In this document: piece after piece, positions 1-20,000 of the stretch
How positions within the stretch are numbered: position 1 is the stretch's first letter
How the letters are laid out: each line of letters opens with the position of its first letter
IMG/VR virus record: IMGVR_UViG_3300008339_000034
Reading direction: 5' to 3' (one strand)
Length of the DNA stretch: 20,000 nt
Source: an uncultured virus (IMG/VR IMGVR_UViG_3300008339_000034)
Taxonomy: Duplodnaviria > Heunggongvirae > Uroviricota > Caudoviricetes
Notes under the pieces: model-generated
Told to the model about the DNA's origin: nothing
Databases searched by the model: none
What the model saw: only the letters and a program-made list of their open reading frames with translations
Position numbers and translations under genes: made by a program

Positions 1-608
1 GATACCCAAAGATTCTTAGCATCAGAACCCGTAACGTTTTTAAACTTAGCAGCAAAGCGAAGAACCTTTTGGTTGAAACGACCACCATAAGAGTAGACAA
101 CCAAAGTGGTATCGTTACCCCAGTTAGTAGCAGCTCTATTTGCAAATGATTTCACACCTGCAACTTTCAAAGTCTTGATAGAATCTAAGTTGTTAAATAT
201 AGCTTCGGCAGCGTGAGTAAAAGTTAAATCAAATGTAGCACCGTCAGAATAGTTAAAAGTAGAACTAGAACCTGTGTAAGCTAGAGTTACAGTTAAAAAT
301 CCTTGTAAATTACTATCTACATACTGAAGATACTGATCTGAAGTAGAAATCTTCAAAGAAGGTACAACACCAGTAAATGCAGTGTTATCGTAAAATACAC
401 GAAACTGCATACCTGTAATTTTTTCACTAGTAGAAGTGTTGTAGAAATGTAACGGAGCAACAGTTTTACCTACAGTAGTTGTAGCTACTTGATAACCTGA
501 GTCGATAACAACCCAATGCCCAGTTCCAGGAGAAGTGTTTGCACTTTGTGCAAATAAGTTAGTAGTGAGGATAAACAATCCCAACGCAAACAAAAGTATT
601 TTTTTCAT
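1..608 (-). CDS. Secreted protein with cohesin-like N-terminal domain (runs off window edge)
   Basis: Not in ORF track. ATG at 608 overlaps upstream TGA (ATGA). Hand translation MKKILLFALGLFILTTNLFAQSANTSPGTGHWVVIDSGYQ...EKITGMQFRVFYDNTAF... is open to position 1. Signal peptide ends LFA-Q; 'ITGMQFRVFYD' resembles a cohesin strand motif. Confidence 0.75.
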   Translation of the reverse strand, partial: MKKILLFALGLFILTTNLFAQSANTSPGTGHWVVIDSGYQVATTTVGKTVAPLHFYNTSTSEKITGMQFRVFYDNTAFTGVVPSLKISTSDQYLQYVDSNLQGFLTVTLAYTGSSSTFNYSDGATFDLTFTHAAEAIFNNLDSIKTLKVAGVKSFANRAATNWGNDTTLVVYSYGGRFNQKVLRFAAKFKNVTGSDAKNLWV

Positions 609-1060
609 GGTTTATATTTTTGCAATTTTTCATAAAGGTTTGCCAGTAACCAAGGCTCGGGGGTTGGGATGTTTTTAATAAAGGATAATTCATACAAATA
701 GCACTTATACTCTTCTTCCTTTTCACTCATGACTGCATCTTGTAAAACAAATACTAAATGCATACTTTCGTGAACTAACACAGCCGCTAAGTTATTGATA
801 GACTTTAACTTAATGTCTGCGTCTGCTACTAGTATGGTATAGTCTCCTTCGACTACACCTGTGGAAGAAAAAGAACTTTTCCAAAAATCAACTCTTTGAC
901 ATACATCTGTAAAGACTTTGTACTTTTCAGGGTCAATGGTCTTTATAAGTTGTATGGCTGAGTCAATCTTTAAATCCCAACCATCTCCTGCCTTAGCAAT
1001 AGTTTGTGCTTTGCAGGAGATAGTCAAGAATATTAAAAGACTAACGAGTAGTCTTTTCAT
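605..1060 (-). CDS. Exported zincin-like (HExxH) putative metallopeptidase
   Basis: N-terminal signal (LLIFLTISC-KAQ; lipobox or SPI site), VLVHESMH followed by EEE; coupled to both neighbours. Confidence 0.65.
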   Translation of the reverse strand: MKRLLVSLLIFLTISCKAQTIAKAGDGWDLKIDSAIQLIKTIDPEKYKVFTDVCQRVDFWKSSFSSTGVVEGDYTILVADADIKLKSINNLAAVLVHESMHLVFVLQDAVMSEKEEEYKCYLYELSFIKNIPTPEPWLLANLYEKLQKYKP

Positions 1061-1698
1061 TATTTTTTCTTAGCAGCTCTTTTAGCTTCGCCTTTTACTT
1101 TGTCAGCAACAATAAAGTCACCAGACTCAATCAAGGTGTAAGTGAAAGAGTTACCATGAATGCCACGAGCTTGTTTACAGATTTCCATAAATTGGTTAAA
1201 ATCTTTCTCACGCTTAAACACTTGGCATCCTTCGCTCCAGTTTTCTACAAAAGTAGAATCTGCACCAGCTTTGTGGATGTTGATACCGTAGATACCCTCA
1301 GTGATGGTATTCTCATCGTAAGTCATGTCTTTGTTAGCATCACGATAAACCTTCACTGGTTTAGCTTGCTTCAAAGCTTCGTACTTACCTTGGTGTAGAC
1401 CAATACCGTGTGAACCTCTGTACTGACCTGGAACTAGTCTTGCTACTCCACCAGCATTGTGAAATTCTCTAACACCTTTAGTACCTGGATCTGTGGTAGC
1501 CATCCATTGGTGAAATACCCATTTGCCTCCTACTTTGTAAGCAACAGTCATAGTGTCATCAAACAAGTTAGTAACATCGTTACCAGTAGAAGAGTTACGT
1601 ACTCCGATGATATTTACATCGTAGTCTTTTGTGCCATCAAAGTAAGCATAGCCCTTGGCTTTTACTGCGGCTTCAATTTGTTCTCTTGTATAGTTCAT
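1060..1698 (-). CDS. Putative endolysin with L,D-transpeptidase (YkuD)-like catalytic motif
   Basis: GINIH-x13-SEGCQV resembles the YkuD H...SxGC signature; lies directly downstream of a holin-like gene; basic C-terminus. Confidence 0.65.
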   Translation of the reverse strand: MNYTREQIEAAVKAKGYAYFDGTKDYDVNIIGVRNSSTGNDVTNLFDDTMTVAYKVGGKWVFHQWMATTDPGTKGVREFHNAGGVARLVPGQYRGSHGIGLHQGKYEALKQAKPVKVYRDANKDMTYDENTITEGIYGINIHKAGADSTFVENWSEGCQVFKREKDFNQFMEICKQARGIHGNSFTYTLIESGDFIVADKVKGEAKRAAKKK

Positions 1699-1706
1699 AA
1701 GATTAA

Positions 1707-1961
1707 TTATTCAGCTGAAGTAGAGTTAGATTCAGGTTTTTTCATGATCTTCTCAACAGAAGTCAAACCCAAACAACCAAAAGCCAACAAAGCTACAGCA
1801 TCTACCAAAGGAGTAGAAGGAGCAAAGTGTGCTTCGGTAAAAGAATTGGCGTACAAAGTAGCGCACAAAGTCAATGTGCAAAATAAGCCGCACAAACGTT
1901 TCATGGAGACGTTACCCTTTTCGTCTTTGAAAAGTCCTCCAATAAAGTTTACAAATTTCAT
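1707..1961 (-). CDS. Holin-like small membrane protein
   Basis: 84 aa, two hydrophobic segments after 'VSMKR', charged C-terminus, directly upstream of putative lysin. Confidence 0.6.
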   Translation of the reverse strand: MKFVNFIGGLFKDEKGNVSMKRLCGLFCTLTLCATLYANSFTEAHFAPSTPLVDAVALLAFGCLGLTSVEKIMKKPESNSTSAE

Positions 1962-1983
1962 AGGTCAATAGTTTGTTTGACAA

Positions 1984-2014
1984 CAAAAATAAACTATTGA
2001 AAAAATAAGTCAAG
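1984..2014 (-). promoter_or_regulatory. Bacteroidota sigma-type promoter for the lysis cassette
   Basis: Minus strand CTTGACT-N16-TATTTTTG (TAnnTTTG -7 element); same layout and spacing as 7567-7597. Confidence 0.65.
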
Positions 2015-2036
2015 TACTTTTACTACTTACTTTAAA

Positions 2037-3803
2037 TTAATCTAATCTTAGAAAAGCTTCTAGCTGTTCTCCAACACTTTGAGGAGTAGCTACGTTCTTT
2101 AGTCTCATTCCTATACTGTTCTCTACTGTAATGTTTGATACTAGATAATCCCAAACAGAAGCAGCGGTCAATACTGCGTTTCCAAAAGTATTATCTACAG
2201 GAATTCCAAAGGTTACTTGGTTTGCACTAGGCATTCTCAAAGTCCCAGTCAATGTACCTAAAGCGTAGGTAGTACCAAACCGCACATCAGAAACTGCTAA
2301 GTTATCTACTAAAGTTGCAGGAGATACTAAACGAGTAGCAGGTGCAATAGCGCCAGGTTGTATTGCACCATTGGTTGTCTCGTCTCTAAATTCAAAATAA
2401 GAACTTGTACTAGGTATTAAATGCATTCTTACAACTTGGTAAGGAAAGAATCCATACTCATTACATACAAAAGGTCCTGTTAATAGGTTTATAGCAGTAC
2501 TACTTGAAGAGACAAAACCGACAGAGTTTCTTCCTGCATAGATAGCTCCTACTTGATTTATGTAAGAGGCGGTAGTACAGTTTATTGCTGGAAAATTATT
2601 TGTGCTAGGAGAGTTTCCTGAAAAAAGATTACCTGTAATATAGACAGTTGCAATCCCTACTATTTGTATTCCCCAATCATTCACTCCTTGGTTTTCACCA
2701 CCATATACGTTTCCAGTAATATTAAGATTGCCTATATTAAAATAAATTCCGTAACCATTGTTGTTAAATCCTTCGCTTCCATAAATATTTCCTGTAACAT
2801 TCAATGTGCCTCCTGCACCAAACCAAATACTTGCTACTGGTCCGTTAGTATTAGTTCCAAGTACATTGCCAATGACATTTAATGTACAACTTACGTCTGT
2901 TAAAATACCGTTTGAATTTCCACCATATACTCTTCCTGTCACGTTAACAACTGCTCCTGCTGTTGTTGTAATATGTAGGATCCTGCTAGTACCATTCGTT
3001 GAACCTGGTTCTAAATTTCCTGTAATACTTAACGTACCTCCTCCTGTTACCTTTATTGTAGAAATAGCTGAAGCAGATGTCGGTCTTAGTATATTTCCAG
3101 TACCACAATTTATTGTTGCCGTGCCACTACTTGAAAAAGTAATTAAGTCAGTAGACCCAGCAGATAGTCCTGTTTCCCCTGTAGTAGTTACTGTGATTCC
3201 ACTATTTAAAATAAATCCACCGCCAGCTACTGCTGCAGTAGTTGATAAATACTCATACAAATAAGTTTCCCTCATTTGTAAAGTAGCAGTGGTATTTATT
3301 AAAAACCTGTATTTTATGTAAGCAACACTATTGCCTATAAGAGGACTGGTAAATGTGTTTACACCTGCAAGTACAGCAGTATATAAAGTAATCCAAGCAG
3401 AACCATCCCAACTTTGGAAAGAGATATTAGTTGTGATACTTCCTCCCAAAACAAAAGTAAACATGTCAATTGCTTTTGGTGAAGTAAATTCATATCCAAA
3501 AAAGTCACCTGGATTCGCATTGGTAAAACTGTTTTGTGAGACTGACCCATTAAAAGCAATGTAAGCACTTGTTCCTCCTAACCCTGTGACAATACCACTT
3601 GGTGTTGTATTAGAAGTCATTAAAGGAACAGCTGTAATTAGACTTTGTGCTGTGTTTGTTAAAGTATCAACATTAATATTTTGATCTATTGTAACTGTGA
3701 AGTTATTTGACGCTACTATATCTCCTGGGCCAGGAAGAACTCCTCCATTCCACGTTGCTGGGTTTGACCAGTTACCAGATGCTATTGCTGCTCTTAGTGC
3801 CAT
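2037..3803 (-). CDS. Tail/virion adhesin-like protein, paralog 2
   Basis: 588 aa, G/N/T/S-rich; SGNWSNPATW N-terminus, discoidin/F5-8-like insert, LNVxGNxYG beta-helix-like repeats; colinear with 3803-5593. Confidence 0.7.
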   Translation of the reverse strand: MALRAAIASGNWSNPATWNGGVLPGPGDIVASNNFTVTIDQNINVDTLTNTAQSLITAVPLMTSNTTPSGIVTGLGGTSAYIAFNGSVSQNSFTNANPGDFFGYEFTSPKAIDMFTFVLGGSITTNISFQSWDGSAWITLYTAVLAGVNTFTSPLIGNSVAYIKYRFLINTTATLQMRETYLYEYLSTTAAVAGGGFILNSGITVTTTGETGLSAGSTDLITFSSSGTATINCGTGNILRPTSASAISTIKVTGGGTLSITGNLEPGSTNGTSRILHITTTAGAVVNVTGRVYGGNSNGILTDVSCTLNVIGNVLGTNTNGPVASIWFGAGGTLNVTGNIYGSEGFNNNGYGIYFNIGNLNITGNVYGGENQGVNDWGIQIVGIATVYITGNLFSGNSPSTNNFPAINCTTASYINQVGAIYAGRNSVGFVSSSSTAINLLTGPFVCNEYGFFPYQVVRMHLIPSTSSYFEFRDETTNGAIQPGAIAPATRLVSPATLVDNLAVSDVRFGTTYALGTLTGTLRMPSANQVTFGIPVDNTFGNAVLTAASVWDYLVSNITVENSIGMRLKNVATPQSVGEQLEAFLRLD

Positions 3804-5593
3804 TACTCGTTATTATTTAATGTGGTTTGAATTTGTGCTCCAGTAGTTTCTACTGTAGCAGCGTTTTTAACTCTTCTTCCTATACTATTTAAGGTATTGA
3901 TGGAAGTTAGTGGGACAGCCCATATAGCGTTAGGGTCAAGGACTGCTGTTCCTACTGTGTTGTCTACAGGTACATTGTTGGCTACGTTAGACGGAGAAGG
4001 TACTATCATTGTGCCTGTTTGAGAACCTAATGAATAAACTGTTCCTTGTCGTACATTTGCAGGAATAGGAGAGTCTGCTACTGTATCTGGACTTACCAAT
4101 CTAGTAGCAGGAGCAGGAGCAGCTGGAGGTAAAGCTCCATTTGTACTGTTATTTCTAAACTCAAAATAAGAACCCATTGTTCTCCTGTAGTGCATACGAG
4201 ATACATAAAGAGGTTGACCTCCTGTAGGAGAAGAAATAAAAGGCCCTGTTAAAATATTAATAGCTGAGGCATTAAGTGATATAAAAATTTGTGATGTAGA
4301 AGTTGTTACGCTGGAACTTATAGCTCCAATATGATTTACATAAGAAGCTACGTTAGAATAAAAAGCAGGAGCGCTTTGTGTACCTTCTAAGGTAATATTT
4401 CCTGTAATATTACAAGTACAAACAGCTGCTAGTAGGATGCCGTAACCAGGTTGTCCAGGATTATATCCTCCATAAACATTACCTGTAACATTTAAAGTTC
4501 CTGTACTAGCCATATTAATTCCTCCTGCTCTGTTAGCTCCACTAGGATAAAGATTCCCTACAACAGTAATAGTATTATTTAAACCAGAAGCTGAAATAGC
4601 ATAGGCATCATTATCTCCTCCTCCAAACAAATTACCTACTACATTAAGTGTTATATTATTACCTACTACATGTACAGCATATCCTCCCTGTCCTCCTGCT
4701 AATAAAGCTCCTGTTATATTTACAGTGCCTGCACTTACAAGTCTTAGTCTTGAATTATTTGTTGCCCAAACCTGCAAGTAATTTAAATTAGCAGTAATAT
4801 TTACATTCCCACCTCCCGTAACCTCAATACAGCCCCGATTCGTAGCAGATACACTACTGATACCCCCAACTCCTGCACTTATAGTTAATGTAGTACTTGA
4901 ATTTCCAGAGTAAGTTAAACAAGTTACCGTTCCTGCTGAAATACTATAGACACTACTTGTAAAAGTTAAAGTTCTAGTTGCGTCTACAATAAATCCTCCT
5001 CCTGCTGTTGCAGCTACAGACAAGGCATCGTACAAATAAAACTCAGTTATTTGAGCTCCTGTATTAGTGCCAGAAAGTACTATTCTATACTTAAGATATG
5101 CAGTTGTATTTACAAAATATGGACTGGTAAAACTACCATTTGCTGTATGAGTTCCAATAACAATCCAAGTAGAACCATTCCATGCTTCTAAGCTATAACT
5201 AACAGTATTTGAACCTCCATTAAAAGATACACCGAATCTTCCTATTTTTTTAGCAGTAGCAAATTCGTATGCAATCCAATCCCCTGTAACTGGTCCTGGA
5301 TAATAACAAAGACCAAAACTACGATCAAAAGACAAATAAGCAGAAAAACTTGCAAAACCTCCTGTACCATTATTAGAAGCAATACCACTAGGTGCGGTAT
5401 TAGAAGTCATTAAAGGAACTTCGGTTCCTACCGTAGTTGCCGCATTTGTAATTGAATCTACGTTAATATTCTGGTCAATAGTAACTGTAAAGCCGTTAGA
5501 AGCAACAACATCTCCAGGTTCAGGAAGTACTCCCCCGTTCCAAATAGCTGGATTACTCCAGTTACCAGATGCTATTGCAGCCCTTTGTGCCAT
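3803..5593 (-). CDS. Tail/virion adhesin-like protein, paralog 1
   Basis: 596 aa, same architecture as 2037-3803; TAATG stop/start coupling. Confidence 0.7.
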   Translation of the reverse strand: MAQRAAIASGNWSNPAIWNGGVLPEPGDVVASNGFTVTIDQNINVDSITNAATTVGTEVPLMTSNTAPSGIASNNGTGGFASFSAYLSFDRSFGLCYYPGPVTGDWIAYEFATAKKIGRFGVSFNGGSNTVSYSLEAWNGSTWIVIGTHTANGSFTSPYFVNTTAYLKYRIVLSGTNTGAQITEFYLYDALSVAATAGGGFIVDATRTLTFTSSVYSISAGTVTCLTYSGNSSTTLTISAGVGGISSVSATNRGCIEVTGGGNVNITANLNYLQVWATNNSRLRLVSAGTVNITGALLAGGQGGYAVHVVGNNITLNVVGNLFGGGDNDAYAISASGLNNTITVVGNLYPSGANRAGGINMASTGTLNVTGNVYGGYNPGQPGYGILLAAVCTCNITGNITLEGTQSAPAFYSNVASYVNHIGAISSSVTTSTSQIFISLNASAINILTGPFISSPTGGQPLYVSRMHYRRTMGSYFEFRNNSTNGALPPAAPAPATRLVSPDTVADSPIPANVRQGTVYSLGSQTGTMIVPSPSNVANNVPVDNTVGTAVLDPNAIWAVPLTSINTLNSIGRRVKNAATVETTGAQIQTTLNNNE

Positions 5594-5889
5594 TAAAGTC
5601 CTTTATCAGTAATAAACTCTTGAAGACCTGTCATGATCTTTCCTACCGCAGATGCGATTTCAGGGTCAGACTCAGCTTCTTTAAAAACATCAAAGTAAGA
5701 AACAGCCTTAGCGTAGTCAGGAAGTTGTTCGATGTTTCCTCCCAAGTCTCTGTAAGGAGTCAAACGCATAGCAACTGATGCTCCGATGATTCCTCCTTCT
5801 TGAACAAGTGGAGATATGGCTAAGTTAACTAGAAGTAGAGGATACTCTACCCCGTCTACAATGGTTGGTTTGGTTGATATGATTGCCAT
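5593..5889 (-). CDS. Hypothetical protein (possible tail-fibre accessory)
   Basis: 98-aa ORF coupled to downstream gene within the structural operon. Confidence 0.7.
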   Translation of the reverse strand: MAIISTKPTIVDGVEYPLLLVNLAISPLVQEGGIIGASVAMRLTPYRDLGGNIEQLPDYAKAVSYFDVFKEAESDPEIASAVGKIMTGLQEFITDKGL

Positions 5890-5908
5890 AAGTTTCTAAT
5901 TTTATAAT

Positions 5909-7210
5909 TTATGAATATGTATGTGTTAATCTGCCACTCCAAGACACACTCAATGCTTGGGTGATTAGTACGTTACCATCTGTTAGGACTTGAATTCTTG
6001 TTATTTTCCAAACGTTTGCTCCTTCAGAACTTAACTGAGGTGCTCTTCCTACGTAAGAATACACTCCTTGATAATCGTGTCGTACAGTTGCCGTCACAGC
6101 AGAGTTGACCCACTTTGTTCCGTTATAAGATAAGCTTTGTCCTATCTGTAAACTAGTAAGTTGAACGTCAGAAAGATTAGCGATTTGAGAAATCAATCCT
6201 GTCAACTGAGAACCATCAATTGCAGGAAGCTTTCCTGATCCGTCTAATCTAACTAATTGGTTTACTCCATTAAACGTATTTCCTTGTTGGGTTACGTTTG
6301 CCGATAGTCTCGCATCTGGAAGTAATCCACTTGTTATGTTTGAAGCAACAGTAGCATTTACGTTAGGTACGTTATCCAATCCTACCTGTGCCTTAGTAAC
6401 GTTGTGAGGATTAGACGTATTTGCTATGTGTGCGTTTGTTGTGTTTTTAGCAGAACTAACTTGAGTCTGTAGTTTACCAAAACCCTGTAATACAGTATCA
6501 GTTCCTTCTACCTGAGCATCGGCTCCACTGCTAAATCCCGTAAGGACAGTAGTGCGAACTCTAGCTGGAGTAAAGTATTGGTTAGTGCCTTCAGCTAAAT
6601 TGGTTGTTGTTTTGGTAGCTAACGAAGCATCAAACTTTGTTTCTGTATAATAGAAATTACTAACTCCCTGAGTTATAGTATCAGTAGTGAGTATAACATC
6701 TCCTGTTAACGTGTTTACACTTCTTACATTACCCGTACTATTAATGGTCAATGTCCCCAATCCTGGGTTATAGTTCAGAGTAACATTGGCACCTGCTTTT
6801 AACAAGTCTGCTACTCTAGCATCAATTCTTGGATTGGTAATGTATTTATTAGTAGTGCCCTCAGGGATATCGTCTGTATTCAAACTTACAAATCCTGTTT
6901 TGGTATTGACGCTTCTTACATCTCCTAGTGCACTGATTGTAATGGTCTCGGCTGTATCGTTGATTGCAAAAGAAACACCAGTACCAGCTTGAATCATTTG
7001 GAAGACCTTAGCTTTAACTCTACTGTTTGTAAAGTAAAGATTTCCTCCTTCAGGCAATGCATCAGTAGTCTTTCCCAAGAAAGCAGCAGAGGTAACTGTA
7101 CCCACATCAGCAATTGACGTAATACCAGCCTTCAACACAACTACTTTATCAGTACTTGCTAAAGACCCTGCTTGAGGTAATTGGGATACTCTTGTTTCTT
7201 TGGTTGCCAT
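5909..7210 (-). CDS. Tail fibre-like structural protein
   Basis: Repeats VRSVNTxTG-x-L-xTDxI-xEG-xNxY(F/Y)T and NPHNVTKAQVGLDNV, typical of phage fibre shafts. Confidence 0.7.
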   Translation of the reverse strand: MATKETRVSQLPQAGSLASTDKVVVLKAGITSIADVGTVTSAAFLGKTTDALPEGGNLYFTNSRVKAKVFQMIQAGTGVSFAINDTAETITISALGDVRSVNTKTGFVSLNTDDIPEGTTNKYITNPRIDARVADLLKAGANVTLNYNPGLGTLTINSTGNVRSVNTLTGDVILTTDTITQGVSNFYYTETKFDASLATKTTTNLAEGTNQYFTPARVRTTVLTGFSSGADAQVEGTDTVLQGFGKLQTQVSSAKNTTNAHIANTSNPHNVTKAQVGLDNVPNVNATVASNITSGLLPDARLSANVTQQGNTFNGVNQLVRLDGSGKLPAIDGSQLTGLISQIANLSDVQLTSLQIGQSLSYNGTKWVNSAVTATVRHDYQGVYSYVGRAPQLSSEGANVWKITRIQVLTDGNVLITQALSVSWSGRLTHTYS

Positions 7211-7548
7211 TATATCAAAAGCCTTTCGTCATTTTCTGTGACTAAGTATCCATTCTCGTCTATGCCGTCATAAAGCAGATAGGCTACTGTTCTGTATGGA
7301 TCGCTAAAGTACATACTGCCATTCGGCATTGTAGAACTAATTCCAATATACGTTGTATAGTTCCCATCAACCGACTCAATGTACAATTCCTTTCCACTCA
7401 AACTAACCCCATCCAGTAAGTGAACCTTAGCTCTAATTACATTAAAGTCATAAGGACTCATCATTACATTCTCGCTTCTCTTACTTTTTATAAGACTAAC
7501 CAGCTCACCAGCATAGCCATTACCCATTAAGTGAAGCCTTTCTCTCAT
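7210..7548 (-). CDS. Hypothetical protein, first gene of late operon
   Basis: 112-aa ORF just downstream of a predicted promoter, coupled to the fibre gene. Confidence 0.7.
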   Translation of the reverse strand: MRERLHLMGNGYAGELVSLIKSKRSENVMMSPYDFNVIRAKVHLLDGVSLSGKELYIESVDGNYTTYIGISSTMPNGSMYFSDPYRTVAYLLYDGIDENGYLVTENDERLLI

Positions 7549-7566
7549 AGTTAAAGATACTTACTA

Positions 7567-7597
7567 CAAATATATCACTTTACAGATTAAAGTCAAG
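7567..7597 (-). promoter_or_regulatory. Bacteroidota sigma-type promoter for the structural operon
   Basis: Minus strand CTTGACT-N16-TATATTTG, 18 nt upstream of ATG 7548. Confidence 0.7.
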
Positions 7598-7869
7598 AGG
7601 TAAAACCAACAAGGCACACTACCCCTTAATAAGGAAAACTCAACTACTAGTAGGACCCAAGGATTTAACTACAGTTTACTTGGTATGTCACCCTAACCCC
7701 CTGTAGTCCCCCAAAGGTAAGTAGAAAATCAAGAGAAAGGAAAGAAGAAGTTATTCACACCTAAGGATAGAGGGAACCCCGCAGGGAACCGCATTTTACC
7801 GATAAAATAAGACCACTTCTACTTCCATCGTAACTACCCTATAAAGAAATCCACCAAATAAATATTTAC

Positions 7870-7877
7870 TAACTTTG
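7870..7877 (+). promoter_or_regulatory. TAnnTTTG -7 element
   Basis: TAACTTTG 6 nt before ATG 7884; no clear upstream element. Confidence 0.45.
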
Positions 7878-7883
7878 TATACA

Positions 7884-8501
7884 ATGCAACTAAACTCCAA
7901 CATCCCACACTTTAAGGCTCTAGTCAAACGTTCTTACTTTACTAAAAACTCTGAAGATTTAGAATACGACAACGTATATGCCTTTGCCATACAGAGTGTA
8001 GCAGGTAAAATCCTTACCTTTCACGTTATTACAGACTACGGAATGCTTAGATCTAGAGTACCTATAAGTGAACTCTACTTAAAAGAAACTGAAAATGACA
8101 TTCCCTATCACTTCAAACAACTGTGGGACTGCTTTAGTGAAAACGTAAGCATAGTTCATTATGATTTCCTAAGCGAGCATAGATGCCAGGTAATCCTTAA
8201 AGACAAAAGTTTGATTTGGGCCAATTACCTGTTCACAGTAGACTGGTACAATAACCCATACAGTGATGAGCCTTCCGACTATAAGGCAGGGCATATACTA
8301 GTAGCAGATGAGGGATACCTACTATGCATGCCCAATAACCGCATATTCTGGAAAGATTCTAACTGGGTAACTAAACCCTTCCCTGTAAGTCCTACTGCTA
8401 TAAAAGTAGACACAGAACACCCAAGTGTAGAGAACCAATCAGACAGATGGGTATCAGAAGATACCGATAGCTACTACTACGATGTAGTTCCTGGTAACTA
8501 A
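7884..8501 (+). CDS. Phage hypothetical protein
   Basis: ATG 7884 (MQLNSNIPHF...) preferred over TTG 7875, which lies inside the -7 box. Confidence 0.75.
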   Translation: MQLNSNIPHFKALVKRSYFTKNSEDLEYDNVYAFAIQSVAGKILTFHVITDYGMLRSRVPISELYLKETENDIPYHFKQLWDCFSENVSIVHYDFLSEHRCQVILKDKSLIWANYLFTVDWYNNPYSDEPSDYKAGHILVADEGYLLCMPNNRIFWKDSNWVTKPFPVSPTAIKVDTEHPSVENQSDRWVSEDTDSYYYDVVPGN

Positions 8502-8541
8502 TCTTACCTATTTCGGTCCCAAGCACCTCAACAGCCAAATC

Positions 8542-8645
8542 ACCCCCAAAATTTTCAACCCCCACAATTTTAGGATGTCTATACGAGGGTGGGGGATGTT
8601 AGATTAGATCCCCCCATCTTCCGATAGAGTGTCGGGGTACCCCCC
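8542..8645. repeat. GC-rich direct and inverted repeat cluster (possible genome end/packaging site)
   Basis: ACCCCCAmAATTTT x2 (8542, 8558), GGGGGAT..ATCCCCC hairpin (8591-8615), palindrome GGGGTACCCC (8634-8643). Confidence 0.45.
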
Positions 8646-8681
8646 GTCATTTCAGAGGAGTTTATTCTGTTCTATCCTGCT

Positions 8682-8996
8682 ATGATAGATAAATTTAAAA
8701 AGTTAGTTGCTGTCGCGGAAGAGATGGCAACTTCGTGGAACGAGATGGGTCTTGATGTCAGTGGGATGGAAGTTCAGGTGGAAGGACACGGAGGCATCGT
8801 GCGAGTTGGGACATGGAGAGAGTATGCTGTATATCATCCAGACGAGAACCAACACATGCCTGAGTACTGTATGGATTACACTACCTACTACTATACTTGG
8901 ATAGATGGTGGGTGGATGAAGGACGAGCCAATGATAGTAGAAGCAGCAAGTCCATTCGAGGCAAGAGAAGAAGAGGTCGACGAGCTGCCGTTCTAG
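8682..8996 (+). CDS. Acidic early protein with SSB-like C-terminal tail
   Basis: 104 aa, preceded by motif, followed by UUCG hairpin; ends EEEVDELPF. Confidence 0.8.
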   Translation: MIDKFKKLVAVAEEMATSWNEMGLDVSGMEVQVEGHGGIVRVGTWREYAVYHPDENQHMPEYCMDYTTYYYTWIDGGWMKDEPMIVEAASPFEAREEEVDELPF

Positions 8997-9005
8997 AGAG
9001 AGAGA

Positions 9006-9030
9006 GCCTGCCCTTCGGGGCAGGTTTATT
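9006..9030 (+). terminator. Terminator-like hairpin
   Basis: GCCTGCCC-TTCG-GGGCAGGT then TTATT. Confidence 0.7.
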
Positions 9031-9042
9031 CTGTTCCATAGT

Positions 9043-9225
9043 ATGAAGATAACAATCACGCAAGTAGCGTACAATGATGAGACATTGGTCTACACAGAAG
9101 GAATGACTTACAATGAGTTCTGCGAGAAGAACCCTAAACTAGAGACAAGAGTAGAATGGGATGAAACAACATCCGATGCTATGGATGCCTACTATTATTG
9201 TAAGTCAAAAGCAATAGGACATTAG
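9043..9225 (+). CDS. Small hypothetical protein (60 aa)
   Basis: Motif-ATG unit; stop lies inside the next hairpin (9211-9234). Confidence 0.75.
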   Translation: MKITITQVAYNDETLVYTEGMTYNEFCEKNPKLETRVEWDETTSDAMDAYYYCKSKAIGH

Positions 9226-9251
9226 TCCTATTGTTTTTTCTTTCTTATTCT

Positions 9252-9482
9252 ATGAATAGAATAATAAAGAGTACATTGATTGCCATTGCGGCAATCAGTG
9301 GTTTGGTTTGGGTAGTAGCAAGTGGCTTCATGACTGTGTATTTCAGAGCAGGAATGGTCGCGGATTGGGGCGAAGAGTTCACCAAGGTCGTAGAGTGGGT
9401 CTTCGCCTTCGGATGGATGGTGCCAATTGCAGTGCTGACCTGGATTGATATGGCACACACAAAGAGAAGAAGAACCGTCTAA
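9252..9482 (+). CDS. Small two-TM membrane protein (76 aa)
   Basis: ATG 9252 at motif +1; MNRIIKSTLIAIAAISGLVW...; basic C-terminus. Confidence 0.75.
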   Translation: MNRIIKSTLIAIAAISGLVWVVASGFMTVYFRAGMVADWGEEFTKVVEWVFAFGWMVPIAVLTWIDMAHTKRRRTV

Positions 9483-9509
9483 CGACGGTTTATTCTTTCT
9501 CATAGTGCT

Positions 9510-9683
9510 ATGAGTAAATACAGAGAGATTCCAAGCTTGTTCCTGATAGGATTGGGCTTGATGGCTGCATGGGTTGCCTTGACAGCGTGTCCTATTGGTA
9601 GTCCTATTCAGTACTTCAGTGCATGTATTGCACTAGGTTACTGGGCACTTGCACTATTGAGTTGGCCTCGAAAGAAAGCCTAG
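9510..9683 (+). CDS. Small two-TM membrane protein (57 aa), not in ORF track
   Basis: MSKYREIPSLFLIGLGLMAAWVALTACPIGSPIQYFSACIALGYWALALLSWPRKKA*; motif upstream, hairpin AAAGCCC-TCAC-GGGCTTT downstream. Confidence 0.75.
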   Translation: MSKYREIPSLFLIGLGLMAAWVALTACPIGSPIQYFSACIALGYWALALLSWPRKKA

Positions 9684-9720
9684 AAGAAAGCCCTCACGGG
9701 CTTTTTTTCTTTCTTATAGT

Positions 9721-9845
9721 AGTAGGGATATCCTACTATTATGTACTCATCTGCCAAAGTGCGGTGAACGTAAAGCTAGTTCACGTAAGACCACAACATG
9801 GGGTAGCGCCCTTACAACTACCCTGCATATCAGGGTAGTTTTTTC
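9721..9845 (+). ncRNA. Candidate small structured RNA filling a motif-to-terminator unit
   Basis: Starts at motif +1 with hairpin AGTAGG-GATAT-CCTACT; GTGAAC/GTTCAC stem; ends in hairpin 9816-9840 plus T run; only an 8-codon ORF inside. Confidence 0.45.
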
Positions 9846-9856
9846 TTTTCTATTGT

Positions 9857-9976
9857 ATGAGATATCTAATAGTAGCAGTGGTGATTGTGGGACTGATGTC
9901 CTGCGCATCAGGTCGTGGTCACAGTTGTAGCAAGTCAAACAAGAATTACTGGCACAACGAGTTCAACAAATTCTAA
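9857..9976 (+). CDS. Small lipoprotein (39 aa), not in ORF track
   Basis: MRYLIVAVVIVGLMSC-ASGRGHSCSKSNKNYWHNEFNKF*; LMSC lipobox; ATG at motif +1. Confidence 0.75.
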   Translation: MRYLIVAVVIVGLMSCASGRGHSCSKSNKNYWHNEFNKF

Positions 9977-9980
9977 CATC

Positions 9981-9999
9981 AGGGGCGAAAGCCCCTTTT
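9981..9999 (+). terminator. Intrinsic terminator
   Basis: AGGGGC-GAAA-GCCCCT-TTT. Confidence 0.7.
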
Positions 10000-10067
10000 A
10001 ACTTGGATTGGGCTGCACTGTAATCTTAAGAACTAACTACGATAGAGAGTTTTTTCTTTCTCATTGT

Positions 10068-10256
10068 ATGGAGAAATATGAATATGTATTCGATGCGTTG
10101 GAGTCTATCGTGGTAGATATCCAATTAGAACTTAATGAGTCAGAGAATGACTCACACAAAGCGTTGGCTCGACTTGAACGGTCGTTCCTATCCAATGTAG
10201 TAGATCTACTGCATGAGGCTAGGAAATACCGTGAGTTGATAGAGAAAGGGTCGTAA
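10068..10256 (+). CDS. Small helical hypothetical protein (62 aa)
   Basis: ATG 10068 at motif +1 (MEKYEYVFDALES...); stop in loop of hairpin 10245-10264. Confidence 0.75.
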   Translation: MEKYEYVFDALESIVVDIQLELNESENDSHKALARLERSFLSNVVDLLHEARKYRELIEKGS

Positions 10257-10278
10257 GACCTTTTTTCTTTCCTATTAT

Positions 10279-10557
10279 ATGGAATCAAAAATAATGTTAG
10301 AACTACGGCTACAGATTGTGGAAGACATTCTGGGTAAGTTAGGTAGACAATTAGCAAAGGTAGAAAAGGAAACTTACAGGATTGAGGTGGAAAACAGAAG
10401 AAGGGAAAGAGTAGGTAAAAATCCACTCATCGGACTAAATCAAGAAGAGAAAGAAAGAAACGAAAGACAAAGTAAAGCATTAAGGATGGTGATGGCAACA
10501 GTAAGAATAGAATGGACTACTCTTACTAACCAACTAAAAAAGTTTAAGGAAGTCTAA
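10279..10557 (+). CDS. Coiled-coil hypothetical protein
   Basis: 92 aa, E/K/R-rich; motif-ATG unit; stop in loop of hairpin 10546-10567. Confidence 0.75.
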   Translation: MESKIMLELRLQIVEDILGKLGRQLAKVEKETYRIEVENRRRERVGKNPLIGLNQEEKERNERQSKALRMVMATVRIEWTTLTNQLKKFKEV

Positions 10558-10585
10558 CGACTTCTTTTTTCTTTTCCCTACTGCT

Positions 10586-10933
10586 ATGAGAGCCAACTCA
10601 CCCGAAGCTAAATCGTTGATTAACGACATGCTTCAAAAACACGCAGAGAATCTAGAAATGGAAATGCGCTACACTATCGAACGTCAATTAGATTTCTACA
10701 AATTGACCAAAGAAAGAACCGTGTCTAAAATGCTCGGCAACCTTCAGTCAGAGTTCACACTCACTCAACAGTTCAAATACCAAGAAAGCATCGGTGCTAC
10801 CTTGCGTGAAATGGAGAGAACATATCTCGAGTACTTCGGTAAGCCTTGGGATTACGTGGAACCTGAAGTAGCAGTAGAACCTGAAGAGAGTGACAAGCCT
10901 AAAGGCAAACGGGGTAGACCACGTAAAGACTAA
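10586..10933 (+). CDS. Hypothetical protein with C-terminal AT-hook
   Basis: Ends KPKGKRGRPRKD (RGRP core); UUCG hairpin 10938-10955 follows. Confidence 0.75.
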   Translation: MRANSPEAKSLINDMLQKHAENLEMEMRYTIERQLDFYKLTKERTVSKMLGNLQSEFTLTQQFKYQESIGATLREMERTYLEYFGKPWDYVEPEVAVEPEESDKPKGKRGRPRKD

Positions 10934-10971
10934 CAATAACCCCCTTCGGGGGGTTTATTCTTTCTTATCCT

Positions 10972-11259
10972 ATGAGAACATTATTCGTAATCCTATTCTT
11001 GTCCATGGCTTGTACAGCATGTGGACAACAAGTCAATGATTCATTGAAGATGACATCAGATGACTCAACCTTCGTAAGTAATGTCGTAAAAGACATGCAT
11101 CCCATATCCTACACAGCAACTAAAACTCACCACGGTGTAGTTCTAGTAATGGTCTTTGACAAGTACACTCTAATAGAGACACTTGTTGACGGCTTTGTGG
11201 AAGATCTAGCGGAACTAACACCTAAAGGTCTCATAGTGTATCCAAGGGAGTCTGACTGA
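10972..11259 (+). CDS. Exported hypothetical protein (possible lipoprotein)
   Basis: Signal MRTLFVILFLSMACTACG-QQ; motif-ATG unit. Confidence 0.75.
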   Translation: MRTLFVILFLSMACTACGQQVNDSLKMTSDDSTFVSNVVKDMHPISYTATKTHHGVVLVMVFDKYTLIETLVDGFVEDLAELTPKGLIVYPRESD

Positions 11260-11627
11260 CTCCTTTGGTACTCTAGGACATCCTACACTACCATCTTAAG
11301 TCCTAATCACCGTCCTCCGTTTTTTCTTTTCCTTCCTACTATTACCACCTCTTCTCTAAAAAAGATAAGCCTACACTACAATCTTACGTCCTAATTACGG
11401 CTTAACAGGTACAAGTTTGTGTAAGTTTGTAAGCCAAACGTTAAACAAAAAGTTAAACAAAACAGGGCTAGTCAAAAAATTCCCCGTGTTGAGACAAATA
11501 AAAGTTAAACAAAGCCAATAAGACCTCGCTTCGCTCGGTCATTTGCGTTTAACGGTCTTACGCCTAACGGCCGATATCCCCCCTACGGGGGTTTTTTCTT
11601 TTCCTTTTTGCCTAATTACTATTCAGT

Positions 11628-12209
11628 ATGAGCACAGTTAACGCTTATTCGGCTTGGGTTAACGGAAAAGGTTCCGTTAGCGTTCTATGTGGCGTAGAAT
11701 CCGACTCACTATCCGCCTTCTCACTCGGTTTGCAATCTCGTTTATTGCGTACCGCTATTCACACATTCTCTATGGATGTATTCGAAAAAGCCTTTGGCAT
11801 TAAAGCCGACGAAATTTCGCATACCTCTTCTAGCGAACCCTACAAATTCCAAGACAACGGCATCAGCCCTGTAAACTTGGAATCTGTTTTCGGTCGTGCT
11901 GTGCGTATCCAAATCATTGAAACTGCTGACTTTAACGAAGCCGTTAGTTACAAAATCATCAATGAAAAGGACGCTAACGGTAACTACATTGTTCGTGAAT
12001 CTGCCTTCAAATTGGACAGAGAAACCAAACAGCGTGTTACTGACGGACACGGCAACTTTGTGTATCGTAAGTGCTTCTTGCGCCCTGATACCAAGGACTA
12101 CGCTGACAAAGTAATGGTTGTCGCACAGCGTACTACAGCGGACCTCTCTTCACTTACAGAGAATGTTCCCGCAGAAGAAACTGCGAATGCGGACGATGTT
12201 CCCTTCTAA
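11628..12209 (+). CDS. Putative single-stranded DNA-binding protein
   Basis: 193 aa ending in acidic tail EETANADDVPF, like bacterial SSB DDIPF; OB fold not confirmable by eye. Confidence 0.55.
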   Translation: MSTVNAYSAWVNGKGSVSVLCGVESDSLSAFSLGLQSRLLRTAIHTFSMDVFEKAFGIKADEISHTSSSEPYKFQDNGISPVNLESVFGRAVRIQIIETADFNEAVSYKIINEKDANGNYIVRESAFKLDRETKQRVTDGHGNFVYRKCFLRPDTKDYADKVMVVAQRTTADLSSLTENVPAEETANADDVPF

Positions 12210-12218
12210 CAGTTAACC

Positions 12219-12247
12219 AAGAGCACCCTTCGGGGTGCTTTTGTTTT
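12219..12247 (+). terminator. Intrinsic terminator
   Basis: AAGAGCACCC-TTCG-GGGTGCTTTT then GTTTT. Confidence 0.75.
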
Positions 12248-12670
12248 CCCCTATATAGAGAGAGACAATAACAGTAGGAACCAAAGAGAGTAAAAAAGCA
12301 ACTGCTCTAACATCTTACGTTCTAATCATAAGCCACTTATTTGAAGCTAATTCATGCAATTTATCGCTATTTTACACCAAATAAAGTGCCTGAGAATTGC
12401 ATATTTGTGCACTAAACTACAGCAAAAAGCAAAGAATTGATTCTCATAACTAATTGATAATGAATGCATTAGAGAGATGGGGACTCATCCCCCCATAGTT
12501 TTATCTCTTCACTCTAAATTGCATTAGGTTAAGATAACTGACAACGACTTAATATAGATAAACTACAGATAGGGTTATATACGGTTCTATAGGACATTAC
12601 TATACCTCTCTCTATATCTACGGGTATTACTCTCTCTCTCTCTCTACTGTTAGTTGTTCTATATAGGGGA
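12247..12670. other. ~420-nt non-coding fold-back element
   Basis: Nested perfect inverted repeats: 12247-12259/12658-12670, 12269-12277/12644-12652, 12285-12293/12627-12635. Confidence 0.6.
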
Positions 12671-12796
12671 GTAGGGTAACAGTAGCCATGGTGTGCGATT
12701 AATCAATTTAAGCGGCTATACAATCTTACGGGCTAACTAATCTCTTCCTTATAGGCCTTTCTTTTTTCTTTCCTATCCTACTAATATTAGAAACCT

Positions 12797-13069
12797 ATGT
12801 CAGAACAAAATGAAAACCCAGAAGAGTTTCAACTAGACAGTGTATTTGAAACTATTAAACAACTAGACCTTAACGGTGAAAGAGAAGGATTGATTGCTAT
12901 TGGTTATGTAGACCTTGGTGAGCAAACATCTGTTCGTGCGACTATCCAAGGAAAAAAAGGTCAACTTGTACAAACATTAGCTGCAGCTTTAGATAGCGAC
13001 AGAGACTTAAGGGACCTTTTCCAAAAAGCCATGCTGTACTCTATGGCTAAGCAAGTTGGTCAGGATTAA
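12797..13069 (+). CDS. Hypothetical protein (90 aa)
   Basis: ORF 17 nt after motif +1 at 12780. Confidence 0.75.
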   Translation: MSEQNENPEEFQLDSVFETIKQLDLNGEREGLIAIGYVDLGEQTSVRATIQGKKGQLVQTLAAALDSDRDLRDLFQKAMLYSMAKQVGQD

Positions 13070-13187
13070 CTACAAAGAATTATCTTTGTGCTGAACCCCT
13101 TTTGGGATAGTATCCCTTAACCGAAAGTTCCCACCTGCATACCGTTAAGAAGCTACGCTCTTAGATCTGCTCGTGGGACTTTTTCAT

Positions 13188-13312
13188 AGTCAGGTGGCGG
13201 AATGGTAAACGCTACCCAGATAACAGCCGAAAGGTGGGGATTAATCAGAATAGTTATTCTGCAAAGCACTAACGAAACAGATTAATTACAGGTTCGATTC
13301 CTGTCCTGACTA
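13188..13312 (+). ncRNA. tRNA-like RNA without a canonical anticodon arm
   Basis: Acceptor AGTCAGG/CCTGACT-A, D arm GCG-GAATGGTAAA-CGC, T arm ACAGG-TTCGATT-CCTGT; ~75-nt structured insert in between; no encoded CCA. Confidence 0.7.
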
Positions 13313-13325
13313 CTAATAAGACACT

Positions 13326-13354
13326 AGAAGGATTCTAAGTAATCCTTCTTTTTT
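13326..13354 (+). terminator. Intrinsic terminator
   Basis: AGAAGGATT-CTAAGT-AATCCTTCT plus T tract. Confidence 0.7.
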
Positions 13355-13462
13355 CTTTTCCTTTATACTCTGACTTTACTGGTTATCTGGTAATGTTCTC
13401 ATAGCGTCAGAGTTTTTGAAGTTCATATATCTGTTTCCCTTAGCAATAGGGGAAACATTTAT

Positions 13463-13537
13463 GGCCCGTTCGTCTAGCGGTTAGGACAATAGGATTTCAT
13501 CCTAGAAACAGAGGTTCAACTCCTCTACGGGCTACCA
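13463..13537 (+). tRNA. trnE: tRNA-Glu (TTC)
   Basis: GGCCCGT/ACGGGCT acceptor, D arm, anticodon loop AT-TTC-AT, T arm AGAGG-TTCAACT-CCTCT, encoded CCA. Confidence 0.9.
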
Positions 13538-13731
13538 AACAAACTCTCTTACAGAATATAGGTTAGCACTATTGAAAGAAGACTTGACTTATGGGAAGTA
13601 GCTACCCATAAGCATTAATGACTCAAGGATAGCTGTAATGGATCCTGCTCTGATGTGCACGTCAACAGGTTATGGGGAACAAACCATAAGTAAAATCCAC
13701 AACTACGGTAATCGTAGAAGAGAGTTTGTTT
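13537..13731 (+). ncRNA. ~195-nt multi-stem RNA candidate immediately 3' of tRNA-Glu
   Basis: 14-bp perfect closing stem AAACAAACTCTCTT/AAGAGAGTTTGTTT plus several nested internal helices. Confidence 0.65.
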
Positions 13732-13784
13732 TAGTTATTAAGAAGAACCACATGGGATTGTCTAGTCTTATGTGGTTTTCATAG

Positions 13785-13818
13785 ATAGTCAGTCTTAACC
13801 GACTGACTATTTTCTTTT
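13785..13818 (+). terminator. Intrinsic terminator
   Basis: ATAGTCAGTC-TTAACC-GACTGACTAT then TTTCTTTT. Confidence 0.7.
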
Positions 13819-13873
13819 CTTATTCCTCCCTTCGGTCGGATTTTTTCTTTCCCTTTCTACTAATATCTGACCT

Positions 13874-14254
13874 ATGAGAAAAAGATTATCTAAAACAGTT
13901 GACGGTAAAACTTACGAGAGAGTTGATACCAGTCGTTTCTTCAGAGTTAAAGCGCGTTCTATTAAGAAAGCACTAGACAAACTTGAATTCATCCACACAC
14001 GGGAAGTTCGTGACATGTTCAGAAGTTTAACAGTCGATACCATATTGGCTGATAAGCGTGAAGCACGTGTTAACCTTACCTATAGGTTAGCAGTAGAGCA
14101 GGAAGTAACAATTCCTGTGAAAACTACTGTTCCTACTAGTTATAGAGAAACAGGTGATTTGGGATTTGGGTATCCCAAGTTCACACCCTGTAACTTTATA
14201 GAGCAACTACGTATGGTTAGAGAAATAATACCTACTGTGGGATGGATTGATTAG
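13874..14254 (+). CDS. Basic hypothetical protein (126 aa)
   Basis: ORF after motif +1 at 13859; terminator follows. Confidence 0.75.
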   Translation: MRKRLSKTVDGKTYERVDTSRFFRVKARSIKKALDKLEFIHTREVRDMFRSLTVDTILADKREARVNLTYRLAVEQEVTIPVKTTVPTSYRETGDLGFGYPKFTPCNFIEQLRMVREIIPTVGWID

Positions 14255-14259
14255 CCATG

Positions 14260-14290
14260 AAGCCTCTTGAGAAATCAGGAGGCTTTTTTT
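14260..14290 (+). terminator. Intrinsic terminator
   Basis: AAGCCTCTTGA-GAAA-TCAGGAGGCTT plus T run. Confidence 0.8.
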
Positions 14291-14314
14291 AACTGAACTT
14301 AACAAAAAAAATAT

Positions 14315-15202
14315 ATGAAAACATTTCCAGAGAACATCGCCAATACAGCTAAAATGCTTAAGGCGGTACTAGACACATCCGAAACTAGTAAGTTTCTAAC
14401 AACTGACGAAAAGATTCAACTAGAGTATGAACAATTGATTGGTAAAGACATCAATTATCCTCTTAAGAATCTTAAATTTATCTCTTCTGATGTTCCTCTC
14501 TATCAATTTGAGAGTCTAAACAGAGAAGTTGCTGCCTCACAAGCCAACAAATTAAGCAAGTCTATGCTTAAGATGGGTAATCTAAGAGCCATCGTTGTAG
14601 TTAAGCTGAAGTATAAGTCAAAAACTGCTCATTACTACATCTTAGATGGTCAGCATTTGTACACTGCACTCTTGAGTTTAAAAGTTACAGAGATACCTGT
14701 TGTAGAAATCTGTATTGATTCTTTGCCTTCTTTGGTAGAGAAAATTGCTTTGCTTAACTCCTCTTCTAAGGCATGGCAGTTGAAAGATTACATCGTAGCT
14801 TGGTCAAACATACACAGTGACTACGTAACTCTACTAGAACTACAGAAAAAGTATGACCTAGAGTATAGCATGATTGCTGCTATCTGTGCAGGTTTAGACT
14901 TAAAAGCAGGTACTCCAGGGGCTAACAGCATCAAAACAGGTAAGTTTAGAATCAAAAACTTAGCATCAAGTGAACAAAAGATGTCTGATATCAACGAAAT
15001 ATTAAACCAACTGCCACGTATGGATCGTGCAGCTAATAGATATTTTGTTATGTCACTCGTAAACTTGTTCCATGAGGTTAATTACACTAGAACTCATCAT
15101 AGAAAACTGATGCGTTTTGTTATAGCTAATAAGGACACCTTAAGGTTTGCATTAAACAATGTAACTGAACTTAAGCAATTCCTATTAAAAGCTTTTGATT
15201 AA
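14315..15202 (+). CDS. ParB/Srx-like N-terminal domain protein
   Basis: NREV...LSKSMLKMGNLRAIVVV...YYILDGQHLYTAL fits the ParB-N / DGQHR-like pattern. Confidence 0.65.
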   Translation: MKTFPENIANTAKMLKAVLDTSETSKFLTTDEKIQLEYEQLIGKDINYPLKNLKFISSDVPLYQFESLNREVAASQANKLSKSMLKMGNLRAIVVVKLKYKSKTAHYYILDGQHLYTALLSLKVTEIPVVEICIDSLPSLVEKIALLNSSSKAWQLKDYIVAWSNIHSDYVTLLELQKKYDLEYSMIAAICAGLDLKAGTPGANSIKTGKFRIKNLASSEQKMSDINEILNQLPRMDRAANRYFVMSLVNLFHEVNYTRTHHRKLMRFVIANKDTLRFALNNVTELKQFLLKAFD

Positions 15203-15208
15203 ACCTAC

Positions 15209-15236
15209 AGGGAAGTCATTGTACTTCCCTTTTTTT
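15209..15236 (+). terminator. Intrinsic terminator
   Basis: AGGGAAGT-CATTGT-ACTTCCCT plus T tract. Confidence 0.75.
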
Positions 15237-15288
15237 CTTTTCCCTTTAATATACTATATTAGTAATCTAAAACATTAAAAATAGTACT

Positions 15289-15813
15289 ATGAAAAACACA
15301 TATTTTAAACTAACTGATGACCTTAAGTTAAAGAAAGTCAGTAATCTCGGCATTGTAGCTAAATTTTCCTTGCTACTAAATTTTGTATTTGTAATTATTA
15401 TTTGTGTATTAATTGCAAAAGAACCAAGCATTCGTAAAATACATACACACACTACCGACACAATCACTATCGGAGATGTATCAATGACTGACAGTTCTAT
15501 TCTAAAAGAACTGGTAAAACACAAGTGTGTCTTACCTTCTATTGCCATAGCTCAAGCTAGAATTGAGTCAGGCAACTACAAATCACAGGTTTGTAAGCAA
15601 AACAAAAATCTGTTTGGTATCAAGTGGCACAAGTGTGAGTTTGTAGCAGGAGAGCATCTTAACCATGCAAGTTATAAGTCCTTTAAAGATAACATTAGAT
15701 GTTATATTCACATACAAAATCGTTATCTTCGTAATATAGATGGTAGATACGCTGAAGCAGGTAATTACGTAGCTATCTTAAAAGGAATGACCAAACATGA
15801 GTCAGGAAATTAG
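15289..15813 (+). CDS. Membrane-anchored GH73 glucosaminidase-family peptidoglycan hydrolase
   Basis: N-terminal TM; IAQARIESG...NLFGIK...YKSFKDNIRCY...RYAEAGNY motifs. Confidence 0.8.
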   Translation: MKNTYFKLTDDLKLKKVSNLGIVAKFSLLLNFVFVIIICVLIAKEPSIRKIHTHTTDTITIGDVSMTDSSILKELVKHKCVLPSIAIAQARIESGNYKSQVCKQNKNLFGIKWHKCEFVAGEHLNHASYKSFKDNIRCYIHIQNRYLRNIDGRYAEAGNYVAILKGMTKHESGN

Positions 15814-16924
15814 AGAAAGAATTCAGAAAGAAGCACTAGATGCAGTCTTGTCATCAAGAAGGGCAGGACTGCATGTTAGTATGGGTGTAGGTAAGACTTA
15901 TATAGGTCTACAGTACATCAACAAATTTGGTGGTAAGGTATTAGTAGCGGCTCCCAAGCTTACAATCTTTGAGTCGTGGAAGAACGATGCAGCAAAGTTT
16001 GGATTAGAGTACTTGTTACAAAGTATAACCTTTACAAGTTATATCTCCTTAACAAAACATAATCCAAAAGATTATGACATTGTAATTCTAGACGAAGCAC
16101 ACAATACCAAGAGTTCTCACGATGAGTTCTTAGGTAACTTTACAGGAAGAATACTAGGACTTACAGGTACACCTCCAAAGTACACCTATGGAGAGAAAGG
16201 ACAGATGATGGAGCAGTACTATCCCATTAAGTATACTTATGGTGTAGACGAGGCTGTAGGTGAAGAGATTCTAAACGACTATAGAATCTTTGTTCATACA
16301 TTACCTTTAGGTACAGCAAACAACATACAAGTAGGGAAGGGAAATAAAACTTTTCTTACAAGTGAAGCTAAGAACTATAGCTGGTTGCAGAGTCAGATTC
16401 AATCTGCAGTAAGCGACAAGCAAGTGTTTATGAAGCGTATCTTCCTTCTAAATGCCCTTAAACAGTTCAAGACTAAGTTGTTCTTTACCGATTTCATATC
16501 TAAACGAGTACCTCCCACTGAAAAGTGCTTACTATTTGCCAATACTACAGAACAAGCTGATGCTATCTGTCAGTATTCTCACCACTCCAAGAACTCTAAA
16601 ACAGTTAATGAGATTAACCTACAGAAGTTTGCTAGTGGTGAAGTAACTAGATTAAGTGCAGTAGAACAACTCAGTGAGGGTGTTACTGTACCTAATCTAA
16701 AACACATTGTTATCATGCACTCTTATGGTAACGAGAAGAAAGCTTCCCAGAAAATCGGCCGTGCACTTCGTCTAAACAAAGATGAAGTAGCAGCAGTACA
16801 TGTATTGTGCTTCAAGAACACGGTAGACGAAACCTGGGTAGCAAAATCATTAGAGGACTTTGACATAAGTAAAATAAAATGGATAGATTGGACATTGCAA
16901 GGCAACCAATTCGTGAAGTTGTAA
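15797..16924 (+). CDS. Superfamily 2 (DExH) helicase
   Basis: Walker A SMGVGKT, ILDEAH, GLTGT, LSEGVTVP, QKIGRALR. Confidence 0.9.
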   Translation: MSQEIRERIQKEALDAVLSSRRAGLHVSMGVGKTYIGLQYINKFGGKVLVAAPKLTIFESWKNDAAKFGLEYLLQSITFTSYISLTKHNPKDYDIVILDEAHNTKSSHDEFLGNFTGRILGLTGTPPKYTYGEKGQMMEQYYPIKYTYGVDEAVGEEILNDYRIFVHTLPLGTANNIQVGKGNKTFLTSEAKNYSWLQSQIQSAVSDKQVFMKRIFLLNALKQFKTKLFFTDFISKRVPPTEKCLLFANTTEQADAICQYSHHSKNSKTVNEINLQKFASGEVTRLSAVEQLSEGVTVPNLKHIVIMHSYGNEKKASQKIGRALRLNKDEVAAVHVLCFKNTVDETWVAKSLEDFDISKIKWIDWTLQGNQFVKL

Positions 16925-17760
16925 GAAAAACATTTGACATACGGCCTAGCGGAAGATCGACTGACTTCATTAGTCCTTCTTTCGGCTATGGCTGTTTGTT
17001 CAACTGTTCCTACTGCTACATGAAAAGACACCAGCCTGATGGATTAACAGTGGCAACCAATATCAATGATATACTAACAGAGATAAACAACCACTGCACT
17101 TTTGCCGTAGTAGATAAGCCTAACCAAACACATGATGAGTATATAACGTATGACATCTCTTGTAATGAAGATTTTGCGTTACATCTTAGGTATTATCCTT
17201 GGCAGTACATTCTACAGTTCTTCAAAGAACATCCTAAAGCTATGGCTTCATTTGCTACCAAGTATGTAAACAATAAACTACTTGAGTTCAACCCTGAAGG
17301 TAAAGTTAGAGTTAGGTTTTCTTTGATGCCTCAGTACTATGCAGATCTTTTAGAGCCAAATACCAGTCCTATACTTGATCGGATAAAAGCGATAGACCGA
17401 TTTATAGAAGCAGGTTATGACGTTCACATCAACTTTTCTCCAATTATAGTACACGATAGATGGTTAGAACACTACGAGTATCTATTCAAACAAGTAGAAG
17501 AGCATGTAAAGTACAAAGATTTAGTTAAAGCTGAGGTTATCTTCCTCACACACAATGAGGGTAAACATCAGCACAACCTTATGTATGGAACTAAAGGAGA
17601 GTATCTCTTGTGGCAACCTGAGATACAAGAAAACAAGATAAGTCAATACGGAGGTAAGAACATTCGTTACCGACACGACTTAAAGGCTAAGTACATCAAA
17701 CAATGGACTGAGTTACACGACCAGTTCATTCCTTGGAACACAATAAGATACATATTCTAA
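16879..17760 (+). CDS. Spore photoproduct lyase-family radical SAM protein
   Basis: GCLFNCSYCY (CxxxCxxC), FATKYVN, RVRFSL, HINFSPII; exact start uncertain. Confidence 0.8.
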   Translation: MDRLDIARQPIREVVRKTFDIRPSGRSTDFISPSFGYGCLFNCSYCYMKRHQPDGLTVATNINDILTEINNHCTFAVVDKPNQTHDEYITYDISCNEDFALHLRYYPWQYILQFFKEHPKAMASFATKYVNNKLLEFNPEGKVRVRFSLMPQYYADLLEPNTSPILDRIKAIDRFIEAGYDVHINFSPIIVHDRWLEHYEYLFKQVEEHVKYKDLVKAEVIFLTHNEGKHQHNLMYGTKGEYLLWQPEIQENKISQYGGKNIRYRHDLKAKYIKQWTELHDQFIPWNTIRYIF

Positions 17761-18161
17761 TGGATTTATTAGTAACACACCCAGTAAAGAAGTCTGATTT
17801 AGGCTTCCACGGTAATCTTTTTGGTGGTAAACTCCTTGCATGGGTAGACGCAGCATTAGCCGCCTATGCAATGGAGAAATGCCATACTCAAAACATGATT
17901 ACAATTTCACTAGATCAGTGCGTATTCAAGAAACCAGCCAAAGAGAAACACCTGGTTAAGATTTACGCCCAAATGATTAAAATAGGTAACACTTCAGCTA
18001 CTTTTCGAGTAGAAGCAAGAGCATACAATGTATTTAGAGAAGACGAAGTTATTCTTTTGCAGACCTGTATGACTTTTGTAAGAGTAGATGAAGAAGGAGA
18101 GCCTATTCCTATTTCTAAGCAAGTAAAAGAAACCTTTAACCCACCAGATTCAAAACTATGA
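17760..18161 (+). CDS. Acyl-CoA thioesterase (hotdog fold, YciA-like)
   Basis: HGNLFGGKLLAWVD, FKKP, IGNTS, MTFVRVDEEGEP; ATG 17760 via TAATG overlap. Confidence 0.88.
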   Translation: MDLLVTHPVKKSDLGFHGNLFGGKLLAWVDAALAAYAMEKCHTQNMITISLDQCVFKKPAKEKHLVKIYAQMIKIGNTSATFRVEARAYNVFREDEVILLQTCMTFVRVDEEGEPIPISKQVKETFNPPDSKL

Positions 18162-18493
18162 ACGAGGAATTAGAATTTTTCGACCACGATGTTACAGCCA
18201 ATGTAACTACACTTCTTACAAAGTATCCAAAAACTAAAGATGATGACATGTTTTTGGTAGCTACCTACTACTATAAGTATTACCCTAATCTAGCTAAACG
18301 TTCAGCACTAGACTTCATAAAAGCTATGGCAGAAGGTAGATTGGTTTCCTCTGATTTAATTACCCGCACAAGAAGAAAGTTGCAGGAGCATAACCCAGAA
18401 CTAAGAGGAACCAAGTGGAAGGAAAGACACCAGAAACAAAGTGAAGTTAAGTCAGACTTAAGAAAAGTAGATCAATTTAGAAACTCAATATAA
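18158..18493 (+). CDS. Phage hypothetical protein (111 aa)
   Basis: ATGA-coupled ORF. Confidence 0.75.
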   Translation: MNEELEFFDHDVTANVTTLLTKYPKTKDDDMFLVATYYYKYYPNLAKRSALDFIKAMAEGRLVSSDLITRTRRKLQEHNPELRGTKWKERHQKQSEVKSDLRKVDQFRNSI

Positions 18494-18502
18494 AAACCAA
18501 TT

Positions 18503-18964
18503 ATGAAAAACTTATTAATTATCGCCTTTTTACTTGTCTCTAACTTAAGTTACGGACAATGGGTAGCCAAAACAATCAACAACAACTTAGATGAGCCTTA
18601 TAAGATAGCTTACTGTCCATCAACAGATAAGAAAGCAATTCTTAAACTTGAACTGGTAGGTACAGAACTAGCCTTTTACATAACTGGTAGTTATTTCTGT
18701 GACGAAGAACTTTCAGTAGATGTAGCCCTAATTGTTAACGGAGAATCTAAACGCTATCATTTTTTATCTTCAAAGTCAAGTGACAACACCACTGTATTTT
18801 TAGTAGATGACATTCTTAGTCTAGTTCAACAAGAGTTCTTAGCTGACTTTAAGAAATGCTCTTCTGCTATAGTAAGAGTTAACGAAAGCCACTGCACTAC
18901 TGATATATATAAGTTTACAATGAGTGGTTCTACTAACGCTATTAATGTAATGTCTAAACCATGA
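18503..18964 (+). CDS. Secreted hypothetical protein
   Basis: Signal MKNLLIIAFLLVSNLSYG-Q; A-rich leader. Confidence 0.75.
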   Translation: MKNLLIIAFLLVSNLSYGQWVAKTINNNLDEPYKIAYCPSTDKKAILKLELVGTELAFYITGSYFCDEELSVDVALIVNGESKRYHFLSSKSSDNTTVFLVDDILSLVQQEFLADFKKCSSAIVRVNESHCTTDIYKFTMSGSTNAINVMSKP

Positions 18965-19245
18965 AACTTAAACTAAGACTAATAGCAATCTTTGTAATTG
19001 TAATCCTATTCTCATTCATTCCAGAGACATTCCCAGACTTCTTCGGAGACTGGGTTTGTCAAGGGGGTAAAATTGTTGGGGTCAAAAAAGGATATTATGA
19101 AATACAAGGATGTTCCTATGGAGAAGCTCTAGAACACATGCCTACTACACATTGGGGCTTCAGACATTGGATGTGGACACTGTGTGGCGTAACGCTGTTC
19201 GTTTGGAATGTAGTAGAACTAATTGATAAGAAATACAGACTATGA
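18961..19245 (+). CDS. Two-TM membrane protein
   Basis: Hydrophobic ends flanking a Cys-containing loop; ATGA coupling. Confidence 0.7.
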   Translation: MKLKLRLIAIFVIVILFSFIPETFPDFFGDWVCQGGKIVGVKKGYYEIQGCSYGEALEHMPTTHWGFRHWMWTLCGVTLFVWNVVELIDKKYRL

Positions 19246-19598
19246 CAAACAATAAACAACAAACACCACACGGGTTTTGTGAAACCCCAGAACAAAAATG
19301 TACAATGAATTATTGTGATGAAAACGGATGTCAAAATAGAAAAAGAACTTTGGCAGAACCTATTGAGATGACAGATAATAAAGAACAAACGGCAGTACAA
19401 CTAATTATTCAAGCCTTGGACATTGAATGCAAATCAAGAGGAATGAATGTAAATTGGGATATGTATTTAGAAACGGAGAAAGAAAGAATTGAAACTGCAT
19501 ACAACAAAGGAACAGTTCATGGAATTGATTATCCTGAAAGTGCACTACCATTAACTGGTGAACAATACTACGAAAAAACATACGGAGGTAACAAATGA
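19242..19598 (+). CDS. Modular hypothetical protein with 4-Cys N-terminal module
   Basis: FCETPEQKCTMNYCDENGC; internal repeat of the start peptide (MTDNKEQTAV). Confidence 0.7.
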   Translation: MTNNKQQTPHGFCETPEQKCTMNYCDENGCQNRKRTLAEPIEMTDNKEQTAVQLIIQALDIECKSRGMNVNWDMYLETEKERIETAYNKGTVHGIDYPESALPLTGEQYYEKTYGGNK

Positions 19599-19831
19599 AA
19601 CTATACACAGAAGAACAGGTTAAAGAGATATATTTTAAAGGGGTACATAATGGTAGACTTCATATTGAGGGGAAATGTAGTGATGAAGTTGAATTGTTAA
19701 TCCCCATCGAACTACCAAGTGATGAGGAGATAAAAAAAGAATTTGATGTAGATGAATTTGACCCTTATGATTTAGCATACTTGGGTGGTGCTATTTGGAT
19801 GCGTAATAAAATACAAGGAGGTGAGCAATGA
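19595..19831 (+). CDS. Hypothetical protein (78 aa)
   Basis: ATGA-coupled ORF with GGAGG upstream. Confidence 0.7.
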   Translation: MKLYTEEQVKEIYFKGVHNGRLHIEGKCSDEVELLIPIELPSDEEIKKEFDVDEFDPYDLAYLGGAIWMRNKIQGGEQ

Positions 19832-20000
19832 ACGACAAAATAAAAAAACTCCTTGAAAATGCCGAGCAATCTGATGCAATAGCAATAAACAAATGGCGTA
19901 TTGAAAACCGAGAACAACGAAGAGAACAAAGAAAAAAAGAACTTAAAGAACTTATGGAAAAAGAAAAAACAATGAGCAACAATAAACAGAGTAGCGTAGA
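19828..20000 (+). CDS. Hypothetical protein (runs off window edge), not in ORF track
   Basis: MNDKIKKLLENAEQSDAIAINKWRIENREQ...KTMSNNKQSSV; ATGA coupling, GGAGG upstream. Confidence 0.7.
   Translation, partial: MNDKIKKLLENAEQSDAIAINKWRIENREQRREQRKKELKELMEKEKTMSNNKQSSV

What the first reader, a model, noticed from the sequence alone, without database searches (positions are those of the whole stretch)
13188..13312. tRNA mimic with intact acceptor, D and T arms but no anticodon loop
Seen: 7-bp acceptor stem, Leu/Ser-type D arm and canonical T arm. The anticodon arm is replaced by CCCA..GCC-GAAA-GGT-GGG (GNRA-capped, bulged), and the variable region is a long ATTAATC/GATTAAT stem containing CAGAATA/TATTCTG. 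Fully paired inserts argue against simple decay. Inference: a decoy for tRNA-targeting defences or synthetases, a non-ribosomal aminoacyl donor, or an RNase P/Z processing signal for neighbouring RNAs.
Basis: partly seen in the sequence, partly recalled or inferred. Interest (0 to 1): 0.72.

Follow-up and report, generated by a model that had tools for sequence, protein, structure and literature searches.

The report
Phage tRNA-shaped RNA carrying a cargo module
A crAss-like freshwater phage carries a gene for an RNA that keeps the upper body of a leucine tRNA but has a knotted 75-base module instead of an anticodon, one of a very large and uncatalogued family of phage RNAs whose job is still unknown.

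Summary
Window 13188-13312 (+) has a 7-bp acceptor stem, a leucine-type D arm and a canonical T arm. It has no anticodon loop, and no coherent intron model restores one.

It is not a decayed tRNA. The family carries at least 134 different central modules. Phage T5 RNA1, annotated as a tRNA-like stable RNA of unknown function, is the only cultured relative I found.

New here:
- This window's own 75-nt module is almost invariant (96% column identity) in 13 different genomic contexts.
- Carriers include unrelated phages of 42, 68 and 197 kb.
- A syntenic relative shares only 33-50% protein identity and has a compensated, different acceptor stem, yet its module is identical.

Flanks match host tRNA genes: U at -1, and C after the discriminator in every distinct element or flank counted. 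This suggests tRNA-type maturation.

Best reading: a tRNA chassis that gives processing and stability, while the module does the work. The target is unknown.

The scan has met this family before on other DNA (e1-6107528, e1-5677029, e1-5908106, e1-6116202).

The parts
13188..13312 (+). Whole tRNA-shaped RNA gene (125 nt), from A1 to discriminator A73
   Evidence: Rfam tRNA 41.4 bits. Family model R1 81.9 bits, E 8e-21.
13188..13194 (+). Acceptor stem 5' strand AGUCAGG. It pairs with 13305-13311 (CCUGACU).
   Evidence: 7 of 7 pairs show double changes across 99 members. This exact stem occurs in 53 of 99.
13197..13212 (+). Leucine-type D arm (3-bp stem, A14, A15, GG)
   Evidence: 21 of 21 bases identical to an annotated tRNA-Leu of Caulobacter phage CcrBL9. 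The same arm sits in 5 of 5 canonical tRNA-Leu genes of the MAG genomes searched.
13215..13238 (+). Hairpin H1 where the anticodon arm would be: CCC/GGG plus GCC/GGU, GAAA loop, 8-nt bulge 13218-13225
   Evidence: All 6 pairs are paired in 15 of 15 variants. Pair G/U reads GU 13, AU 2.
13219..13224 (+). Pseudoknot 5' strand GAUAAC, inside the H1 bulge. It pairs with 13253-13258 (GUUAUU).
   Evidence: 6 pairs are paired in 15 of 15 variants. Pair 13219/13258 reads GU 10, AU 3, GC 2.
13240..13286 (+). Enlarged variable-arm domain H2. The outer stem is 13240-13246 with 13280-13286. Inside lie the pseudoknot 3' strand 13253-13258 and the small hairpin UGC-AAA-GCA (13260-13268).
   Evidence: Outer stem 97.1% paired, small hairpin 97.8% paired, in 15 variants.
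13287..13287 (+). U at the position of U48, the partner of A15 (13202) in leucine tRNAs
   Evidence: U in 106 of 118 members collected without any constraint on this base.
13288..13304 (+). T arm ACAGG-UUCGAUU-CCUGU
   Evidence: Nearly the same arm occurs in a Chitinophagaceae-MAG tRNA-Leu(CAA).
13313..13315 (+). Trailer CUA. The C after the discriminator is fixed in the family and CCA is not encoded.
   Evidence: C at this place in 118 of 118 and in 96 of 96 distinct flanks.
13326..13356 (+). Terminator-like hairpin plus T run, 14 nt after the gene
13070..13187 (+). Structured upstream spacer that ends in a long hairpin plus U run 4 nt before the gene. The last base (-1) is U.
   Evidence: MFE -33.3, z -4.4, 0 of 200 shuffles as good. 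87.9% identical in relative G001.
13463..13537 (+). Neighbouring ordinary tRNA-Glu(UUC), with CCA encoded
13634..13695 (+). Neighbouring freshwater-1 RNA (RF02979)
   Evidence: 79.7 bits against a gathering score of 72.

Best explanation
This is a gene for a non-decoding, tRNA-shaped RNA built from two parts.

(1) A chassis: the upper body of a host-type leucine tRNA (acceptor/T minihelix, D arm, elbow).

(2) A cargo: a 75-nt pseudoknotted module in place of the anticodon and variable arms.

Inferred mechanism. The chassis makes the host treat the transcript as a tRNA precursor. RNase P would cut between U(-1) and A1. The 3' end would be trimmed to the discriminator or the following C and completed to CCA. 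The elbow would fold and be modified. The result would be a precisely ended, nuclease-resistant RNA. The module would then do the work by binding a host or phage factor through its fixed three-dimensional shape. The chassis may also be leucylated, but that is probably not essential.

What is shown and what is not. Shown: the architecture, membership of the family, selection on the shell helices, near-invariance of this module across unrelated phages, and the absence of any anticodon. Inferred: processing, stability and binding by the module. Unknown: the target.
For: Chassis. Shell helices covary: 98.2% of cells paired, 10 of 15 pairs with double changes, 0 of 500 shuffles as high. Elbow bases persist when they are not selected for: U8 113, A14 107, D-loop GG 105 and U48 106 of 118.

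Flanks look like those of tRNA genes. U at -1 in 87% of 93 distinct upstream flanks, with an A-rich -5 to -2. C after the discriminator in 96 of 96 and 118 of 118. ARAGORN-called tRNAs in the same loci show the same pattern: U(-1) in 29 of 44, and 34 of 44 end in N73-C by my tally of the endings listed. Cellular tRNA-Leu genes with the same D arm have trailers CAA and CUU.

Cargo. 99 distinct members fall into 73 module classes. 199 distinct centres fall into 134 classes. This window's module recurs in 15 variants and 13 upstream contexts at 96% mean column identity. Carriers are phages of 42 kb (96% complete), 68 kb (99%) and 197 kb (100%). Apart from the element and matches to the shell halves of other family members, the only shared DNA is a 66-nt repeat region with G003, and they share no neighbouring ORF. 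In syntenic G001 (neighbour proteins 33-50% identical) the region from D arm to T arm is 100% identical, while the acceptor stem differs at 4 compensated pairs and the adjacent spacer is 87.9% identical. At that divergence, zero changes in 75 nt has probability about 7e-5 (my arithmetic).

Precedents. An engineered tRNA scaffold with an RNA put in place of the anticodon arm is processed and protected in E. coli (PMC3753655 passages). T5 RNA1, annotated as a stable RNA, matches the family model at 38.5 bits, E 1e-9; no annotated T5 tRNA gene exceeds 18.2 bits.
Against: No binding partner, target or phenotype is known. No gene co-occurs next to the module.

Expression and RNA ends are not shown. 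The one metatranscriptome contig that spans the whole element also carries 52 nt of upstream flank, and its run of A's is genomic. It may be a precursor or contaminating DNA.

The acceptor sequence AGUCAGG is far more conserved (53 of 99) than a mere processing handle needs, so the chassis may be read in a sequence-specific way that I cannot explain.

Near-identity across unrelated phages could partly reflect recent horizontal transfer rather than long purifying selection.

The phage encodes no tRNA enzyme that Pfam can see, so every processing step rests on host enzymes that I did not examine.
Confidence: 0.5

Rival explanations
1. A leucine-charged tRNA mimic that acts through its aminoacyl end or through LeuRS. 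It would soak up or modulate LeuRS or EF-Tu, or donate leucine to a non-ribosomal acceptor. The module would serve only to keep it off the ribosome.
For: The body is leucine-type. The D arm is identical to those of real tRNA-Leu genes. A15 and U48 are kept. A73 occurs in 84 of 99 and 105 of 118. E. coli LeuRS needs A73 and the D/T tertiary contacts, not the anticodon or variable arm; minimal tRNA-Leu without both arms is still charged (PMC9976931 passages citing Larkin 2002).
Against: The discriminator is not A in 15 of 99 members. The same module works with A (12 of 15), U (2) or G (1). If the module were only a block, it would not be kept identical across phages, nor exist in more than 130 conserved classes. 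No acceptor enzyme (transferase, Fem-like, cyclodipeptide synthase) was found among 104 ORFs. Charging was not tested.
Confidence: 0.2
2. A decoy for host defences or toxins that attack tRNAs at the acceptor end, T arm or elbow.
For: The acceptor/T minihelix and elbow are intact and strongly conserved. The genes sit among phage tRNA genes.
Against: There is no anticodon loop, so the best-known anticodon nucleases have nothing to cut. A decoy of the upper body does not need a conserved module. The acceptor sequence differs from the cellular tRNA-Leu genes seen (GCCCAGA and GCCCGGA types). Nothing was tested.
Confidence: 0.1
3. A processing mark: a tRNA-like signal whose only role is to let RNase P and 3' nucleases cut neighbouring RNAs out of a longer transcript.
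For: The gene lies in a non-coding island with a structured spacer, a tRNA-Glu and freshwater-1 RNA. Family members stand in tandem arrays with tRNAs.
Against: In this window the gene is bracketed by its own hairpin-plus-U-run elements (13123-13187 upstream, 13326-13356 downstream). That looks like a unit of its own. An ordinary tRNA would do the job. This reading does not explain the conserved module.
Confidence: 0.07
4. A DNA-level cassette. The conserved D-arm and T-arm sequences would serve as recombination or homing handles, and the RNA itself would have no role.
For: Relative to G001 the window differs by an indel of about 205 bp whose ends fall in the D arms of two tandem members. The same module sits in two different acceptor shells. 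tRNA regions of T5 and T4 hold homing endonuclease genes (annotations).
Against: Compensatory changes keep RNA helices in the acceptor, T stem and module. This shows selection at the RNA level. Recombination at the handles is better seen as the way modules are shuffled, not as the function.
Confidence: 0.05
5. A tRNA-Leu gene with an intron, or a decaying pseudo-tRNA.
For: In intron mode ARAGORN can force a call on 87 of 99 members.
Against: Those forced calls give 17 different amino-acid identities (my count from the call listing). Only 15 of 87 are Leu, and the window's copy comes out as Thr(AGU) with a 28-nt intron. Positions and lengths are scattered. Without introns 1 of 99 is called, and that call is offset. 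At 69 nt the insert is far below the size of the group I introns known in bacterial tRNA genes (recalled). Decay is excluded by covariation and by near-identity across phages.
Confidence: 0.03

Closest known systems
Phage T5 RNA1 (AY543070 30501-30644, misc_RNA 'tRNA-like stable RNA with unknown functions')
   Same: It has a leucine-type D arm, a T arm and an acceptor stem, with a module of about 85 nt where the anticodon and variable arms should be. It lies in the phage's tRNA gene region. It matches the family model R1 at 38.5 bits, E 1e-9; no annotated T5 tRNA gene exceeds 18.2 bits.
   Different: The acceptor, D-stem and module sequences differ. No blastn match to this window's RNA was found in 50,697 cultured-phage records. 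Its function is equally unknown. I found no paper on it in the library and know it only from the record's annotation.
Engineered 'tRNA scaffold' for recombinant RNA (PMC3753655, passages read)
   Same: The acceptor, T and D arms are kept and the anticodon stem-loop is replaced by an RNA of interest. The cell processes the chimera and shields it from nucleases.
   Different: It is man-made. It uses a class I tRNA (human tRNA-Lys3 in the passage read), with the insert in the anticodon stem only. Here both the anticodon and variable arms are replaced, on a class II leucine frame.
Class II tRNA-Leu of Bacteroidota-type bacteria (for example the tRNA-Leu(CAA) of a Chitinophagaceae MAG, L319)
   Same: The D arm and T arm are nearly identical. 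A73 is followed by C, and CCA is not encoded.
   Different: There is no anticodon arm. The acceptor stem starts A1-U72 (AGUCAGG) rather than GCCC.... The variable arm is enlarged and knotted to the first hairpin.
tmRNA tRNA-like domain
   Same: It is a tRNA upper half without an anticodon arm, joined to pseudoknots.
   Different: ARAGORN finds no tmRNA. Position 3-70 is U-A, not the G-U that marks alanine identity (recalled rule; the bases are read). There is no tag reading frame and the RNA is only 125 nt.
Phage T4 species 1 and 2 RNAs (rnaC, rnaD)
   Same: They are small stable RNAs of unknown role inside a phage tRNA cluster (annotation).
   Different: rnaC scores only 18.8 bits with R1, below T4's own tRNA-Ser (22.2) and tRNA-Leu (22.0). 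It is not a member of this family by that test.

Membership tests
tRNA (Rfam RF00005) | Acceptor stem, D arm and T arm, with a score above the gathering cut-off | tested here: met
   41.4 bits against 29, model positions 1-71.
tRNA (Rfam RF00005) | Anticodon arm with a 5-bp stem and a 7-nt loop | tested here: not met
   17 model positions are replaced by 69 nt. ARAGORN makes no call. Forced intron calls are incoherent.
Bacterial tRNA-Leu (class II) | Leucine-type D arm, A15 with U48, discriminator A73 | tested here: met
   The D arm is shared with 5 of 5 canonical tRNA-Leu genes. The window has A15, U48 (13287) and A73 (13312). Across the family A73 occurs in 84 of 99 and U48 in 106 of 118.
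Bacterial tRNA-Leu (class II) | Leucine anticodon (NAG or NAA) in a normal loop | tested here: not met
Bacterial tRNA-Leu (class II) | Charged by LeuRS | not testable with these tools
   This rests only on published identity rules (PMC9976931 passages).
Phage leucine-frame tRNA-like RNAs (T5 RNA1 type; no Rfam family) | Leucine-type shell with a foreign structured module between D arm and T arm | tested here: met
   R1 scores 81.9 bits on the window and 38.5 bits on T5 RNA1.
Phage leucine-frame tRNA-like RNAs (T5 RNA1 type; no Rfam family) | Lies among phage tRNA genes | tested here: met
   tRNA-Glu lies 150 nt downstream. In 20 related loci all 46 Rfam matches are tRNA.
Phage leucine-frame tRNA-like RNAs (T5 RNA1 type; no Rfam family) | Accumulates as a stable processed RNA | tested here: inconclusive
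   Only assembled metatranscriptome contigs were available. One spans the element together with its upstream flank.
tmRNA | tRNA-Ala-like end with G3-U70, a tag reading frame, and detection by ARAGORN | tested here: not met
   No tmRNA call. Position 3-70 is U-A.
Intron-bearing bacterial tRNA (group I intron in the anticodon loop) | A conserved anticodon stem on both sides of an intron that Rfam can recognise | tested here: not met
   Sequence varies straight after the D arm. No intron family appears at E up to 1.
Other catalogued tRNA mimics (skipping-rope, DUF2693-FD, salivarius-1, Y RNA-like) | A match to the Rfam model | tested here: not met
   Only tRNA and freshwater-1 were reported in 12500-14500 at E up to 1. 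For the three families of the 2026 preprint I read only the abstract and outline.

The most novel reading that the evidence does not exclude
Phages keep and exchange a large library of short, knotted RNA 'aptamers': at least 134 classes in two truncated samples. All are mounted on one common leucine-tRNA chassis that the host processes and stabilises for them. Each module would neutralise or redirect a particular host protein, for example a defence nuclease or toxin. That would parallel the RNA antitoxin mimics and CRISPR-repeat mimics already known from phages (both recalled, not tested here). The conserved D and T arms would double as recombination handles that let modules jump between phages as different as a 42-kb phage, a crAss-like phage and a 197-kb phage.
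Probability: 0.2. Interest if true: 0.9.

Novelty: new member of a known kind. Interest (0 to 1): 0.66.

Why it matters
Small stable tRNA-like RNAs are annotated in the tRNA regions of T4 and T5, and their records give no function. By my recollection they have been known for decades.

This window shows that the T5 RNA1 design is not a curiosity. It is a very large modular family in uncultured phages. The swapped-in module, not only the tRNA body, is under strong selection and moves between unrelated phages.

That turns a vague question into testable ones: what does a given module bind, and does it need the chassis or charging?

It also points to a natural counterpart of the laboratory tRNA scaffold. 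The family has no Rfam model, so these genes are at present either missed or mislabelled as odd tRNAs.

Tried and rejected
1. Intron model. ARAGORN in intron mode gave 87 of 99 calls, but with 17 amino-acid identities and scattered intron sites. Rejected.

2. tmRNA. No call. Rejected.

3. Known RNA families for the module. Rfam found nothing but tRNA and freshwater-1, both at gathering score over the window and at E up to 1 over 12500-14500. In 20 related loci it found only tRNA.

4. Antisense target in the phage's own genome. Outside the gene itself there are four complementary 12-mers. Shuffled modules give a mean of 1.4 and a maximum of 5. The single 13-mer lies in the same sense as the mRNA there. 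Nothing beyond chance.

5. A conserved neighbouring gene as a protein partner. No ORF is shared within about 5 kb of the element in four of the five other carriers examined, G002-G005; only syntenic G001 shares neighbours.

6. tRNA enzymes in the phage. None among 104 ORFs in Pfam.

7. Expression.
- Five runs on record as RNA, plus one only guessed to be RNA, hold 4-12% of the words.
- When laid, X4 has one 189-nt contig across 13186-13313. It continues into an upstream flank that matches another carrier (L166 type), and its 8 A's are genomic there.
- X2 and X3 match only the shell halves, so they come from other family members.
- These are assembled contigs and cannot show ends, strand or level. 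No verdict on expression or on CCA.

8. Cultured phages. No match to the element. Only partial matches to ordinary tRNA genes.

9. T4 rnaC as a family member. 18.8 bits, below T4's true tRNAs. Rejected.

10. Bacterial genomes. My pattern carried one extra degenerate base, so it searched only the AAWKGG form of the D loop. It gave 6 stretches on five short MAG contigs. This is not a fair census of cellular genomes.

11. Distant syntenic relatives through the ParB-like neighbour. Only identical phages plus one hit at 30% identity. Of no use.

Full report
WHAT IS THERE

Window 13188-13312 (+) matches the Rfam tRNA model from end to end at 41.4 bits (gathering 29). The match works only by skipping 69 nt where the 17 positions of the anticodon arm belong. 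ARAGORN finds the neighbouring tRNA-Glu(UUC) at 13463-13537 and nothing here.

The sequence shows these parts:
- a 7-bp acceptor stem, AGUCAGG with CCUGACU
- discriminator A
- a D arm with a 3-bp stem and the loop of leucine tRNAs
- a canonical T arm
- a first hairpin, CCC/GGG plus GCC/GGU, capped by GAAA and carrying an 8-nt bulge
- a long AUUAAUC/GAUUAAU stem

The fold is more stable than shuffles (z -2.8).

THE HOST GENOME

The window lies in a 107-kb viral record that CheckV rates 92% complete. Pfam shows a crAss-type capsid, tail ring and muzzle proteins. One ORF has a cohesin domain and a type-9-secretion sorting domain, which points to a Bacteroidota-type host. None of 104 ORFs matches a tRNA enzyme family. 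The record holds only two tRNA-model matches: this gene and the tRNA-Glu.

IT IS ONE OF A VERY LARGE FAMILY

These gave 122 elements, 99 of them distinct.
- The acceptor stem was not constrained, yet it is AGUCAGG/CCUGACU in 53 of 99.
- The other acceptor stems differ by compensated changes. All 7 acceptor pairs and 3 of 5 T-stem pairs show double changes, 98.2% of cells are paired, and 0 of 500 shuffles reach this.

A second scan was anchored on the acceptor and T arm and left the D arm free. In that set:
- the D arm is strictly leucine-type in 44 of 118 and loosely so in 79 of 118
- U8 occurs in 113, A14 in 107, a D-loop GG in 105 and U48 in 106

A covariance model of the family (R1) found further copies in the flanks of many loci. 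Up to three or four stand in tandem among ordinary tRNA genes.

NOT AN INTRON AND NOT DECAY

Sequence diverges immediately after the D arm. Without introns ARAGORN of 99, and that call is offset. In intron mode it forces 87 of 99 calls, but these spread over 17 amino-acid identities (my count from the call listing), with Leu in only 15. The window's copy comes out as Thr. No intron family appears in Rfam at E up to 1.

THE LEUCINE FRAME IS HOST-LIKE

The D arm is 21 of 21 identical to an annotated tRNA-Leu of Caulobacter phage CcrBL9. In five MAG genomes the same D-arm pattern marks five canonical tRNA genes, and all five are tRNA-Leu. One comes from a Chitinophagaceae MAG. Its T arm is almost the same as the window's, and its trailer reads A-CAA.

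The family shares that feature. The base after the discriminator is C in 118 of 118 elements and in 96 of 96 distinct flanks. The next-but-one base is A in 89 of 118 (my sum of the CAA, CUA, CGA and CCA counts), and CCA itself is rare. Upstream, the base at -1 is U in 87% of 93 distinct flanks, and -5 to -2 are A-rich. ARAGORN-called tRNAs of the same loci look alike: U(-1) in 29 of 44, and 34 of 44 end in N73-C by my tally of the endings listed. Up to seven of those 44 bear the family's own acceptor.

A U at -1 and a C at 74 are contacts of bacterial RNase P RNA. That is recalled knowledge, not tested here. I infer that these RNAs pass through the host's tRNA maturation path and receive CCA.

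THE NEW POINT: THE MODULE ITSELF IS CONSERVED

Across the family the centres look hypervariable. The 99 members fall into 73 classes. The 199 distinct centres from both scans fall into 134 classes.

Within a class the picture reverses. Two scans aimed at this window's module found it again: a structural pattern in viral contigs and a 20-mer in metagenome contigs. Together they gave 15 distinct variants behind 13 different upstream flanks, with 96% mean column identity.

The carriers include records of 42 kb (96% complete), 68 kb (99%) and 197 kb (100%, with terminal repeats). With the window they share no neighbouring ORF. Apart from the element and matches to the shell halves of other family members, the only shared DNA is a 66-nt repeat region with G003.

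One carrier, G001, is a true but distant relative. Gene order is kept and the neighbouring proteins are 33-50% identical. There the stretch from D arm to T arm is 100% identical to the window. The acceptor stem differs at four compensated pairs and CCA is encoded. The adjacent spacer is 87.9% identical. At that divergence, zero changes in 75 nt has a probability of about 7e-5 (my arithmetic).

So the module is the most strongly kept part of the gene, and it travels between unrelated phages.

STRUCTURE OF THE MODULE

In the 15 variants:
- H1 and the outer H2 stem hold (100% and 97% paired).
- A small UGC-AAA-GCA hairpin holds (98%). In five variants its loop becomes GAAA.
- A crossing helix between the H1 bulge (GAUAAC) and GUUAUU inside H2 is paired in 15 of 15. 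Its end pair reads GU 10, AU 3, GC 2.

All the changes in the crossing helix are one-sided, so the pseudoknot is favoured rather than proven.

A second module class (6 sequences) also fits two crossing helices, with one compensated pair. Knotted, compact modules may therefore be the rule.

HOW MODULES MOVE

Aligned with G001, the window lacks about 205 bp. The ends of this indel fall in the D arms of two tandem members. The same module sits in two different acceptor shells. I infer that the near-universal D-arm and T-arm sequences act as handles for homologous exchange of modules.

HOW IT MOST LIKELY WORKS

The design matches the laboratory tRNA scaffold. There the acceptor, D and T arms make E. 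coli process and protect an RNA placed where the anticodon arm was (PMC3753655, passages).

I commit to this reading: the chassis supplies maturation and stability, and the module binds a factor. The confidence is about 0.5 for that mechanism. It is about 0.9 for the narrower claim that this is a maintained, non-decoding family member.

Leucylation is possible. E. coli LeuRS needs A73 and the elbow, not the two missing arms (PMC9976931, passages). But the discriminator is not A in 15 of 99 members, and the same module occurs with A, U or G. So I rate charging as non-essential.

The unexplained point is the extreme conservation of the acceptor sequence AGUCAGG. It suggests sequence-specific reading of the chassis by something.

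WHAT IS KNOWN

- T5 RNA1, annotated as a 'tRNA-like stable RNA with unknown functions', matches R1 at 38.5 bits; no annotated T5 tRNA gene exceeds 18.2 bits.
- T4 rnaC does not stand out from T4's true tRNAs.
- No cultured phage holds this RNA.
- Five full-text searches found no paper that describes such a family. From those listings I read only titles and abstract starts. I read passages of two papers and the outline of a 2026 preprint on three other bacterial tRNA mimics. Supplements were not opened.
- Earlier agents of this scan reported the same class on other genomes and named T5 RNA1 as the closest known. I re-tested that link here.

LIMITS

- Expression, RNA ends, CCA and charging are not shown (one search gives assembled contigs only).
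- Both family scans are truncated samples.
- The census of bacterial genomes was flawed by my pattern slip.
- The target of the module is unknown.

Noticed in passing
window 13634-13695 (+): A freshwater-1 RNA (RF02979, 79.7 bits) lies just after the tRNA-Glu. Short metatranscriptome contigs of 163-209 nt from three runs cover roughly 13537-13745, while nothing covers the flanking ORFs. The same tRNA-Glu plus freshwater-1 block is 75.8% identical in relative G001 but sits about 3 kb away there.
   Followed up: partly
window 13070-13187 (+): The spacer before the gene is strongly structured: three hairpins, MFE -33.3, z -4.4. The last hairpin is followed by a U run. It is 87.9% identical in G001, and its 3' end recurs upstream of another family member (flank list). 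It could be a terminator cassette or a small RNA of its own.
   Followed up: partly
window 11441-11512 (+): Three copies of GTTAAACAAA lie in an intergenic stretch. The stretch is 77-82% identical in G001 and in the otherwise unrelated 68-kb phage G003. It does not fold better than shuffles, so it looks like a protein-binding repeat rather than an RNA.
   Followed up: partly
L177 4798-4941 (G001 16253-16396): The relative G001 has an extra 144-nt family member, with a different module, inserted between the conserved spacer and the gene that bears this window's module.
   Followed up: partly
L005 409-485 (+): The same AGUCAGG acceptor and T arm also occur on a 77-nt gene with a regular-looking anticodon arm. 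ARAGORN calls it tRNA-Ser(UGA), yet it has no long variable arm. The chassis may derive from, or be shared with, real phage tRNAs.
   Followed up: no
L168 120-185 (-): In one metagenome contig the module's 20-mer and the AUUAAUC/GAUUAAU stem occur with no tRNA shell, right after the stop of an ORF. Rfam finds nothing there. This may be chance or a module outside its chassis.
   Followed up: partly
window 3-608 (-), continuing beyond the window start: This is the 5' part of a 629-aa ORF with a cohesin domain and a type-9-secretion C-terminal sorting domain. It hints at a Bacteroidota-type host.
   Followed up: no
L142 87-159 (+) and L029 (-) 84-nt copy: Family shells also occur with very short centres (22 and 34 nt), giving RNAs of normal tRNA length that still have no 7-nt anticodon loop.
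   Followed up: no

Follow-up and report, generated by a model that had tools for sequence, protein, structure and literature searches.

The Rfam freshwater-1 motif is the 3' domain of a larger structured RNA carried in the tRNA arrays of uncultured freshwater phages

Results

A structured RNA abuts the only ARAGORN tRNA gene of a crAss-like phage

The DNA under study, a stretch of 20,000 nucleotides referred to as the window, is taken from the minus strand of an IMG/VR virus record (IMGVR_UViG_3300008339_000034) that comprises 107,017 bp and is estimated to be 92% complete. PHROGs matches to tail proteins, an endolysin, a ParB-like protein and a DNA helicase identified this record as a tailed phage. 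The closest cultured relatives of its helicase, at ∼27% identity, were found in phages of Flavobacterium, Bacteroides and Cellulophaga, including crAss-like genera. The window belongs to a 107-kb crAss-like phage, the host group of which is probably the Bacteroidota.

No ORF of 50 or more amino acids overlapped positions 13070–13873 on either strand, and this region was occupied by the RNA features listed in Table 1. When the whole 107-kb genome was searched with ARAGORN, tRNA-Glu was the sole tRNA and no tmRNA was called; the structured RNA, present as a single copy in its own genome, directly adjoins this tRNA, the final A of the encoded CCA being at the same time base 1 of the closing stem P1 (13537). 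The tRNA-Glu gene and the structured RNA are together bracketed by two terminators. At both places (13326–13376 and 13783–13871) the terminator-like hairpin was followed by a pyrimidine-rich run, which terminates with CTGAC a short distance ahead of the next unit. A search of 13050–13900 for sigma-70-like promoters found none, against 1.8 expected.

Table 1. Features of the tRNA-Glu region and helices of the structured RNA (window coordinates; R1, covariance model of the full 195-nt structure)
Feature	Position	Strand	Observation
Long tRNA-like element, 125 nt	13188–13312	+	Rfam tRNA model
Terminator-like hairpin 5' of tRNA-Glu	13326–13349		Matches terminator at 13783–13812
tRNA-Glu (UUC), encoded CCA	13463–13537	+	ARAGORN; Rfam tRNA 55 bits
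Whole structured RNA, 195 nt	13537–13731	+	R1 match 13540–13731, 187.4 bits; P1 extends to 13537
P1 5' strand, A-rich	13537–13550	+	Pairs with 13718–13731
P2 5' strand ACAG	13551–13554	+	Pairs with CTGT 13633–13636
P3 hairpin ATAG / loop GTTAGCA / CTAT	13558–13572	+	4/4 pairs covary, 100% paired
Single-stranded TGAAAG between P3 and P4	13573–13578	+	Invariant in 32-sequence MAFFT alignment
P4 CTTGA/TCAAG, enclosing P5	13583–13627	+	7/7 modelled pairs covary, 97.9% paired
P5 hairpin CTTATGGG/CCCATAAG	13588–13612	+	Two tiers, 54–81% paired
L5, loop of P5, AAGTAGCTA	13596–13604	+	
P6 TGGAT/ATCCA, closes three-way junction	13639–13643 with 13695–13699	+	67.6% paired overall
P7/P7a hairpin, CCTG/CAGG around TGATG-TGCA-CGTCA	13644–13669	+	
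P8 hairpin TTATGG/CCATAA	13670–13689	+	Covaries in relatives
P9 hairpin CTACG-GTAAT-CGTAG	13703–13717	+	5/5 pairs covary, 99.5% paired where present
P1 3' strand, U-rich	13718–13731	+	14 Watson–Crick pairs
Hairpin between structured RNA and second terminator	13748–13775		
Terminator-like hairpin and T-run, end of tRNA-Glu/RNA unit	13783–13812	+	

The 3' domain is Rfam freshwater-1

Comparison with Rfam identified positions 13634–13695 (+) as RF02979, freshwater-1, with 79.7 bits against a cut-off of 72 (E 2e-17) and with model positions 1–62 of 62 aligned; the match exceeded the cut-off again when the whole genome was scanned. It spans the P7/P7a hairpin, the P8 hairpin and the 5' strand of P6. 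Aligned to the RF02979 consensus, the window RNA had zero non-canonical pairs and showed the same succession of an internal-loop hairpin with the conserved GUGCAC and a 6-bp hairpin with an 8-nt loop. The first-pass annotation, made from the letters alone, had proposed a new class of non-coding RNA. This proposal could not be upheld, as what it had drawn as the second domain of the RNA is the full-length RF02979 match, a strong match to a known family of the kind which it had itself named as speaking against novelty. A permissive scan of 12900–14000 with all 4227 Rfam families, accepting E-values up to 1, revealed nothing beyond freshwater-1 and two tRNA matches, and in that scan there was no match to GOLLD, ROOL, 6S, RNase P RNA, tmRNA, phi29 pRNA or Y RNA.

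The RF02979 entry comprises 62 nt and is of the Rfam type Gene; sRNA, whereas the unit to which the window RNA belongs is 175–205 nt long in its family. The two have the same two hairpins and the same conserved GUGCAC, but the full RNA adds a closing stem, a 5' domain of four helices and a third strand (P6) that closes a three-way junction. The 62 nt accordingly do not stand free as a small RNA of about that length but form an internal domain of a covarying unit, and the freshwater-1 motif is the 3' domain, about one third, of a larger phage RNA. The RF02979 cut-off was reached by 11 of the 20 family loci tested. The motif was reportedly introduced in the supplement of the 2017 study by Weinberg and colleagues. 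It is absent from the main text of that study (Weinberg 2017, PMC5737381), and a full-text literature search found no publication discussing freshwater-1 or RF02979, while the 2017 supplement may describe flanking structure or tRNAs.

Helical organization of the 195-nt RNA

The 195-nt sequence folded at −54.8 kcal/mol, compared with −37.7 ± 3.9 kcal/mol for 200 dinucleotide shuffles (z −4.42), none of which was as good. Its extent of ∼195 nt, three times that of the catalogued motif, had been drawn correctly in the first-pass annotation, and the helices named there were all present within 13537–13731 with Watson–Crick or G–U pairs throughout, among them the perfect 14-bp closing stem, all of whose pairs are Watson–Crick. 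That list of helices was sound as far as it went, but it missed P3, the loop of which had been taken instead for one strand of a pseudoknot.

Among relatives the sequence of P1 varied with compensation, and both-side changes were seen in eight of the eight modelled P1 pairs. The TT/AA flanking P2 could pair as part of either P1 or P2; P2 itself was 100% paired in 90 rows, with an innermost pair that was G–C in 65, U–A in 24 and C–G in one. The two tiers of P5 vary in length and aligned poorly. Of the P6 pairs, the central three are upheld by covariation, the outer two being weak. P9 is limited to the long form of the family and was missing from about half of the rows.

A family of 175–205-nt RNAs with covarying helices

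Relatives were collected by scanning for exact matches to a pattern of the freshwater-1 core, a pattern which itself fixes P7/P7a including GUGCAC. The scan returned 54 IMG/VR viral contigs and 98 metagenome stretches (80 among the matches listed), and in GTDB species genomes two contigs, of which one, a 2.9-kb MAG contig, carries a true member; the match in the other spans 24 nt and is due to chance. After exclusion of 21 loci with incomplete flanks, 133 loci with full flanks were reduced to 91 that were distinct in the examined region. R1, a covariance model of the full 195-nt structure, was built on a 32-sequence MAFFT alignment and searched in 92 sources, namely 90 of the 91 distinct loci, the window (which replaced L007, identical to it in the region examined) and L071. 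With R1, 89 distinct sequences scored 124–202 bits over the full model and two divergent members 61–73 bits, whereas for the GTDB chance match the score was 24 bits, over 24 nt. Equivalents of P1, P2, P3 and P4 were present in 91 of 91 distinct sequences. The architecture throughout consists of the P1 closing stem, the P2–P5 5' domain, the P6–P8 freshwater-1 junction and an optional P9, in a total of 175–205 nt. Two forms occur: in the long form P9 is present and P1 is long, and in the short form P9 is absent. Two relatives of the window's phage recognized by their helicase (81% and 48% identity) gave no R1 match in their fragments, which are 12% and 25% complete, respectively, and in the first of which the expected site lies off the contig.

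The two divergent members, L162 172–376(+) and L184 252–436(−), retain the freshwater-1 domain along with P2 (as ACUG/CAGU in L184), P4 and a P3 hairpin whose loop has 7 nt, and differ in having UGCAAG or a different P5; the family hence extends past the exact-core pattern. A looser core pattern applied to IMG/VR gave 78 loci with one new true member (L071), and 23 others were coding or chance matches. One such chance match, L090 (IMG/VR 3300000553_001328), carries ∼50 nt downstream the sequence CTCTGTACGGATCGCAACCGTAACAG, which resembles GGAUCGCAACC, the class II P5 loop hairpin of the family. L090 may represent some other, unrelated RNA with this hairpin in common.

In the R1 alignment standard pairs filled 89.7% of cells against 70.6% after shuffling, and both-side changes were found in 46 of 56 pairs. 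The covariation score was 0.447 against 0.159 for shuffled alignments, with none of 500 shuffles reaching it, and it fell to 0.02–0.08 when partners were slid by one to three columns. As the R1 alignment is fitted to the model, the count was repeated on a plain MAFFT alignment, where 89.1% of cells were paired and the covariation score was 0.352 against 0.140 (0 of 500 shuffles). One of five measures on the plain alignment lay below the shuffles: 61 further standard pair types were seen against a mean of 69.2, a value that 500 of 500 shuffles reached. Covariation, on which the first-pass annotation had made its RNA depend, was present on both alignments. P1, P2, P3, P4, P8 and P9 were well supported; P5 and the outer pairs of P6 were poorly supported as aligned; and the invariance of P7 and P7a, being imposed by the search pattern, is not independent evidence. 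In the 32-sequence alignment, the invariant nucleotides of the RNA were concentrated in its joining strands.

The pseudoknot that had been suggested between the loops of P3 and P5 found no such backing. Complementarity of TAGC with GCTA (4 bp) does exist in the window, but native partners averaged 2.63 contiguous Watson–Crick pairs in 27 distinct loop combinations against 2.73 in 626 non-native ones, and the 4 bp UAGC/GCUA of the window may be due to chance. Most other candidate tertiary pairs proved to be G–U-tolerant artefacts of relatedness. One pair, between the P3-loop C and the G in the AUG joining strand (C–G in 84 rows, U–A in five), is possibly real but stays tentative because the five U–A rows are close relatives. 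The motifs ACAGAA, GAAAG and AUGAC of the RNA presumably recall RNase P RNA; this likeness was rejected, since the order of the motifs differs and no Rfam match was obtained.

The RNA is placed in phage tRNA arrays

Neighbouring tRNAs were called by ARAGORN over the 91 distinct members. The end of a same-strand tRNA lay within 12 nt upstream in 63 of the 91, mostly at 0–4 nt, and the start of a same-strand tRNA within 30 nt downstream in 49, mostly at 0–9 nt; no opposite-strand tRNA was called by ARAGORN around the 91 members. The upstream tRNA could be any of nine isoacceptors, and of the 63 upstream tRNAs 22 encode CCA at the junction. The remaining 28 members, with no ARAGORN tRNA within 12 nt upstream, included some with long tRNA-like elements or other structured modules and some with short flanks.

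The long tRNA-like elements measured 109–125 nt and were located at 13188–13312(+) in the window, at 440–549(−) and 118–230(−) in L181, at 538–646(−) in L134 and at ∼175–287(+) in L045. Their acceptor stem, D arm and T arm are intact, and a structured insert of 50–70 nt replaces the anticodon arm; they scored 41–50 bits with the Rfam tRNA model, were missed by ARAGORN and adjoin members of the RNA family in several phage lineages. Other modules were observed between the upstream tRNA and the RNA in L001, L202, L195, L155 and L224 (78–82 nt), in L139, L175 and L196 (100–113 nt) and in L039 (153 nt). These gap-filling modules were of at least three other kinds, each with its own 5'–3' closing stem and a folding energy of −23 to −49 kcal/mol, indicating that the arrays hold several non-tRNA RNA families.

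By shared near-identical proteins, the carriers fell into 18 phage lineages. Clustering of the ORFs located up to 10 kb on either side of 55 loci revealed no linked protein partner, and no cluster occurred in more than six of the 18 lineages; the commonest flanking clusters had no Pfam match or matched RNaseH_like, glucosaminidase, DUF559 or helicase. As no protein family is common to more than six lineages, the RNA appears to travel with tRNAs and not with a protein gene. A blastn search of cultured phages with 13380–13850 retrieved the tRNA-Glu only (17 records), the RNA being absent at that sensitivity. The family is restricted to viral contigs and placed in the tRNA arrays of uncultured freshwater phages.

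The RNA is represented in RNA libraries

Words of 13380–13850 were shared by 20 sequencing runs, 18 of which are recorded as RNA. Contigs were placed for four runs of four studies, three riverine and one from lake water, chosen over the runs with a small share (X4 and X6–X20). All four contained contigs of 159–209 nt that lay wholly within 13537–13745 at 90–99% identity, and one metatranscriptome contig spanned exactly 13537–13745. In the four runs there was no contig cover upstream of the tRNA gene or beyond 13745, and two short contigs in runs X2 and X5 lay partly on the tRNA gene (13461–13539). No evidential weight is placed on stretches of 13380–13850 that lack contig cover. Such an isolated short piece fits a discrete stable RNA, with the provisos that contigs cannot show the ends of an RNA and that RNA libraries can also carry DNA; moreover, since different genomes have tRNA words in common, unitigs are expected to break at a tRNA border in any case. 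Contig record 2 of the riverine run X1 (238 nt, depth 44), which aligned to 13641–13687, represents another member of the family with AUGUAGGAG-type flanks, at a depth ∼20 times that of the window variant.

Discussion

So far, freshwater-1 has stood in Rfam as an orphan motif of 62 nt from unclassified metagenome sequence. The element described here is a freshwater-1 member by the Rfam test, and it departs from the catalogued entry in its extent, its architecture and the context assigned to it. The motif can now be assigned an owner (a tailed phage, here crAss-like), a slot in tRNA arrays, a length of ∼190 nt and nine helices, and it is evidenced as RNA in rivers and lakes. The full-length RNA and not the 62-nt fragment is therefore the proper object of study.

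We consider it rather probable that the family represents a stable RNA of ∼190 nt which is cut from phage tRNA transcripts by tRNA-processing enzymes and acts in trans. The RNA would be co-transcribed with the neighbouring tRNA or tRNAs and freed by the host enzymes that mature tRNAs. Its 5' end would be generated when the upstream tRNA is cut at its 3' end, by a cleavage of the RNase Z type if the CCA is not encoded, and by an endonuclease followed by trimming if it is. Where a tRNA follows downstream, an RNase P cut at the 5' end of the latter would create the 3' end of the RNA, a role that in the window would be taken over by the terminator. Both ends would be paired, and thereby protected, in the A-rich/U-rich P1. 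We infer this release route, including the enzymes, the exact ends and the stability of the product, from position, strand, spacing, the paired ends and the precedent of T4 (see below). An RNA released by tRNA processing had also been proposed in the first-pass annotation, and the tailed-phage genome, the abutting tRNAs and the RNA-library contigs provide a context that supports it. Action in trans would proceed through the conserved core, i.e. the three-way junction, the two joining strands of invariant sequence (UGAAAG and AUG(A/C)C) and the loops of P3 and P5, and would most likely consist of protein or RNA binding during infection. By analogy a partner may be bound in trans, and no partner protein emerged from the flanking ORFs.

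The tight junction with the upstream tRNA could alternatively be the work of the RNA itself, if it were a self-cleaving ribozyme of an undescribed class, whose cut at its own 5' end would also form the 3' terminus of the tRNA before it, a role proposed for HDV-like theta ribozymes in gut phages. This would agree with the start of the RNA 0–4 nt past the tRNA in most of the 63 members with a close upstream tRNA, a geometry identical to that of theta ribozymes, and with a complex fold whose invariant nucleotides cluster in the joining strands. We nevertheless find it very doubtful, for no catalogued ribozyme family was matched in Rfam (12900–14000, E up to 1), and Rfam 15 presumably includes the HDV-like/theta and other self-cleaving families; a length of ∼190 nt is far above the size of the known small self-cleavers; the CCA is already encoded in 22 of the 63 upstream tRNAs; and spacers on the 3' side, like those of rnaC and rnaD in T4, are equally short, which makes tight packing a general property of arrays. 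It appears quite improbable as well that the RNA is merely a structural spacer acting in cis within the tRNA operon, where it might keep neighbouring folds apart, direct nucleases or determine how fast the polycistronic tRNA precursor decays, and have no role after its release. A spacer would explain why the RNA is always on the tRNA strand, within or at the end of arrays, why P1 draws the flanking tRNA ends together and why unrelated closed-stem modules fill comparable gaps, yet nothing in such a role calls for some 50 positions that do not vary, for two junctions of several helices or for nine helices that covary, all kept over 18 lineages. Moreover, in the window's phage the RNA is retained next to one tRNA only, with none downstream, and the RNA-library contigs lie on the RNA rather than on the tRNA or the flanks, apart from the two short contigs of runs X2 and X5 mentioned above. 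That the RNA encodes a small protein has a virtually negligible probability: a 47-codon ORF can be read by eye from the ATG at 13638, but short-form members have no ATG (TTCAGG in place of AATGGA), the frame stops after 13 codons in GGACAGTAA members, and substitutions follow the paired RNA helices with no conserved frame.

A variant of the preferred reading, in which the released RNA would associate through self-complementary loops into a homodimer or oligomer and form an RNA-only assembly like ROOL, GOLLD and OLE, is in our opinion unlikely. The oligomers of these three RNAs are held together by kissing loops (Kretsch 2025, PMC12286853). The P5 loop of ∼52 members carries UAGCUA, UAAUUA or UCAUGA, three different hexamers that are all palindromic; their central tetramers (AGCU, AAUU, CAUG) vary and are still self-complementary while lying too close to pair within one hairpin, and the P7a loop with its closing pair forms the palindrome GUGCAC. 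However, ∼35 members have a non-palindromic P5 loop, (A/G/U)YCGCAA, the occurrence of only three palindrome types points to few independent events, and GUGCAC is imposed by the search pattern. On the whole it seems rather unlikely that the RNA works without protein, be it as a kissing-loop dimer or oligomer through the P5 palindromes and the GUGCAC of P7a, as a small cousin of ROOL and GOLLD, or as a new class of ribozyme that trims tRNA 3' ends. Should this be true, the tRNA arrays of freshwater phages would be operons of several catalytic or architectural RNA families besides tRNAs.

Among the known RNAs of phage tRNA regions, GOLLD and ROOL are described as RNAs of complex fold that are often found in phages or prophages, near tRNAs, and are possibly co-transcribed with them (PMC5737381). 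To that extent they are like the window RNA, with which they have in common a complex fold, an unknown function and the company of phage tRNAs. They are three to four times larger (ROOL averages 581 nt, PMC5737381), and oligomers have been demonstrated for them (PMC12286853), whereas an oligomer of the window RNA is conjectured only. Theta ribozymes, which are minimal HDV-like ribozymes, are reported to lie directly 3' of phage tRNA genes (Kienbeck 2024, PMC10879173), and they have the position immediately 3' of a tRNA in common with the family. The window RNA is much larger and has no HDV-like match in Rfam; theta ribozymes form a nested double pseudoknot, whereas the window RNA pairs its first strand with its last.

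Similar in arrangement are two genes of phage T4, rnaC (species 1, 139 nt) and rnaD (species 2, 119 nt), both annotated as small stable RNAs. Like the window RNA, they are non-tRNA RNA genes on the tRNA strand of a phage tRNA cluster, rnaD lying 1 nt past tRNA-Arg and rnaC 6 nt past rnaD. To our knowledge, the function of rnaC and rnaD is still unknown. The likeness is one of arrangement only, as R1 searched against T4 69500–74500 with filters off reached 5.9 bits (E 0.3) at best, at a place other than rnaC and rnaD, so that there is no detectable homology, and size and host group differ from those of the window RNA. The freshwater-1 family nonetheless extends the pattern set by rnaC and rnaD, in that genes for structured RNAs other than tRNAs are found within phage tRNA clusters.
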